Part shown: positions 1 through 64,000 of the stretch, piece after piece
Position numbering within the stretch: the stretch's first letter is position 1
How the letters are laid out: each line of letters opens with the position of its first letter
Source: an uncultured virus (IMG/VR IMGVR_UViG_3300037325_000280)
Lineage: Duplodnaviria > Heunggongvirae > Uroviricota > Caudoviricetes
Virus record (IMG/VR): IMGVR_UViG_3300037325_000280
DNA length: 64,000 nucleotides
Direction: 5' to 3' (one strand)
The notes under the pieces: model-generated
Told to the model about the DNA's origin: nothing
What the model saw: only the letters and a program-made list of their open reading frames with translations
The model's database searches: none
Made by a program: the position numbers and the translations under genes

Positions 1-298
1 AGATGAAGCTGATGATTACGATAATGACATTACGAAATATATGATTTCTAACATGGGACTTACAGAATTTAATGAACTTAAAACATATTGGGAAAATAAT
101 GTTCGCGAATCATTTGTTAATGAGGCCGATATTAAATCTGACGATGAATTTAAAGATTACGCTGTTAATCTCTTAAAGAAGGCATTTGGAGATGAATTTG
201 ACGAGGACAAATCACAAGAAGTAATTGATGGTATCTTACAGAAATCAGATGGAGATTATGGTGCAGCTGTTGGAATGCTAACAAGTTCACTAGGTTAA
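1..298 (+). CDS. 3' end of an acidic hypothetical protein (5'-partial)
   Basis: Frame is open from position 2 (DEADDYDNDITKY) into the ORF listed at 41..298. Confidence 0.6.
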   Translation, partial: DEADDYDNDITKYMISNMGLTEFNELKTYWENNVRESFVNEADIKSDDEFKDYAVNLLKKAFGDEFDEDKSQEVIDGILQKSDGDYGAAVGMLTSSLG

Positions 299-315
299 AA
301 ATAATTTAAATAAAT

Positions 316-346
316 AATACCTGGCAGATTAATACCAGGTATTTTT
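316..346 (+). terminator. Intrinsic terminator
   Basis: aatacctgg...ccaggtatt inverted repeat followed by T-run. Confidence 0.7.
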
Positions 347-358
347 AGTATATAAACT

Positions 359-1648
359 ATGAAAACAAAAATTCTTAATTTTAATCAGTTTTTAACAGAA
401 AAGTATGAAGTTAAACTATATGAATCTTTATTATTAGAAGGAGGAGCTGCAGGACATATGAGTCATCCATTTGATAATAATGATTTAACATTTGGTGATT
501 TTAAAAATATGATTATCAGTGGACTTCAAGGAGAATTAAACTTTGAATCAGAACCTACTGAAAAAACAGATGGACAAAATGTATTTGCAACAATACAATC
601 AGGAGAAGTTAAATTTGCAAGAAATAAGACAGAACTTAAAAATCCAATGTCACTTGGAGAATTTCAAAACAAATTTGAAGGACATCCTAGTAAATTAGTT
701 CAAGATACCTTTCAATTTGCAGCATCCGATTTAGCTACATTATTAATTAAATTACCAAGCAAAATACAGGATGAAACGTTTCAAAATGGCCTTAATTTCA
801 TGAATATGGAGTTAATATATTCACAAAATCCAAATGTAATTCATTATGATGTGGATGTAATACAGTTTCATGGTGTTAAAAAAACAGACGGAGATGGAAA
901 CATAATAGGAGATGATAATAGTGCCGCCAAGGGTATTGCAGGTGTTCTTAAATCACTAAATGCCAATGTAGGTAAAGTCTTTACTATTATTCCTCCTCAA
1001 ATTATTAAATTACAAAAGGATGTTGATTTTGAAGCAAATAGATCTAAATTTTTAGGTAAATTAAATGTGTTAAAGGACAGATATAATTTAACAGATGCAG
1101 ATGAGGTTGCTAGATATCATGAAATGTGGTGGAGAGAACAAATTGAAAATCTGTTTGGTGAATACCCGCAAGATATTAAAGAAGGATTACTATTAAGATG
1201 GGCATATGACGATAAAAAAACACTTAATTTAAGATCTCTTGACAAAGTATTAACAAAGGAGCAAAGCGCTGCAATTAAGAAATTTGATAAAGAAGACTTT
1301 AAGTCTAAATTCAAGGAAAATATTAGACCATTTGAGGATTTATTTCTTGAATTAGGCAGCGTTATTTTAAAGAATGCTAGTAATTTCGTAGCAGCATCAC
1401 CTGATAAGGAAATGCAAAGACTGCATACTGAAATTAGAACTTCTGCTGATAAAATTAAATTAAATGGAGACCTTTCTCAAATCGAAAAGGTTGCAAGCGA
1501 ATTAGAAAGATTACAACGAATCGGAGGAATCGAATCGATTATTCCAACAGAAGGTGTTGTATTTTCATATAAAGGAAAGATGTATAAGCTTACTGGAACA
1601 TTCGCTGCAATTAATCAACTTATGGGAATTATCAAATACGGAAGATAA
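359..1648 (+). CDS. Conserved T4-like phage protein with ligase/nucleotidyltransferase-like KxDG motif, probably virion-internal
   Basis: LLLEGGAAGHMSHPFD, TEKTDGQN (KxDG), EGVVF; N-terminal NFNQFLTE motif. Confidence 0.5.
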   Translation: MKTKILNFNQFLTEKYEVKLYESLLLEGGAAGHMSHPFDNNDLTFGDFKNMIISGLQGELNFESEPTEKTDGQNVFATIQSGEVKFARNKTELKNPMSLGEFQNKFEGHPSKLVQDTFQFAASDLATLLIKLPSKIQDETFQNGLNFMNMELIYSQNPNVIHYDVDVIQFHGVKKTDGDGNIIGDDNSAAKGIAGVLKSLNANVGKVFTIIPPQIIKLQKDVDFEANRSKFLGKLNVLKDRYNLTDADEVARYHEMWWREQIENLFGEYPQDIKEGLLLRWAYDDKKTLNLRSLDKVLTKEQSAAIKKFDKEDFKSKFKENIRPFEDLFLELGSVILKNASNFVAASPDKEMQRLHTEIRTSADKIKLNGDLSQIEKVASELERLQRIGGIESIIPTEGVVFSYKGKMYKLTGTFAAINQLMGIIKYGR

Positions 1649-1690
1649 AAACAAAACAATAAATTACAGAATTATAAAATACAGAAGACA

Positions 1691-3568
1691 ATGGCTTTAC
1701 AAAAACTAAGAGAATATTTTAATGATACCAATAGAGAATCATTCATTGATATGTTAAAAAATAGAGTGATTGTCACTGAAAAGATATCTTCTCCTATGTT
1801 TCTAGTTAGGCGGAATACAGATGGATTTGAATTTTTTAAGTCTTCTAATTCCAATAAATTAACATTAGTTGACAGAACAATAATATCACTATACGAGGTT
1901 GCTATTAATTATATACAGAGTTTACCTGGTGATATTAAAAAAGAAATGCCAACTGATTGGAGATTTTGTTTTGAATATTTACCAGAAGTAGATGCATCTA
2001 AAATTAAATATCAAAACACACCTACTAATAACTTAATATTAAATAATATTCAACAGATAGGTGAAAATGGAAAAGTTAAAAAAACAATTAACGATCCCGA
2101 AATCCTAAACAAATGGTCTAATAAATTACAAGTACAATCATCTACTGTTATATTTGATGGATATTTATCACAGCAACAAAGGAATGAATTGATATCAATA
2201 CTAACAATGAATAATAAAGAGTTTTCAGATAAATTTGACTACTTAATTGAAACGGATGATAAAACAAGTTTCACATCCTCAATTTTCAAGTTATTTAATC
2301 CAAGTATTAGCGCTTCCGCTCTAAACCCTGATCTAGAGTCAGAAATTGATGGTCTTATTCTTAATTTTATTGATGGTAGAACTATGAGTTCTTTTAAAAT
2401 AGAAGACTTTAACCGAACATACGCTATTGAAGATAATAAGGAATCAAGCCATACATATCAAATTGCAGTTACTGATTTTTTAGAATTTTTAACACAATAT
2501 GATTTAGATACTATTCAGCTAGAAGAAGAAAATGCTGATTATAGATACATTACATTAATGTCAGTCATATTTAATGATTATATAGGTAAAAACGCAGCAA
2601 AATATATTGGAGTTAATTTTGAAAGCGCAGAATTCGCATCAGCTAATTCATTTAAATTAAATACTAAATATATTAAAAACGAAAAGACATTAAAATATGC
2701 TTCAAATGAAATTTTAGCAGAATTATTTAAAATGATTTTAAGTTCATTTAGAAAGAAAAGAAATAAGACATCAGATTTAATCGATAATGATACAATGAAC
2801 GGGATGAATAATATAATTGATAAGATATCAGAAAAAGTATTTGCAGAAAAAACAGACGAAAACTCAATTTACGATTATCAAAACTTTACATTAAATAATA
2901 GGATTAGATCTTCTGTTGATTTAAATGAAGCCCTTACCATAAAATACAATGAGCAAGGAAAACAACCAGTAAATATGTTTGTTGGTAGATTTCAGCCATT
3001 CACATTAGGACATGCTAAGGTATTAGAAAGAATACACAAAGAAAATGGATATCCAGTTGTTGTATTTTTAGTTAAAGCAAAGTCAAAGAAAAAAGGTGAT
3101 GAATTTAGCAGGCCATATGATGAAAAAACTCAAATTGAAATGTTTAAAAACGTTAAAAAACAATACCCCTTTCTAAAGGAAATTTATGTTGTTCCAACTG
3201 GTGGTATTGATGTGATGTTTAACGAAATGAGACCAAAATATGAACCTGTATTATGGGGAACTGGAAGCGATAGAATGATAAGTTATGGTTATCAAGTCAA
3301 TAATGACTCTTATAGAGATCAATTAAATGCAAGACCTGATTTTGGACTCTTTGAAATACCAAGAAACGATGATGATATTTCAGCTACTGCAGTAAGAAAT
3401 GCAATGATCGAAGGCAACGAAACTGTATTTAAGAATATGACTCCAAAATCTATTCATTCTATGTATTTTGAACTTAAATCAAAATTAGAAGATTCAATGG
3501 GAATAGTTGCAGAAAATAATTCTAAAGAAACAATGACATTCGATCAATTTATTAATCATAATAAATAA
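1691..3568 (+). CDS. Cytidylyltransferase-like (HIGH-fold) nucleotidyltransferase with a large N-terminal domain
   Basis: C-terminal GRFQPFTLGH, GSDR and ISATAVR motifs. Confidence 0.75.
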   Translation: MALQKLREYFNDTNRESFIDMLKNRVIVTEKISSPMFLVRRNTDGFEFFKSSNSNKLTLVDRTIISLYEVAINYIQSLPGDIKKEMPTDWRFCFEYLPEVDASKIKYQNTPTNNLILNNIQQIGENGKVKKTINDPEILNKWSNKLQVQSSTVIFDGYLSQQQRNELISILTMNNKEFSDKFDYLIETDDKTSFTSSIFKLFNPSISASALNPDLESEIDGLILNFIDGRTMSSFKIEDFNRTYAIEDNKESSHTYQIAVTDFLEFLTQYDLDTIQLEEENADYRYITLMSVIFNDYIGKNAAKYIGVNFESAEFASANSFKLNTKYIKNEKTLKYASNEILAELFKMILSSFRKKRNKTSDLIDNDTMNGMNNIIDKISEKVFAEKTDENSIYDYQNFTLNNRIRSSVDLNEALTIKYNEQGKQPVNMFVGRFQPFTLGHAKVLERIHKENGYPVVVFLVKAKSKKKGDEFSRPYDEKTQIEMFKNVKKQYPFLKEIYVVPTGGIDVMFNEMRPKYEPVLWGTGSDRMISYGYQVNNDSYRDQLNARPDFGLFEIPRNDDDISATAVRNAMIEGNETVFKNMTPKSIHSMYFELKSKLEDSMGIVAENNSKETMTFDQFINHNK

Positions 3569-3590
3569 TAAAAACAAAATAAAATAAGTA

Positions 3591-4826
3591 ATGGGATTTA
3601 TAAAAACAGATTTTAATGATTTTTTAAATGAGGCAGTTTCTGCTGGTGAAAAAAAGGTTGCGGCCTTCGTCACTAAAACCGCAAAGGAATATGGCTATTC
3701 AGAGGCTGATGCTGTATTTTTTATTAAATCAACAATAGAAAAACTAGGATTAGGTGTAGATGAATCTTTAGAGATATATGAATCAATGTCAGATTTAGAT
3801 TTAATTGCAAAGGATTCTAAGAATTTTAAAGATTTTGTAAAGCAGGCAAAAAAAGAATATCCTCAATTTACAAAGGGAGATAATAAAGATCTAGAAGATT
3901 GGCTTCAGTCGATATATGATAGTGCAATTGAAGAATCACTAAGTGAGGCTAGTGCTTTTATGGCTAAAGACGTAAATAAAGCAGTTAAATTATTAAATGA
4001 TGAAACCAGTGGAAACCCAGGGTATTTATTTTTTGGTGAAGATGATGATATTGAAGAGTTTGATAAATTATGGTCAAAAAGAAAATATCAAGAAGCATTA
4101 GACATGCTTGCTCAAGATAGAGAAATAGAAGCACAAAGCGTAGAGGACATTAAGCTTTTTATTAAAGAATCCCTTAATGAAAGAACTATCACCATTAAAA
4201 GACAATACACTGATGGCAATCCAGCCATTACCGTAGGTCATCATGCTAAAATCAGAAACAAAGTAATAGAAGCATTAAAGGACGGGCAAATTACACAAGA
4301 AGAATTCGATACAATACTAAAGGAAATGACATCTGACTCTACTCGATGGATGAAAAGAAATTCGCATTATTTTAACGTTTCTGAGGATGGAATTACATTA
4401 TCAAAAACAGGAAGTACTGTTCTAAAGGGCATATTAACTGAAAAGACAACAAAAAATCCAGAAATATGGGTTCCGGGTGGATTTGACAAAGAAATATCTA
4501 AATATCCAAATTCTAAAATCACAAAGGATATAGTATACAAAGCCGCCAAAAACTGGGAAGTTGAAGAAAATGACGCAATCTCTTACGTTGAATATGCATG
4601 GTCAATTGATTTAAAAGAAAACAATGAAACCATGAAACATATTCAATTATTCGAACAATTTATTAATGAAAAATTCAGTGCATCTGACATTAAAAAATTA
4701 AAACAATTTGCAGAAAAAGTTGCAGACGAAATCTACGATGCGTATGAGAAAAAATTCGATAGCAAAAAATCAAACATAGATGAGGATGATTATACTGCCG
4801 GCAGAAATGTTTGGTTATATAATTGA
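3591..4826 (+). CDS. Acidic multi-domain protein, likely head-internal; natural C-terminus probably in the +1 frame to 4914
   Basis: Repeated LNE/INE motifs, KHIQLFEQFINE; +1 frame 4801-4914 reads AEMFGYIIDWAG...ELGLE*. Confidence 0.6.
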   Translation: MGFIKTDFNDFLNEAVSAGEKKVAAFVTKTAKEYGYSEADAVFFIKSTIEKLGLGVDESLEIYESMSDLDLIAKDSKNFKDFVKQAKKEYPQFTKGDNKDLEDWLQSIYDSAIEESLSEASAFMAKDVNKAVKLLNDETSGNPGYLFFGEDDDIEEFDKLWSKRKYQEALDMLAQDREIEAQSVEDIKLFIKESLNERTITIKRQYTDGNPAITVGHHAKIRNKVIEALKDGQITQEEFDTILKEMTSDSTRWMKRNSHYFNVSEDGITLSKTGSTVLKGILTEKTTKNPEIWVPGGFDKEISKYPNSKITKDIVYKAAKNWEVEENDAISYVEYAWSIDLKENNETMKHIQLFEQFINEKFSASDIKKLKQFAEKVADEIYDAYEKKFDSKKSNIDEDDYTAGRNVWLYN

Positions 4827-4916
4827 TTGGGCGGGAGATAATAAAATGACAGCAGACGAGGTTATTTCAGACTTTAACTGGGAAGATCTTGAACAAGAAT
4901 TAGGATTAGAATAAAA

Positions 4917-5603
4917 ATGAAAGAATCAAATGAAAATATAGAACTATCAAATATAGGCGGTATGGGACCTCTTTTACTTCCTACTGCAAATACAGATGGC
5001 TCAGGGGATATTTTATCAAAAAGTGGAGATGCTGATGATGAATATGAGAAGAAACGCAAAGAATTTAAGAAAGGATTAAAAACATTTGAACAATTTATTA
5101 ATGAGAATATTGATAAACTCCCAGATGAAATCACAAATTCCGATGGGATTGTTTTTCAAAAACAAAAAGAATTATCTAATAAAAAATCCGCTTTATACTT
5201 TCTATATTACAGAGGATATGATATAGATTTTGGTGGTCATCGCTTCGACTCTATGACTTCATTACAAAGTTATATGGATAATCGTATAGTCTCAAACAGT
5301 CAATATAATAAGTTAAAACACATGCCTATTGTTAAAATAGGCTCTAAGGAATCAAAAAGTTTATACGAAAGTTCTGAAAAGATAATTGATTATTCAAATG
5401 CTAAAGCCAAAATTTTAGTTGGATTAAAAACAAATCTGTTAAGAGATATGAAAGACCGATATGATTTCAAAGAAGATGGAGATAATATTTATTTCTTTAA
5501 CGATAAGAGACATCATTTTGGAACACTGTTTGATGTAGGAACTCGCTATCAAGAACTTAGAAATGACGGTTCTATTGATGATTATGGTTGGATGAAAAAA
5601 TAA
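4917..5603 (+). CDS. Hypothetical protein with LKTFEQFINE motif
   Basis: 228-aa ORF. Confidence 0.6.
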   Translation: MKESNENIELSNIGGMGPLLLPTANTDGSGDILSKSGDADDEYEKKRKEFKKGLKTFEQFINENIDKLPDEITNSDGIVFQKQKELSNKKSALYFLYYRGYDIDFGGHRFDSMTSLQSYMDNRIVSNSQYNKLKHMPIVKIGSKESKSLYESSEKIIDYSNAKAKILVGLKTNLLRDMKDRYDFKEDGDNIYFFNDKRHHFGTLFDVGTRYQELRNDGSIDDYGWMKK

Positions 5604-5630
5604 TGTAAAATTAATCTCTAGAAAGGAAAA

Positions 5631-5659
5631 TGAAACTTTAAGTTAAAGCTCTGTATAAT
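5631..5659 (+). promoter_or_regulatory. Class II promoter TGAAAC-N17-TATAAT, overlapped by a hairpin (aaagctctgtat/atacagagcttt)
   Basis: Motif recurs with exact spacing across the window. Confidence 0.65.
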
Positions 5660-5691
5660 ATACAGAGCTTTAATATTTAACAAGTATAAGT

Positions 5692-5940
5692 ATGCAATAT
5701 ATATTTCGACCTGCCAATTACATACATTGGTCAAAATTACACATATTAAAAATAGAATCCAGTATTAACAATAGCATCACCCTAGAACAATTAGATGAAT
5801 CTAAGACGTTAATTGATTACTTTATTATAATTACCAGTCTTGAAGATAATATAGCAGACAAGGATCTAGAATCTATTGTATTATTATTTTGGTTTAAAAT
5901 AAATTTAAAAAAAATATTTATTTTGAAACAAAACAAATAA
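5692..5940 (+). CDS. Hypothetical protein
   Basis: 82-aa ORF downstream of promoter motif. Confidence 0.5.
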   Translation: MQYIFRPANYIHWSKLHILKIESSINNSITLEQLDESKTLIDYFIIITSLEDNIADKDLESIVLLFWFKINLKKIFILKQNK

Positions 5941-5952
5941 AGCAAGTATAAT
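5924..5952 (+). promoter_or_regulatory. Class II promoter TGAAAC-N17-TATAAT for the TROVE gene
   Basis: tgaaac 5924-5929, tataat 5947-5952. Confidence 0.65.
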
Positions 5953-5975
5953 ATAAGAATTTAAAAATAAACAAA

Positions 5976-7400
5976 ATGAATTTCATAGACGCATTAAGAA
6001 CTAAAGACACTTTTACTGAGAATGGCATGCCGACTAATTCAACGTCATTAAATGCATGTGTTGATTTATTTTTTAATATAGGAGCGATGCGAGGTCAAGA
6101 TAAATCTAGATTAATTTCTACTTTTTCAAAGGCATATATTGAAGATCCTATCCGCGCTATGAAAATATTATTTTGGGCTAGAGATATTAGAGGAGGTGCA
6201 GGTGAACGTCAAATATTCAAGGATATATTAGTATACCTTTCAGCAGATCATGATCTTTCACTTAAACCTAACTTAAAATTTATTCCAGAGTATGGCAGAT
6301 GGGATGATTTATTACCATTATTTGGAACTTATTTAGAAAAAGATGCGTTATCAATGATTAAAGAAGCTCTTGATGCTGATAATGCACTATGTGCAAAATG
6401 GATGCCTAGGAAGGGGATTAACGCTGCCCGAATCAGGTCATTTTTAAATTTGACGCCAAGGCAATATCGAAAATTACTAGTTAATTTGACAAACGTAGTT
6501 GAAACACAAATGTGTGCTAATGATTGGGATTCCATTGCCTTTGGAAAAATACCCTCAGTTGCGAGTGCAAGATATCAAAAGGCATTTGGAAAAAATGCAT
6601 ATGAGACTTATTCTACATACATTGAATCTTTAACAAAAGGAGAATCTAAAATTAACGCAGGAGCAGTATACCCTTACGATATTACAAAGACACTGGAACA
6701 TGGTAGTTCAATAGTAGCCAACGAACAATGGAAAGCTCTACCGAATTATATGGAAGGTATTACTGAAAATATACTGCCAATAGTAGACGTATCAGGTTCT
6801 ATGTGTGCATCAGCTGGAGGAAGCAAGTATGTATCATGTATGGATGTTGCAATATCACTGGGACTTTATATTTCAGAAAGAAATAGCGGTGCTTTTAAGG
6901 ATGCATTTATTACATTCTCATCTAACCCTACGCTTCAAGTACTAAAAGGATCACTGTATGATAGATATTCTCAAATGAATTCATCAAAGTGGGGAATGTC
7001 AACTGATATTCAAGCGACATTTAAGATGATTTTAAAACATTCTGTTGAAAATAAATTAGAAAAAGAAGAAATGCCATCTAAGATATTAATATTATCTGAT
7101 ATGGAATTTGATCAAGCTGTAAATTCATGGAGGCAAAATGAAAAAGGATGGAATCCTAGTGTAAATGAACTGATCAGTAAGACGTATAATGACGCTGGAT
7201 ATGATATGCCACAAATAGTTTATTGGAATATTCAATCAAGGAATGGAGGAATTCCAGTTTCATTTAAAGAAGATGGAACTGCACTTATATCTGGATTCTC
7301 TCCAGCTATAATGACAAGTATATTAGGCGGAAAAATTGAATCACCGTATCAAATAATGGACAAAACTATAATGAAAGAAAGATATGAACAAATAAAATAA
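5976..7400 (+). CDS. TROVE/DUF2828 plus vWA domain protein (Ro60-related)
   Basis: TENG, RDIRGGAGER, IPEYGRWDDL, AKWMPR; MIDAS motif DVSGSM; LSDMEFD; SGFSP. Confidence 0.85.
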   Translation: MNFIDALRTKDTFTENGMPTNSTSLNACVDLFFNIGAMRGQDKSRLISTFSKAYIEDPIRAMKILFWARDIRGGAGERQIFKDILVYLSADHDLSLKPNLKFIPEYGRWDDLLPLFGTYLEKDALSMIKEALDADNALCAKWMPRKGINAARIRSFLNLTPRQYRKLLVNLTNVVETQMCANDWDSIAFGKIPSVASARYQKAFGKNAYETYSTYIESLTKGESKINAGAVYPYDITKTLEHGSSIVANEQWKALPNYMEGITENILPIVDVSGSMCASAGGSKYVSCMDVAISLGLYISERNSGAFKDAFITFSSNPTLQVLKGSLYDRYSQMNSSKWGMSTDIQATFKMILKHSVENKLEKEEMPSKILILSDMEFDQAVNSWRQNEKGWNPSVNELISKTYNDAGYDMPQIVYWNIQSRNGGIPVSFKEDGTALISGFSPAIMTSILGGKIESPYQIMDKTIMKERYEQIK

Positions 7401-7413
7401 ATAAAAAAAAATA

Positions 7414-7703
7414 AGATTCCATACAGCAAACAATAAAAAGCAAAACTGTTAAGCAAATGGACAGGAATCTGGCGGATGGCTACAGCAACTAATAAACTAA
7501 CAAATATGATAGTTAATTTTACATGTAAAATTAACACGTGGAAATCTTTAAAGGCCGACCACTATAAAAAATGGTACAAGGTCATACTTCTCTAATTAAG
7601 TATTCGAAAATATGTTGAATCTAGTAGACTTATATTTCGATTAACGAAGACTATAAAGAGGGATATTCTTGCCGAAGAAGAAAAAATACGAAAAGCCATC
7701 CCG
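7414..7703 (+). ncRNA. Candidate structured RNA(s): two stem-TACAGCAA units downstream of the TROVE gene
   Basis: agattcc 7414-7420 pairs with ggaatct 7464-7470; ggatggct 7474-7481 pairs with agccatcc 7694-7701; each 5' strand runs into TACAGCAA; several internal hairpins. Confidence 0.6.
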
Positions 7704-7715
7704 TACTATTAAAAT

Positions 7716-7758
7716 AAACCCTGAAAACTGTTAATAACTTTTTATTCAGGGTTTTTTT
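7716..7758 (+). terminator. Intrinsic terminator
   Basis: aaaccctgaa...ttcagggttt followed by T-run. Confidence 0.7.
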
Positions 7759-7814
7759 ATGTCTATTTTTTTGATTATATTTACATATAGAAATTAATAT
7801 AAAACTTAAATATT

Positions 7815-8045
7815 ATGAATAGAGAAACTGCAATTCAAACTACTTTCAATGTTTTAAACACATTAACATCTGCCATAGCACATCAGATATTTGTTGAAGA
7901 ATGTGAATGTCAGATCGATATGCTCAATACATATATTTGGAATAAATATGATGTAGGAGGATGGCAATACATAAATGGAATCAGCTGTTTCGATATTTTA
8001 AAAAATGCATACCTGGACAAGGCACTGAATACTTATATGACATAA
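7815..8045 (+). CDS. Hypothetical protein
   Basis: 76-aa ORF after TTGATTATATTTACAT promoter motif (7771-7786). Confidence 0.55.
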   Translation: MNRETAIQTTFNVLNTLTSAIAHQIFVEECECQIDMLNTYIWNKYDVGGWQYINGISCFDILKNAYLDKALNTYMT

Positions 8046-8097
8046 TATTAAACAAAAAACAAAATTAAAATATAACATTAAAAAACATAGTAATTTT

Positions 8098-8367
8098 ATG
8101 AACATATTAGATGAAGCAAGTGGTATAGTAAATAACCGCAGTGAAGAAGCAGACAGAAACTACGGTCCTTTTTCAGAAGGAATGGATAGGGCTGCCTTGA
8201 TTTTTAAAGGTATGACTGGTATTGAAGTTACCGGAGAACATATGTTTAAGGCATTAGTAGCTCTGAAATTTTCAAGAGAATCATATAATCACAAGCGTGA
8301 CAATTTATTAGATGCAGTTGCATACATTCAAGGATTAGATAATTATATTAATGAAAAAATAGATTAA
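8098..8367 (+). CDS. DUF6378-like small helical protein (putative nucleotide-modification associated)
   Basis: ILDEA...R...YGPF...LKFSRE...HKRDNLLDAVAY pattern. Confidence 0.65.
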   Translation: MNILDEASGIVNNRSEEADRNYGPFSEGMDRAALIFKGMTGIEVTGEHMFKALVALKFSRESYNHKRDNLLDAVAYIQGLDNYINEKID

Positions 8368-8368
8368 T

Positions 8369-9466
8369 ATGAAAATACTATTCACAGGATGTACTGCAAA
8401 GCAAACCGACGATAATGCATGGAAAAGAGCAAGGGTAAAAAGAATTGATGACAGTTCTATTATATGTAACTCTCTAAGGAAACAAGGATATTTAGTAGAT
8501 AGACGTAAGGTGAAATGGGGTGATGATCTTTCTGAATATGGCTTAGCTATTATTGGAATAGGTCAATTTGGCTCAAACAATTATTCAGGAGAAATCTTTA
8601 ACGTAATGTATGCTCTTAAGACTGTAAAAAATGTCATAGTATTTCATGAGGATTGGAAAATAGACGGAACTATGAAATCTTGGGAAAAAATGTTAGATCA
8701 AGCAGTCTTTGATAAATCAATATCAAAGAAATGGAGTAATGGAAGCTATTTTTACGGAGGAGTAGATAATCCTTTGTTTAATCCAATCGAAGCAGTTGAA
8801 GTTATTAGAGATATTGTTGATGGTAAATTCGAAAATGCATTAATACCCGCATTCGATTGGGGAGATAAAGAAAAGATTAGAGATATTATTAAGGCAAAAA
8901 ATATCTACAATCTAGATTTAACACCATATGTCCTTGAGAATTGGAATATAAGTATTAACAATCCTCTTCAAGCAAAGGAAAGAAAGCATATGCTAGCTTC
9001 TATTGTCGATCATAGTCCATGGGTTCGCCGAAATAAATTAAAATGGCCAGTAGATTATTTTGGAGCAAAGAGTATTAAAACAGCACGGTTGCTTGACACT
9101 GAAACAGATGTATTTGAAACATGCGGAAAGTACTGGGGAATTCTTTGTCCTGAATATCCTCATGCTGGTTCAGGGTGGTTTCGTATAAGATGGATTTATG
9201 CTGCAATTCAACGATCAATCCTAATATCATCACCGAAGGATCTAGAGGCACTTGGATTACCCCAGATGAACATAGAAACGTTAAGTGATATTCAATTAGA
9301 AGAATACGCGCAAACCCAGTCTGACACTATATTATCATATATGTGGAGTAAAGATGATTTTGATAATAGGATAGATTTAGTAGTAAGTGATGTTGGAAGC
9401 AATTGTCTAACAAAAAATAAACAAAATTACACGCCTCCTATTATTAAACAAAACTCTTTATTTTAA
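8369..9466 (+). CDS. Putative GT-B fold DNA glycosyltransferase
   Basis: MKILFTG N-terminal Rossmann strand, YPHAGSGWFRIR motif, context between nucleotide-pool genes. Confidence 0.5.
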   Translation: MKILFTGCTAKQTDDNAWKRARVKRIDDSSIICNSLRKQGYLVDRRKVKWGDDLSEYGLAIIGIGQFGSNNYSGEIFNVMYALKTVKNVIVFHEDWKIDGTMKSWEKMLDQAVFDKSISKKWSNGSYFYGGVDNPLFNPIEAVEVIRDIVDGKFENALIPAFDWGDKEKIRDIIKAKNIYNLDLTPYVLENWNISINNPLQAKERKHMLASIVDHSPWVRRNKLKWPVDYFGAKSIKTARLLDTETDVFETCGKYWGILCPEYPHAGSGWFRIRWIYAAIQRSILISSPKDLEALGLPQMNIETLSDIQLEEYAQTQSDTILSYMWSKDDFDNRIDLVVSDVGSNCLTKNKQNYTPPIIKQNSLF

Positions 9467-9480
9467 AATAAATTAAACTA

Positions 9481-9505
9481 AAAACCCTGTATACGGGGTT
9501 TTTTT
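9481..9505 (+). terminator. Intrinsic terminator, followed by a class II promoter variant at 9509-9537
   Basis: aaaaccctgtatacggggttttttt. Confidence 0.75.
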
Positions 9506-9563
9506 ATGTGAAACAAACAGGCATATTTTAATAAAACTACTATAAACATATAAAAAATTAATT

Positions 9564-10031
9564 ATGGCAAATATTGACAATGAATGCAAAGATTTAGAAG
9601 TGAATGACTTCTATTCAAATTCAACAACACACTTAGCTGACATTATGGAAAACCAAAAGAAAATGCAAGAGCAAACTTATGGTTTTAATTTCGAAGACAT
9701 GTCTATTAGAGAGGTAATGGATTTTTGGCATGTTAACACTCATGCACTTATTGACGAAGTTCATGAAATGACAGATGCACTCGGAGGTATTAAAGACGGT
9801 AGCGGCAATGCAGTATGGAAGTACTGGAAAAAAGATTTTAGTAAGTATGAAACTATGAAAGTTTCAGATTTATCTGAAGGAGATAAAAAGGAATTATACA
9901 TGGAATTTGTAGATATAATTCATTTTATGTTTAACTATGCATCCTCAATTGGATTAGATGCAAAGACTACATTTAACTACTATTTTGCTAAAGCAGCAGA
10001 AAATGTACAACGACAAAAAGATGGCTATTAA
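9564..10031 (+). CDS. All-alpha dimeric dUTPase/dCTPase (T4 gp56-like)
   Basis: DEVHEM, WKYWK, ELYMEFVDIIHF, YFAKAAENVQRQKDGY. Confidence 0.8.
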   Translation: MANIDNECKDLEVNDFYSNSTTHLADIMENQKKMQEQTYGFNFEDMSIREVMDFWHVNTHALIDEVHEMTDALGGIKDGSGNAVWKYWKKDFSKYETMKVSDLSEGDKKELYMEFVDIIHFMFNYASSIGLDAKTTFNYYFAKAAENVQRQKDGY

Positions 10032-10108
10032 AGAACAATTAAAGAACAAAATAGTCTAAATAAATAGATATATAAAATCCACAATAATAACTTACTAAAA
10101 TTAAATAG

Positions 10109-11506
10109 ATGATTCTTGACATTGAGCAAAGGGATAAAGACGTTATTATATCGTATTATAATACAGAAGGAGAAGTAGCGTTTAAACAATATCCCGTAAG
10201 TAATTTTCAGAATTGGTATGTATGCGAGGACAAAGATAAAGCAGCCAGTACTCAATTTAAAAATTGGGATGGTAGATCTGTTAAACTTGGAAATGGAAGA
10301 CAATATAATAAGTTTTCCATTCTTTATTTTCTAGATAGTCTATCTGAAAAAGATAAGGCAGATCTTACTGCATATAATATGCCAAAAACATATTTTGTGG
10401 ATATTGAAACTGAGATAGTTGATGGTTTTCCAAAGGCAGAAGAGGCTAAAAGTAGAATATTATCATTTTCAATAATCACACCTGACCGCAAGGCAATAGT
10501 TCTTGGATTAGAAGACATGGCATCTGATAAAATTCAAAAGATTCAAGATGATACTAATGAGTATTTTAAGGATTTTGACATGGATTGGGAATTTAAATAT
10601 CATAAGTTTAATTCTGAATATGATATGGTATATACATTCCTGTTTAAGTTTTTACCTAAATTTCCGATGATGACTGGTTGGAATTTTATTAATTATGACT
10701 GGCAATATATTACAAACAGATGTAAAAGATTACAGATAGATATTAAAGATATTGGAAGGACAAAATCAGTAGATAACAGAGATTCAAGACCTTTACACCT
10801 TGGAATTTTAGATTATATGCAATTATATGACAAGTATGATAGAAGTGTAAAAGTAAAGGAATCCAACTCCCTTGATTATGTTTCTAGTCAAGTCCTTAAT
10901 GTTAATAAAATCAAGTTCACAGGATCATTGCAAGACCTGTATCGTGACAACTTTGTTAAATACATATATTATAATGTAGTCGATTCAGTTTTAGTGTACT
11001 ATATCGATCAAAAACTAAAGTCAATGGAAGTTCTTTTAACTCTTGCAAATATTACAAATATGCCATTGTATAAGGCAAGTTCTCCAGTGGCAGTTACTGA
11101 AGCAATTATGGCTAGAAAGTTAGCAGAACAAGGAATGCGAATCGGTAGTGAAGAAAAAACAGATAGTAGTAAAGATACTCAATATGCAGGTGCTTATGTT
11201 AAGGAACCTATTTTAGGATATTATGAAGGAGTAAGTGCATTCGATTTTGCTTCGCTATATCCTTCAATAATGCGTCAGTTTAATATTTCACCAGATGCAT
11301 ATATTGAAAAAATTTACAAGAGTGAAATAGAAGAAAGAAGAAAGGATAAAGGGGTTATTGTATGTGACAATGGAGTTGTTTATAAAACCGAAGACTCTAT
11401 TCTTAGAAAAATATTAAGTGATCTATATAATCAACGTAAGGATTACAAAAAAACATCATATACATATTTTACACTCGCAGATAAATTAAAGAAAAGACTT
11501 AAATAA
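10109..11506 (+). CDS. gp43: Family B DNA polymerase, N-terminal subunit (3'-5' exonuclease plus motif A)
   Basis: DIETE (ExoI), GWNFINYD (ExoII), YNVVD (ExoIII), YAGAYVKEP, FDFASLYPS; ends in the fingers at RKDYKK. Confidence 0.9.
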   Translation: MILDIEQRDKDVIISYYNTEGEVAFKQYPVSNFQNWYVCEDKDKAASTQFKNWDGRSVKLGNGRQYNKFSILYFLDSLSEKDKADLTAYNMPKTYFVDIETEIVDGFPKAEEAKSRILSFSIITPDRKAIVLGLEDMASDKIQKIQDDTNEYFKDFDMDWEFKYHKFNSEYDMVYTFLFKFLPKFPMMTGWNFINYDWQYITNRCKRLQIDIKDIGRTKSVDNRDSRPLHLGILDYMQLYDKYDRSVKVKESNSLDYVSSQVLNVNKIKFTGSLQDLYRDNFVKYIYYNVVDSVLVYYIDQKLKSMEVLLTLANITNMPLYKASSPVAVTEAIMARKLAEQGMRIGSEEKTDSSKDTQYAGAYVKEPILGYYEGVSAFDFASLYPSIMRQFNISPDAYIEKIYKSEIEERRKDKGVIVCDNGVVYKTEDSILRKILSDLYNQRKDYKKTSYTYFTLADKLKKRLK

Positions 11507-11554
11507 TTAAGCATTAAAAACAAAATAAAAAACTAAACAAAATAAAAAATTAAT

Positions 11555-12535
11555 ATGAACAATAATATCTTTGAAAAAAGAGTAAATATTTTACCTTACG
11601 AATATCCAATGTTACTTGCATATAAAGATGCAATTAGACACTCATACTGGATTCACACTGAATTTAATTTCACAACAGACATTGATGATTTTAAGAGTAA
11701 AATAACAGAAGAGGAAAGAGAAGTTATAAAAAGGTCAATGTTGGCAATAGCGCAAATTGAAGTAAATGTAAAAACATTTTGGGCTGACCTTTACAAAAGA
11801 ATGCCAATTACTGAAATTGGAGATGTAGGAATGACGTTTGCGGAATCAGAAGTAAGACATAAAGACGCTTATGCACAATTACTCAGAATTTTAGGATTAG
11901 AAGAGGAATTTAAAAATGTAGTTGAAATTCCTGCGATTAAAGATAGAATTGCATATCTATCAAAATATCTAGATGGTACCAGAAGCAAGGATAATAAAAT
12001 GTATACTAAATCAGTACTTTTATTTTCACTATTCATAGAGCATGTTAGTTTATTTAGTCAATTTTTAATTATGATGTCGTTTAACAAGGAGAAAAACCTC
12101 TTCAAAGGTATTTCAAATGTAGTTGAAGCGACAAGCAAGGAGGAAGAAATCCACGGAAATTTCGGTTCAGAATTAATTAACATTATTAAGAAAGAAAATC
12201 CAGAATGGTTTGATGCAGAATTCGAAGAACTAATAGATTCAGCATGTAAAAAGGCGTATGCATCTGAGGTTAAAATACTTGATTGGATTTTTGAAAAAGG
12301 AGAATTAGATTTTTTATCTAAAGATACAATTAAACAATTTATTCAAAACAGATTTAACAATTCATTAGGAAGAATTGGAATGAAGCCAGTATTTGATGTA
12401 GATTTTAATGAAATAGAAAAAACATTATGGTTTGACATTGAAATTCTATCAACAAAGGAGGGAGACTTCTTTTACAAAAAAAGTATCGATTATTTTAAGA
12501 AATCAAAGTCAATTACTGAAGATGATTTATTCTAG
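11555..12535 (+). CDS. nrdB: Ribonucleotide reductase class I beta subunit
   Basis: ESEVRHKDAY, EHVSLFSQF, KEEEIH diiron ligands. Confidence 0.92.
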   Translation: MNNNIFEKRVNILPYEYPMLLAYKDAIRHSYWIHTEFNFTTDIDDFKSKITEEEREVIKRSMLAIAQIEVNVKTFWADLYKRMPITEIGDVGMTFAESEVRHKDAYAQLLRILGLEEEFKNVVEIPAIKDRIAYLSKYLDGTRSKDNKMYTKSVLLFSLFIEHVSLFSQFLIMMSFNKEKNLFKGISNVVEATSKEEEIHGNFGSELINIIKKENPEWFDAEFEELIDSACKKAYASEVKILDWIFEKGELDFLSKDTIKQFIQNRFNNSLGRIGMKPVFDVDFNEIEKTLWFDIEILSTKEGDFFYKKSIDYFKKSKSITEDDLF

Positions 12536-12551
12536 AAAAAAACAAAACAAC

Positions 12552-13616
12552 ATGAATTACGAAAAGAATTATTGGCTTAATGAAGATAGTCGAACATTCC
12601 TCTCTCGCGGCTATATTAAGGAAACACCCGAGCAACGAATTAAGGATATATCTAATAATGCAGAAAAGATACTAAAAATTGATGGATTTGCAAAGAAGTT
12701 TGAGGAGTATATGAACTTAGGTTTTTATAGTTTATCAACACCTGTTTGGATTAATTTCGGAAAAGACAAAGGTCTTCCTGTTAGCTGTTATGGAAGTAAT
12801 GTAGATGATAACTTAGATAGTATATTAAATGCAAGTAGAGAAATAGGAATGATGTCAAAATACGGAGGAGGAACTTCAGCTTTTTTAGGAAACATCAGAG
12901 AAAGAGGAGCTACTATTTCCACAGGAGGAACAGCAGACGGACCTGTTCATTATGCCAGAATGTATGATACAACCGTTGATGTATGTAAACAATCAGAGGC
13001 AAGAAGAGGTGCATGTGCAGTATGGTTGCCAGTAGAACATAAAGATATCTTAGAATTTTTAGACATTGGAACTGATGGAAATCCTATTCAAAATTTACAA
13101 TACGGAGTCACCGTAACTGATAATTGGATATCAGAAATGAAAGAAGGAGATACTCAAAAACGTAAAATATGGGCAAAGATTATTCAACGACGTAATGAGT
13201 TTGGTTTTCCTTACATTATGTTTAAGGATAATAGTAATAACAATTCCCCTTATAAGGAATTAGGCCTTGACATTACTGCCTCAAACTTATGCGTAGCACC
13301 TTGGACTGAAGTTAGTGTAAAAGTAAATGGCGTTGAAAAAACGATGCCAATTATAATGTTAGATTGTTTATTTCAATATAATCTATATACAACACTAGAA
13401 GTTAAATCATTTAACATAGAAACTTCTGAGATTGAATATAAAAAAGTGATAGATAGTGCAATGACTTCTAAAAAAGCAAAAGTTATGAAAATAACAGATG
13501 AAGCTACTGGAAAATCAATAACATGTACACTGGATCATAAAGTATATACTTCGAATAGAGGATATATTATGGCAAAAAATCTAAGAGAAGATGACGTATT
13601 AGTTATTAATTCTTAA
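12552..13616 (+). CDS. nrdA: RNR alpha subunit N-terminal part fused to split intein N-half (IntN 13290-13613, 108 aa)
   Basis: STPVW, PVSCY, GGGTS, RRGACA, GFPY, ASNL then CVAPWTEV; intein block B CTLDHKVY. True start MNYEK at 12552. Confidence 0.92.
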   Translation: MNYEKNYWLNEDSRTFLSRGYIKETPEQRIKDISNNAEKILKIDGFAKKFEEYMNLGFYSLSTPVWINFGKDKGLPVSCYGSNVDDNLDSILNASREIGMMSKYGGGTSAFLGNIRERGATISTGGTADGPVHYARMYDTTVDVCKQSEARRGACAVWLPVEHKDILEFLDIGTDGNPIQNLQYGVTVTDNWISEMKEGDTQKRKIWAKIIQRRNEFGFPYIMFKDNSNNNSPYKELGLDITASNLCVAPWTEVSVKVNGVEKTMPIIMLDCLFQYNLYTTLEVKSFNIETSEIEYKKVIDSAMTSKKAKVMKITDEATGKSITCTLDHKVYTSNRGYIMAKNLREDDVLVINS

Positions 13617-13630
13617 AGTTTTATGTTCTG

Positions 13631-13684
13631 AGATAAAGTTGCAAAATTATTTAAATATATATTAAAATAAAAGTAACTTTATCT
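13631..13684 (+). promoter_or_regulatory. Hairpin covering the HNH gene initiation region, with a late-promoter-like AATATATA in its loop
   Basis: agataaagttgc 13631-13642 pairs with gtaactttatct 13673-13684; ATG at 13686. Confidence 0.55.
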
Positions 13685-13685
13685 T

Positions 13686-14630
13686 ATGAACTATGAACGA
13701 ATATACAATAACTTATGTGAATTATGTAAAACAACTGATGTTAAAGATCGATTAAGTAATAGGAATGCCAATGATGAAAGGCTTAGTGCAGACTATATTT
13801 ATACTGAAAAACATCATATAGTACCTAAGCATATTGGAGGTGATGACTTAGAATCTAATCTAGTTGTTATGTTACCTGAAGAACACTATATGGCACATTT
13901 ATTAAGATTTAAAGCTTATAATAATAGAAAAGATTTTCTAGCAATTAGATTCATGGTTAACGGATATGTTTATAAGAAAAAAGTATCTAGTGCATTAAGT
14001 TCCAAATTAAAGAATAAGTTGGTTGCATCATTCAAACAGAATATATCAATGTTTAGAAAGCAAAATACATGGCATAGTATTAAAGGTGTAAACAACATAT
14101 CAGAAGCAAGAAAGGGTACAATGCCTGTTGTAGATTCTGAAACGCTTAAAATGATAGGTTCTGTTGATGTAAATCATCCAAATGTTTTATCTGGAAAATG
14201 GAGACACCATTCAACTGGTAAGATATCAGTAATATGTAAAACATCAGGTGTTAAGAAATACATAACAGTGAATGAATATAGGGATAATTATGACGAATAT
14301 CATGCAAACATCGGCGACGCTAAAGGTGAAAAGAATTCAAGATTTAGTGGATTTACTGACGAAGAGCTTGTTAATATTGTATCTGAATTTTCAGTTGAAA
14401 TGAACTTAGGATTTTTATTACCATATAGAATGGTGTCGACTTACTATAGAAAAATTAAAAAGTATGAAAAATTACCAAAATCATTTAGCTCGTTTAGATT
14501 TAATGGATTAGGTAGTAAAGAATTACATAGATTAGCATCTGAAAAAACAGGATTAGTTCTTAATGTATATTACAATAATAGTCCAAAAATAAGAAAAGAA
14601 ATTAAAAACAAAAATATAACAATATGTTAA
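13686..14630 (+). mobile_element. Free-standing HNH homing endonuclease between the nrdA halves
   Basis: EKHHIVPK-GGDD-NLV-EEHYMAHLL. Confidence 0.85.
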
Positions 14631-15610
14631 AAATACAATATTTAGAAGAAGAAATACCAGTCTTCGATATTACAGTAGAAGATAACCACAACTTCTACGG
14701 GGACGATATATTAGTCCACAATTGCAGTGAGATTCAGCTTCCAACTGATTCTTTTAATTCGTTTGTATGTTGTTTAGGTTCTATTAATCTTTTACATTGG
14801 GATGAGATTAAAAAAACAGATGCTATCGAAACATATGTATTGTTCTTAAATGCAGTTATGGATGAATTTATTAAGAAGTCATTTAAAATGCCAGGTATGT
14901 CAAGGGCACATCGATTTGCCGAACAACATAGAGCATTAGGTCTAGGGGTTCTTGGCTATCATTCACTATTCCAGTCAAAATTAATAACATTTGACTCTTT
15001 ACAATCAAAGGCATTAAACCATGATATATTTTCAACTTTAAAGGAAAGAAGTGATGGGGCATCCCGATGGTTACATGATGAAAAAGGTTATCGATCTTTA
15101 AGAGATGGATATGCAAATACAACATTAGTTGCGATTGCACCAACAAAGAGTAGTTCATTTATTTTAGGTCAAGTTTCAATGGGAATAGAGCCTATTAAAT
15201 CTAATTATTTTATTAAAGATTTAGCAAAGTCAAAAACAATATACAAAAATCCATTTCTTATTGATGAATTAATCAAGTATAACTTAAATACACCTGAAGT
15301 ATGGGAAGGAATTCTTAAAAGAGATGGAAGTGTTCAGCACTTAGACTTTCCAACAAAGGAAGTTTTTAAATCTTTTGTTGAAATTACACCAAAAGAAATA
15401 GTTTTACAAGCAGCACAGAGACAGAAATTTATAGATCAGTCACAATCATTAAATTTAATGATTCATCCTAGTGTTCCGGCAAAGGACATTAATAAATTGT
15501 ATTTATATGCCCATGAAGAGGGAATCAAAACACTTTACTACCAATTTAGTCAAGGCTCAGCTCAATCATTTGCTAGAGATATTTTAGACTGTGCAAGCTG
15601 TGAAGCGTAA
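14624..15610 (+). CDS. nrdA: Split intein C-half (33 aa, 14624-14722) fused to RNR alpha C-terminal part
   Basis: VFDITVEDNHNFYGDDILVHN then CSEIQLP; APTKSSS, QSQSLN, KTLYY, C-terminal CASCE. Confidence 0.92.
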   Translation: MLKIQYLEEEIPVFDITVEDNHNFYGDDILVHNCSEIQLPTDSFNSFVCCLGSINLLHWDEIKKTDAIETYVLFLNAVMDEFIKKSFKMPGMSRAHRFAEQHRALGLGVLGYHSLFQSKLITFDSLQSKALNHDIFSTLKERSDGASRWLHDEKGYRSLRDGYANTTLVAIAPTKSSSFILGQVSMGIEPIKSNYFIKDLAKSKTIYKNPFLIDELIKYNLNTPEVWEGILKRDGSVQHLDFPTKEVFKSFVEITPKEIVLQAAQRQKFIDQSQSLNLMIHPSVPAKDINKLYLYAHEEGIKTLYYQFSQGSAQSFARDILDCASCEA

Positions 15611-15669
15611 AGAAACGGCAACTTGAAACATAGTTGCATTTTAGGACCGGGTTAGTTCACGGAAAGTAA

Positions 15670-15699
15670 AGCAGGGAATTCGCTACTCCCTGTTTTTTT
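15670..15699 (+). terminator. Intrinsic terminator
   Basis: agcaggga-attcgctac-tccctgtt followed by T-run. Confidence 0.8.
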
Positions 15700-15702
15700 A
15701 TG

Positions 15703-15731
15703 TGAAACAAAACGCTAACTATGCTTATAAT
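15703..15731 (+). promoter_or_regulatory. Class II promoter TGAAAC-N17-TATAAT
   Basis: Exact motif upstream of clamp/PolB-C/uvsX. Confidence 0.7.
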
Positions 15732-15761
15732 ACTTAATAATATTATTTATAAATAGACAAC

Positions 15762-16526
15762 ATGAAAATTAGCATTGAAAAAGTAGATCAAAACAATTTT
15801 ATTGGTTTTGTTAATCGGTTAAAGGTTATTGATACCTTTATTTATTTTAAAATTAAAGATGGAGTAATTCAGGCTTCTGCTTATTTACCACAAAGAGATG
15901 CAGTAAAGCATCACAGATTGCCAATTGGCCAAGTCTTTCAGTTAGAAGAAGACGCAATAGATAAGGTTAATAATACTAAAGAATTAAAAATTGCTTTCTT
16001 TGATGCAAACAGGTTAACTGATGCGTTTAAGCAATTTGAATTCGGCAACATACAGGCAGAAATAGAATTTGTTGAAAATGAGGAAGATTTCGTAGCAACT
16101 GAATTTCGTATCTTTAATAATGAATTAGAAATAACGTTATCATGTTCAGAGCCATCTCTTGGATATAAAGATCTTACCGATTCTCAAATCACAGCAATTT
16201 TTAACATAGATGAAGCTAAATACTCGTTTGATATGGATTACACTGCAACGTCAAAGGTACGTTCATTATTTGGATTAGACAAAGAAGAAACTTTTACGAT
16301 TACTACAGGCAAAGGCGGTGTTAGAATGAAAGGTAAGAATTATAATTACTTAGTAACTGAAGAATTTAAAGGAACCAATACCAAGGACGTAACTTTATTT
16401 AAAAAGTATTTAAATCTTTTAGACAAAGAAGATTATACTGCAAACGTATTAGACAATCGTGTTGTACTCCGATCAAAGGATTCAGAAACTCTTTTAACAA
16501 TTGCAACCTGCCAAACAGCTGAATAG
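15762..16526 (+). CDS. Probable DNA polymerase sliding clamp (gp45/PCNA-like)
   Basis: ~250 aa, beta-rich two-domain pattern, directly upstream of PolB C-subunit; clamp loader present in window. Confidence 0.55.
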   Translation: MKISIEKVDQNNFIGFVNRLKVIDTFIYFKIKDGVIQASAYLPQRDAVKHHRLPIGQVFQLEEDAIDKVNNTKELKIAFFDANRLTDAFKQFEFGNIQAEIEFVENEEDFVATEFRIFNNELEITLSCSEPSLGYKDLTDSQITAIFNIDEAKYSFDMDYTATSKVRSLFGLDKEETFTITTGKGGVRMKGKNYNYLVTEEFKGTNTKDVTLFKKYLNLLDKEDYTANVLDNRVVLRSKDSETLLTIATCQTAE

Positions 16527-16528
16527 AT

Positions 16529-17725
16529 ATGACAATAGATGAATTAATACTAAAACCAGAAGAAAATCTAACACAAGAGGAGATTAAAATATTGGTTGAA
16601 CATTATTCAATGATGTCAGCTAAATATACGGCATATGAACAGGCAGTTAAGGTAATGCTTAACTCAATATATGGTGCATTTGGAAATAAATGGTTTCACT
16701 TTTTTAACATAGACATTGCTGAATCTATTACACTACAGGGTCAATCCGCCATTTTATACTCAGAAAAAATTCTTAATAAGTATTTTCATGAATTTTGGCT
16801 TAAAGATAAGCAAGTGCATTCTCATTTTAATATTTCTATTAAGAATAAACTAGTAAGACCATCTGTTGTTTATATTGACACCGATTCGGCATATGTTCAA
16901 TTCGAAGAAATGTATGAATCTATTGAGTGGAATGATGATTCTATGTCAATAGATAAGTTTATTATGGAATTATATAACTTTAGACTTAAGGATTACATTT
17001 TTAAGTGTATGGAAAAGTATTCAGAAGCAACAAATACTGAAAATTTTCTTGTATTTGAATTAGAAACAATAGCATATTCAGGAATATGGTTAGCTAAGAA
17101 AAAATATCTTCAAAATATAGCATGGGAAGACAGGCTTGACATTAATGATAGATATCCTTCACTTAAAAAAATAAAAACAATAGGATTCGATACTATTCAA
17201 AGTTCAACACCTGCAATTGCAAGGAAGCATTTAACTGAAGCCCTTAAATTGATTCTTTCAGAAAAGCCAACAGCAGCTCTCCTAAAAAGATTAGTAGATT
17301 ATTTAAAACAATGTAAAAAAGAATTTCAGCTCGCAGATATAGATGAAATTTGCTTCAACAAAAGAACTAATAACATTGATAAGTATATTTTAGATGACAC
17401 TGTTGAATTCCAGTATGGCTTAAAATGCCCATCTAATGTCAAGGCGGCAGGTTTTTATAATTTTCTAATGAATAACAATCCAAAATATAAAAACAAGTAC
17501 AAGATGATTGGTAACGGTGAAAAACTTAGACTGTATCATTGTAAACATACTACTTGTGAAATATTTGCATATCAACCAGGTGCTCATCCATATGAAATAG
17601 CACCACTTGTAGATTATGAACTACAATTTGAAAAAAGCGTAATTGATCCGTTAAACAGAGTTCTTTCAGCGGTAGGATTACATACACTAAACAGAAATTT
17701 AATTTATTCAACATCATTATTTTAA
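16529..17725 (+). CDS. gp43: Family B DNA polymerase, C-terminal subunit (motifs B and C, thumb)
   Basis: KVMLNSIYGAFG, YIDTDS, AKKKY, SSTP. Confidence 0.9.
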   Translation: MTIDELILKPEENLTQEEIKILVEHYSMMSAKYTAYEQAVKVMLNSIYGAFGNKWFHFFNIDIAESITLQGQSAILYSEKILNKYFHEFWLKDKQVHSHFNISIKNKLVRPSVVYIDTDSAYVQFEEMYESIEWNDDSMSIDKFIMELYNFRLKDYIFKCMEKYSEATNTENFLVFELETIAYSGIWLAKKKYLQNIAWEDRLDINDRYPSLKKIKTIGFDTIQSSTPAIARKHLTEALKLILSEKPTAALLKRLVDYLKQCKKEFQLADIDEICFNKRTNNIDKYILDDTVEFQYGLKCPSNVKAAGFYNFLMNNNPKYKNKYKMIGNGEKLRLYHCKHTTCEIFAYQPGAHPYEIAPLVDYELQFEKSVIDPLNRVLSAVGLHTLNRNLIYSTSLF

Positions 17726-17727
17726 AC

Positions 17728-17892
17728 ATGGAAATAGACAGCAAAAATTTAACAGAAGAACAATACGAGATAGTAAAAAAATATCAAAGTATTACTAAAA
17801 AACTTGAAAGTCTTCAAACTAAAATGCAGGCGATACAAGATGAGGCACAATCACTCATGACAGAGCTTGAAGAATTAAGAATAAAATATTAG
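17728..17892 (+). CDS. Small coiled-coil protein (54 aa)
   Basis: Read manually: MEIDSKNLTEEQYEIVKKY...ELEELRIKY*; fills the gap between genes. Confidence 0.55.
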   Translation: MEIDSKNLTEEQYEIVKKYQSITKKLESLQTKMQAIQDEAQSLMTELEELRIKY

Positions 17893-17908
17893 AAAATAAA
17901 GAAAATAT

Positions 17909-18865
17909 ATGGCAAAAAATAAATTTACATTCGATGACTTAAACGCAGAATTAGCAGGATTAAACCCCTTAGGTTCTGTTATGGACCAATCAAATTTTTC
18001 TGAAGTAACAGAATGGATTCACACTGGAAATTATCATTTAAACGCATGTCTTTCTGGTTCGGTATGGGGAGGATGGCCTAATAACCGTTCTTGTTCAATA
18101 GCAGGACCATCTGGTACTGGAAAAACCTTTCTTACATTAAATTCAGTTCGAGAAGCAATTAACATGGGATATTATGTTATTTATTATGATTCAGAAGCTG
18201 CAGTAGATAAAGACCAAATGAAAAAGTTTGGTATTGATATTAGTAAAGTAAATTATCAGCCTGTAAATACTGTACAGGCGTTTAGGACTTCAATCACTAC
18301 TATTACTCAAAAAATGCAAGAGGTAAAAAGAAAAGGTGGAGAAGTACAAAAAATCATGATTATTCTTGATTCAGCAGGTAACCTTGCGACTGCAAAGGAA
18401 ATTGATGATGCAACCAGTGGAAGTGAAAAGGCAGATATGACTAGATCTAAGATTTTAAAATCTATTTTTAGAATCATAATGACTCCGCTTGCTGATTTAA
18501 AAATTCCATTTTTGTTTACTAATCATACTTATCAAACACAAGACTTTATTTCAAGACAAGTTGCAGGTGGAGGTTGTTTAGTTCCAGGATCTAAAGTGAG
18601 AATGTTCGATAACACCCTAAAGAACATAGAAGATATAGTAGAAGGTGATTCAGTTCTTACATTAAATGGAGGTATGGAAATAGAAAACACATGGACGTTT
18701 GAAAAGAAAACATACCGAATAGAATTTGAAGATAATACGATCATAGAATGTTCTGAAGATCATAGATTTTTTACAGGTAATGTTGAAGACGATCCATTAG
18801 ATGACAATAATTGGATATTAGCAAGAGATTTAGTAAAAAACAATGAAGTGTCTAGATATATATAA
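17909..18865 (+). CDS. uvsX: UvsX/RecA recombinase N-terminal part fused to split intein N-half (18575-18862, 96 aa)
   Basis: GPSGTGKT, YYDSEAA, ILDSAG, TNHTY, GGG then CLVPGS; block B ECSEDHRF. Confidence 0.9.
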   Translation: MAKNKFTFDDLNAELAGLNPLGSVMDQSNFSEVTEWIHTGNYHLNACLSGSVWGGWPNNRSCSIAGPSGTGKTFLTLNSVREAINMGYYVIYYDSEAAVDKDQMKKFGIDISKVNYQPVNTVQAFRTSITTITQKMQEVKRKGGEVQKIMIILDSAGNLATAKEIDDATSGSEKADMTRSKILKSIFRIIMTPLADLKIPFLFTNHTYQTQDFISRQVAGGGCLVPGSKVRMFDNTLKNIEDIVEGDSVLTLNGGMEIENTWTFEKKTYRIEFEDNTIIECSEDHRFFTGNVEDDPLDDNNWILARDLVKNNEVSRYI

Positions 18866-18919
18866 CAGGTGGTGGTTAACAGCCACCTATTATCTAACAA
18901 AAAATTGAAACTACTAAAA

Positions 18920-19912
18920 ATGCCAGTACTTAAGAAATATATTAATCCAACATATGATGAATTTAAGAAACTTTTAAATACTCATTATAATGACATGAAT
19001 ATCAATAACGAAGAACATTTTTTAGAGATGTTTAGTTTCGTTTATTCTAATGAAATAAAAGGAGTATGTGGATTTAAATTAGAATGTCAAAAATTTTTTA
19101 AACAGAAAAGGAATGGTAAAGCAGTTTCTAAATTAAGCACATCATATTGGAATTCCAGGGGATATGATAATGAATACGCTACCTTAAAAATAAGTGAATT
19201 ACAAAGAAAAAACAGTAATGTATGTAATTCACATTGGACGGATAAAGGGTATAATCAGATTGAAGCAACTTTAATGGTAGCTAATGAACAATCTAGAAGA
19301 TCCAACTTGCGATATACTAAATATGATAAACATGAAATTAGTAGACAGTCAGTATGGTCTATCGAATATTGGAAAAACATAGGTTTTTCTGAAGAAGAAG
19401 CAAAATACGAGGCACATAAAAGGAATTATGGTTGCAGAGAATTCTGGTCTAGTGAAAGTGAATACGATACTATTAAAGCAATAATATCTAAAAAACAAAG
19501 TAACTTTATAAAAAATAATCCAGAAAAATTTGCATCTTTTTTCGGAAGCGTGTCTAAGGAGGAAGTTGTATTTTTCAATAATATCGTAAAATCTATTGAT
19601 AATATAAAACATACTGAATTTATAGTTAACATACAGAAATCTGAAGAGTTAAATCAAGGTATAATAAAATATGATGGCTATTTTAAAGACGAGGATTCAT
19701 TAATTCTTATAGAATATGATGGGTTATATTGGCACAATCAAATATACGATGAAATAAAGGACAGAATATGTCTAGAATTTAGAAATGATATTACTGGAAT
19801 TATTAGAGTAAGTGACAATTCATACAAGAATAATACAAAAACAATAAAATTAATAAAAGATGCAATTAAACAAATTAAAAATAAAGAGTGTAACCGAGTT
19901 AAAATCTACTAA
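18920..19912 (+). mobile_element. Free-standing putative homing endonuclease (C-terminal Vsr/DUF559-like nuclease) between the uvsX halves
   Basis: YW..G.S.EEAK-type repeats, IEYDGLYWH; ATG at 18920 (alternative GTG at 18869). Confidence 0.75.
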
Positions 19913-20432
19913 AGTACATGATTTAACAGTAAGAGATGTTCAACATTATATTACTGAAAATGGAGTAATACATCACAATACAGGTCCGGAGTATGCCGCT
20001 TCTATTGTTCTTATGTTAACTAAAGCACAATTAAAGGATGGCACTGAAAAGGTTGGTATTATTGTAACGGCAAAACCTGATAAAAATAGATTTGCTAAGC
20101 CACATCCTATTAAGTTTCATTTAGATTTTACCAAAGGTATGAATCCGTATGTTGGCCTAGAGCAATACGCAACATGGGATATCTGTGGAATCACAAGAGG
20201 TTCTATAGAAAAAGGAGTTAAAACACCAAAGGCAACAGCACGCGGATGGATCTGCCAGCACCTAGATGAAGTAGTTACAAACTCTGAATTTTTTAGTGAA
20301 AAGGTATTTACAAAGGAGATATTAGAAAAAATAAATATTCATATTAAGCCCCTTTTTAACTATAATACCGAAAGCGATAATATAGATAACGAAATCGGAG
20401 CTTTACTTGATGAAAATTTAACAAACGAATAA
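19860..20432 (+). CDS. uvsX: Split intein C-half (40 aa, 19860-19979) fused to UvsX C-terminal part
   Basis: VHDLTVRDVQHYITENGVIHHN then TGPEYAAS; KNRFAK, GMNPYVGL. Confidence 0.9.
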   Translation: MQLNKLKIKSVTELKSTKVHDLTVRDVQHYITENGVIHHNTGPEYAASIVLMLTKAQLKDGTEKVGIIVTAKPDKNRFAKPHPIKFHLDFTKGMNPYVGLEQYATWDICGITRGSIEKGVKTPKATARGWICQHLDEVVTNSEFFSEKVFTKEILEKINIHIKPLFNYNTESDNIDNEIGALLDENLTNE

Positions 20433-20433
20433 A

Positions 20434-20745
20434 ATGGAAGTTAGTCTTATGTCATATAATGAAGATAAACTACCTATAAAATATATACTAGGCATACAAG
20501 GGGAACTTGAAAACTTCCCTGATGCCTTTGATATAATTTACATTTATTTATCTGAAACAATAAACCGTCCAAGTAGACCGATGCATAATTTTACAAAACC
20601 ATCATTGATTAAATATCATGCTAAAGGAAATATATTTAATGTCGAAAAGGGACTGACTCAAGCAATATCTCTTGGACTAATAGAGCAAACTAAATTTGAA
20701 GAAGGAAAGGAATCGTATACAATAATAATAAATCCATTTCAATAA
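20434..20745 (+). CDS. Hypothetical protein, possible winged-helix
   Basis: Helix followed by LGLIEQ...YTI wing-like pattern. Confidence 0.45.
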   Translation: MEVSLMSYNEDKLPIKYILGIQGELENFPDAFDIIYIYLSETINRPSRPMHNFTKPSLIKYHAKGNIFNVEKGLTQAISLGLIEQTKFEEGKESYTIIINPFQ

Positions 20746-20752
20746 GATACAT

Positions 20753-20822
20753 TGTTCAACATTTACATCTGTTCAACCACAATGAACATTCAAATATAAT
20801 GAACATTCAGATATAATGAAAC
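20753..20822. repeat. 17-bp-period direct and inverted repeats upstream of the helicase gene
   Basis: tgttcaac at 20753 and 20770; aatgaacattca(a/g)atat at 20781 and 20798; runs into class II promoter 20817-20845. Confidence 0.7.
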
Positions 20823-20861
20823 TTAGTCCTATAATACATTATAATTAAAAACAAATAACAA

Positions 20862-22175
20862 ATGAAATTCGGACAAGATTTTGAAAAAATATTCTTTCAG
20901 TTAGCTTTAGCAAAACCAAAATACCTAGAAAAAATACATAAAGGGTTCTATACATCAGATGAAATAGACACCATGCATTTTTTAGCAACTAAATTCTACG
21001 AAAAATTCCATGAATCACCAAAGGCAGAACAAATGAAAATTTTAGTTCAAAGTCCTAAATTCAAAGGTAAGGTAGAAGAATCAATAATTGAATTAGTATA
21101 TAAGACAGATCTAACTCAATATGATGAAGAGTGGTTAGTATCAACGGCTGAAGCATGGATTAAATGGAGAACATTCGATACAACTTTAATCGATACCATT
21201 GAATATATTAAGACAACTGAAGTTACTCCTGAAAATGCAGATCAAATTATATCTAAAGTAAAAAGCTTAATTAATGACAGGAACTCTATTGTATTTAATT
21301 CAGATATTGGATTAGATTTCTTTAATGTTGACGATCACTATCAAGAAGGAAGAGTAAAGGTTTCAACTGGATATAATTTCTTAGATAGACTGCTTACTGG
21401 TGGATATGATAAAGATGGATCTTTAGTAGTTTATGTCGGTGAGCAAAATATTGGAAAATCGATTTATCTAGCAAATGACGCTGCAAACTTTGTTAAAATG
21501 GGAGTTAACACTGCATTTGTTTCAGCAGAGATGGCAGCACATAAGGTTCTTAAAAGAATAGGAGCAAACTTGTTAACCATTCCAATGAGTGAATATGATA
21601 TTAAAGCACAAAATAAAGATTTAATCAAAAGAAAGTTAGAAAACGTAGGAAATGGATTAACACCACCAGGTCAATTATTTGTTAAACAATTTCCAACATC
21701 ACAAGCAACTGTACCTGATATTGAAGCATACTTAAAGCAAATTGAAGAAGAAAGAAAAATAAAATTAAGCTGTGTAGTCATTGACTATATTAATATTTTA
21801 GCGAATTATAGAAATCCAAATTCTGAAAATATGTACTTAAAAATTAAGCAAATTGCAGAAGATTTAAGAGCTATGGGAGTTAGAAACGGCTGGCTAATAG
21901 TAACTGCAACCCAGATCAACAGAAACAATTATAATTCTAGTGATATTGGAATGGGTGATGTTGCAGAATCCGCAGGACTTTCTCATACAGCAGATTTAAT
22001 GCTTGGAATTATTCAAGACGATATGATGCGTGCAAGTAGCGAATATTGGCTTAAGGTTTTAAAGATTAGAGATGGTGAAGGTAAAGGAGTAAAATGTAGA
22101 TTAAATATAAACTATCAATATATGCGTCTTACTGAAACCGAAGATGTTACAAATTCAAATATACATAATTTATAA
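20862..22175 (+). CDS. gp41: DnaB-like replicative helicase
   Basis: GEQNIGKS, SAEMA, VIDYINI, IAEDLRAM, TATQINR, AESAGLSHTAD. Confidence 0.9.
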   Translation: MKFGQDFEKIFFQLALAKPKYLEKIHKGFYTSDEIDTMHFLATKFYEKFHESPKAEQMKILVQSPKFKGKVEESIIELVYKTDLTQYDEEWLVSTAEAWIKWRTFDTTLIDTIEYIKTTEVTPENADQIISKVKSLINDRNSIVFNSDIGLDFFNVDDHYQEGRVKVSTGYNFLDRLLTGGYDKDGSLVVYVGEQNIGKSIYLANDAANFVKMGVNTAFVSAEMAAHKVLKRIGANLLTIPMSEYDIKAQNKDLIKRKLENVGNGLTPPGQLFVKQFPTSQATVPDIEAYLKQIEEERKIKLSCVVIDYINILANYRNPNSENMYLKIKQIAEDLRAMGVRNGWLIVTATQINRNNYNSSDIGMGDVAESAGLSHTADLMLGIIQDDMMRASSEYWLKVLKIRDGEGKGVKCRLNINYQYMRLTETEDVTNSNIHNL

Positions 22176-22177
22176 AT

Positions 22178-22618
22178 ATGAAAGAGAGAGATAAAATATT
22201 CGATAATACATTTGAAGAAAGCAGTTTTGAAATAGATCCTACATTTTCATTTAATATAGCCCCTAGTCATACCGATAATCGAGACGAGGAAGACAAAATA
22301 GAAAATAAAATAATTATTGCTAAAATTCACGAACTAATAGAATCTTCTAGGTTTAAGCATTTTAATAATATTAATGAATTTAATCAAACGATTAAATTAA
22401 AAAAAATAGAAATAAATGAAATTTATGAGTATATTTCAGATGAGCTTAGACCTAATCATTCAATAATTGAAATATATTCAGAAACATGTGATTATTTTAA
22501 TGTAAATCCAACAAAATTCTATCAGTCACTTGGCAATAAATTTAAAGAAGAATTAATAGAGGTACTAGATAGAAAAACAAATGTACTAAAGAAAAAGAAT
22601 ATAAATAGATTATTCTAA
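22178..22618 (+). CDS. Possible late transcription coactivator (gp33-like)
   Basis: IIEIYSETCDYFNV...LGNKFKEELIE resembles the gp33 core; C-terminal RLF. Confidence 0.45.
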   Translation: MKERDKIFDNTFEESSFEIDPTFSFNIAPSHTDNRDEEDKIENKIIIAKIHELIESSRFKHFNNINEFNQTIKLKKIEINEIYEYISDELRPNHSIIEIYSETCDYFNVNPTKFYQSLGNKFKEELIEVLDRKTNVLKKKNINRLF

Positions 22619-22621
22619 ACA

Positions 22622-23734
22622 ATGATAGAGCAAGCAATATTAGACAAACCTGTAAAAAGAATTTGGATTTTAGGAGATATGCATTTAGGTGTTCGTTCAA
22701 GCTCATTAGAATGGCTAGAAATGCAAAGGGACTTTTATGATAATCAATTCATTCCTACTCTTCTAGAAAATTTTAAAGATGGAGATATTCTAGTTCAAGT
22801 AGGTGATATATTCGACAACAGACAAAGTGTAAATATTAAAGTTTTACATTATGTAATAGACCTATTTGAAAGATTAGGTAAAATAATGCCAACATATGCT
22901 ATTGCAGGTAATCATGATATATGGGCAAAGAAAAGCAATGAAGTAAGTTCTATTGATATCTTAAAGTGGATTCCTAACGTTTCTATTTATAAAGAACCAA
23001 AAACATTTAATTGGGGTGGTAGAGAAGTTCTTTTAATGCCATGGAGAAGAGACACTCAACATGAAGTGGAAACTCTTAAGGAATATCCAACCGCTGAAAT
23101 ACTATTTTGTCATTCTGAGGTTAGAGGTATTAAACTAAACAGAAAGGTAGATAATCAACATGGAGTTGACTCTGAATCATATGATAGATTTACTGCAGTT
23201 TTTTCAGGACACATCCATTATAGACAAAGAAGAGGCAAACTTAGAATGGTTGGCACTCCATACGAACTAACTAGATCGGATATGGATAATACTAAAGGCT
23301 TTGATTTGGTTAATTTAGAGGACATGCAAGAAACGTTTTTTGAAAATACTATATCACCAAAGTTTGTTAAATTTTATTTAACACAAGTGTATAATATGCC
23401 TCTAGGAACCTTTAAAGATGCCATCAGAAACAACTATGTAGATCTATATGTTCCTTCTAATGTTGCAACAACATCTGCACTTTCAAGACTTATTAATAAA
23501 GTACAAAAAATTAGCAGAAAAATAGATCCAAACATATATGAACAAGATACTTTTATTGATGAAGATCTTTTAGATATGGAGCAAATCGAAGATCTTTATA
23601 AAAATTATAATATTCTTCATTTATGTAATATGTATGTTGATAATTTACAACATAATGATGCAGTCAAATTACAAATAAAGGATAGATTAAAGAAACTTCA
23701 TGACTTTCATGCATATAATAATCAAACAGATTAA
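22622..23734 (+). CDS. gp47: Mre11/SbcD-like recombination nuclease
   Basis: GDMHLG, GDIFDNR, GNHD, SGHIH. Confidence 0.9.
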   Translation: MIEQAILDKPVKRIWILGDMHLGVRSSSLEWLEMQRDFYDNQFIPTLLENFKDGDILVQVGDIFDNRQSVNIKVLHYVIDLFERLGKIMPTYAIAGNHDIWAKKSNEVSSIDILKWIPNVSIYKEPKTFNWGGREVLLMPWRRDTQHEVETLKEYPTAEILFCHSEVRGIKLNRKVDNQHGVDSESYDRFTAVFSGHIHYRQRRGKLRMVGTPYELTRSDMDNTKGFDLVNLEDMQETFFENTISPKFVKFYLTQVYNMPLGTFKDAIRNNYVDLYVPSNVATTSALSRLINKVQKISRKIDPNIYEQDTFIDEDLLDMEQIEDLYKNYNILHLCNMYVDNLQHNDAVKLQIKDRLKKLHDFHAYNNQTD

Positions 23735-23737
23735 ATT

Positions 23738-25411
23738 ATGAAAATACAAAGCATTGAACTAAAAAACTTTGCATCATATGGAAATAAGATTCAAAGAATA
23801 GAATTTGATAAAGACAAATCTCAATTATTTTTAACACTTGGAAAAAATGGTGAAGGTAAAACAACTATTGCTAATGCAATAGTTTTTGCTTTATATGGTA
23901 AAGTAGAAGGAGTAAAATTATCTGATCTTCCAAACCGAATTAATAAGGAGTTATGGGTAAGAATTAAACTTCAATGTAAATCAACTAACGTTGTAATTGA
24001 AAGAGGACTAGCACCTGGTATTTTTAAAGTTGAATTAAATGGAATTGAATTCGATAAGGCAGGTAAAAAATCAGTTCAAGATTATCTTGAAGAAGAAATA
24101 TTTGGGATTCCATATCATGTATTTAAAAACATCATTATTCTTTCAGTTAATGATTTTAAATCATTTTTAACAATGAATAATAATGATAAAAGACAGATCA
24201 TTGACAAGATGTTTGGTTTTTCTATTCTTAATGAAATGCAAAATGCAATTAGAGAAGAAAGAAAATTACTCAAAGGCGATATAGATTCATTTAGTAGGGA
24301 ATTAATTCAAATAAGTAATAACATACTTTCGGTAAAGGAAAAGCTTGAAATTTTAATGGTAGAAAGTCAAGCAAAAGACAAACAAAAAATACAAGAACTT
24401 AAAGATACTTTAGTAAAATACAATGATAATAAAAATAAACTAGAAGATGCACAATTAAAAATATCTGAAAGCATAGGAACGTTGTCAATGGATCTAAGGG
24501 TTAAACAATCAGATGAATCTGATTTTAAATACAAGCTTGCCGAAATTAAGAAAAAGCTTGTATTATATGAAAATAATACATGTCCAACATGTGCAAGTGC
24601 ATTAAGTAATGAATTCCATATTGACAGAAAAAAAGAACTTATTAATGAATTAGAATTAATTCCAAGCAAATTAACAGATGCTACTGATTTGGTATGTAAG
24701 GTATCACGTGATATTAATGAACTAAGACAAAAGGATAGAGCAGTACAGGACAAGGTTTCTACTTTAAATACTAATATTCGAATGTTTAAAAATGAACTTA
24801 TTAAAATAAGAGATTCAATTAAAGGAACAGCCGACTTTTCACATTTAGAACAGATTATAAGCGACTTTGAAAAACAAGAATTAGAAAAAGGTTCATTTAA
24901 GGATATTAAATCAATTGACTTTGGATTCTTAGAACTGATAGAAGATGTATTAGGTGAAGATGGAGTTAAAAATCTAGCAATTAAAACTATTTTACCGGGA
25001 TTAAATGCAAACATATCATCGATGGTGCAAATTATGCACTTACATTTTCACATAAGATTTGATGAAAAGTTTAATTGTATAATCAATCATTTAGGAGAAG
25101 AAATTAATCCATTAACATTATCAACAGGTGAACGTAAAAAGGCAGATTTTATCATAATTATAGCAATTATTAAGATTTTAAAATTAAGATTTCCACAATT
25201 AAATTTACTATTCTTAGATGAATTATTGAGTTCAGTAGATGCAGATGGAATACATAACATATTAAAGATCTTAAGTCAAGTAATTAAAGAAAGTAAAATA
25301 AATACATTTGTAATTAATCACACCCCATTGCCTAGAGAAATTTTTGATGCAGAGGTTCAAATTTACAGAGAAAATGGTTTTTCAAAGTTTGATGTTATTA
25401 AAATTGATTAA
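23738..25411 (+). CDS. gp46: Rad50/SbcC-like ATPase
   Basis: GKNGEGKTT, CPTC zinc hook, LSTGE signature, LFLDE. Confidence 0.9.
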   Translation: MKIQSIELKNFASYGNKIQRIEFDKDKSQLFLTLGKNGEGKTTIANAIVFALYGKVEGVKLSDLPNRINKELWVRIKLQCKSTNVVIERGLAPGIFKVELNGIEFDKAGKKSVQDYLEEEIFGIPYHVFKNIIILSVNDFKSFLTMNNNDKRQIIDKMFGFSILNEMQNAIREERKLLKGDIDSFSRELIQISNNILSVKEKLEILMVESQAKDKQKIQELKDTLVKYNDNKNKLEDAQLKISESIGTLSMDLRVKQSDESDFKYKLAEIKKKLVLYENNTCPTCASALSNEFHIDRKKELINELELIPSKLTDATDLVCKVSRDINELRQKDRAVQDKVSTLNTNIRMFKNELIKIRDSIKGTADFSHLEQIISDFEKQELEKGSFKDIKSIDFGFLELIEDVLGEDGVKNLAIKTILPGLNANISSMVQIMHLHFHIRFDEKFNCIINHLGEEINPLTLSTGERKKADFIIIIAIIKILKLRFPQLNLLFLDELLSSVDADGIHNILKILSQVIKESKINTFVINHTPLPREIFDAEVQIYRENGFSKFDVIKID

Positions 25412-25441
25412 AGAGATATATAACTAAAAATAGAGATTTAA

Positions 25442-26224
25442 ATGTCAGTATATAATCAAAAATATAATTCCGATGATAGTATTGTAAGACATCTTATTAT
25501 CGGATTTCTTGCAGATTTAAATAACAAGGTATATTTTCATAGACAGATTTCAGCAAAGGAAAGAGTCATAATTGATGTTCCTTTTTATTATTCTATATCA
25601 GGTGATGATCAATTCCTAAGAGATCAATTTTTATTTTCAACAGCTTCCGGACCATATTGCACACCAGACAAGGAGTATGCTGATGCCAACTATGATATCG
25701 TTCCAAGGGGCGTAGCTAATTTAACTTCTGTTAATATAGATGCATCTAAATTAGTTAACAAAAGAACAGTAGGTAGTTACACTAAATTAAACAGTGAAGG
25801 TGCTATGGAAGGTTATACTGCTGAATTTGATATGATTCCAATAACATTAGGGTTTGATGTTGAAATATTAGTTTCTTCTTCGATCGATTCATTAAAAATA
25901 ACTGAATCTATTATTAAAAAACTATACAAATCAAATTATTATGATGTAGAGGTAGGACACCTAGACGAAGGCACATATAGAATTTCATCATACTATGCAT
26001 TTCCAGATGATTACACTCAAGAAAGACCACTTAATTTTACATTTGAAGATAAGGAGATGTATAAGGTTACATTTGCTATTGAAATTAATTCATTCATTCC
26101 TTCATTTAGTTGGGGCAATGAACAAGGAGCAGATAGTACTGAAAGACATATTAGTAATCGAATGTATAATATTGAATCTAATATTATAACAGGTGGCACA
26201 TCAGACACTTCAATTATAGATTAA
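25442..26224 (+). CDS. Probable tail completion/sheath stabiliser (gp15-like)
   Basis: SIVRHLII...VPFYY...VPRG...PITLGFDVEI pattern; late promoter motif at 25415. Confidence 0.5.
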   Translation: MSVYNQKYNSDDSIVRHLIIGFLADLNNKVYFHRQISAKERVIIDVPFYYSISGDDQFLRDQFLFSTASGPYCTPDKEYADANYDIVPRGVANLTSVNIDASKLVNKRTVGSYTKLNSEGAMEGYTAEFDMIPITLGFDVEILVSSSIDSLKITESIIKKLYKSNYYDVEVGHLDEGTYRISSYYAFPDDYTQERPLNFTFEDKEMYKVTFAIEINSFIPSFSWGNEQGADSTERHISNRMYNIESNIITGGTSDTSIID

Positions 26225-26273
26225 ACAATCTAAATTAAAAAGATATATAAATAAATAAATAAATTAAAATAAT

Positions 26274-27035
26274 ATGACAACTAATATTCTAGCACCATAT
26301 ATTAAAGTAGATGAATCTTTTCATTTTTACGTAAATGGAAGACTCTTTGAAATGAATGACATTGAGATTAAGGAACTTGAAGGAACTAACAATTTAACTT
26401 TAAGAAACGCAATTATGGCGTTTGAATCATTCGAATTTTCAAATGATTCAGTAAAATGGTTTCATGGACCAAGTAAATTCGTATATGATTTAACTGAAGG
26501 TAAATTTCAACATAATACTTCATTAATTGAAGGAAATACATTTTCTATACATGTCCTTTCGGCAGGTATGGTTAGATATAATGAAAAGGCAACAGCCGAG
26601 TTATTTGAATCTCTACCAGTTCTTTTACAAAATTACGTAACTCTTGATTTTGCAGCTACATTTGAAGGAAACAATAATATTGTAAATTTATTTAAATTAA
26701 ATGAAGATGTATATGTTGCTCGTTTTAATAAATCAAACAGAATTGCAAAATTCTTTAAAGCAAACAATGTAATGGAAGCCGTTGATTATGTTACTAATGA
26801 GACAGGAGAATCAGCACTTTTCTTTTTAAAGGAAATGGCCGAAGGTCAATCGGATAGGCTAAAGGAAATAGCAGAACAAGTCATATTAAATGAGTCTATG
26901 ATATCTTTTTTAAAGGATCAAAAGGGATTACTTGCGACTGCAGACAGAAACGACGAAAATATAAAAGAAGCGGATGCTTTACTTAATAAAGAAATAAAAA
27001 CATTCGAAGATAAGATTACAGCATTATACATGTAA
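26274..27035 (+). CDS. Hypothetical late protein
   Basis: 253-aa ORF after GATATATA at 26242. Confidence 0.6.
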   Translation: MTTNILAPYIKVDESFHFYVNGRLFEMNDIEIKELEGTNNLTLRNAIMAFESFEFSNDSVKWFHGPSKFVYDLTEGKFQHNTSLIEGNTFSIHVLSAGMVRYNEKATAELFESLPVLLQNYVTLDFAATFEGNNNIVNLFKLNEDVYVARFNKSNRIAKFFKANNVMEAVDYVTNETGESALFFLKEMAEGQSDRLKEIAEQVILNESMISFLKDQKGLLATADRNDENIKEADALLNKEIKTFEDKITALYM

Positions 27036-27064
27036 CGCAACCTATAGTATTCTATTACCATAGT

Positions 27065-27092
27065 AAAGCCTCTAGCAATAGAGGCTTTTTTT
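27065..27092 (+). terminator. Intrinsic terminator, followed by class II promoter TGAAAC-N17-TACAAT (27107-27135)
   Basis: aaagcctcta-gcaa-tagaggcttt followed by T-run. Confidence 0.8.
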
Positions 27093-27163
27093 GTTTAAAT
27101 AGTATGTGAAACAAAATAATAAAAACCCATACAATAAATATAACTTAATTTAAAATAATAAAA

Positions 27164-27535
27164 ATGGCTAAAAGTAAAAATTACTTAAATAATAAAGACT
27201 TACATGCTGCAATGAGCGAGTCTAAATTGCTTGGAAAATTAACACCAACTTCAGAAAAAATGTTAATTTTGCTAGCAGAAAGAGCACAGAGAACAATGTC
27301 ATATGTTAGTGATGATGACAGAAATGATTGTTTGCAGGCTGCACTATTAGATCTTTTAAAATATTGGAAAAATTTCAATCCTGAATATCCTAATGCTTTC
27401 GCATATTTTACAGAAATATCAAAGAGAGGTTATGCTAAAGGATGGAATGTAATCCATCCAAAAAAATACAAAGGAACATTATCTATGGATAAGGCTTCTG
27501 GCAATGATGAAACCGGAGGAATGTATTCATTTTAA
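27164..27535 (+). CDS. gp55: Late transcription sigma factor
   Basis: YLNNKDL...Y..NFNPE..NAFAYFTEI. Confidence 0.8.
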   Translation: MAKSKNYLNNKDLHAAMSESKLLGKLTPTSEKMLILLAERAQRTMSYVSDDDRNDCLQAALLDLLKYWKNFNPEYPNAFAYFTEISKRGYAKGWNVIHPKKYKGTLSMDKASGNDETGGMYSF

Positions 27536-28023
27536 TGTCAATAAAAAATCTTAAACCCACAAAGAATTCAGCATTTCATCAAGGTTATTATAATCCAACT
27601 AATCCTGAAAAGGTAATAGGGCCTCTTCCTATAATATATAGGAGTTCATGGGAATATAAGTTTATGATATGGTGTGATATCAATGATAAGGTATTAATGT
27701 GGTCTAGTGAACCTGTCGAAATCAAATATTGGTCTAGGCAGGGAAACAAAGAACGAAAGTACTATCCTGATTTTTACTTTAAAATATTAAAACCAGATGG
27801 AACTACTGATGAATTCTTAGCAGAAATTAAACCTAAGTCACAAATTCAAAAACCAAAAATCCCAACTAAGATGTCCAAGAAGGCGTTAGAATCCTATAAA
27901 TTCCTCGCAGAGCAATATGTCAAGAATATGGACAAGTATAATGCTGCAAAGGAGTATGCGATTAATCGAAGTTGGAAATTCATAGTTCTAACTGAAGACA
28001 CTATAAAAAACGGGCTACGTTAA
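27535..28023 (+). CDS. gp4: Head completion nuclease (TnsA-like)
   Basis: NPEK, IIYRSSWEYKFM, WSSE, YYPDF, EIKP, FIVLTE. Confidence 0.85.
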   Translation: MSIKNLKPTKNSAFHQGYYNPTNPEKVIGPLPIIYRSSWEYKFMIWCDINDKVLMWSSEPVEIKYWSRQGNKERKYYPDFYFKILKPDGTTDEFLAEIKPKSQIQKPKIPTKMSKKALESYKFLAEQYVKNMDKYNAAKEYAINRSWKFIVLTEDTIKNGLR

Positions 28024-28064
28024 AATAGGAATATATATTACAATATGAAAAACCACTATAAAAA

Positions 28065-28664
28065 ATGGGCTATGTTAAAAAAAGAATAAGTGAATTATCA
28101 AAAGAACATGGAAGTAAGACCAGGGCAGTTAGATTCTCAGAATCATGGTTTAATGATAGTCTTAAGTCTAGAAGCTTAACAGAAGCTCAATATACTAGAA
28201 ATAGATTTAAACCAGGACAGATTTATGTTTTTCAATATTCTCCAAAATATAAAGATGAATTGCCCTGGTTTGACGAAAATCCAATAGTCCTCGCTATTGA
28301 AGGAAACGGCAACAATGATTGCGGGGTTAATTTAAATCTACTACCAATCCCTGTAAAAGAAAAGCTACTTGATGATTTATATTCAAAAATGAATGCATTT
28401 ATTAATAGCACTATTTCCGAAAAGAAAAATCCAATAAATGAAAAACCATTAAGAATAACATATGATGGTATGAAATCATATTTAGAAAAATATGGATGTG
28501 ATTTTGCCTTAAGACAATATATACCATCAAGGAAAAAAAAACAGGCAGTTGTCAGTTATTCAAGATGGCCTGAAATTGCCCTATGCAATTTCATAGAACT
28601 AAACGGTACCACATTGATGGCAATAAGAATACAATTTAAAGACTATTTAAAAAGGAATATATAA
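28065..28664 (+). CDS. gp2: DNA end protector
   Basis: PGQIYVFQYSPKYKDELPWFDENP, GVNLNLLP. Confidence 0.75.
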   Translation: MGYVKKRISELSKEHGSKTRAVRFSESWFNDSLKSRSLTEAQYTRNRFKPGQIYVFQYSPKYKDELPWFDENPIVLAIEGNGNNDCGVNLNLLPIPVKEKLLDDLYSKMNAFINSTISEKKNPINEKPLRITYDGMKSYLEKYGCDFALRQYIPSRKKKQAVVSYSRWPEIALCNFIELNGTTLMAIRIQFKDYLKRNI

Positions 28665-28685
28665 ATAAAACTAATATTAAACAAC

Positions 28686-30257
28686 ATGGCAGGATTCGTC
28701 GAAAGAAATGGACCACTGAGTACTGGAAAAAAACCCTTTGTATTAAGTGATACACTAAAGAAATTATCTTCATTTGGTATGTACTATGATGACTTAGTAC
28801 TTAGACAATCACAGGCAATTGGACCACTTGAAGATGCATATGGATATGGAGCAATGAATCCATTAGGTATGGATAGCGATGATATGTACGGCGCTTTTGC
28901 TGCACTTTCAATGGCAGACACTACCATGCGAAAAAACGTTCCGTTTTTTGATCAACAATATCGTGGTAAACGAGAAGAACTTAGAAAATTTGCACAGCAT
29001 GATGAAATAGAAGACATCTTAGATATCTTATGTGATGAATCAATAGTATATGACAATAAAAATTTCATGGCTAACCCTGAGATTATAGGTATGGAAGTTT
29101 CTGAAGAAGTTCAGAAATATTTAAATAAATCATACCGTGACATTTATCAGTATTTTGGGTTTAACATGGACCAATCCGCGTGGTTCTTTTACAGAAAATG
29201 GTTAATTGATGGATATCTTTCTTTTGAAATTATTTATAATCCAGAAATGACACAGATTATTGGATTTAAGGAAATTGATCCAATAACACTAGTCCCGGGA
29301 TATAATCATGAGGATGGTAAAAAAATATGGATTCAATTTAAAGATGATCCAATTAAAGAAAGAAAATTATACGATTCTCAAATAGTATACATATCATATT
29401 CTTCCATTACAACAGCATCTAGGGTTTCTTACGTTGAAAGATTAGTAAGGTCATTCAACTTAATGAGAATAATGGAGCATACCCGTGTTATTTGGGCTGT
29501 TACAAACTCTTCATATCGAATGAAGTTTATTATTCCAGTTGGAGGTAAGTCAAAGACTAGAGCAAAACAATCTCTTTCTCAATTAATGGGTAACTATAAA
29601 GAAGTTGTAGATTTTGATTGGGACAGTGCATCTCTGACAACAAATGGTAAACCAATGTTACAATTCAATAAAGAATACTGGTTACCTAGCAAGGACGGTG
29701 AGCAACCTGAGATTGAAACCCTAGGAGGAGAAGGCCCGGAGCTATCCGACACTGAATCTCTAAAATACTTCTCAGATAAATTAAAATCAGTTTCTAAAAT
29801 TCCATACTCTAGATTTATGTATGAAGATGGTGGTGGAGATTTTGCAATGGAAGCTGATGGAATGATTAGAGATGAAATTAAATTTGCTAAATTTATAACT
29901 AGACTTAGAAGTTCTTTTCAAGAAATATTAGTTAAACCTCTTTGGCTTCAAATGTGTCTTAAATATCCTGAATTCAAAGAAGATGCTGGATTTAGAACTC
30001 AAATCGCTCTTCAATTTAATGAAGAAAATATGTTTGCTGAATTAAAGCAAATGGAAATAATGGTAAAAAGACTTGATTTCATAGGTACTATGAAAGATTC
30101 ATTAGTTAAAACAGATCCATTAACAATGGAAGAAACTCCATATTTTGACATGGACTTCTTAGTTGATAGATATATGAAACTTTCACCTGATGATAAAGCA
30201 GCAAACGAAGCCTACAAGTCAAGAGCCAAGGCAAGGGAAGCAGCTGAACCTGCATAA
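28686..30257 (+). CDS. gp20: Portal protein
   Basis: RKWLIDG, SYVERLVRSFNLMRIME, EYWLP, IETLGG, RDEIKFAKFI. Confidence 0.92.
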   Translation: MAGFVERNGPLSTGKKPFVLSDTLKKLSSFGMYYDDLVLRQSQAIGPLEDAYGYGAMNPLGMDSDDMYGAFAALSMADTTMRKNVPFFDQQYRGKREELRKFAQHDEIEDILDILCDESIVYDNKNFMANPEIIGMEVSEEVQKYLNKSYRDIYQYFGFNMDQSAWFFYRKWLIDGYLSFEIIYNPEMTQIIGFKEIDPITLVPGYNHEDGKKIWIQFKDDPIKERKLYDSQIVYISYSSITTASRVSYVERLVRSFNLMRIMEHTRVIWAVTNSSYRMKFIIPVGGKSKTRAKQSLSQLMGNYKEVVDFDWDSASLTTNGKPMLQFNKEYWLPSKDGEQPEIETLGGEGPELSDTESLKYFSDKLKSVSKIPYSRFMYEDGGGDFAMEADGMIRDEIKFAKFITRLRSSFQEILVKPLWLQMCLKYPEFKEDAGFRTQIALQFNEENMFAELKQMEIMVKRLDFIGTMKDSLVKTDPLTMEETPYFDMDFLVDRYMKLSPDDKAANEAYKSRAKAREAAEPA

Positions 30258-30296
30258 GAAGATCCTTTAGCAATTTAAAAAGACAAAAAAAAAACA

Positions 30297-30653
30297 ATGA
30301 AAACAATTAAGACATTTGAACAATTTATAAATTCATCTTATATTAAAATAGACGAGGCAGCTATTGATGCCGGTGGTGATTCACGTGTTGTAGTAGACGA
30401 TGTTTCTTTAGATTCAGGTGAAGAAATTAAATCCACTGAAATTCTAGGTGTAATTCTTTCATCTAAAACAGAAAAAGAATTTAAGGAATACTTTTATAAG
30501 GAGTATGGTAACACTGTATTTACCGAAGAAGATATTTTTGCTTTAGTTAAATTTTATAACGATTATACAGCTGAGGTTAATCAAGCAGACGCTGAAGAAA
30601 AGAAGAAAGAAGAAGAGGAAGGTGGCATTGAAGACCCACTAGCAGGCATCTAA
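30297..30653 (+). CDS. Small acidic protein with MKTIKTFEQFIN motif (prohead core or internal protein)
   Basis: Lies between portal and protease genes. Confidence 0.55.
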   Translation: MKTIKTFEQFINSSYIKIDEAAIDAGGDSRVVVDDVSLDSGEEIKSTEILGVILSSKTEKEFKEYFYKEYGNTVFTEEDIFALVKFYNDYTAEVNQADAEEKKKEEEEGGIEDPLAGI

Positions 30654-30722
30654 TTTTAATTTTTTTAAATATTATAAAAATTAGTATGATATATAATAGA
30701 AATATAATAAAATAATAAAATT

Positions 30723-32639
30723 ATGACTAACAACTTACTGATCCTAGAAAGATCATCTACAGAATTAGCGTTTAAACAGGAAGGTGGAACCTACGTTCTA
30801 GAAGGTATCTTTGGAGAAATCGATAAGAAAAATCGTAATAACCGAATTTATACTGAATCTGAATATTTACCACAAATTCAGGCATTACAAGATAAAATTA
30901 AATCATCTAAACTATTAGGTGAATTAGATCACCCTCAGACATTTGACGTATCTTTAAAGAATGTATCACATATTATTGAAGAATTAATATATGATTCAAC
31001 TACAAAACAAGTCAAGGGTAGAATTAGATTATTAGATACCGATGCAGGTCGACAAGCAAAGGCATTAGTGGATGCTGGAGTACCTCTACAAATATCAAGC
31101 AGAGCTGCCGGAGCTGTTGAATCAAATGGACAAGTAAAAATCAAACAATTATTTACATACGATTTAGTAGCTGATCCAGGATTTGAAAACGCTGAACTAA
31201 AAAGAGTTAATGAATCTTATGGATTTGTTAATGAAGGAAACGACCTATTTATTTACGAGATAAATAATAAAGATAATAACAAACAAACAATCGAAAACAT
31301 AAACGAAACAAAAATGGCAGAGTCTAAATTTATTACGGTTGAGGATTTCAACAACTACTCTAAATATCTTTCTAATGAAATGAAAACTATCAAAGAAAGT
31401 ATGAATTTATTAACATCAACTGATGAAAACACTTCTCAATTAGAAAAGATTAAAGAATATACTAATTATTTAGCTGAAAAACTAGAGAATTCAATAGCAT
31501 ACTCTGAGTATTCGGCTAAAAAAACAGATGAAAGTATTCAATATACTGAGCATCTTGCAGAAAAACTAGATAAAGGTATTCAATATTCTGAACATATTGC
31601 AGAAAGTGTTGATTCTATTAGAAATTACACTAATTATTTAGCAGAATCATACAATGAAGGAACTACTTCACATGATAACTTAATTAAGTATACTGAGTAT
31701 TTAAGAGAAAATCTAGAAAAAGTAACAGAATACGCTGAATATGTTGCAGAAACAGTAAACACTAACTTATTATTAGAAGACGGAGCTGGAATTCCAGCAA
31801 AAGACTTAAAAGACGAAACTAAAGACGTTACTGTAAAAACAGTTGATGCTGATGGCAATGTAATTGACAGTAAAGTTAAAGATGTTGAAGCTGATTTAGA
31901 TCTTAAAGGAACTGGAGACGCTGCCGGGATTGAAATAGTAGAAGGTGCAGCTGGAATACCAGCAGAGGACTTAAAGGACGAAACTAAAGATGTAACAGTA
32001 AAAACAGTTGATGCTGATGGTAATGTAATTGACAGTACAGTTAAAGATGTCAAAGCCGATTTAGATCTTAAAGGAACTGGAGACGCTGCCGGAAAAACAG
32101 TAGACGCAATGGAAGCTTACAAAAATTCAATTACTTCTAAATTAGAAGCTTTAGTTGAAAAGGTTAACGCTAAAAAAACAGATAATCCTTCTTTCTTTAA
32201 ATTTATTAATGAAGAAAAAATAAATGAATTTAATGCTTTATCAAATGAAGATAAAACTAAAGTTACATCTGCAGTCGAAGGCAAGGGCTATCTAACAGAA
32301 GGTCAAATTTTATCATTATGGTCAAATTCATTAATGGGAGCTGTAATTACAGAAAATACACCAAATGTAATTGCAATGATGCCAACTGAATATCATGATA
32401 CATGGACTAAATTATCTGAAAGTAAGAAAAGCCAAATAATGGCTCAATCAAAAATGGCTAAACTAGAAACTTCATATCAAGTTGCAAATTTCTGGCAAAC
32501 AAGAGATCTTAGAGAAACTTCATCAATCATGGAAAAAATAACAATGATTAATGAATCTACAAAGATCGAAGAAGTAAAGACAATAGGTTACGATTTGTCA
32601 GATATTACTGCTCAAATAGCAAAAAAATTCAAAAAATAA
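30723..32639 (+). CDS. gp21: Prohead protease fused to scaffold/core domain
   Basis: NRNNRIY, LGELDHP, ISSRAAG, YDLVADPGF; long YxEYLAE helical repeats. Confidence 0.85.
   Translation: MTNNLLILERSSTELAFKQEGGTYVLEGIFGEIDKKNRNNRIYTESEYLPQIQALQDKIKSSKLLGELDHPQTFDVSLKNVSHIIEELIYDSTTKQVKGRIRLLDTDAGRQAKALVDAGVPLQISSRAAGAVESNGQVKIKQLFTYDLVADPGFENAELKRVNESYGFVNEGNDLFIYEINNKDNNKQTIENINETKMAESKFITVEDFNNYSKYLSNEMKTIKESMNLLTSTDENTSQLEKIKEYTNYLAEKLENSIAYSEYSAKKTDESIQYTEHLAEKLDKGIQYSEHIAESVDSIRNYTNYLAESYNEGTTSHDNLIKYTEYLRENLEKVTEYAEYVAETVNTNLLLEDGAGIPAKDLKDETKDVTVKTVDADGNVIDSKVKDVEADLDLKGTGDAAGIEIVEGAAGIPAEDLKDETKDVTVKTVDADGNVIDSTVKDVKADLDLKGTGDAAGKTVDAMEAYKNSITSKLEALVEKVNAKKTDNPSFFKFINEEKINEFNALSNEDKTKVTSAVEGKGYLTEGQILSLWSNSLMGAVITENTPNVIAMMPTEYHDTWTKLSESKKSQIMAQSKMAKLETSYQVANFWQTRDLRETSSIMEKITMINESTKIEEVKTIGYDLSDITAQIAKKFKK
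31785..32093 (+). repeat. Tandem duplication with a 165-bp (55-aa) period inside the protease-scaffold gene
   Basis: AGIPAxDLKDETKDVTVKTVDADGNVIDS...LDLKGTGDAAG occurs twice, starting at 31785 and 31950. Confidence 0.9.
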
Positions 32640-32785
32640 AAATATATCACAATATTATCAAATAATTAAAGATATATAATAAAACAAAACATATTCGATG
32701 CACAGTTAAGAAGCAAAAAACTGAAATTATATCGAAAACTCGTAAACACGAAACTTAAACCATTAAAAAATAAATTAAAACAAAA

Positions 32786-34243
32786 ATGGCAAATTTAATT
32801 AATGAATCAGAAATCAGAGCAACATGGTCTCCGATTATTGAATCAGCAACAGGAATCAATGACGCTAGCAAATTAGCTTGGATGTCAGAGTACTGTCATA
32901 ATCACAAATTATATGAGGATGCTTCTACTATGTCTTTAGGGACTGCAGGAAATATCTTTGGTATGGGCGCAACGGTTTTACCTTCAGGAATCACTAACGG
33001 TGTTTCTACTGTAAACGGTTCTGGAGATAAGTCTCCTTCCCTATTACCTTTAGCAATGCAAGTTGCTGCACAAACTATCGGTCTTGATTTAGTACCTGTA
33101 GTTCCTATGGCTGGACCAATGGGATTACTATCTTATTTAGACTTCGTATATGAAGGTGGTAAAATTGCAGGAACAACTACTCCAACTTACGTTAAAGCTT
33201 CTGAGGCACTTTTAGGTACTGACGATATTGATGCTGTACCTGGAAGTAATGGTGATTACGTATTCATCGGATCATCAAGAATTGATGGTAAATCAATTTT
33301 TAAAGTTGGAACTATTGATGCATCAAACACAAATATTGCAGGTGACTTAGAAGCAGTTGCAACAGGTGCTGGTGTAACTGTAGAATTAGTAAAAGCATTA
33401 GAAGATCATGTTAAAGGATTCGTTGCAGCTGATGAGAATGGAAATCCATTTTCTAGAGAAGCTGGAGAACAAACTCCTGACAAAATCATGGGTCTTTCAT
33501 TACACTCTAAGACTGTTTCAGCTGAAACTTTTCAAGTTGCTGCTGCGGTTACAAGAGAGCAAGTTCAAGATCTTAAGCAATTCGGAGTTGACGCTGTTGC
33601 TCAAGTAGAAGCTGTTTTAACTAATGAATTAACACAAGGTATTAACCAATACATCTTAGGTAGAATTAGAAAATTAGGTACTGATAACGTAACCGCTGCA
33701 TTTACTGTAAACGGTTTTGACTTAACATTACCTGCTGCTAGTGCTTTAGGTGGTGGTGGTGAAACTTTACCATCAATCCATAGAAGAATCTTATCACAAA
33801 TTCTTGCGGCTGCTAACTTAATCGCTAACAGAGGTAGAAGAGGTGCTGGTAACTTCGCAGTATGTGGACCACAAACTGCAACAGTTTTACAATCAATCTC
33901 TGGATTTGTTGCAAACCCAATGGCTAATACTTTCGCACAAGCTGCTGGAGCAATTTACCCTTTAGGATCTGTTGCTGGAATTAATGTATATACTGACCCA
34001 ACAATGGAATGGGGAGATTATTCTATCGCAGTTGGTAGAAAAGGTGACGGTAACGGACCTGGTATTGTATTTATGCCATACTTAATGGCTGAATCAGTGC
34101 AAACTATCGCTGAAGGAACTATGGCTCCTAAGGTTGCTATTAAATCTAGATTCGCTCTAGTTGATGCAGGTTTTCACCCAGAAACACAATATGTTAAATT
34201 TAACGTTAAAGGTTCATTTACTAACCTATTGACACTTTCATAA
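32786..34243 (+). CDS. gp23: Major capsid protein
   Basis: W.PIIE, LVPVVPMAGPMG, QDLK, GRRGAGNF, FMPYL, KSRFAL. Confidence 0.93.
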   Translation: MANLINESEIRATWSPIIESATGINDASKLAWMSEYCHNHKLYEDASTMSLGTAGNIFGMGATVLPSGITNGVSTVNGSGDKSPSLLPLAMQVAAQTIGLDLVPVVPMAGPMGLLSYLDFVYEGGKIAGTTTPTYVKASEALLGTDDIDAVPGSNGDYVFIGSSRIDGKSIFKVGTIDASNTNIAGDLEAVATGAGVTVELVKALEDHVKGFVAADENGNPFSREAGEQTPDKIMGLSLHSKTVSAETFQVAAAVTREQVQDLKQFGVDAVAQVEAVLTNELTQGINQYILGRIRKLGTDNVTAAFTVNGFDLTLPAASALGGGGETLPSIHRRILSQILAAANLIANRGRRGAGNFAVCGPQTATVLQSISGFVANPMANTFAQAAGAIYPLGSVAGINVYTDPTMEWGDYSIAVGRKGDGNGPGIVFMPYLMAESVQTIAEGTMAPKVAIKSRFALVDAGFHPETQYVKFNVKGSFTNLLTLS

Positions 34244-34269
34244 TACTTAAAATTAACATTTTAATATTA

Positions 34270-34298
34270 AAAGGAACTGAGAAATCAGTTCCTTTTTT
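34270..34298 (+). terminator. Intrinsic terminator after MCP
   Basis: aaaggaactga-gaaa-tcagttccttt followed by T-run. Confidence 0.85.
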
Positions 34299-34335
34299 CG
34301 TTGATATATATGTTATATAAAAAAATATCTACTTT

Positions 34336-35298
34336 ATGAAAAAACATCAAACTTTCGATAATTGGTATACTAAATCAATTAATGAAAATGAGGTTGTTAT
34401 TGAAAATCCAATAACAACAACACAAACTACAAAAATAGAGACGAATATGTCATCTGATGTAGATGCAATTATAAATTCTCTAGAAACATTAGCAAATGAA
34501 TTAACTGAAGAAATAGAGTCAATAGATTTTAATTCTATTTTTGAAGAAACTAACAGTGTTGTAGATTTTGTGTTTAGGGCACCTAAGGCCAGAGCAGCAC
34601 AGAAGAAGGTTAATACTCTTCTTTTAAAGGTTGCTAATTTAGATGCCGCAGCATCAGCCGCTACTGATTCTGACATGAAGAAAAAAATAGCAAATAAAGT
34701 TACTACACTTAAATCACAGGCAGCAGCAGTTCAAACTGCAGTTACTGATAAATTTAAGTCATATTCTGAGATCGTACAAAAGGCACTAAACTCAGAAAAA
34801 ATCAAAGGAAAACTCGAGGTTATAAAAACTGCAATGGGAGATAGCAGCAATGATACAGGAGACCTTAAATCACAAGCTTCTAAATTAGTAGTTAGATTAA
34901 AAAAAGAAGAGGCTGCAATTGCGGATTCTGCACCATCGGATGAAGACAAGCAAAAATTAAAAGACGATGCAGAAGCTAAAGCCGCTAAAAAGGCTAAAGC
35001 AGAGCCCGAAACTAAACCAGTAGATGATAATGATAAAATCAAGGGAAACAAGGAAGAAATGTTACCTAGATTACAATTACAACTTAAGGCAGCTCAGGTT
35101 TCTGGAAATGAAGAAAAGGTTAAAAAAATACAAGATCTTATAGACAAAGTTTCTGCAAAGGAATCTTGGCAAATTAATGGTACTTATTTAGGAATGATGT
35201 TTGAAGCTGAAATTAAAAAATTAGAAAACGATTTCATATTATTAGAGTCAGTTTATTTAAACAGTAGTATTAAGGATAGATTCGCTAGTTTATTATAA
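34336..35298 (+). CDS. Helical Ala/Lys-rich late protein, possibly head-internal
   Basis: GATATATA at 34303; N-terminal QTFDNW...INE. Confidence 0.6.
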   Translation: MKKHQTFDNWYTKSINENEVVIENPITTTQTTKIETNMSSDVDAIINSLETLANELTEEIESIDFNSIFEETNSVVDFVFRAPKARAAQKKVNTLLLKVANLDAAASAATDSDMKKKIANKVTTLKSQAAAVQTAVTDKFKSYSEIVQKALNSEKIKGKLEVIKTAMGDSSNDTGDLKSQASKLVVRLKKEEAAIADSAPSDEDKQKLKDDAEAKAAKKAKAEPETKPVDDNDKIKGNKEEMLPRLQLQLKAAQVSGNEEKVKKIQDLIDKVSAKESWQINGTYLGMMFEAEIKKLENDFILLESVYLNSSIKDRFASLL

Positions 35299-35793
35299 TT
35301 TAGCATTCTTCTTAGCTAATATTAAAAACTCCTGTTGTTGATTCAATAGGAGTTTTTTTACGTGTTGTTGAAAGGCAACAGATGACTTGATTATTCGTTC
35401 ATCTACATTACCTTCCACGAGTATATCATGATGATCAGGGTGCACAAAGTTCTCTTGTGCAAAGTTATTTATATTAGATCTAATCGGTTGATTAGAGAGT
35501 GCGCACGTCCAATCTATGGTATCATAACTTTCGTTTAATTCTTCCAATTTCATAAAAGTGCAGGTAGAATAATCATAGTAATATTTTTCGCGATGTGATT
35601 CTTTTTTATATTTACATACTTCAAAAATGATATGTAAAAATTGATCCTCTTTAGCTCTTTCTTTCATTAATGGATTTTCTAAAAGTAATCTGCGTTGTTG
35701 TCTAGACAAACCGGCATAACATACTCCATATCTGTTTCTTGGATTCGGTCCACCCGTTCTCTTAATCTTAGGGTATTTATTGTTATATGCCAT
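35293..35793 (-). CDS. Hypothetical protein; the only credible minus-strand gene
   Basis: 166-aa ORF filling the gap; GATAAATA late-like motif just upstream on the minus strand (35798-35805). Confidence 0.7.
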   Translation of the reverse strand: MAYNNKYPKIKRTGGPNPRNRYGVCYAGLSRQQRRLLLENPLMKERAKEDQFLHIIFEVCKYKKESHREKYYYDYSTCTFMKLEELNESYDTIDWTCALSNQPIRSNINNFAQENFVHPDHHDILVEGNVDERIIKSSVAFQQHVKKLLLNQQQEFLILAKKNAKL

Positions 35794-35805
35794 GTATTAT
35801 TTATC

Positions 35806-35834
35806 TGAAACATATTCTTATAAATTCATATAAT
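35806..35834 (+). promoter_or_regulatory. Class II promoter TGAAAC-N17-TATAAT
   Basis: Exact motif upstream of the clamp loader gene. Confidence 0.7.
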
Positions 35835-35860
35835 ACACATAACCAAGTACACTAACATAT

Positions 35861-36811
35861 ATGATTCACTCACTATTCACAGAAAAGTATCGACCTAAAA
35901 ATCTACAAGATTTAATTTTACCAGAAAGAGTAATGTCTAAAATTAAAGACGGATTAACACAAAACATGCTTTTAGCTGGAAGTCCAGGTACAGGAAAGAC
36001 ATCAACTGCAAAGGCCATAGTAAATCAATTCAATCTTCCATATTTATATATTAATGCGTCAACAGACACATCAGTCGATGTTATTAGAACTAGAATTACC
36101 GATTTTTGCTCAACAATGTCAGTACTTGATGATCAAGGAAAATTTAAAGTAGTTATATTAGATGAGGTAGATGGAGTTTCAGATCAGTTTTTTAAGGCTT
36201 TACGTGCAACAATGGAAACGTTTGCAAGCAATTCCCGGTTTATTGCAACATGTAATTATGTTAATAAAATACCCGATCCTATTTTAAGTAGATTTGAAGT
36301 TGTTAATTTTGATTTTGATAAATCAGAAGAAATTGAACTAACAAAGAAATATATTAAAAGAGTATATGAGATTTGTGGAAAAGAAGAAATGACTATTGAA
36401 AAGCCAGCATTATTGGAATTTGTCAAGAGAAACTTTCCAGATCTAAGAAGCACTTTGAATAAATTACAAGGTTATAAAACACAAGGAACAACGAATATTA
36501 CAACTGCCGATGTAAAGAAATTTAATTCAGTGTACAAGGACATGTTTGTATTGATTTTTAATGAAATGAATCCAATTGTAAATTACAAACAAATAGTAGG
36601 AGAATATTCAAACAGGGTTGATGATGTGTTGCAAACACTAGGCGAAGAGTTTATAGAATACATTCAAACCGAAAGGCCACAGAATGCCAAACATATTCCT
36701 CAGATTGCGATTACAGTTGCTCATCATCAGGCACAACGTTCTTTAGTAATAGATCCTGTGATTAGTTTACTATCATGTATTTATACTATACAGGGAATAG
36801 TTAGAGAATAA
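35861..36811 (+). CDS. gp44: Clamp loader large subunit (RFC-like AAA+)
   Basis: EKYRP, GSPGTGKTS, ILDEVD, ILSRF, FPDLR. Confidence 0.92.
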   Translation: MIHSLFTEKYRPKNLQDLILPERVMSKIKDGLTQNMLLAGSPGTGKTSTAKAIVNQFNLPYLYINASTDTSVDVIRTRITDFCSTMSVLDDQGKFKVVILDEVDGVSDQFFKALRATMETFASNSRFIATCNYVNKIPDPILSRFEVVNFDFDKSEEIELTKKYIKRVYEICGKEEMTIEKPALLEFVKRNFPDLRSTLNKLQGYKTQGTTNITTADVKKFNSVYKDMFVLIFNEMNPIVNYKQIVGEYSNRVDDVLQTLGEEFIEYIQTERPQNAKHIPQIAITVAHHQAQRSLVIDPVISLLSCIYTIQGIVRE

Positions 36812-36887
36812 ATTAAAAATAAAGCTATAAATATTTTTTTATATCACCGAGATTGATTATATTTATATATAAATTAAAAGATACATT

Positions 36888-38123
36888 ATGAAATTAGGAA
36901 AACACACACTAATCATTGACGGTAATTACTTTGTACATAGTAGATTATTTGTATTACCAAGAGTAAAGGGCAAGCAGTTGTTAGGCGATATTGATGGTCA
37001 AGAACAATTAATGCGTAAATTATGTATTGATCTTGCGTCAGAGGTACGTAAGATGACACCATTTGTAGATCAAGTAGTAGTTGCAGTAGATTCAAAATCA
37101 TGGAGAAAGGATTTATTTCCAGCAGCAGAGTATAAAGGAACAAGAGTACTCGATGATTCCGTTAATTGGAGTAATGTATTTGATGTATATGAACAATGGC
37201 AAAGTATTCTTGCGACTAAAGGCGTAATTGTGCACAAGGTTCCAGGTGCAGAAGCAGATGATATTTTATTTGGATGGGCTAATGCATTAAATAATGAGGG
37301 TAAGAATTGTATAGTGTGGACAGGTGATAGAGATTTAATTCAATTAGTTAATTATAATAAAGCAACAGACGCATATACTCTATGGTATTATAATTCACAA
37401 AGAAAGCTATTAGCATTCGAAGGATTTGAAAGCTTATTAGAATCTAATCACACTTCTGATCTAAGTAATGATGATATGTTATTCAATATGTCATCTTCTG
37501 TTGTAATGAATAATAGTATTAAAGAAGAATTTCAAAAGTGGATTGTTAAAAACACAGTACAAATTCAAGAAATTAATTGTGATGCCTTTATTTTCTCTAA
37601 AATATTACAAGGAGATAAAAGCGATAATATCAAGTCAGTAGTTACATGGACTAAGCAAACAAAGGAAGGTTCTATTAGAAATTACTCTATAACTGAAAAA
37701 CATGCTACTCAAATACTATCAAAGTATAGAGAAGTTGAAGGTGATTTTTTAATAGATCATTTCTTTTCAGCAAATCAAGTAAATGTAATGATTAATCTAA
37801 TATTAGAGGTAGTAGGTAGATCAAATATCAATGAAATCAAAGTTAATTTTAATCAAAACTTAGATTTAATGTTATTACATTACAATACAATCCCAATGGG
37901 AATACAAAAAGCTATGTATATTGATATTGATAAAGATTTTAATGTTGAAACACGCATGCTAGAATTAACTCAAATGGAAAAAATACTAGATGGAACCACA
38001 TGGAACTCTAAGAAATCAGTAGGAAATGGAGCTCCAAAATCATTCGATCCTTTTGCAAAATTAAACATACAAGAAAATATTAATAAATCTGAACAAAATA
38101 ACAAAATCAACACTCTATTTTAA
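36888..38123 (+). CDS. rnh: 5'-3' exonuclease / T4 RNase H-like
   Basis: IIDGN, SWRK...YKGTR, EADD, TGDRDLIQL, GDKSDNI. Confidence 0.88.
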   Translation: MKLGKHTLIIDGNYFVHSRLFVLPRVKGKQLLGDIDGQEQLMRKLCIDLASEVRKMTPFVDQVVVAVDSKSWRKDLFPAAEYKGTRVLDDSVNWSNVFDVYEQWQSILATKGVIVHKVPGAEADDILFGWANALNNEGKNCIVWTGDRDLIQLVNYNKATDAYTLWYYNSQRKLLAFEGFESLLESNHTSDLSNDDMLFNMSSSVVMNNSIKEEFQKWIVKNTVQIQEINCDAFIFSKILQGDKSDNIKSVVTWTKQTKEGSIRNYSITEKHATQILSKYREVEGDFLIDHFFSANQVNVMINLILEVVGRSNINEIKVNFNQNLDLMLLHYNTIPMGIQKAMYIDIDKDFNVETRMLELTQMEKILDGTTWNSKKSVGNGAPKSFDPFAKLNIQENINKSEQNNKINTLF

Positions 38124-38124
38124 T

Positions 38125-38295
38125 ATGTCAAATGAGGAAATTTTAGATGAATTATTACATGAGGTTCATGCAGAATTCATATTTAAAGAAGTTATCTTAG
38201 AAGTAAACAAACTAATGATTGATGATATAAATAGTAGCAGACTTGAAATATTTGAAAAAGCAGTAAGAAATGTTAGACGAAACAAAGTTATTTGA
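38125..38295 (+). CDS. Small hypothetical protein (56 aa)
   Basis: Read manually: MSNEEILDELLHEVH...RRNKVI*. Confidence 0.4.
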   Translation: MSNEEILDELLHEVHAEFIFKEVILEVNKLMIDDINSSRLEIFEKAVRNVRRNKVI

Positions 38296-38698
38296 TTTTA
38301 TAAAAATCATGTTCACAAAACCAAATGAATATAAAAAGATAAGTAATCATAATAAGAAGAGACATCACTTCATGATAAACAGATTCTTTTCAATTCAATA
38401 TCCAGCAAACGCTCAAATGTTTAATAAAAATGGAATTAACCCACTTGCAGTATTAGATAGTTGGGCTTTAGTTGCAGCGAGATTTAAGAATGTTCCTGGT
38501 TGGATTTATACAAAGACAAAAAAGGTAGAAAAAGTATCTGTGACAAAACGCAAATATATACCTTCTGATGCTTCAATTACCTTCTTTATGCAAAGAAATG
38601 AAATTGGAAAAAGAGAATTTAAAGAACTTGAAACCTTTGCAAAAGAAGAACTATATTCTAACTTAAAAAGAATAGAAGATTCAATGCAGGTTTACTAA
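38270..38698 (+). CDS. gp62: Clamp loader small subunit (gp62-like)
   Basis: LFDFIK, FMINRFFS, A.MFN pattern; near gp44. Confidence 0.6.
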   Translation: MLDETKLFDFIKIMFTKPNEYKKISNHNKKRHHFMINRFFSIQYPANAQMFNKNGINPLAVLDSWALVAARFKNVPGWIYTKTKKVEKVSVTKRKYIPSDASITFFMQRNEIGKREFKELETFAKEELYSNLKRIEDSMQVY

Positions 38699-38711
38699 TT
38701 AAACACTATAA

Positions 38712-39359
38712 ATGGAATTATTCGACGTAAGTAAATTACCAACAGCAATCGATGTTACTCTATATAAATATAACTACATCGATAACAGAATCTGGACACA
38801 TATTCAAAATGAAACTGATTACGTTTTTTCTCCTATTGAAAATTCTGTAATAATTACAGTAAATCAACTTAAATTTATATTAAACAAACACTATACTGAA
38901 TTACTTAATAAGATTAAAACAGTAGGTTCTGACGTTTTTCATAAAGAAGTTAACTCTGTCTATTTTTTGCATCAAATTACCACAGAAATGAAAAATCTGC
39001 AATACATTAAATTTAATTTAAATAATGACAAGAGTTATAACAGAATAATTGATGTTGAAGGCAGTAAAGTTTTACAATTTAGTTTTAAAATTCTTACAGC
39101 TACTCTTAAATTATTTGAATTATATAATACAAAGGAGCTTAATGATGTAAACAAAATTCTTTTTGAAATTGGAATCTTTACAAAAGGCAAGCCTTATGTT
39201 AGAATTAATGCTAAAGAACTATCTGATAAAATCGACGAGTATTTAGGCGAAGATGATGAAGAAGATATTGAATCAGGTATACTTTTAGATATTTTAGATA
39301 TTTTAGAACCTAAGATAGAGAGAGAAGATGCACTAATATTATTAATTACAGACTACTAA
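38712..39359 (+). CDS. Hypothetical protein
   Basis: 215-aa ORF. Confidence 0.65.
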   Translation: MELFDVSKLPTAIDVTLYKYNYIDNRIWTHIQNETDYVFSPIENSVIITVNQLKFILNKHYTELLNKIKTVGSDVFHKEVNSVYFLHQITTEMKNLQYIKFNLNNDKSYNRIIDVEGSKVLQFSFKILTATLKLFELYNTKELNDVNKILFEIGIFTKGKPYVRINAKELSDKIDEYLGEDDEEDIESGILLDILDILEPKIEREDALILLITDY

Positions 39360-39404
39360 CAAATTTTTTAGAATATATAGTATAAGAAAAAAATACTAGT
39401 ATTA

Positions 39405-39812
39405 ATGAAATTTTTTAGCAATTTTGGAAAAAGAGAAGCACTTGTGTATATCATAGTTTCTTTATGGATAATTATGGGACTATTAGGTGCTTATAAAAAT
39501 GCAAGCTTTGCCGATCTTGCAGTATATTTTGGATCTTTAACAGCATATGCTGCAACATATATATGGGCTGAAGCCAAAAGACCAAGTGAAAAAACCACAA
39601 TTTTTGCAAAAGGACCAGGTTCTAGAAGAGAATTAATGATTTATGTTGTTGTATTCTTATGGGCAATTGCAGGTAGTGGTGCTATATGGTTCTCAGCCGA
39701 TATTAGTGAGCTTTCTCTTTATTTTGTTTCTCTTACTGGGTTTGTTGCATCATGGATTGCTGGAGAAGTTTATACTCCACAGGATAATGTAAATAAAAAT
39801 ATAAAAGAGTAA
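39405..39812 (+). CDS. Four-TM membrane protein with internal duplication
   Basis: Two copies of RE.(L/M).Y...LW...L..YF.SLT...A..I..E. Confidence 0.7.
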   Translation: MKFFSNFGKREALVYIIVSLWIIMGLLGAYKNASFADLAVYFGSLTAYAATYIWAEAKRPSEKTTIFAKGPGSRRELMIYVVVFLWAIAGSGAIWFSADISELSLYFVSLTGFVASWIAGEVYTPQDNVNKNIKE

Positions 39813-39813
39813 G

Positions 39814-41775
39814 ATGGTAAAGGGATTTATTGCAAATGAGTATGGAGATACTATAATTGCTTCACTACAAACACCATATAATAACACACTTAGGATTATA
39901 GATTGGGATATATTAGCAGGTATAAGAACTCGATATATGACAGGGAGCGTTACTTTAGTATCAGGTCAATTTGATATAGTAGGTAATGGTACTCAATTTA
40001 TGAATTCATTTCAACCAGGTGATGTCATTATCATAGGAAATATTACATACACAATAGATACAATAGTTTCACCAATAGAAATGACAGTTAACGAACCTAT
40101 TCAACTCTCATCTACTGGATCATTATACTATAAATCAACAGATGCCAATAACTTTTTTGAATATGAATACAGATGGTCACATACTAATGATTTATTTTCT
40201 GAATTTCAAACATTAAATTCCGGAAATCAATATGGAGATCTTTTCCATATAATATTTGACACATCTAAACCAATGTGGATTGAAGTTAAAAACGAGGTAG
40301 CTGGAATTATACCAGGAAACACAATAACATTATTATCAATAACATATACTATTGAAACAGTAGATGGTACTATTGAATCTTGTCCTAATTTTTGCACAGA
40401 ATGTACCGATCCCTTTTCAATGACAGGATGTGCGAACATTGAAGTAGCATGTACCACATCTGTTTTTAATCCATATGCACTCACTAAATCAGTAGGAATA
40501 TATAAACAACTTACTAATATTGTTAATGACATATTTGGGCATAGCGTTAACTATTTTAGAATTGAACCTAACCTAAGAACGACTGATGTTATATTAATGG
40601 AATATTCACTACATAATGTTGTAGATAATAAGACATTAAAAATATTAGTCCCTGATAATGAGTTTCCATCTGAGGCTAATTCTTATGATATATTTGGAAT
40701 TGATCTAGCTGATTTCGAAGTACATATTACAGCCGATGAATTTGAAAATAAATTTGGTGCAGGAAAATCTCCAAGAAATAAGGATTATATGTTTATTCCT
40801 ATTATTAATAAGATGTATGAAATAAGCTCGGTTTCATTGGCCGATGAATTTAATAAAACAAATTCATATTGGAGAGTCAAGTTAGTAAAATATCAAGACA
40901 GATCCGATGTCATTAAAGGTCAATTTAATGAAGCAACCGACATATTAACAACCGGAATCGAAGAAATCTTCGGGGAAAGAATAGAAGAAGAATACGTGAA
41001 ACATATTAAAAAAGAACAATTTCAAACAGTAACTACAACATATCAGGACGGTATTAGAGAGTTTGTTAATAAAAAAATAAGAATAGTCGACTATAATTTA
41101 AAGAATAGATGGACTATTGTTAGTAAGAACTATTACGATTTTACTGCAATGAGATTAGATGAAATTGCAATAGTATATACTGCGCCATCTACTGTAAATC
41201 TTAATGAAAATATGGCCTTTACTGGTTGGTTTTCACCACAATTTAAGGCAGCATCGACTACTGATTATTATTTATTTGGTGATAATGACGCAATCCAAGG
41301 TCTTAGATTAACCATAAGCAACACTGAATTTAAACTAAGCGTAAACGGTATAACTGAATCATTTACACATGGAATATCATTTAATAAAAACAACTGGTAT
41401 ACATACGTAATAAATGTTAACAACAGTTTTTTACAACTAGGAGTTTCTTTCTATAGTTTAAATCCAGATAGTAATGTTATATCTAATATAGGAGGAGAGC
41501 GAATTATGCCGGCATCTAGATCTAATAATTTAGTACTTGAATTCAGCGAGAACAGATTATTAAGTAATCGTATATTATGGAATTCAGTAACATCATTTTC
41601 TCTTAGATCAAATGAAATGTTTATGACAAATATTAGAGTTTTTAATACTCCAATAGAGGAAGAAGAGCATTCTAACGTCTTAAATCAATATTTAGTAAGA
41701 GATAACCAACATGCGATCGTAATAGATAACGCAATTCCATCTCTTGGTTTTCAAAAATTCGCTAATGCCCGTTAA
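39814..41775 (+). CDS. Virion structural protein; gp14-like neck domain with C-terminal LamG-like domain
   Basis: IFGHSVNYFR, DIFGI, PRNKDYMFIPIINKMYEI; WYTYVIN...NIRVFN. Confidence 0.5.
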   Translation: MVKGFIANEYGDTIIASLQTPYNNTLRIIDWDILAGIRTRYMTGSVTLVSGQFDIVGNGTQFMNSFQPGDVIIIGNITYTIDTIVSPIEMTVNEPIQLSSTGSLYYKSTDANNFFEYEYRWSHTNDLFSEFQTLNSGNQYGDLFHIIFDTSKPMWIEVKNEVAGIIPGNTITLLSITYTIETVDGTIESCPNFCTECTDPFSMTGCANIEVACTTSVFNPYALTKSVGIYKQLTNIVNDIFGHSVNYFRIEPNLRTTDVILMEYSLHNVVDNKTLKILVPDNEFPSEANSYDIFGIDLADFEVHITADEFENKFGAGKSPRNKDYMFIPIINKMYEISSVSLADEFNKTNSYWRVKLVKYQDRSDVIKGQFNEATDILTTGIEEIFGERIEEEYVKHIKKEQFQTVTTTYQDGIREFVNKKIRIVDYNLKNRWTIVSKNYYDFTAMRLDEIAIVYTAPSTVNLNENMAFTGWFSPQFKAASTTDYYLFGDNDAIQGLRLTISNTEFKLSVNGITESFTHGISFNKNNWYTYVINVNNSFLQLGVSFYSLNPDSNVISNIGGERIMPASRSNNLVLEFSENRLLSNRILWNSVTSFSLRSNEMFMTNIRVFNTPIEEEEHSNVLNQYLVRDNQHAIVIDNAIPSLGFQKFANAR

Positions 41776-41818
41776 CTAATAAATTAAGATAAATATACTA
41801 TCTAATAATATAGTAAAT

Positions 41819-42460
41819 ATGTCAGAAAACAGAAGTATAAAAGACCAAGCCGAAGATATCAGAAAAGACCTTAATGAATTAATAGGTGCTAGTAACATGA
41901 ACATCGAGGATGTAATAGAAAGAGACCCACAATTACCGGCTCGCAGACCCCCTCCTAAAAAAACATATACTGAACTTAAAGAAAACTCTACTAAAAAGGC
42001 AAAGAAGACAATTTCAGCCCTAATGAAATTTTATTTAGATGAGGACATAATAGAAAAGGACGAGTATATTCAAGCTAAAAAGAAGATGGATGAGATGACA
42101 ATGAGTTCATTAGTCTATCAATTACAAGCAGGTGAAAGAGCGTTAACTATCCTATTAGAATCGATTGAAGATGGTGAAGTTACTCCTCGAATGTTCGAAG
42201 TACTTGCCACATTACAGAAATCAATGCTAGACATTATTAAATCACAAACAATGTATTTAATGGCAACTGAAGAGAGTGCTAAGAGGATTGCAAGAGACAT
42301 TGAAATCTATAGAAAAAGAGATGATATTCGAGAAATAGAATCTTCAGGCGGAGATACTACATTAGGAAATACCCAACGAGGAACTAAAGATATAATGCGA
42401 TTAATTAGGGATGGAATTGATTCTGCAAATATCGAAGACGTAGAAATAACAGAAGACTAG
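41819..42460 (+). CDS. Probable terminase small subunit (gp16-like)
   Basis: PRMFEVLATL motif; upstream of terL. Confidence 0.65.
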   Translation: MSENRSIKDQAEDIRKDLNELIGASNMNIEDVIERDPQLPARRPPPKKTYTELKENSTKKAKKTISALMKFYLDEDIIEKDEYIQAKKKMDEMTMSSLVYQLQAGERALTILLESIEDGEVTPRMFEVLATLQKSMLDIIKSQTMYLMATEESAKRIARDIEIYRKRDDIREIESSGGDTTLGNTQRGTKDIMRLIRDGIDSANIEDVEITED

Positions 42461-42464
42461 TATT

Positions 42465-42932
42465 ATGAAACATTTTAAAGTATATGAAGAATTTATTTTT
42501 GAAATAGGAGATTCCTCTTCTAAGAAATACAAGTATAAGATCAATGGTAAGTTTAGTGAAATGTCAGAATTTGACAAAAGGGTTTATGTTAAGTTTAAAA
42601 CAGAATCAAAACTAGAATACACATTGACTGTAATTAATATTAATTCATTCTTAGACATTGATTTTACAGCAGATGGAGAATATAATGAAACTAATCGAGG
42701 TGAAATGTTTAGCATAATGGCAACCATAATGGATGTAATAGAACGCATATTAGGTGAAAATACTGGAATTATACGAGGATTCAGATATGAACCTAAAGAA
42801 AAGGCAAATGATGAAGGGTTAGGAAGAGACCGATTATATCGAATTTTCATTGAGAAATCAATGAAAAGGCAAGGAAAATCAATTAGTTTTACGCAACAAG
42901 GCGGAACTGTGTTTGGAATAATAAAGGATTAA
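42465..42932 (+). CDS. Hypothetical protein with MKHFKVYEEFIFE N-terminus
   Basis: 155-aa ORF. Confidence 0.6.
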   Translation: MKHFKVYEEFIFEIGDSSSKKYKYKINGKFSEMSEFDKRVYVKFKTESKLEYTLTVININSFLDIDFTADGEYNETNRGEMFSIMATIMDVIERILGENTGIIRGFRYEPKEKANDEGLGRDRLYRIFIEKSMKRQGKSISFTQQGGTVFGIIKD

Positions 42933-42934
42933 TT

Positions 42935-43492
42935 ATGGCAATTGAAGAATCATACGTTGGAGATAATAAATGGATTCCTAATGCAGAATCAGAAAAAGAT
43001 GCTCAAAAATTAGTTTGGTCAACTAAAATAATTAATGATCTATTAGTTGCACTCGACAAGGGATATCGACCTCAAGTCAGTATGCCATTTTACGAAGGAA
43101 AACAATTTTTAAGAAAAGGAAACATAGTATTTGAATACACAGATGAAGAAATAGAAGAACTTGCAAAATGTGCAAAGGATATTGTCTATTTTGCAGAGAA
43201 GTATGCAGTTGTTATGACCGATAATGGAATTCAACAGGTTACACTTAGAAAATATCAAAAAGAATTACTAAGAGATTTTCAGCATAATAGATTTAATATC
43301 GTGTTAGCCGCACGTCAAATGGGAAAGTGTTTTTTACATAGCACCCGGATCGATGTCAAAGATCCTCAAGGTATCTCTAAGACGATAACTATAGGAGAAC
43401 TGTTTTACACCATACTTCAAAAACAAAGGCCCTTAAAGGTAACTGAATGGATTAAGTGGAAGCTGTGGACTTTATATACATGGATTGACTAA
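42935..43492 (+). CDS. gp17: Terminase large subunit N-terminal part fused to a short split intein N-half (43328-43489, 54 aa)
   Basis: KCAKDIVYFAEKY, YQKELL, ARQMGK then CFLHSTRI...TITIGELF. Confidence 0.9.
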   Translation: MAIEESYVGDNKWIPNAESEKDAQKLVWSTKIINDLLVALDKGYRPQVSMPFYEGKQFLRKGNIVFEYTDEEIEELAKCAKDIVYFAEKYAVVMTDNGIQQVTLRKYQKELLRDFQHNRFNIVLAARQMGKCFLHSTRIDVKDPQGISKTITIGELFYTILQKQRPLKVTEWIKWKLWTLYTWID

Positions 43493-43571
43493 TATTCATT
43501 CTTTACGATATCTGTCAACTTACAAGAAACATTTAGATATATAATTATATAATATATAAATAGATATAGTT

Positions 43572-44618
43572 ATGAAAGATAAAGAATGTAAGGAATGTAA
43601 TAATGTTTATCAATCAATGAGTAATAATTCTAAATTTTGTTCATTTGATTGTAGGGACTTGTTTAAATTTAAAGTAGAACAAATTGCCATGTTCAATGGT
43701 AATGAAGGATATGATTATGTAGTAGACCAATGGAATGGATATGCTACTACTCGAATCTACGGCCATTGGTTTACACAGCACCATCCAAACAGAACAACCG
43801 AAGAATATAGAATTGAGTTTCCAAATGCAAAACTGCAATGTGATAAGATAAGTGCAAAAAATGGTCAATTCATGAAAGAAGAGAAGCATAGAGAAGCACA
43901 ACGACAGAGAATGATAGGATCAAATAATCCAAATCATACATCAAAAACTACAGTTGAACAAAGAAAGTCAAAGAGTCCATTTTCAAAAGATTTCGTTAAT
44001 TATAAATCAGAAGAAGATAGAAAGAAATTTATTGATTCAATTGATTATGGTTCTATTAAAAAGAGTTCGGATATTGAATGGTGGCTAAAAAAATGTAATG
44101 GAAATATAGAAGAGGCGGAGCGACTATATACTGAAAGACAAACTACATTTACTTTAGACAAATGCATACTAAAACATGGAAAATCAAAGGGAACTACAGT
44201 GTATAATGACAGACAAGAAAAATGGTTAAAGTCGTTTCCAAGAACAAACTACTCTAAAATATCACAGGATTTATTTGTGAAAATATATGAGCATATTAAG
44301 CATGATTTTAAAGAAATATATTTTGCAACATTAAATAATAAAGAAATATTAGAATTTAATAATGGTAGAAATTATGAGTATACATTAAGACTAAATAATA
44401 GTTCAATTAAACCTGACTTTTTTATTAAAGAAACTGGTAAAATTATAGAATTTGATGGAGTCTATTGGCATAGAAGGAATCCGGAAAACAAAAAAAGAGA
44501 AGAATCCAGAAATAATCAAATTAATAAGGCAGGATATTCAGTATATCATGTAAATGAGTCCGATTATAATAAAGATCCAAATGGAACAATTCAGTTGTGT
44601 CTAGAATTTCTAAGATAA
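43572..44618 (+). mobile_element. Free-standing putative homing endonuclease (N-terminal CxxC...CxxxC, C-terminal Vsr/DUF559-like) between the terL halves
   Basis: CKEC...FCSFDC, GSNNPNH, PDFF...IIEFDGVYWH. Confidence 0.78.
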
Positions 44619-44628
44619 ATATTACAAT

Positions 44629-46512
44629 ATGAAATCAATCTTAAAATCAATAATAATACGTTCAATTCAATTTATAGAAAAAATTGAAACGAAAAATGAA
44701 TATCTGCCAGAAGATGATTTCACCGACAAGATACAGGAAACAATTAACCTTAAAGGATATAAAGTCCTAACTGATTCTGGATATCAACCAATGCCGAATA
44801 TTCATCTTACAAAACCATATACTATATGGGAAATTAAGACACATTCAGGTAGGAGTATGCAAGGTGCAGATACCCATATACTATTTGACGAAAACCTAAA
44901 TGAGGTTTTTATTAAGGATTTAAAAATAGGAGACCTACTAATGGCAGAGTGTGGGCCTGAAATGGTCACCGAAATTACTACATTTAAATCAAAGGTTCAA
45001 ATGTATGACGCAACAGTAGATCATGCTGACCACCGATATTATACAAATGGATTCCTTTCACATAATACAGTTACTGCTTCGATTTTTAATGCATGGTACC
45101 TAGTTTTTAATTATGACAAAACTACATTACTTCTTGCAAACAAATCAGAATCAACAAAGGAAATTATAGATAAGGCTAAGGTTGTACTTGAAAATCTTCC
45201 ATTCTACATGAAGCCAGGTATTATCAAGTATGATGTAATGAATGTCCGTGCGGATAATGGATGCCGTCTCGTAGGACAATCAACTACTGCAAAATCAGGT
45301 ATTGGATTCACTATACATAATTTATATCTTGATGAGTTTGCTCACGTCCATCCTACTATTGTTGACGCCTTTTATGAAAACGTATATCCTACTCTTTCTG
45401 CATCTAAAATTTCTAGAATTAATATAACATCTACACCCAATGGATTTAATAAGTTTTATGAGATATTTGCGGATGCCGAACAGAGTAAAAATGAATATAA
45501 AGCAACTCGAATTGATTGGTGGCAACATCCTGACCGGGACGATGAATGGTATAAGAGAGAACTTGGAAACCTAGGTTCTGAGGACGCGTTTAATAGACAG
45601 TATGGTAACGAATTTACAAGTTCATCGAGTTTATTACTAAGTCCTGGTACAATGAAAAGTATTAGAAAAAATGCAAAGAAATTTGTATATCATGACTTAG
45701 AGGATTTTGAAAACATACATATAGATGTTGAAGGTTTTCTTGGATTTGATCCTAGATTTGACATAGAGGCCGCCGCAGAATCAGATAGATATTATTTATT
45801 TTCAGTAGATATTGCCGAAGGAAACGGAGGAGACTATTCTGTTGTTAATATTTTTGAAGTTGAACCGATGTCAAACAAAGATATTGAAAACTATATAAGC
45901 CCAGGTGCAATGTATGATTTTTTTAAGATAAACCAAATTGCTGTTTTTAGAAGTAATGAACATCCTATTGAAGATTTCGCGAAAATTTTATATACGCTAG
46001 CAATTGATGTGTTTAACCCTGAGAACGTTAAGATGATTATTGAGTACAATACATATGGAAGTATATTACTACAATACTTATCGACAGTGTTTCCTGGAAG
46101 GAATGATTTTGAAGATGAAATGGTTCTTAGATTTAAACATAGACATGATTCAAAAGTTCCGAAGGCCGGATTAAAGCTTAAATCAGATAATAAATCAGTG
46201 TTTTGTCAAAATTTTAAAAAGCTTATAGAAATTAATAGAATTAAAATAAATGAAATAACAACAGTACAGGAGGCAAGTTTATTTGGAACGGTAAAGAATG
46301 GTAGTTATGCGGCACAAATGGGAAAGGACGATACTATAATGACATGTATTACTGCAACTGAATTTTTCGGAACAACTGATTATGCCGATTATGTTGAGGA
46401 ATTATTAGATGTAATAGATCCTGAAATACATGACTTAATGGAAGAAGTATTATATAAAGATAATGGAGGTGGAGATTCTTCACTTCAATTCGACATTTAT
46501 GATTTGCTTTAA
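44629..46512 (+). CDS. gp17: Long split intein C-half (146 aa, 44629-45066) fused to terminase large subunit C-terminal part
   Basis: VLTDSG, GADTHIL, MYDATV...YYTNGFLSHN then TVTAS; LYLDEFAH, TSTPNG, VDIAEG, KDDTIM. Confidence 0.92.
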   Translation: MKSILKSIIIRSIQFIEKIETKNEYLPEDDFTDKIQETINLKGYKVLTDSGYQPMPNIHLTKPYTIWEIKTHSGRSMQGADTHILFDENLNEVFIKDLKIGDLLMAECGPEMVTEITTFKSKVQMYDATVDHADHRYYTNGFLSHNTVTASIFNAWYLVFNYDKTTLLLANKSESTKEIIDKAKVVLENLPFYMKPGIIKYDVMNVRADNGCRLVGQSTTAKSGIGFTIHNLYLDEFAHVHPTIVDAFYENVYPTLSASKISRINITSTPNGFNKFYEIFADAEQSKNEYKATRIDWWQHPDRDDEWYKRELGNLGSEDAFNRQYGNEFTSSSSLLLSPGTMKSIRKNAKKFVYHDLEDFENIHIDVEGFLGFDPRFDIEAAAESDRYYLFSVDIAEGNGGDYSVVNIFEVEPMSNKDIENYISPGAMYDFFKINQIAVFRSNEHPIEDFAKILYTLAIDVFNPENVKMIIEYNTYGSILLQYLSTVFPGRNDFEDEMVLRFKHRHDSKVPKAGLKLKSDNKSVFCQNFKKLIEINRIKINEITTVQEASLFGTVKNGSYAAQMGKDDTIMTCITATEFFGTTDYADYVEELLDVIDPEIHDLMEEVLYKDNGGGDSSLQFDIYDLL

Positions 46513-46580
46513 ATGAATTTAAAGCAAGATTTCAAAATAAACATAGATATATAATAAAAGAAAAAAAAACACTTAAAATT

Positions 46581-48860
46581 ATGGCAATTAGCCCACAATT
46601 ATTAAATTTTAAGAGCTCAGGTGTTTATAGACTTGAGTTTGATAAATCTCAAACGTCAAGTATAAACGTAGAGACTCTAAGACTTGTAGTAGGTCACTCT
46701 AGAAAAGGACCATACAATACTCCTGTTTTAATTGATTCAAGAGAAACATTGGAAAACGTGTTTGGAGGTATCGATAGAACATTAGAAAAAAATGGAATGT
46801 TTTTCCATAGATCATGTCTTGATGCATTGTCAAGAGGTCCTATCTTAGCGTTAAACCTAGGTAAATTTACAGCAGAAGAAGATATTACTAACTTTCAAAG
46901 TTTATCAACAAATGGATCAATACCCAATATGGAAAACGTAGAAGGTAGTGATGACTATACTAAATTCTTTGATAATGATAAGTTTATGGTTCCATCTGAC
47001 ACTGAAACTTTAAAGACTATCGCAAATGATCAAAATCATATTTTAAACTTTGTTAACATTAAACAAGATTCAATTACAATTATAGTAAGACAAGCAGCAA
47101 ATGTTAATGAGTTTGATTTAACAGCAAGAGAATGGTATGGAGAAGGTTTAGTTCCTGAATATTTAAATGATTTTGACAGAGTATCCGATTTTATGGTAGA
47201 TGTCTTTGTTTTTAGAGGAGAATTCGATGCAGTTAAGATGTCAAATGATCCAATATATTCAAAGTACTTTACAGTAGATGGTATTGACAAAACTAAATTA
47301 AATGAGTTTACAAACCTAAGACAAGTTAGTTTAATAGCACAGTACACTGGTTCTATTTTACCTGGATTTAAAAATATCGAAGGAAGAAATCTTTATATAG
47401 AATCAATTATTAACGCGGAAGCAAGAAGAACAGGTTTATTTTGTGCAGTAGACGAAGACATGGTAATGAATGACAACGGAACTGCGGTTGATTTTGTAGG
47501 ACATGTATGTGAAGCTGGTAATGTATACTCATCATTATCACATAATATTAAAATAGATGATAGAATAAGAACATTTGAGTTTGGAACAGATGATGCAGGT
47601 GTGTATACTCATACCACAGGTAACACTAATTTTGTTGTAAAATATCTAAGTGCCGATGCACCATCTGTATTTGAAATTTCAAATGGAGAATTAGTACAAT
47701 CATCAACTGTTGGAAGACTAGCTAGAGTTAGTAGAGTGTCTAAAGCAGTAGATAACACACATGTAACATATACTGTGTTAACTGATGTTGAGCCACTATA
47801 TGATAACAAAATTATAAAAACTTTTGAAAACGCTTCTGCCACTTATTCTACTTTTGTTTTATCAAAGGCAGGAATTACAGTTAAAAACTTAAGTGATTAT
47901 TTAAATGTTTTATCAAAGGGAGTTGGATTATATGATGCACTAGTAGACAAAGACACTATTGATTTCAGATATGTAGTTGACACATTTAAATCATTTGATA
48001 TAAATGGATTAAATAACAAATCAAATCTTTCTCAATTAGCAAAGGACAGACAAAACGCTTCTGCTATTTTAAATGCACCAACAGTTGAAGACTTTAAAAA
48101 ATCTTCAAATCCATCATTTAGCGATGAAAACGGAGTATTTCAAACTAGATTTATTCCAACAGGAGGAAATTTAGATAAAAACCCAACAAAGATCTATACA
48201 CTACCCGGTATATTGGAAGGTGCAAATTATGCATTTTACTATGGTCCAGGATTAATTGTTAGCGATAACGGAAAGGATATTGTTATTCCAGCAGCAGCCG
48301 CTGTTTCAAATAATTTTATTGATAAGTATACAAGTTCTCTTCCTTGGTCAATTGTTGCGGGTCCAAGACGAGGTGTTGTGTCTGGCAATAATGTTAAAGG
48401 CGTTGAATATGCATTTGACAAGAGTGATAGAGATATCATAGAGCCATTTGGTATTAACCCTATTGTTTTTCAAAGAGGAACAGGATTAACTATTTTAGGT
48501 AATAAAACAGCACAACAAACGATTAAGTCAGCACTTTCTTCAGCACATGTTAGAGAAGTACTTATTTATATTCAAGATGGAATGGCAAACATACTTAAGG
48601 ATTATGTTTTTGAATTTAACAACGTTCAAACTCGTTTAGAAATTAAAACTCTAGCAGATTCCTTCATGGAGTCAGTTAAACAAGATGGTGGAGTTTATGA
48701 GTTTAGCAACATAATGGATCAAACTAATAATACTAACGAAGTAATTGATAACAATATTGGTATTATAGATACATTTGTAGAACCAGTTAAAGGATTAGAG
48801 ATCGTAGTACATAGAACTACAATTTTAAATACAGGGGAAATTCAATCAGGTAACCTATAA
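46581..48860 (+). CDS. gp18: Tail sheath protein
   Basis: SSGVYRLEFDKS, KGPYNTP, PWSIVAGPRRG, INPI, GNKT. Confidence 0.9.
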   Translation: MAISPQLLNFKSSGVYRLEFDKSQTSSINVETLRLVVGHSRKGPYNTPVLIDSRETLENVFGGIDRTLEKNGMFFHRSCLDALSRGPILALNLGKFTAEEDITNFQSLSTNGSIPNMENVEGSDDYTKFFDNDKFMVPSDTETLKTIANDQNHILNFVNIKQDSITIIVRQAANVNEFDLTAREWYGEGLVPEYLNDFDRVSDFMVDVFVFRGEFDAVKMSNDPIYSKYFTVDGIDKTKLNEFTNLRQVSLIAQYTGSILPGFKNIEGRNLYIESIINAEARRTGLFCAVDEDMVMNDNGTAVDFVGHVCEAGNVYSSLSHNIKIDDRIRTFEFGTDDAGVYTHTTGNTNFVVKYLSADAPSVFEISNGELVQSSTVGRLARVSRVSKAVDNTHVTYTVLTDVEPLYDNKIIKTFENASATYSTFVLSKAGITVKNLSDYLNVLSKGVGLYDALVDKDTIDFRYVVDTFKSFDINGLNNKSNLSQLAKDRQNASAILNAPTVEDFKKSSNPSFSDENGVFQTRFIPTGGNLDKNPTKIYTLPGILEGANYAFYYGPGLIVSDNGKDIVIPAAAAVSNNFIDKYTSSLPWSIVAGPRRGVVSGNNVKGVEYAFDKSDRDIIEPFGINPIVFQRGTGLTILGNKTAQQTIKSALSSAHVREVLIYIQDGMANILKDYVFEFNNVQTRLEIKTLADSFMESVKQDGGVYEFSNIMDQTNNTNEVIDNNIGIIDTFVEPVKGLEIVVHRTTILNTGEIQSGNL

Positions 48861-48951
48861 CATAAGAGAAACGCATACTATTGTTTGAAGAATTACTAGA
48901 TAAATTCAATTCAATTAATAAGATATATAAAAAAACAAAAACTATTAAATA

Positions 48952-49506
48952 ATGAGTTTACCACACTATTCACAAGATCAAACATCTAGAAAAGGTAGAA
49001 ACTTCGAACCAGTTCAAGCTAACTTATTCGAAGTAACTGTCCTTCCTCCTAACGGAGTTGCAGATGCACCTCTTATGTTACAACACGTTAATTCTATCAG
49101 CGGATTAGAACTATATAAAGAAATTGGAGCAGTAGAGCAAAAATATAAACATTCAACTAGATCCTTTGCTGGAATTCCCGATGGAACTGCAGTTGATGTT
49201 ACTATTAACTTTTCTTTAAACTTAAATGAAGCCAATCAAGCATACCTTTACAAATCATTAAGACAATGGTATAATCTACGATATGATCCTCAAACAGGAG
49301 CCATGGGTCTTAAAAAGGACTATGTAGGAACAATTGTTATAGTTCAATTTAATAGAGCTGGAGACATATATAGAACAGTAACATTGGAAGATTGTCAAAT
49401 TACATCTGGATTACCATTTACTGTTGAATTAAACTATAATGAATCAGAGCCAGTTCCTATTGATGTTACATTTAGATGTGATGTTTGGAAAGAAGTTTTA
49501 GCATAA
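48952..49506 (+). CDS. gp19: Tail tube protein
   Basis: NLFEV, W.NL.YD, KKDY, VTFRCDVW; follows the sheath gene. Confidence 0.85.
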   Translation: MSLPHYSQDQTSRKGRNFEPVQANLFEVTVLPPNGVADAPLMLQHVNSISGLELYKEIGAVEQKYKHSTRSFAGIPDGTAVDVTINFSLNLNEANQAYLYKSLRQWYNLRYDPQTGAMGLKKDYVGTIVIVQFNRAGDIYRTVTLEDCQITSGLPFTVELNYNESEPVPIDVTFRCDVWKEVLA

Positions 49507-49592
49507 CATTTAACAATATTGAGGGGTATTTAAAAAGTATCCCTCATGTTATTTGAAACAAAAACATAATATAATGATAATATAATATATAC

Positions 49593-49808
49593 ATGGATAA
49601 ATTAACTAAAAAATTACAAGTTTTATTATCTGATGAAGAAGTAACATTAATTAATAGAATTATTCTTAATGAAGCAATAGAAACAGGACAAAGACCAATT
49701 TCTATTTCTGCTTTTATAAGAGATATAATTAGAGAAGAAATAGAAATAAAATCAAATGGAATAAAGCCATTTAAAAAATTAGACATTAAAAAACTTAAAG
49801 ACAAATAA
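49593..49808 (+). CDS. Small ribbon-helix-helix-like DNA-binding protein
   Basis: KLQVLLSDEE...SISAFIRDII. Confidence 0.55.
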   Translation: MDKLTKKLQVLLSDEEVTLINRIILNEAIETGQRPISISAFIRDIIREEIEIKSNGIKPFKKLDIKKLKDK

Positions 49809-49811
49809 AAT

Positions 49812-50765
49812 ATGAATCCTGAAGAAGAAAACTTACACGAACAATATAAGAACATAGTTCAATCTACTGAAAATAAATCAGAAAAATACAACGATGTGCC
49901 TGTTAATTTAGGTAAAGTTAATATGGATAAATACTCTGGTGAAAAGGCAGAAACATCTGATTTTCATTTAGGATATCACGCTATTCCACTACTTTCATTA
50001 CCATCAGGCGGTATGTTCTATCCAGTAGGAACTGATCTTTCAATTAGATCAGCAAAGGTAGCTGAAATAAGACACTTTTCAACAATAGACGAGACTAATG
50101 TGTTAGACATAGATGAAAAACTAAATCAAATTCTAGAATCATGTATTAGAATAACTTCAGCTGCAACTAGATTATCCTACAAGGACATTTTAGAAGAGGA
50201 TAGATTTTATATTATTCTTTCCATTAGAGATTTAACATTTCCAGAGCCTGAATCTAATTTAAAAATAGATCATACTTCAAAGAAAGGAGGAAGACATGAA
50301 ATTGAGATTAAAAAAGAATACTTCCAATATTTTAAAATACCAGTAGAACTTGATAAATATTACGATAATATAGTAAGGTCATTTCTAATAGAAACACGAT
50401 CATTTGGAACTATCGAAATGAAACCTCCAACTATTGGTGTTATGCAAAAAATTACAGCATACATTAAGGATAAACAACAAAAAGGACAGAAAATAGATCA
50501 GTCAGTATTACAAATAATTCCATATTTACATAAAGATTGGAGAGGATTTAATGATAAAACTATTTTTGATTTTGAAATAGATTTATCAGGATGGTCAAGT
50601 AGCAAATATAATCTAATATACACATTAGCTGAAAAAATGAAAATAGGTGTTCAGCCTAATATGCTAGTTACTATAGGGGACGATGAGGAGGAGGTTCCTA
50701 TTAGTTTTCGTGACGGAATCAAATCTCTTTTCATTGTTCAAAATATCGCTGGAGAACTTCTTTAA
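49812..50765 (+). CDS. gp26-like baseplate hub/tail assembly protein
   Basis: LPSGGMFY, DRFYIILSIR, MKPPTIG, GIKSLF. Confidence 0.65.
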   Translation: MNPEEENLHEQYKNIVQSTENKSEKYNDVPVNLGKVNMDKYSGEKAETSDFHLGYHAIPLLSLPSGGMFYPVGTDLSIRSAKVAEIRHFSTIDETNVLDIDEKLNQILESCIRITSAATRLSYKDILEEDRFYIILSIRDLTFPEPESNLKIDHTSKKGGRHEIEIKKEYFQYFKIPVELDKYYDNIVRSFLIETRSFGTIEMKPPTIGVMQKITAYIKDKQQKGQKIDQSVLQIIPYLHKDWRGFNDKTIFDFEIDLSGWSSSKYNLIYTLAEKMKIGVQPNMLVTIGDDEEEVPISFRDGIKSLFIVQNIAGELL

Positions 50766-50982
50766 GACAAAATTTCATATTTATCTTAAATTACATATGC
50801 AACCTAGTGAACTTGAAAATTTAGAATATTACGAATTCCATTATTTAGTAAAGGACCTAGTAGATTATCTAAAGGAGGAGAATAAACAGAATCAAGGCCA
50901 AAACGATGCCTCATCCGGTATGATGAATAACATGAAAGTACCGAACATGAAGGTACCTAATATGAAAATGCCAAAGATGTAA
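50734..50982 (+). CDS. gp51-like assembly chaperone; start uncertain, overlaps gp26-like 3' end in the +1 frame
   Basis: SLENFFKTKF...PSELENLEYYEF resembles the gp51 core and lies partly upstream of ATG 50798. Confidence 0.55.
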   Translation: MFKISLENFFKTKFHIYLKLHMQPSELENLEYYEFHYLVKDLVDYLKEENKQNQGQNDASSGMMNNMKVPNMKVPNMKMPKM

Positions 50983-50985
50983 AAT

Positions 50986-51013
50986 AAAAGGATCCTTTAA
51001 AGGATCCTTTTTT
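50986..51013 (+). terminator. Intrinsic terminator (palindromic)
   Basis: aaaaggatcctttaaaggatccttttt. Confidence 0.75.
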
Positions 51014-51068
51014 ATTTAGATATATAATCGTATAAGATTTTATTATCCTAAAAAATACAATAAGTCGA

Positions 51069-53753
51069 GTGACTAATAATTCAAAACAACTCTCAATACT
51101 ATTAAACCCGCTATTAAAAATACAGGCTGCTAGTGAGGCAACATCTGAGGCTCTTACACATATAAGTGAAGTAGTTCTTAGTATTAACAAAAGCGGTATC
51201 GATACCGTTACTGAACTTAAAAAACAAACCACACTATTAATCGATATTAAAGAAATGTTAAAGGAGCAAATAAAAGGCTCTTCTAATAATTCATCAACAA
51301 AAAGCAATATGAAATTACCTGGATTAATAGGGGGAATTTCAGCTGGTTTTGCTATTGTTGCAATGGCAGGTGCCCTTGTTGCTGCTTCTGGTTTATTAAA
51401 TATGATGAGTCCTGTTAGTATACCTCAATTACTGACTGCTTTGGCGATTGCAGGTATATTTATTATAATAGCTCCAATATTCGCAGATATAGCAGAATCA
51501 CTTAGAGGAGGAGGATTAATTGCAAGATTAGTTTCGAAAAGGGCCGGCCCAGGTAATCAAGATCCAATGAAAGTTGCAGGTGAAGTATCATTATCTATGG
51601 TTGCAATGGCAGCCGGAATAACAGTATCATCTTATATCTTTTCTTTAATTAAAACAATAACTCTTCCTCAATTTGCAACGGCAGTACTTGTTGGTTTTTC
51701 ATTTATTCCAGTATCTTTTGCTTTTTCTCAAATAGCGGCTGCATTAGAAAAAGGTAAAATAACAATGGACGTAAAGGGGCTTGGTAGAATAGCAATGATA
51801 TCATTATCAATGGCGTCAATTGCATTAGGAATAGTGGCTGCGGCTTATGCATTCTCATTATTACCATCAAACCCGATTGCACCTGACCCTATGTTTGTCC
51901 TAAAATCTGCATTTGCGATTGGACTTTTTGCGATTGGATTTAGTTTTATCATGAGAGCAATCAAGGGTGCAAGTCTAAAGGATATTATATTTGGTTCTTT
52001 GGCTATTCCGGGAATCGCAGTAGCAATCGCAGGAGTAGCATACGCATTTGAATTATTACCAAATGATCCAGCTTCACCTGATCCGATGTTTGTCTTAAAA
52101 TCTGCATTTGCGATTGGATTATTTGCGATTGGTTTTTTCTTTATTATGAAGGCAACAAGGGGAGCTAGTTTACGAGATATTATATTTGGATCTATTGCAA
52201 TACCATTAATGGCGGTTGCTATTACTGGAGTAGCGTTTATTTTTCAAGGGTTAGGTGGAATCGAATACATCTCACCTGAACCTGAATGGGTTCTTAGAAC
52301 AGGATTTGCTCTATTAGTATTCTCAATTCCATTCTATATAATATCTAAAGCGATTAAAGGATTAGGTATTAAGGAATTATTATTTATGACAGTTGCAATT
52401 CCAGTAATTGCATTTGGTATTCTTGCTTCCGCTTGGATTTTTCAAGGATTAACTGGAATGCAATACTTTGCGCCAGAATATGATTGGACACTAAAGACAG
52501 GAGCGGCACTAATATTATTTGGAGCTGTGTTATTTCTTTCAAGTAAAGTGTTAAGTAATATATCAGTAGCATCACTAGGGACAGCACTTATTGGAATTGT
52601 AGTAACTGCGTTTGCAATTATTGCGACGGCATGGATATTATCATACGCTCCTTCTAAATTTATAACACCACCACTTGAATGGACATTAGGTACTGCTGTC
52701 GCATTAGGCGCAATGGCAGTTGCGATTGTTTTACTTGCTCCAGCTGTTACTTTATTAACTCCTATTGGATTTTTAGCAGGCGCACTTGGTATAATTGTAT
52801 CTGCGATTACATTAGTGGCGGTTGGATATATTTTAGCACAATTAGCACCTGTAATGCCAGCACTAAATTCAGTTGCAAAGGGATTTACATCTATATTATT
52901 AGCACCTGTTAATGGTATTGTAGATGTGTTTGCTCGTTTTAAAAATGAGATTGGTATAGAAAATATGCTAGGACTTGCTGTTGGTGTTGCAGCACTAGGT
53001 GGCGCATGGCTAGTATTTACAGCAGCATTAAGCGGTTCAAGTATTATTAGTGGAATAGGCAGCGCTATTGGAGGTATTGCTAGTGGAATAGGAGAATTTT
53101 TTGGTAAAGATAAAATAAATCCAATAGATTTATTAGCAAAACTTGCAGTTATTGCCCCTGATGTTCAAAAACTATCAATACCATTAATGAATGTTGGAAA
53201 AGGATTCGCATTAATTAATAACTCAGCAGATCATGTTATATCTGTTCTTTCTTCACTTGATAAATTGCACAACAACATTAATGTTAGTGATTTTAAAAGT
53301 CAAGCAACGTCATTTAGAAGTATTGCAGGTTCGTATACTGGAATTGCAAACGCAAGTAAAATAATGAATATTAAAGCGATTGATGCAACCACTAATATGT
53401 TTAAAGCATTAGATGATTTAGCTAAAAATGGAGGAGAATCTGCTATGGCGGTTCTTGCAGAAAAATTAATGGTAGCTGTTAAGGAATTAGCCGGAACTGT
53501 CTCGAATCTAGAAAAATCAGTTGATAAACAAGGAACTACTGTTGCAGATACGACTGATGTGTTTGGAAAAACATTAAGTACAATTAAAGATAATTTATCG
53601 ATAGCAAACAAAAAACCATCAAGTAATTCTCAATCTAATTCTACTGTCAACAAAGAACCATTAATGGACATGCAGTCAGTTGTTCAGGCTATTATGGACT
53701 TGGAAGCAAGATTCGATAGTCCATTGAAAATAATAGATATTACAGAACAATAA
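51069..53753 (+). CDS. Tape measure protein with hydrophobic ~65-aa repeats
   Basis: Follows tube and chaperone genes; Ala/Gly-rich; PDPMFVLKSAFAIGLF repeated at 195-nt spacing (51882, 52077). Confidence 0.75.
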   Translation: MTNNSKQLSILLNPLLKIQAASEATSEALTHISEVVLSINKSGIDTVTELKKQTTLLIDIKEMLKEQIKGSSNNSSTKSNMKLPGLIGGISAGFAIVAMAGALVAASGLLNMMSPVSIPQLLTALAIAGIFIIIAPIFADIAESLRGGGLIARLVSKRAGPGNQDPMKVAGEVSLSMVAMAAGITVSSYIFSLIKTITLPQFATAVLVGFSFIPVSFAFSQIAAALEKGKITMDVKGLGRIAMISLSMASIALGIVAAAYAFSLLPSNPIAPDPMFVLKSAFAIGLFAIGFSFIMRAIKGASLKDIIFGSLAIPGIAVAIAGVAYAFELLPNDPASPDPMFVLKSAFAIGLFAIGFFFIMKATRGASLRDIIFGSIAIPLMAVAITGVAFIFQGLGGIEYISPEPEWVLRTGFALLVFSIPFYIISKAIKGLGIKELLFMTVAIPVIAFGILASAWIFQGLTGMQYFAPEYDWTLKTGAALILFGAVLFLSSKVLSNISVASLGTALIGIVVTAFAIIATAWILSYAPSKFITPPLEWTLGTAVALGAMAVAIVLLAPAVTLLTPIGFLAGALGIIVSAITLVAVGYILAQLAPVMPALNSVAKGFTSILLAPVNGIVDVFARFKNEIGIENMLGLAVGVAALGGAWLVFTAALSGSSIISGIGSAIGGIASGIGEFFGKDKINPIDLLAKLAVIAPDVQKLSIPLMNVGKGFALINNSADHVISVLSSLDKLHNNINVSDFKSQATSFRSIAGSYTGIANASKIMNIKAIDATTNMFKALDDLAKNGGESAMAVLAEKLMVAVKELAGTVSNLEKSVDKQGTTVADTTDVFGKTLSTIKDNLSIANKKPSSNSQSNSTVNKEPLMDMQSVVQAIMDLEARFDSPLKIIDITEQ

Positions 53754-53763
53754 AATTAAGTAG

Positions 53764-53792
53764 TGAAACATATTTATAACATGTTATATAAT
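53764..53792 (+). promoter_or_regulatory. Class II promoter TGAAAC-N17-TATAAT
   Basis: Exact motif. Confidence 0.65.
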
Positions 53793-53811
53793 ATTCAAGA
53801 TAATATATCAT

Positions 53812-54084
53812 ATGCAAACTAAAGAATCTATAATCGAAACTCTTCTAGAAAATAAACACATAACAGTGGAGCAGGCTGTTATTCTTTTAAAAGATAGCCA
53901 TATATCATATGGACAAATAAGATATGTAACTCCTCCAGCAACTCAAATATTGCCATGGATACAGCCAAATAATCCTTTTAATCCTAATATGCCATATACC
54001 ACTCCAATATGTAATGAATATTTTACATCAGGTAGCACGACTACTGGTAGTACTGCTCCTGTTAATTCTGAATTTCTCAGGTAA
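53812..54084 (+). CDS. Hypothetical Pro/Thr-rich protein
   Basis: 90-aa ORF after promoter. Confidence 0.55.
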   Translation: MQTKESIIETLLENKHITVEQAVILLKDSHISYGQIRYVTPPATQILPWIQPNNPFNPNMPYTTPICNEYFTSGSTTTGSTAPVNSEFLR

Positions 54085-54100
54085 CACGTAACACATCTAA

Positions 54101-54139
54101 ACACAAAGGATGTAGTTTTACGTAGTATATCCTTTGTGT
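54101..54139. terminator. Hairpin, possible terminator
   Basis: acacaaaggatgta...tatatcctttgtgt. Confidence 0.5.
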
Positions 54140-54170
54140 ACCTTATATCACTCTAATTTGATCTGATAAT

Positions 54171-54229
54171 TTAACAAAGATTTAACACTTTAAATTTTCA
54201 TAATGTCTATATATTGATTATATTTACAT
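54171..54229 (+). promoter_or_regulatory. Class I promoter: TTAACA-N5-TTAACA ... TGATTATATTTACAT
   Basis: Same architecture at 54805, 55539, 59513 and 61063. Confidence 0.7.
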
Positions 54230-54251
54230 ATAACAATTAAACACCACTATC

Positions 54252-54455
54252 ATGAAAAGAAGAAGCGTCCTATTATCACTTTCAATATTTTTTATTGTTT
54301 TGTTAGCACCTATTGTTATTAACTACATTATAAAAGGTGCATGTTTTATCTTACTACAGATATTTCAATCCCCTGGATTTACAATAGCAATATTATCAAT
54401 AATTGCAAGTATTTGTCTGATTATTATTACTGTTATTAACTTTCTAAAAAAATAA
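54252..54455 (+). CDS. Small membrane protein
   Basis: Two hydrophobic segments. Confidence 0.55.
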   Translation: MKRRSVLLSLSIFFIVLLAPIVINYIIKGACFILLQIFQSPGFTIAILSIIASICLIIITVINFLKK

Positions 54456-54457
54456 TT

Positions 54458-54790
54458 ATGTCAATATCTTACGAAAAGAACATACGATTTGAAAATTCAA
54501 ATAAAATGAAATATGAAAGATTCGAAATATACGCGTGGATTAACAGGTCAATTGAATCTTGTATACATCTAAATCAATTAGTGGCATGCCGTACTTTAAT
54601 ATCTAGATTTAATATAATGTATAATGATACTGATTTAACTGAGAATTTACGATGGTATGCTAATCAAAAAATATACTCTTTTTCAAATAAAAATAAATTA
54701 AATGGTAAGAGATTGTGTGATTGTCACGAGGAAGAATTAATACAAAATCATAATGTAAATACCAAAGAACATCCAGGTGATTATGATTAA
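54458..54790 (+). CDS. Hypothetical protein
   Basis: 110-aa ORF. Confidence 0.55.
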   Translation: MSISYEKNIRFENSNKMKYERFEIYAWINRSIESCIHLNQLVACRTLISRFNIMYNDTDLTENLRWYANQKIYSFSNKNKLNGKRLCDCHEEELIQNHNVNTKEHPGDYD

Positions 54791-54804
54791 TTTAAAACAA
54801 AAAT

Positions 54805-54860
54805 TTAACAAAAATTTAACACTAATTATTTCTTTATTAACCCAAAATTGATTAGATTTA
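54805..54860 (+). promoter_or_regulatory. Class I promoter upstream of the ncRNA cluster
   Basis: TTAACA at 54805 and 54816, TAGATTTA at 54853 (same 37-nt offset as the other copies). Confidence 0.65.
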
Positions 54861-54886
54861 TATATAATAATTGATCAAGTAATAAA

Positions 54887-55503
54887 AATTCATAAACGCA
54901 TCTAAACGGGCAGTAGGAGATGATGAATTAAAATAAATTGTATAATAAGCAAGAAATAGTCAACTTAAGATAAGGCTAAAGTACTGTATGAAAAAATATC
55001 CGAAAAGGGTTTAAGGCACACGAGTCAATTCCTAATGGAGAATAACGAAGCTCATGGTATCAATCAAACGCCTCCACGTGGCGATACTGGAAATTAGTTA
55101 TGAACCTCGGCCGAGGAAAGCAACTAAAACTAAGTTTGAAAAATAGGTAACTGATGAATGTGGTTCGAGTCCGCACCCGTAATAGCCAAAGGGTTGAAGC
55201 ATTGAGGATGATGCATAAGTTATAACAGGTCTGCAGGCCTGGGTACGTCCGGTTAAAGTCGTAGCACTACAGACAAGAGGTTCGAATCCTCTGTACCCAC
55301 TAATAGATTACATGAGTTTGAGCCTCATTTGGCCTTTAAGAAATAAGGGTCGATAGTTTAATAAAGAATAAAACAATCTAATAAAAAAATGTATTAGTCG
55401 AAGTCAAAAGCTCGAAAGCTGCGCCTTAACTGGTAAGCTACAGTCAATCCCTGACTGACGTATAAATATAGGCTGGTGAAGCCCAGAAGACTAATACATT
55501 TTT
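54887..55503 (+). ncRNA. Cluster of structured non-coding RNA domains including three T-arm tRNA mimics and a Y-RNA-like stem
   Basis: No ORF of 60 aa or more, GC higher than flanks, many hairpins; T-arms at 55159-55175, 55276-55292, 55312-55328; 15-bp closing stem 55385-55399/55489-55503. Confidence 0.7.
55240..55300 (+). ncRNA. Non-canonical mini tRNA-like element (acceptor stem plus T-arm, no D-stem, no clear anticodon loop)
   Basis: tgggtac/gtaccca 7-bp stem; agagg-TTCGAAT-cctct. Confidence 0.65.
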
Positions 55504-55538
55504 ATTTTCATGAAAAAATCAATTTAAATAGATAAAAA

Positions 55539-55597
55539 TTAACAAAGTTTTAACACTTTAAATTTTTAATAGTTCAATATATTGATTATATTTACAT
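55539..55597 (+). promoter_or_regulatory. Class I promoter
   Basis: TTAACA at 55539 and 55550; TATATTTA at 55587. Confidence 0.7.
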
Positions 55598-55620
55598 ATA
55601 CAAATTAAAACAATCATATT

Positions 55621-55776
55621 ATGAAATTAATCTACATGGAACAAACGTTAAATCTAATTGCTCAAACCCAGTTAGAGTTTATAAGTGAATTAGTAAAAAC
55701 AGGTAAAATTATTCAATTAGAAAAAATTGCATACTTATTAATTGAAGATAATATTAATATCGAAAATAAAATATAA
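55621..55776 (+). CDS. Small hypothetical protein (51 aa)
   Basis: Read manually: MKLIYMEQTLNLIAQ...; first ATG after the promoter. Confidence 0.5.
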   Translation: MKLIYMEQTLNLIAQTQLEFISELVKTGKIIQLEKIAYLLIEDNINIENKI

Positions 55777-55778
55777 TT

Positions 55779-55994
55779 ATGGAAAAATTAGGAGCAGGTT
55801 TAGTTGTAATTTTCACAGGTTTAGCACTTATTTTATTTGCATGTGTTATATGTGCATGGCCAGTACAATTATTATGGAATGGATGTTTATTAACAGCAGT
55901 GGATGGAGTACATGAAATATCATTCTGGCAGGCATTAGGATTAAACTTCCTATTTTCAATATTATTTAAAGCAAACGTAAAAACAGCAAAATAA
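55779..55994 (+). CDS. Small membrane protein
   Basis: LWNG...ISFWQALGL...ILFK, common phage membrane-protein pattern. Confidence 0.65.
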   Translation: MEKLGAGLVVIFTGLALILFACVICAWPVQLLWNGCLLTAVDGVHEISFWQALGLNFLFSILFKANVKTAK

Positions 55995-56443
55995 TGGAAA
56001 CAATCATATTCGATCTAGATGGAACTCTAGCACATATAGATGAACGTAAGGCAAAAGCAACAAAACCAGATGGGAAAATAAATTGGCAGGTTTTCTTTGC
56101 ACCTGAGAACATCCAGATGGATAAGCCAAATGCAGCTGTGATTCTTATGTTTATGGCACTTAAGAATGTAGGATATAATATGGTTATTTTTAGCGGTAGA
56201 GATGCAGTTAGTAGAAATGAAACGGTAGTTTGGTTAAATCAGCATGGAATTTTTCCGGATGAATTAAAAATGAGAAAAACAGGAACATTTACACCTGATA
56301 ATATACTAAAGAAACTCTGGCTAGAAGATCTTCGCAAAGAAGGACACTACGTTATATGTTCATATGATGATAGGGACAAGGTTGTTAAAATGTGGAGAGA
56401 TAATGGAGTACCTTGTATGCAGGTTGCAGAAGGAAACTTTTAA
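55994..56443 (+). CDS. HAD-family polynucleotide 3'-phosphatase (PseT C-terminal domain-like)
   Basis: FDLDGTLA, FSGR, LKMR, DDRDKVVKMWR. Confidence 0.85.
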   Translation: METIIFDLDGTLAHIDERKAKATKPDGKINWQVFFAPENIQMDKPNAAVILMFMALKNVGYNMVIFSGRDAVSRNETVVWLNQHGIFPDELKMRKTGTFTPDNILKKLWLEDLRKEGHYVICSYDDRDKVVKMWRDNGVPCMQVAEGNF

Positions 56444-56455
56444 TAAAAAAGTAAG

Positions 56456-56641
56456 ATGATATTAACATATTTTATAATAGGATTTGTATTTTCAGTTTTA
56501 ATGAAAATAACAAGAGACGAAATCTTAAAATCACAACCTGATTATCCAACGTATAGTAATACTAATATAATAGTAATGATAATATTGTGGCCTATATTCC
56601 TATATGTGTTTGTAGCCGCATTATATAAAGCATCCAAATAA
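56456..56641 (+). CDS. Small membrane protein
   Basis: Two hydrophobic helices, ILWPIF. Confidence 0.55.
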   Translation: MILTYFIIGFVFSVLMKITRDEILKSQPDYPTYSNTNIIVMIILWPIFLYVFVAALYKASK

Positions 56642-56643
56642 AT

Positions 56644-57438
56644 ATGCCAGAATTAGCAGAATTACGCCTAACTGCGTCGTACATTAACAAAGTATCAAAG
56701 GGACTAACATTTAATAAAATAGCAAAAAATCCAATTCACAAGGGAATTGAAGTTGTTTCTCCATTTGAAACATTTAAAATCAGTGCAGAGAGCAGAGGAA
56801 AGGAATTGTTACTTTATTTAAATGATAGTAAAGTAACATTTCCTATTAGAATGAATATGGGAATGGCAGGTCATTTTCAAATAACAGAAACCGGTAAAGA
56901 ATCAACGCATGCTCATCTTAAGTTTTACTCAGATAATGGAAAGACTTTAAGTTTTGTAGATGTTAGAAGATTTGGAAAGTGGAAACCAGATAATGAATGG
57001 TCAGACAACAGAGGACCCGATCCTACTCTAGAATTCAATAAATTCGTACTGAATATAACCGATAATTTGAATAAAAGTGAATTTAGTAAACCAATTCATT
57101 TAGTGTTAATGAACCAAAAATACTTTAATGGTATTGGCAATTATTTGCGGGCAGAAATACTCTACAGAATACCTTTGGCAAATCCATTTCTTTCTGCTAG
57201 AGAAATAATTACACAATATCCCGTCATATTGAATTTATGTAAAGATATTCCAACATTAGCATATATTAGAGGTGGAGGAAGTATTAGAGATTGGAAGAAT
57301 CCATTCGGGGAAGACTCATTGCATACTTCGTTTTTTAAATGCTATTCAAATCATCTTATGTCAAATATAGTCGACAAGAATAACCGTAGATTTTGGTATA
57401 ATCCAAAATGGGATAATCAAATAAAGCAAACAATATGA
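56644..57438 (+). CDS. nei: Fpg/Nei DNA glycosylase, zincless-finger type
   Basis: MPELAE, RGKEL, DVRRFG, NQKYFNGIGNYLRAEILY; no C4 zinc finger. Confidence 0.88.
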   Translation: MPELAELRLTASYINKVSKGLTFNKIAKNPIHKGIEVVSPFETFKISAESRGKELLLYLNDSKVTFPIRMNMGMAGHFQITETGKESTHAHLKFYSDNGKTLSFVDVRRFGKWKPDNEWSDNRGPDPTLEFNKFVLNITDNLNKSEFSKPIHLVLMNQKYFNGIGNYLRAEILYRIPLANPFLSAREIITQYPVILNLCKDIPTLAYIRGGGSIRDWKNPFGEDSLHTSFFKCYSNHLMSNIVDKNNRRFWYNPKWDNQIKQTI

Positions 57439-57914
57439 AAGGAAAAATTGCAATAGTAGGTGCTGCTGCCAGTGGTAAGGATTATTTACGAAAAAGAATG
57501 GAAATCAAAAATCTCACATTCGGCGTTTCATGTACTACAAGACCTTCTAGGACTGGAGAATCTGAAGGAAAGGATTACTATTTTACAACTGACGCTGAAT
57601 TTGATGCTTTAGTAAGTACTGATCAATTAGTAGAATTTCAAAATTTCAATGGTTGGAGGTATGGTATTACTAAAGATGAATTTGAAAAATGTGATGTTTT
57701 AATATTAAACGCAGATGCGGTTACACTACTTACTCCTTATTATAGGAATAGAATTTTTGTAGTATATTTAGAAATAACAGAGAGTGTTAGAAGAGAAAGA
57801 CTAGATTCACGTGGAGATAAGGATGATCTTATTGAAAGAAGAATAGCTGCAGATCAAGAACAATTCGGAAACTTTTTAAACTTTGACTGTAAAATAACTA
57901 ATGAAGATTTTTAA
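57435..57914 (+). CDS. gmk: Guanylate kinase-like NMP kinase
   Basis: GAAASGKD, TTRPSR.GE.EGKDYYF, WRYG. Confidence 0.85.
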   Translation: MKGKIAIVGAAASGKDYLRKRMEIKNLTFGVSCTTRPSRTGESEGKDYYFTTDAEFDALVSTDQLVEFQNFNGWRYGITKDEFEKCDVLILNADAVTLLTPYYRNRIFVVYLEITESVRRERLDSRGDKDDLIERRIAADQEQFGNFLNFDCKITNEDF

Positions 57915-57941
57915 TAATATATAATACCTAAAACAAATAAC

Positions 57942-58457
57942 ATGGCGAAAGCAAAAACTATTACTGAACTAAAGGATTTAAGAACTCAATTAGAAACTGA
58001 AGTTAATCAGGCACAAACTGATATGGCTGCTAAATTATACTTAGTGAATTTAGAAAGCACACGAAACGTCAACGCTATTCTTAAGCAAATTGACAAGAGT
58101 TACACTTGGAATATTAAAAACGCAGCTTTCTTAGTTAATCTATATGATACTATTTCTGATCAAAAGAAATTAAAGGCTAATGTTGACATGTTAACATTGA
58201 CAGAGATTGGTCTGAATAGTGTACAAATTAACACACTATACACTGTGCTAACTAACATTACTGGAAATGGTATTGAAGCTGCTAGACATTTTACTAGACT
58301 TTTAACAAATGTAGGTTCTCAGATATCAGATGCTCTTCGGGAAATGGCAGATGATAATAAGATTATTCAGGAAAAGCATGTTACATTGGCGGAATTAGAC
58401 CTTAAAATCGAAAATGATTCTGAGCCTACTCTCGCTACCGAGGACATAACAAACTAA
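57942..58457 (+). CDS. Hypothetical helical protein
   Basis: 171-aa ORF. Confidence 0.6.
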   Translation: MAKAKTITELKDLRTQLETEVNQAQTDMAAKLYLVNLESTRNVNAILKQIDKSYTWNIKNAAFLVNLYDTISDQKKLKANVDMLTLTEIGLNSVQINTLYTVLTNITGNGIEAARHFTRLLTNVGSQISDALREMADDNKIIQEKHVTLAELDLKIENDSEPTLATEDITN

Positions 58458-58461
58458 TATT

Positions 58462-58992
58462 ATGAAATTAGCAAGTAAATCTAAAAAAAGATTAGATCTG
58501 CTTAACGCTATTCAAGAAGGAATATTAAAATTTAATATTCCTAAACCAATTAATACATCAGGACATGATAGTAAAAAAAATGACATTTACTCTCATGTTC
58601 TTTTAGTCTTAACTGAGTTTGTTATGATAAAACATAAGTTTTGTAGAGGTCTTGCCAGAGAAAAATCAAGAACTATGATTAAATGGGAAGGAAATTCCAA
58701 TACCAATGTAAAGGATATTCGATTTATGGGAATTACTAATAGACCTAAAATGACAATTGAAAGTGATGGCGTAATTATTGCAATCGAATCAATAGAAGGA
58801 GGTAACCTTTCAGTATTGAAAGAAGCTATAGCCCAATCTATGATATATTCAACTGCATATGATTTTGTAATCTATATGTTTGTTGATAATTCTAAAGAGC
58901 ATAGGATATTAAATGGATCTTCTCTAGAAAATGAGAAAAAATTCCTACAAAACATGTGGGATAATTTTAACGTAAAATTTACTATAATATAA
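58462..58992 (+). CDS. Hypothetical protein, possibly a degenerate PD-(D/E)xK fold
   Basis: RPKM...IAIESI...EAIAQSMIY. Confidence 0.4.
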   Translation: MKLASKSKKRLDLLNAIQEGILKFNIPKPINTSGHDSKKNDIYSHVLLVLTEFVMIKHKFCRGLAREKSRTMIKWEGNSNTNVKDIRFMGITNRPKMTIESDGVIIAIESIEGGNLSVLKEAIAQSMIYSTAYDFVIYMFVDNSKEHRILNGSSLENEKKFLQNMWDNFNVKFTII

Positions 58993-59511
58993 ATGAAAGT
59001 ATTTGTAACATCAAATCAACAATTCGGTCGACCATCTGCCATTAAGTCATATAAAAGACCATTCGATTCTGTCGAAGAAATGGATATGCAAATGATAGAG
59101 GCTTGGAATTCTGTCGTCAACAAAGAAGACATAGTATATGTTTTAGGTAATTTTGCATGGGACCCTGAAACTGCAGATTTAACTATGTCTCAACTAAATG
59201 GAGATATCATGGTAATAAGAGGCGAACATGATAATGCAGTTTCAGAAATCAATATGGCAATATCTAATCGATTCCACATGTTAGATAATGGAATTCAAGA
59301 ACACTCTGATCAAAATCTAGTGATGTCATATTGGCCCTTGGCCGACTGGCCAGGAAAATCAAAAGGATCATATTCAATCATAGGCATACCTGTCAAAAAA
59401 TACAAAACAAATCACAAAACTAAAATAATTAATTGCTCATGCGACTTATGGGAATTTAAGCCAATTGAAGTTATTAAAATAATAGAATTGTTCAATGATA
59501 TAACTATTTAA
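58993..59511 (+). CDS. Calcineurin-like metallophosphoesterase with degenerate metal ligands
   Basis: VFVTSNQQFG, RPF...EEMD..MI..WN..V...D.VYVLGNF, RGEHD. Confidence 0.75.
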   Translation: MKVFVTSNQQFGRPSAIKSYKRPFDSVEEMDMQMIEAWNSVVNKEDIVYVLGNFAWDPETADLTMSQLNGDIMVIRGEHDNAVSEINMAISNRFHMLDNGIQEHSDQNLVMSYWPLADWPGKSKGSYSIIGIPVKKYKTNHKTKIINCSCDLWEFKPIEVIKIIELFNDITI

Positions 59512-59512
59512 T

Positions 59513-59571
59513 TTAACATAAATTTAACAATTAATATTTTTTATAACATTATAAAATGATTATATTTACAT
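59513..59571 (+). promoter_or_regulatory. Class I promoter upstream of the ECF sigma gene
   Basis: TTAACA at 59513 and 59524; TATATTTA at 59561. Confidence 0.7.
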
Positions 59572-59592
59572 ATATATAAACAAATCAAATCT

Positions 59593-60189
59593 ATGGCAAC
59601 TTACAGAGAATTAACAGAGAATTTTTTACTAACCAGATCAGATGCAGATTTTACTGCTTTATTTTATAAAATTAAACCAGGGTTAACGTCATATGTAAAT
59701 AAGATAGTTAAAGATCGCGAGCTAGCAGAAGATATTTCTATAAATACTTTAACTAAAATGTGGACTAAAATTGATCAATACGATCCTCAGTATCAAATTA
59801 CCACATGGTTATACCGCATTGGATTCAATGATGCCTTAGGTCATATTAAAAATAGAAATAAACAATCATCACTTGATGTTCTTTCTGAGTTTGGTGTTGA
59901 AATTAATGAGGCAGGTGAATTTACAACAGGATTGCAAGGCGCATTTGATGATTATGAAATGAAAACCGAACAAGATTATCTAGATGAGGATAACGAACTA
60001 ATGGAAAATTACGGTAAAGTTTTAAATGCAATTGATTCATTGAAGGTGTTATACAAAGGTATCGTTGTTGATAGATTAATTAATGAAATGAAGTATGAGG
60101 ATATTGCCGAAAAGCACAACCTTCCATTACAAACAATTAAAAATAGAATCCACCGAGGAAAATCGATTATTGAAAAAATGGCAATATAA
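59593..60189 (+). CDS. ECF-type (sigma-70 group 4) sigma factor
   Basis: AEDI...KMW.KIDQYD...TTWLYRI..N (region 2); MKYEDIAE..NLPLQTIKNRIHRG (region 4 HTH). Confidence 0.88.
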   Translation: MATYRELTENFLLTRSDADFTALFYKIKPGLTSYVNKIVKDRELAEDISINTLTKMWTKIDQYDPQYQITTWLYRIGFNDALGHIKNRNKQSSLDVLSEFGVEINEAGEFTTGLQGAFDDYEMKTEQDYLDEDNELMENYGKVLNAIDSLKVLYKGIVVDRLINEMKYEDIAEKHNLPLQTIKNRIHRGKSIIEKMAI

Positions 60190-60404
60190 TGATTGTAGTA
60201 GTTTATCGAAAATCAGATAAATCAAAGACAAGATATATGACAGTTTTTGTAAATGAAAAAACGCCTGACAATATCCTAAAGATAGGAATGAGAAAACCAT
60301 TATTGTCAGATCAATTTATTCTAGATGAAATAGGAATTGGTGAAAGATTCATTGAAGACTATAAAACACAATACAAAATCACAAAGCATGCAATTCACGA
60401 ATGA
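60189..60404 (+). CDS. Hypothetical protein
   Basis: 71-aa ORF coupled to the sigma stop codon. Confidence 0.5.
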   Translation: MIVVVYRKSDKSKTRYMTVFVNEKTPDNILKIGMRKPLLSDQFILDEIGIGERFIEDYKTQYKITKHAIHE

Positions 60405-60627
60405 GCAAATAGATAGAATAATTGAAATGGCATGGGAGGATAGAACTCCATTTGATGCCATTGATTTTCAATTCGGTCTTAAAGAAAATGATGTTAGGAA
60501 GATAATGAGAACCAATCTAAAGGAAAGCTCATTTAAATTATGGAGAGAAAGAGTAAAAGGCAGATCGACTAAACATTCTCAAATGTCAGAAACTAGAAGA
60601 TTTAAATCTAAAAATCAGAAAAATTAA
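60388..60627 (+). CDS. DUF2805/TIGR03643-family protein
   Basis: RIIEMAWEDRTPFDAI..QFGL.E...SSFKLWRERV.GR.TKH. Confidence 0.8.
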   Translation: MQFTNEQIDRIIEMAWEDRTPFDAIDFQFGLKENDVRKIMRTNLKESSFKLWRERVKGRSTKHSQMSETRRFKSKNQKN

Positions 60628-60637
60628 CATAAATATA

Positions 60638-61059
60638 ATGAACAATACAAAAACAAATAAAGCCCTCGTTAAGGAACTCTTCCTTTTAAGAGGGCTGCCG
60701 TGACAGGATCTGGAAAAACAACACTAGCAAAATCAATTGGAGGTTATCATTATGAGGCAGATCAATACTTCACTGACGAAAATGGAGTATACTCTTTCGA
60801 TTTTTCCAAAATAAAATTAGCACATGAATCATGTAAACTAAATACAGTTGCGGCGATGCTAGCAAAGGCTTCTAGAATTGTAGTTTCAAACACATTTACA
60901 CAGGAATGGGAAATGCAATCATATCATGATATGGCAAAGGATTTTGGATATGTAGTATATTCATTGATTGTTGAAAATAGACATGATGGAAAAAACTCAC
61001 ATAATGTTCCTCAGGAATCATTAGATAAAATGAAACAAAGATTCGAAGTTAAGTTATAA
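60638..61059 (+). pseudogene. P-loop kinase (AAA_33/PNK-like) interrupted inside Walker A by a stop and frame change
   Basis: ATG 60638 reads ...KELFLLRGLP* (TGA 60701); GSGKTTLAK...EADQYF...VSNTF continues in the -1 frame. Confidence 0.7.
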
Positions 61060-61062
61060 AAA

Positions 61063-61121
61063 TTAACAAAGTATTAACACTCTAAATTTTTAATAGGTCA
61101 ATATATTGATTATATTTACAT
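61063..61121 (+). promoter_or_regulatory. Class I promoter
   Basis: TTAACA at 61063 and 61074; TATATTTA at 61111. Confidence 0.7.
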
Positions 61122-61146
61122 TATATCTAATTAAAACAAACACAAA

Positions 61147-61302
61147 ATGTACAGTTTAAACTCTCCGGATTACATTAAAGAATTTAGATCAATTGAAGAA
61201 TTAATTAGAGATATTGTAATCTCAGGTATAAGTAAACTTTTTGAAATTACAAAGGATGGAGTAGGACAACGAAACATTGCAATGGAATTAATAATAAGAT
61301 AA
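61147..61302 (+). CDS. Small hypothetical protein (51 aa)
   Basis: Read manually: MYSLNSPDYIKEFRSIEEL...LIIR*. Confidence 0.5.
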   Translation: MYSLNSPDYIKEFRSIEELIRDIVISGISKLFEITKDGVGQRNIAMELIIR

Positions 61303-61304
61303 CT

Positions 61305-61781
61305 ATGGAAAATGAATTTGTGCCTTATAAAGAAGCATTAGCTTTAAAGGAATTAGGATTTGATAAAGAATGTTTAGCTTATTATACTGAAAAAGAGTAT
61401 GAGAATAGAAAAGGAATACTTACTAATTTTAATTTACTTTTATCAAAAATAAGCGGTGAATTAGTAGGACATGGTTCTGTAAAAAATTCTTTATTTTCTT
61501 ATTTAAAAAACAATGACAGAACAAGTGGGGAATTGTATATCCTATCTAATTCTGTAACAGCACCACTTTACCAACAAGCTTTTGATTGGTTTAGAAAAAA
61601 TCATAATTTAGAATCATCTTTACCTTTGAAAAGAAGTAAAGATTTAGGAGATTTTTATGGAGGATACATAATACATAAATATGATAACCTTGGTAAATCT
61701 TACGGAACAAATTACAAAACTTATGAAAAAGCTAGATTAGGATGTCTTAAAAAATTAATAGAAATAGTTAAAAATAAATAA
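61305..61781 (+). CDS. Hypothetical phage protein
   Basis: FVPY..ALALKELGFD..C...APLYQQAF.WFR pattern. Confidence 0.65.
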   Translation: MENEFVPYKEALALKELGFDKECLAYYTEKEYENRKGILTNFNLLLSKISGELVGHGSVKNSLFSYLKNNDRTSGELYILSNSVTAPLYQQAFDWFRKNHNLESSLPLKRSKDLGDFYGGYIIHKYDNLGKSYGTNYKTYEKARLGCLKKLIEIVKNK

Positions 61782-61783
61782 AT

Positions 61784-62920
61784 ATGGAAAATTTAAATTC
61801 AGTATGTTACGTTGGTTTAGTTACGGAAATTAATGAAATTAAAGGGGCTGATTTTCTTGAATTAGCATTAATCGGAGGTTGGAGTTGTGTAACTAAGAAA
61901 AACGAATTTCAAACTGGTGATAAGATAGTGGTTGCAACAACCGATGCGGTCATTCCTGAGGCACTTTCAGATTTGATGGGTGTTACTACATATCTCAGAA
62001 AAGGTAACCGCGTGCGCACTGTGAAGTTACGAGGAGTATACTCCGAGTGTCTTCTTATTCCATTTAAGTATTTAGCACCGCAGTCTTTAGAAAAAAATTG
62101 TCCAGTTGGAACTGATATGATGTTAATGTTAGGTGTTACTAAATATGAGCCTCCTGTTAGACAAATTCAACTTGCTGGAGGTAGAAAAATTAAATATCGA
62201 GACAATCAAAACTTTCATGTTTATTACAAATTTCCAAATTTAAAAAATGTGGATGGAATGTTCAACGAAACAGACGAAGTTCAAATTACAAGAAAAATTC
62301 ACGGAACAAACGCGAGATTCGGTATTGTTAGAAAAAATAAATTATCTATATGGGATAATATTAAAAAATACTTAAAATTTCCGGGACATAAATTCATTGG
62401 ATATGAGTATGTATATGGTTCACATAATGTTGAAAAAGGAAGTGACTCACAAGGTTTCTATTCTACTGATGTTTGGTCTAATATTGCAAAGCAGTATGGG
62501 ATTAAAGAAAGTCTTTGGGAATATGCAAAAAACATACACACTAGTATTGGTGAAGGAATTGTAATTTATGGTGAAATTTATGGAGCAGGTATTCAAAAGA
62601 ACTATGAATACGGTTTAACAGATACTCAATTTGTTGCATTCGATATTAAACGAGATGGAGAATATTTATCACCAAAAACCACCGAATTCTTAATAAATGA
62701 AGAGTTTAATCTTCCACATGTCGAGGTATTACACTCTGGCCTTTGGTCTCAATCAGTGCAAGACGAATTTACATTCAAAAACTTTATTAAAGGAACAAAG
62801 GTTCCACACGAAGGCATTGTAATTAAGTATCATACTGGTGAAAGAAATAAAATAGCAAAGGTTATTAATCCAGACTATTTATGCTATAGTGAAGCAAATG
62901 ATGTAGAAGATTCCCATTAA
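61784..62920 (+). CDS. RNA ligase, DRB0094/Rnl2-like, with N-terminal OB (tRNA-binding-like) domain
   Basis: I.GAD.LE...GW, VRTVKLRGVYS, KIHGTN, YGEIYG.GIQK, FDI, EGIVIK, AKVIN. Confidence 0.85.
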   Translation: MENLNSVCYVGLVTEINEIKGADFLELALIGGWSCVTKKNEFQTGDKIVVATTDAVIPEALSDLMGVTTYLRKGNRVRTVKLRGVYSECLLIPFKYLAPQSLEKNCPVGTDMMLMLGVTKYEPPVRQIQLAGGRKIKYRDNQNFHVYYKFPNLKNVDGMFNETDEVQITRKIHGTNARFGIVRKNKLSIWDNIKKYLKFPGHKFIGYEYVYGSHNVEKGSDSQGFYSTDVWSNIAKQYGIKESLWEYAKNIHTSIGEGIVIYGEIYGAGIQKNYEYGLTDTQFVAFDIKRDGEYLSPKTTEFLINEEFNLPHVEVLHSGLWSQSVQDEFTFKNFIKGTKVPHEGIVIKYHTGERNKIAKVINPDYLCYSEANDVEDSH

Positions 62921-62937
62921 TATTAATGGGAATCTAT

Positions 62938-62968
62938 AAAAATGGTAGCTCATGAGCTACCATTTTTT
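62938..62968 (+). terminator. Intrinsic terminator
   Basis: aaaaatggtagctcatgagctaccattttttt. Confidence 0.8.
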
Positions 62969-63035
62969 TGTTTAGTACGTAAAGGCTATATATGAAATAA
63001 GTAGTCTTATAATAAATATTTTAAAATATAAAAAA

Positions 63036-63491
63036 ATGGATGTAAATTACAAAAAAATACTATTAGGAATGTTAGGTGAAAAGATAATTGCAAAACATTT
63101 AAGGGAACATGGATGTGTTGTTGAAGAATCATTAGATGTGTTTGATAGTATAAAGGATATGGTAGTAGATGGCATGAGTGTTGAAGTAAAGACAAATGCT
63201 CCATTATTTTATTATGATTCGTTTACTATACCACATAATCAATATAATAAGATTACAAAGTCACATCGAGTCTATTGGTTATCTGTTCCATTACAGACTA
63301 AAGAAGACCAATTTTCTGGCTGTATTTTTGAAATGGATCCTAATATTGCAAAGGTACATGAAATTAAGTTCAATGGCGGCAGATCTGTTATGGGTGTTAA
63401 ACGACAACAAGAAGGAATGAAGATTATTTATAAAATAACAGACATAAAATTATTAAATCATCTAAGGGAACTTTCGTCATCTTATATATAA
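63036..63491 (+). CDS. Putative PD-(D/E)xK nuclease-fold protein
   Basis: LG.LGE, KDMVVDGMSVEVKT. Confidence 0.55.
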   Translation: MDVNYKKILLGMLGEKIIAKHLREHGCVVEESLDVFDSIKDMVVDGMSVEVKTNAPLFYYDSFTIPHNQYNKITKSHRVYWLSVPLQTKEDQFSGCIFEMDPNIAKVHEIKFNGGRSVMGVKRQQEGMKIIYKITDIKLLNHLRELSSSYI

Positions 63492-63503
63492 GATATATAA
63501 TCT

Positions 63504-64000
63504 ATGAAAAAAATTAAATTATTTGAACAATTTATTGCGGAGCAATCTAATTTTCCAAGTCTATATAAAATATACTTAACAATTAACCCTACAAGTGGTC
63601 ATCGATGGTGGTCGTATAAGGATTTTGCAGGAGACAATTTCTTTATTCAGGTAACACTCGAAAATTATAAGGATTTAGATATTAATCCTGAATTTCCAGT
63701 GTTAACTTACAATTCTGAAGTTACACAGAAACTATTAGATGAGGGACTTATTAAGAAAGAAAATATATATAATTTACCTGAATTTATTAAATTATCTGGT
63801 TCTAAATCAGTATTTCACAAGATGGTTAAAGGTGATGAAAATATTCCAAAAACAGTACATGGCACTGAAGAAGCCCTGGAAATAGGATTTCCTTTGATAG
63901 GCAAACCTGCTAAGGGACATTCAGGAATAGGCATTCAGATATTTAAAAATCAATCAGAATGGGATGCAGCAGATCACACAAAATTAGATGTTTACTCAGA
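63504..64000 (+). CDS. ATP-grasp (RimK-like) protein, 3'-partial, with MKKIKLFEQFIAE N-terminus
   Basis: Read manually: ...IYNLPE...SK...NIPKT...FPLIGKPAKGHSGIGIQIF; GATATATA at 63492. Confidence 0.7.
   Translation, partial: MKKIKLFEQFIAEQSNFPSLYKIYLTINPTSGHRWWSYKDFAGDNFFIQVTLENYKDLDINPEFPVLTYNSEVTQKLLDEGLIKKENIYNLPEFIKLSGSKSVFHKMVKGDENIPKTVHGTEEALEIGFPLIGKPAKGHSGIGIQIFKNQSEWDAADHTKLDVYS

Follow-up and report, generated by a model that had tools for sequence, protein, structure and literature searches.

Introduction

The T4 species 1 and 2 RNAs are stable, non-decoding RNAs of a phage tRNA operon whose function has long been unexplained. In eukaryotes, mascRNA behind MALAT1 and mitochondrial tRNA punctuation represent tRNA-like structures that act as processing signals. 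Ribozymes with the chemistry of hepatitis delta virus (HDV) release products with a 2′,3′-cyclic phosphate and a 5′-OH. The T4 RNAs (rnaC, rnaD) are placed behind tRNA-Arg in the T4 tRNA cluster (NC_000866 annotation).

According to the accessible text of Kienbeck et al. (2024, PMC10879173), a DRB0094-type ligase is encoded by 54.5% of the phages with theta ribozymes, and 526 theta-ribozyme occurrences away from tRNAs are listed without an assigned role. For YrlA, a bacterial Y RNA that carries a tRNA-like domain, the accessible part of Wang et al. (2018, bioRxiv 10.1101/312249) gives a permuted tRNA order, in which a closing 'anticodon' stem is followed by the T stem-loop, a closed acceptor stem-loop and the D stem-loop; YrlA is treated also by Chen et al. 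(2014, PMC4201824).

Here we describe a locus that resembles each of these systems in part. Judging from sequence comparison, we consider it likely that a large T4-like phage here encodes a non-coding RNA operon that stands alone, with one transcript carrying independent modules that are probably divided by a ribozyme and by tRNA look-alikes.

An ORF-free region between promoter-like repeats

In the window, i.e., the whole 64-kb stretch of DNA analyzed, the longest ORF-free gap on the + strand spans 54791–55620 (830 nt) when + strand ORFs of a minimum of 40 or 50 AA are counted, followed by gaps of 562 and 414 nt. This bears out the largest ORF-free stretch noted in a preliminary description of the DNA. 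At 54171, 54805, 55539, and 61063 the motif TTAACA-N5-TTAACAC is perfect, and a further copy at 59513 carries one mismatch; all are on the + strand, and ATTGATTAnATTTAyATAT lies about 25 nt downstream of every copy. Eleven matches with up to two mismatches were found vs. 5.6 expected; the RNA region is bracketed by the perfect copies at 54805 and 55539. The two-box repeat precedes four protein genes within the window and is present in more than 10 copies in the nearest relative (G001), and a sigma-70 consensus scan did not pick the one at 54805–54865. We infer that the repeat copies serve as promoters, with transcription starting near 54870–54886. Of the two class I promoters between which the region was said to lie, the flanking repeat copies were thus recovered, with a putative promoter function.

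The + strand of the region folds better than shuffled sequences (z −2.47; 0 of 20 shuffles as good), in line with the dense pairing described earlier, and the − strand does not (z −0.62). All paired motifs listed for the 5′ part are present: aattcat/atgaatt with catct/agatg constitutes the 5′ hairpin of the first module, ggtatc/gatact with cgcc/ggcg corresponds to ribozyme helices P1 and P3, and ttagtt/aactaa with cctcg/cgagg to P4 (Table 1). What had been missed is the HDV-like ribozyme formed within these three stems. No known family of Rfam 15 reached the gathering score for the region. ARAGORN predicted no gene in the window, and neither a cloverleaf with an anticodon arm nor a tag frame was found, so the region holds no canonical tRNA or tmRNA, as had been stated. 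The neighboring genes, too, were identified as reported: a PNKP-type phosphatase domain downstream (55994–56443), an AAA_33 kinase-like ORF (60700–61059), and an RNA ligase (61784–62920), which is of the DRB0094 type.

Table 1. Positions of the RNA modules, their structural elements and the Ro60-like gene in the window
Feature	Position	Strand	Description
Promoter-like repeat	54805–54865	+	Two boxes, the first TTAACAAAAATTTAACAC (54805–54822)
Promoter-like repeat, downstream box	54847–54865	+	ATTGATTAGATTTATATAT
U RNA	54887–55055	+	Uncatalogued conserved RNA; RNAalifold covariation
U RNA, 5′ hairpin	54887–54929	+	Stem listed in the preliminary description
U RNA, hairpin with palindromic loop	54957–54978	+	Loop hexamer CUUAAG (54964–54969)
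U RNA, UCC-GAAA-GGA hairpin	54999–55039	+	Holds lineage-specific 31-nt insertion (55006–55036)
U RNA, single-stranded tail	55044–55050	+	AACGAAG
HDV-like ribozyme	55056–55139	+	Descriptor and covariation; predicted cut U55055/G55056
Ribozyme P1	55056–55061 with 55083–55088	+	G55056-U55088 wobble
Ribozyme P2	55064–55069 with 55134–55139	+	
Ribozyme P3	55070–55072 with 55080–55082	+	
Ribozyme L3	55073–55079	+	UCCACGU
Ribozyme P1.1	C55074 C55075 with G55089 G55090	+	
Ribozyme P4	55094–55099 with 55122–55127	+	Tip 55105–55108 with 55113–55116
Ribozyme J4/2		+	AA-C55130-UAA
tRNA-like 1	55147–55223	+	Circularly permuted tRNA shape; covariation
tRNA-like 1, closing stem	55147–55155 with 55215–55223	+	
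tRNA-like 1, T-arm	55159–55175	+	Loop UUCGAGU
tRNA-like 1, capped acceptor-like hairpin	55176–55193	+	
tRNA-like 1, D-arm	55199–55214	+	Loop with GG
Hairpin H	55227–55240	+	5 bp, UGCA loop; between the two tRNA look-alikes
tRNA-like 2	55241–55300	+	Acceptor/T-arm look-alike
tRNA-like 2, acceptor stem	55241–55246 with 55293–55298	+	6 bp
tRNA-like 2, D-loop-like segment		+	Unpaired GUCCGGUUAAA
tRNA-like 2, short bulged stem with tetraloop	55258–55274	+	Replaces the anticodon arm
tRNA-like 2, T-arm	55276–55292	+	GGUUCGAAUCC, then A55299, C55300
Spacer	55301–55383	+	T-arm-like hairpin 55312–55328 (loop UUUGAGC) and second hairpin; status uncertain
Long-stem RNA	55384–55510	+	117 nt; terminal stem of 12–15 bp, 55388–55399 with 55489–55500
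Long-stem RNA, interior		+	Three or four hairpins; GUCGAAG (55397–55403) atop the 5′ strand
Long-stem RNA, 3′ flank		+	UUUUAUUUU, U-run; likely transcript end
Ro60-like gene	5976–7400	+	Fold comparison

A conserved RNA upstream of an HDV-like ribozyme

Five of the modules (U RNA, ribozyme, tRNA-like 1, hairpin H, and tRNA-like 2) recur in about 30 variants on uncultured phage and metagenome contigs, and the comparison of these homologs revealed compensatory changes in the U RNA, in the ribozyme, and in the twin unit made up of both tRNA look-alikes and hairpin H. Exact patterns were used to collect the homologs, and these patterns prescribe the T-loop of tRNA-like 2, the UGCA hairpin, and a portion of the closing stem; invariance of the prescribed letters is therefore in part a product of the search, and the sample of the family is biased. 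Neither the U RNA nor the twin unit has an entry in Rfam 15; each represents a conserved RNA family of aquatic T4-like phages.

For the U RNA, RNAalifold on 10 homologs gave 24 pairs, eight of them with compensatory changes, and a search against Rfam with E up to 10 returned no match. Its loop hexamer reads as a palindrome at each of the 19 distinct loci (CTTAAG in 13, CTCGAG in three, CGGCCG in two, and TGGCCA in one), and a population variant in which both 54966 and 54967 are changed reads CTCGAG, so that the palindrome is kept. The hexamer stays self-complementary through four spellings, and the U RNA most likely self-dimerizes by a kissing loop with a second copy. The 31-nt insertion is absent from one close relative and from one metagenome contig.

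Immediately downstream, a strict ribozyme descriptor, composed after the candidate had been seen, found one site in the window vs. none in 20 dinucleotide shuffles. The elements follow the order P1-P2-P3-P3′-P1′-P1.1-P4-P4′-J4/2-P2′ of a nested double pseudoknot. Over 18 homologs, 97.3% of the ribozyme cells are paired, compared with 27–45% in slid controls, and compensatory changes affect seven of 23 pairs, in P1, P2, P3, and P4 (18 variants). The P1 G-U wobble at the predicted cut site and both C-G pairs of P1.1 are kept in 18/18. In 19/19 listed variants the C of J4/2 is invariant and is followed by Y-A-A directly before the 3′ strand of P2; this C sits 1–2 nt after P4, not immediately after it. 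Descriptor and covariation together show a complete HDV-like fold, and self-cleavage is predicted between 55055 and 55056. The Rfam model HDV-F-prausnitzii (RF02682) scored 19.2 bits (E 0.66 on 1 kb), its gathering score being 44, and the L3 sequence UCCACGU is identical in other phage HDV-like ribozymes retrieved by the core pattern.

As far as published descriptions of HDV-like ribozymes (F. prausnitzii type and theta) go, the window ribozyme shares with them the nested double pseudoknot P1/P1.1/P2/P3/P4, the cut-site G-U, and the J4/2 C. Comparison with the accessible text description of theta ribozymes (PMC10879173) adds the L3 motif UCCNCGU and the setting, namely Caudoviricetes, often tRNA regions, and a DRB0094-type ligase in the same phages. 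In the same description C is the first base of J4/2, whereas 1–2 nt intervene here, and the contigs with the present family come from aquatic and salt-lake metagenomes, not from the gut. The short L4 and J1/2 and the cut ≤5 nt from a tRNA 3′ end that this text gives for theta ribozymes were not found. In contrast, P4 of the window family (29 to ~100 nt overall, ~34 nt in the window and up to ~100 nt in homologs) is long and variable, and hence the ribozyme is not 'minimal'. The cut site adjoins an uncatalogued RNA of ~140–170 nt instead of a tRNA 3′ end; upstream of the ribozyme, ARAGORN found no tRNA and Rfam gave no match. One HDV-like ribozyme thus has a defined partner, a conserved and probably dimerizing RNA whose 3′ end is predicted to be ribozyme-made.

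Two tRNA look-alikes of unusual architecture

Among 27 distinct homologs of tRNA-like 1, the closing stem is 96.8% paired, the T-arm 97.6%, the capped hairpin 80.8%, and the D-arm 73.1%; the D-arm and the capped acceptor hairpin, which has no compensatory pair, are the weakest helices. Hairpin H, whose loop and closing pair were fixed by the search pattern, is 100% paired, with three of five pairs compensatory in both the MAFFT and the model-fitted alignments. In tRNA-like 2 all six acceptor pairs are compensatory (99.4% paired), as are five of six pairs in the short arm and three of five in the T stem (100% paired), the letters of the T-loop having been fixed by the pattern. Overall, the twin unit is 94.1% paired with 24 of 41 pairs compensatory, vs. 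33–43% in slid controls, in an alignment that was fitted to the proposed structure; the unfitted MAFFT alignment gave 100% for hairpin H and the second T-arm and 92–93% for the first T-arm and the short arm. The minimum-free-energy fold of 55227–55300 agrees with hairpin H and tRNA-like 2, and the homologs favor hairpin H plus the acceptor stem over an alternative helix, 55229–55236 with 55267–55274. Against the Rfam tRNA clan, the twin unit matched only tRNA-Sec, weakly (14.1 bits). A reading of the twin unit as a two-piece tmRNA was rejected as well, for there is no conserved tag frame and ARAGORN gave nothing.

Of three T-arm modules proposed previously, those at 55159–55175 and 55276–55292 are upheld by covariation, but the one at 55312–55328 lacks comparative support. 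A conserved G-U pair is present at the base of the closing stem in 26/27 homologs and, as noted above, in P1 in 18/18. Read from the opposite strand, such pairs would turn into C-A mismatches, which indicates that the + strand is the RNA strand. With the promoter-like repeat in front and mimics that are not canonical tRNAs, the non-coding cluster with tRNA mimics proposed earlier is supported.

A lineage-specific 3′ part

The segment 55301–55510 was detected only in three near-identical relatives, and patterns and searches with 55300–55515 likewise returned these 3 close relatives only; the last 200 nt have almost no comparative support. The spacer block (55301–55383) folds no better than shuffles (z −1.59) and gave no noteworthy Rfam match. 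The long-stem RNA folds well (z −4.61; 0 of 200 shuffles as good), and in relatives CTGG/CCAG has become CTAG/CTAG, the single compensatory change, while one G-C pair has turned into G-U. A consensus terminator scan did not pick its U-run end. The motif GNCGAAN0-1G, expected 0.16 times in 646 nt, has its sole match in 54870–55515 at 55397 (GUCGAAG). The best match to the Y-like RNA of the preliminary description is the shape of tRNA-like 1, not the long-stem RNA, although the latter carries this one motif.

Distribution and genomic context

Searches for the twin unit yielded 34 distinct cores out of 63 matches, on viral and metagenome contigs and one MAG contig. The ribozyme core lies upstream in 19/34; the others have a different RNA or a tandem second unit there. 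In 18/33 loci the examined flanks contain canonical tRNAs in the same orientation as the twin unit. The occurrence of the same modules within tRNA arrays of other phages makes them part of the phage tRNA-operon repertoire. With the T4 RNAs they share the location of small non-tRNA RNAs next to tRNA genes of a T4-type phage, and one of the T4 RNAs ends in a T-arm plus an acceptor-like strand. Yet T4 has no ribozyme there, and the twin-unit model found no detectable similarity in the T4 tRNA locus, the best score of 18 bits being essentially the T-loop alone.

By blastn, 54700–55700 had no match among 50,697 phage records. Of the sequencing runs listed as containing the stretch, none was an RNA run, and the DNA contigs contributed population variants only. 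Among 80 loci around phosphatase homologs, the cassette was present in the 3 close relatives only; in the next relatives, the slot upstream of the phosphatase holds small promoter-driven ORFs. The cassette and the phosphatase gene are not kept side by side: there are relatives that have this phosphatase but no cassette, and most homologs are in tRNA arrays. In literature searches on T4 species 1 RNA and on tRNA-like RNAs of phages combined with HDV-like ribozymes, the cassette was not described; as far as the accessible text of PMC10690425 indicates, its 10,006 candidate RNAs may include it.

Relation to YrlA and Ro60

tRNA-like 1 has the same permuted order as YrlA in the accessible descriptions of the latter, and the T-loop UUCGA and the GG of the D-loop are common to both. 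The settings are also alike in that Ro60 is encoded, as the window phage has a Ro60-like protein. This identity came only from fold comparison; single-sequence and profile searches of PDB sequences with the protein gave no Ro60. Differences from YrlA, as described in those texts, are the lack of the Ro-binding terminal stem and of the adjoining GNCGAAN0-1G, the putative Ro-binding site, as well as the distance: ~48 kb separate tRNA-like 1 from the Ro60-like gene, which has the same orientation, and YrlA is encoded within ~4 kb of Ro60. In addition, tRNA-like 1 is always followed by the second tRNA look-alike. The Rfam YrlA model (RF02553) at gathering score gave nothing over 69 bits in 5 phage records and nothing on tRNA-like 1, and with E up to 10 it had no match on 55140–55305. 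The twin unit carries the YrlA topology of a permuted tRNA outside a Ro60 locus.

On cassette contigs with both elements, the cassette is ~7 kb (G012) or ~62 kb (G007) from the Ro60-like gene. The Ro60-like gene is followed by a conserved RNA (7401–7700), and the motif AACGAAG in the single-stranded tail of the U RNA echoes the one at the corresponding site of that RNA, where most relatives have GCCGAAG. As the Ro60-like protein has its own conserved RNA in the window, a phage Ro/Y-RNA link can be taken as a lead. An unlikely, more far-reaching proposal is that the cassette provides the RNA component of a phage system of the Ro60/Y-RNA type, in which the Ro60-like protein would bind the permuted tRNA mimic, the U RNA, or both and, with the phosphatase, kinase, and DRB0094-type ligase, would form a particle for RNA surveillance, repair, or counter-defence. 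If so, the ribozyme would supply defined cyclic-phosphate and 5′-OH ends, and the twin look-alikes would be working analogues of the T4 species 1 and 2 RNAs.

Proposed processing and function

In the proposed RNA operon, one transcript would run from the promoter-like repeat at 54805–54865 to the U-run at ~55500–55510. The ribozyme would cut at its own 5′ edge, which would set the 3′ end of the U RNA and release it as a ~169-nt species with a 2′,3′-cyclic phosphate, leaving a 5′-OH on the ribozyme. By analogy with tRNAs, tRNA-like 2 would be expected to be acted on by RNase P, RNase Z, and the CCA-adding enzyme. Following tRNA-processing rules, its acceptor/T-arm stack would draw host RNase P to cut at ~55240/55241, and RNase Z or exonucleases with the CCA-adding enzyme would finish its 3′ end at ~55299/55300. 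Processing of this kind is predicted to yield four RNAs: the U RNA; the ribozyme with tRNA-like 1 and the hairpin (~185 nt); tRNA-like 2 (~59 nt); and the lineage-specific long-stem RNA. The idea of a processed array, put forward in the preliminary description, fits such a scheme: the modules are separately conserved and differently combined elsewhere, and they come with a predicted ribozyme and an RNase P-type look-alike.

Our best guess is that the modules are not decoders but act as scaffolds or sponges, being stable RNAs of tRNA shape that tRNA-binding or Ro-type proteins would bind. A role as decoys against tRNA-targeting nucleases is possible but unsupported; since neither look-alike has an anticodon loop, the decoy reading is awkward for anticodon nucleases. 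As with mascRNA and tRNA punctuation, a non-decoding look-alike could recruit RNase P or RNase Z and so define the ends of neighboring RNAs, but those systems are eukaryotic, and a signal-only role of the phage look-alike is no more than a possibility. About 30 variants, clearly predicted ends, and a Ro60-like candidate partner make these non-decoding phage RNAs directly testable.

Alternative explanations

We consider it very unlikely that the locus is a decayed cluster of tRNA genes, i.e., drifting remnants without a function of their own. Several more distant relatives do hold real tRNAs in the slot upstream of the phosphatase, and homologs are located in tRNA arrays. Moreover, G001 shows a mismatch in the first T-arm and a disrupted acceptor pair 2 in tRNA-like 2, weaknesses suggesting that some cassette copies may be decaying, and the third T-arm-like hairpin is unsupported. 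Against this, the very traits that are foreign to tRNAs (permuted order, capped acceptor, short bulged arm, UGCA hairpin) are kept via compensatory changes across 27 distinct variants, and the twin unit is retained beside intact tRNAs in phages with many normal tRNAs; furthermore, neither the U RNA nor the ribozyme is of tRNA origin.

A single ornate RNA particle of ~620 nt like ROOL or GOLLD, also suggested previously, has a similarly slight probability. The entire + strand folds better than shuffles, T-loops commonly make long-range contacts in large RNAs, and the self-pairing loop would suit an oligomer. The modules, however, occur apart and in various combinations, the 3′ third is confined to close relatives, the ribozyme would divide such an RNA, and no long-range helix between modules emerged. 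Four sub-searches of the region with an E limit of 10 listed neither the ROOL nor the GOLLD model of Rfam.

It is highly improbable, too, that the cassette is mainly a mobile or recombination-prone DNA element, with repeats and tRNA-like ends that would favor gene shuffling in a plastic region, and with RNA folding secondary. Within 55098–55225 the close relatives combine two haplotype blocks in mosaic fashion, the 31-nt indel is present, and the cassette occupies varying genome places with promoter repeats as bounds; but selection on RNA pairing is evident from the strand-specific G-U pairs and the compensatory changes, and nothing at the DNA level would account for a complete ribozyme core. 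A DNA element and the RNA operon are mutually compatible.

Least probable of all is a 5′ region that serves the downstream operon (small ORFs, phosphatase) as leader or regulatory segment, with the ribozyme trimming an mRNA: the downstream genes share its direction and phage HDV-like ribozymes elsewhere that have this L3 sit just 5′ of ribosome-binding sites, but the long stem with its U-run and a fresh promoter-like repeat (55539) intervene before the next gene, relatives retain the same downstream genes without the cassette, and it is tRNAs, not these genes, that come after the homologs.

The ORF-free region and its phage

The longest ORF-free stretch on the plus strand of the window, the strand that carries every long ORF, extends over 830 nt (54791-55620) and holds the cassette, i.e., the U RNA, an HDV-like ribozyme, a twin tRNA-like unit and a 3′ third. 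The preliminary description had singled out this region as the largest ORF-free stretch, densely paired and lying between two promoters, and its observation was confirmed. A two-box repeat (TTAACA-N5-TTAACAC, ~25 nt, then ATTGATTAnATTTAyATAT) stands ahead of four protein genes and of the cassette, with another copy downstream at 55539; the flanking promoters were thus borne out as copies of a promoter-like repeat. All stems named in that description are present, and folding of the plus strand, not of the minus strand, was better than that of shuffles (z -2.47). The region holds no canonical tRNA or tmRNA, as had been noted: across the window ARAGORN found no gene and Rfam no match at gathering score. 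No Rfam family accounts for any cassette block, permissive sub-searches included, and compensatory base changes were found in the ribozyme, the twin unit and the U RNA. Between the two interpretations offered, a processed array of decoy or scaffold RNAs and one large ornate RNA, our comparative analyses argue for an array of tRNA mimics that is predicted to be processed.

The window codes for a T4-type portal, Gp23-type capsid, tail sheath and tube, clamp loader and terminase, together with a split family-B DNA polymerase and an intein-split ribonucleotide reductase, the large subunit of which is split around an intein-type sequence. The nearest named relatives of the tail sheath belong to uncultured huge phages and to phages of Tenacibaculum, Flavobacterium, Prevotella (Lak) and Chryseobacterium, and a Bacteroidota host is therefore likely. 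In the nearest record (G001) 66% of the sampled 31-mers are common to the window. The phage ECF-type sigma factor may recognise the repeated promoter-like element. As had been stated, a PF25109 phosphatase, a kinase-like AAA_33 ORF and an RNA ligase are encoded near the cassette. The ends left by an HDV-type cut are exactly those acted on by healing and sealing enzymes. The best NCBIfam match of the ligase is of the DRB0094 type (98 bits vs. a cut-off of 151), a type given for 54.5% of theta-ribozyme phages in a passage of Kienbeck et al. (2024; PMC10879173).

Features of the window and of the cassette RNAs
Feature	Position	Strand	Remarks
Ro60-like ORF	5976-7400	+	474 aa; DUF2828 and DUF7788; matches phrog_850 "RNA-binding protein"
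ORF-free gap behind Ro60-like gene	7401-7814	+	414 nt
Family-B DNA polymerase	10109-11506 and 16529-17725	+	two ORFs ~5 kb apart, reductase genes in between
Ribonucleotide reductase	12432-13616, 13686-14630, 14624-15610	+	between the polymerase halves
Ribozyme P1	55056-61 with 55083-88	+	first base pair a G-U wobble
Ribozyme P2	55064-69 with 55134-39	+
Ribozyme P3	55070-72 with 55080-82	+
Ribozyme L3		+	UCCACGU
Ribozyme P1.1	C55074, C55075 with G55089, G55090	+
Ribozyme P4	55094-99 with 55122-27	+
Ribozyme J4/2		+	AA-C55130-UAA
tRNA-like 1	55147-55223	+	closing stem 6-9 bp
Hairpin H	directly after tRNA-like 1	+	5 bp, UGCA loop
tRNA-like 2	55241-55300	+	acceptor stem 6 bp
ECF-type sigma factor	59593-60189	+	best sub-threshold NCBIfam matches include a Bacteroidota subfamily

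Relatives of the cassette

The region had no match in named phage records and is present in three near-identical contigs, with a mosaic variable block (55098-55225) and a 31-nt indel. The cassette is missing from relatives that were found by way of the phosphatase gene next to it, and its adjacency to the phosphatase is not conserved. A ribozyme-core pattern recovered eight further, more distant copies in viral contigs, and a pattern across the junction of tRNA-like 1 and 2 recovered 13 viral, 37 metagenome and one MAG locus; after pooling with the window and the loci found before, there were 63 matches, representing 34 distinct cores. Because the search patterns prescribed the letters of TATAAC, the UGCA hairpin and the T-loop in tRNA-like 2, these are invariant by design.

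A predicted HDV-like ribozyme

The 5′ stems named in the preliminary description form a predicted HDV-like ribozyme fold. The single suggestive match of the permissive Rfam search was HDV-F-prausnitzii at 55057-55121 (19.2 bits, E 0.66; gathering score 44), and on manual reading a complete HDV-like fold fits. A strict descriptor, composed after the candidate had been seen, matched the window at a single site and had no match in 20 dinucleotide shuffles. Among 18 variants 97.3% of cells are paired, vs. 27-45% with slid partners. Compensatory changes affect 7 of 23 pairs: four belong to P4, and P1, P2 and P3 contribute one apiece. The G-U wobble and P1.1 are invariant. P4 ranges from ~29 to ~100 nt among homologs, and such variation is usual for this ribozyme class. 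The P3/L3 core (GCC UCCACGU GGC) was also seen in unrelated G+C-rich phage contigs (L094-L097, L099-L102), where the HDV-like ribozymes lie a few dozen bases 5′ of a ribosome-binding site and start codon.

The twin tRNA-like unit

tRNA-like 1 corresponds to a tRNA whose anticodon loop is open and whose acceptor end is closed. Its closing stem encloses three elements. First comes a T-arm, then a short loop-capped hairpin stacked on this arm in the manner of an acceptor stem, and last a D-arm whose loop contains GG. This arm order is that of the YrlA domain, for which a passage of Wang et al. (2018; bioRxiv 10.1101/312249) gives an anticodon stem, T stem-loop (nt 33-49), acceptor stem-loop (50-64) and D stem-loop (67-81). 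In tRNA-like 2, the D-arm is replaced by unpaired GUYYGGUUAAA and the anticodon arm by a bulged 6-bp stem that ends in a tetraloop; a canonical T-arm, an A and a C follow.

In a plain MAFFT alignment of 28 sequences, where the acceptor stem is out of register, hairpin H and T-arm 2 are fully paired (100% of cells), compared with 92-93% for T-arm 1 and for the short arm. A second alignment was fitted to a covariance model made from the proposed structure and so leans towards that model; in it 94.1% of cells are paired (33-43% in slid controls), 24 of 41 pairs show compensatory changes and all six acceptor-stem pairs of tRNA-like 2 covary. The weakest helices are the capped hairpin (81%) and the D-arm (73%). 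In the window the covariance model has a single match, at 55144-55302 (174 bits).

The U RNA and the 3′ third

Ribozyme-bearing copies share a conserved U RNA of ~140 nt, 169 nt in the window, 5′ of the predicted cut, at which its invariant tail AAUAACGAAGC terminates. RNAalifold on 10 copies predicted a 5′ hairpin, then a hairpin (12-nt loop) inside a three-pair helix, and finally a hairpin capped by GAAA, with compensatory changes in 8 of 24 pairs. In the loop, 13 loci have the hexamer CUUAAG, three CUCGAG, two CGGCCG and one UGGCCA; in a metagenome contig of the same population both 54966 and 54967 are changed, giving CUCGAG. All these hexamers are self-complementary, suggesting that one U RNA copy pairs with another. 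The GAAA hairpin is a site of expansion, with a 31-nt insertion (55006-55036) in the window that is missing from one close relative and one contig.

The 3′ third (55301-55510) is restricted to three close relatives. Three T-arm modules had been proposed: the two in the twin unit pair across homologs, and the third, within block 55301-55383, was unsupported (fold z -1.59). For the 117-nt long-stem RNA, the predicted fold is far more stable than those of shuffles (z -4.61). This RNA shows one compensatory change and carries GUCGAAG atop its 5′ strand, matching the YrlA motif GNCGAAN0-1G (0.16 expected by chance). As it ends in a U-run, it may also serve as a terminator. In two close relatives, G001 (L001 2634-3006) and L010, an extra ~370 nt, absent in the window, lies between this RNA and the next promoter-like repeat.

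The cassette in phage tRNA operons

The ribozyme core lies within 400 nt upstream in 19 of 34 distinct units, and a contig end truncates one more; the remaining units either follow a different conserved RNA or occur in tandem with a second twin unit. Canonical tRNAs, all co-oriented with the unit, occur in the fetched flanks of 18 of 33 loci. Given these modular combinations and co-oriented tRNAs, the cassette belongs to the tRNA-operon repertoire of these phages. Canonical tRNAs are absent from the fetched flanks of eleven further loci, as well as from those of the window and its close relatives, and in the window's lineage the cassette stands alone behind its own promoter-like repeat.

The different RNA of ribozyme-less units, ~90 nt and 5′ of tRNA-like 1, reads ACUUUAAGACGUUGGAGAU...GCAGCUUAAAGUAAA (L122, L134, L145, L148, L151, L154, L157, L169, L161); at L161 it lies upstream of a U-type RNA and ribozyme. 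In some arrays (L111/L117) further non-canonical tRNA look-alikes, missed by ARAGORN, follow the twin unit.

A Ro60-like protein and a candidate Y RNA

The Rfam YrlA model gave nothing over its cut-off in five phage records; the best sub-threshold match (33.5 bits) lies in the tRNA array of a cassette-bearing contig, G007 (C1:107109-107221). The Ro60-like protein of the window carries a DxSxS vWA motif. Its AlphaFold model is mediocre (pLDDT 60), and all 11 best PDB matches of the predicted fold (E up to 0.001) are Ro60/TROVE proteins, including Thermus phage phiLo Ro60, Deinococcus Rsr and frog and human Ro60, aligned over ~500 columns with low TM-scores (0.28-0.40). The protein has more than 7,900 relatives, the best 120 listed being named "hypothetical protein" or unnamed. 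The gene was also found on 3 of 12 cassette-bearing contigs, a count that says little because these are fragments.

The gap behind the gene is conserved nearly end to end in 53 of 80 loci fetched around protein homologs. For its RNA (7401-7760), RNAalifold gave 38 pairs, 19 with compensatory changes, and a terminator at the end. Most copies carry GCCGAAGAC, a GNCGAAG match (GCCGAAG), and the window has in the same place AACGAAGAC, the heptamer of the U RNA tail (AACGAAG). On these features we consider this RNA a candidate phage Y RNA, and a better one than any part of the cassette. Its box GGUUCCUUACAGCAA is a sub-threshold match to Dictyostelium Class I RNA (25 bits; gathering score 41.5).
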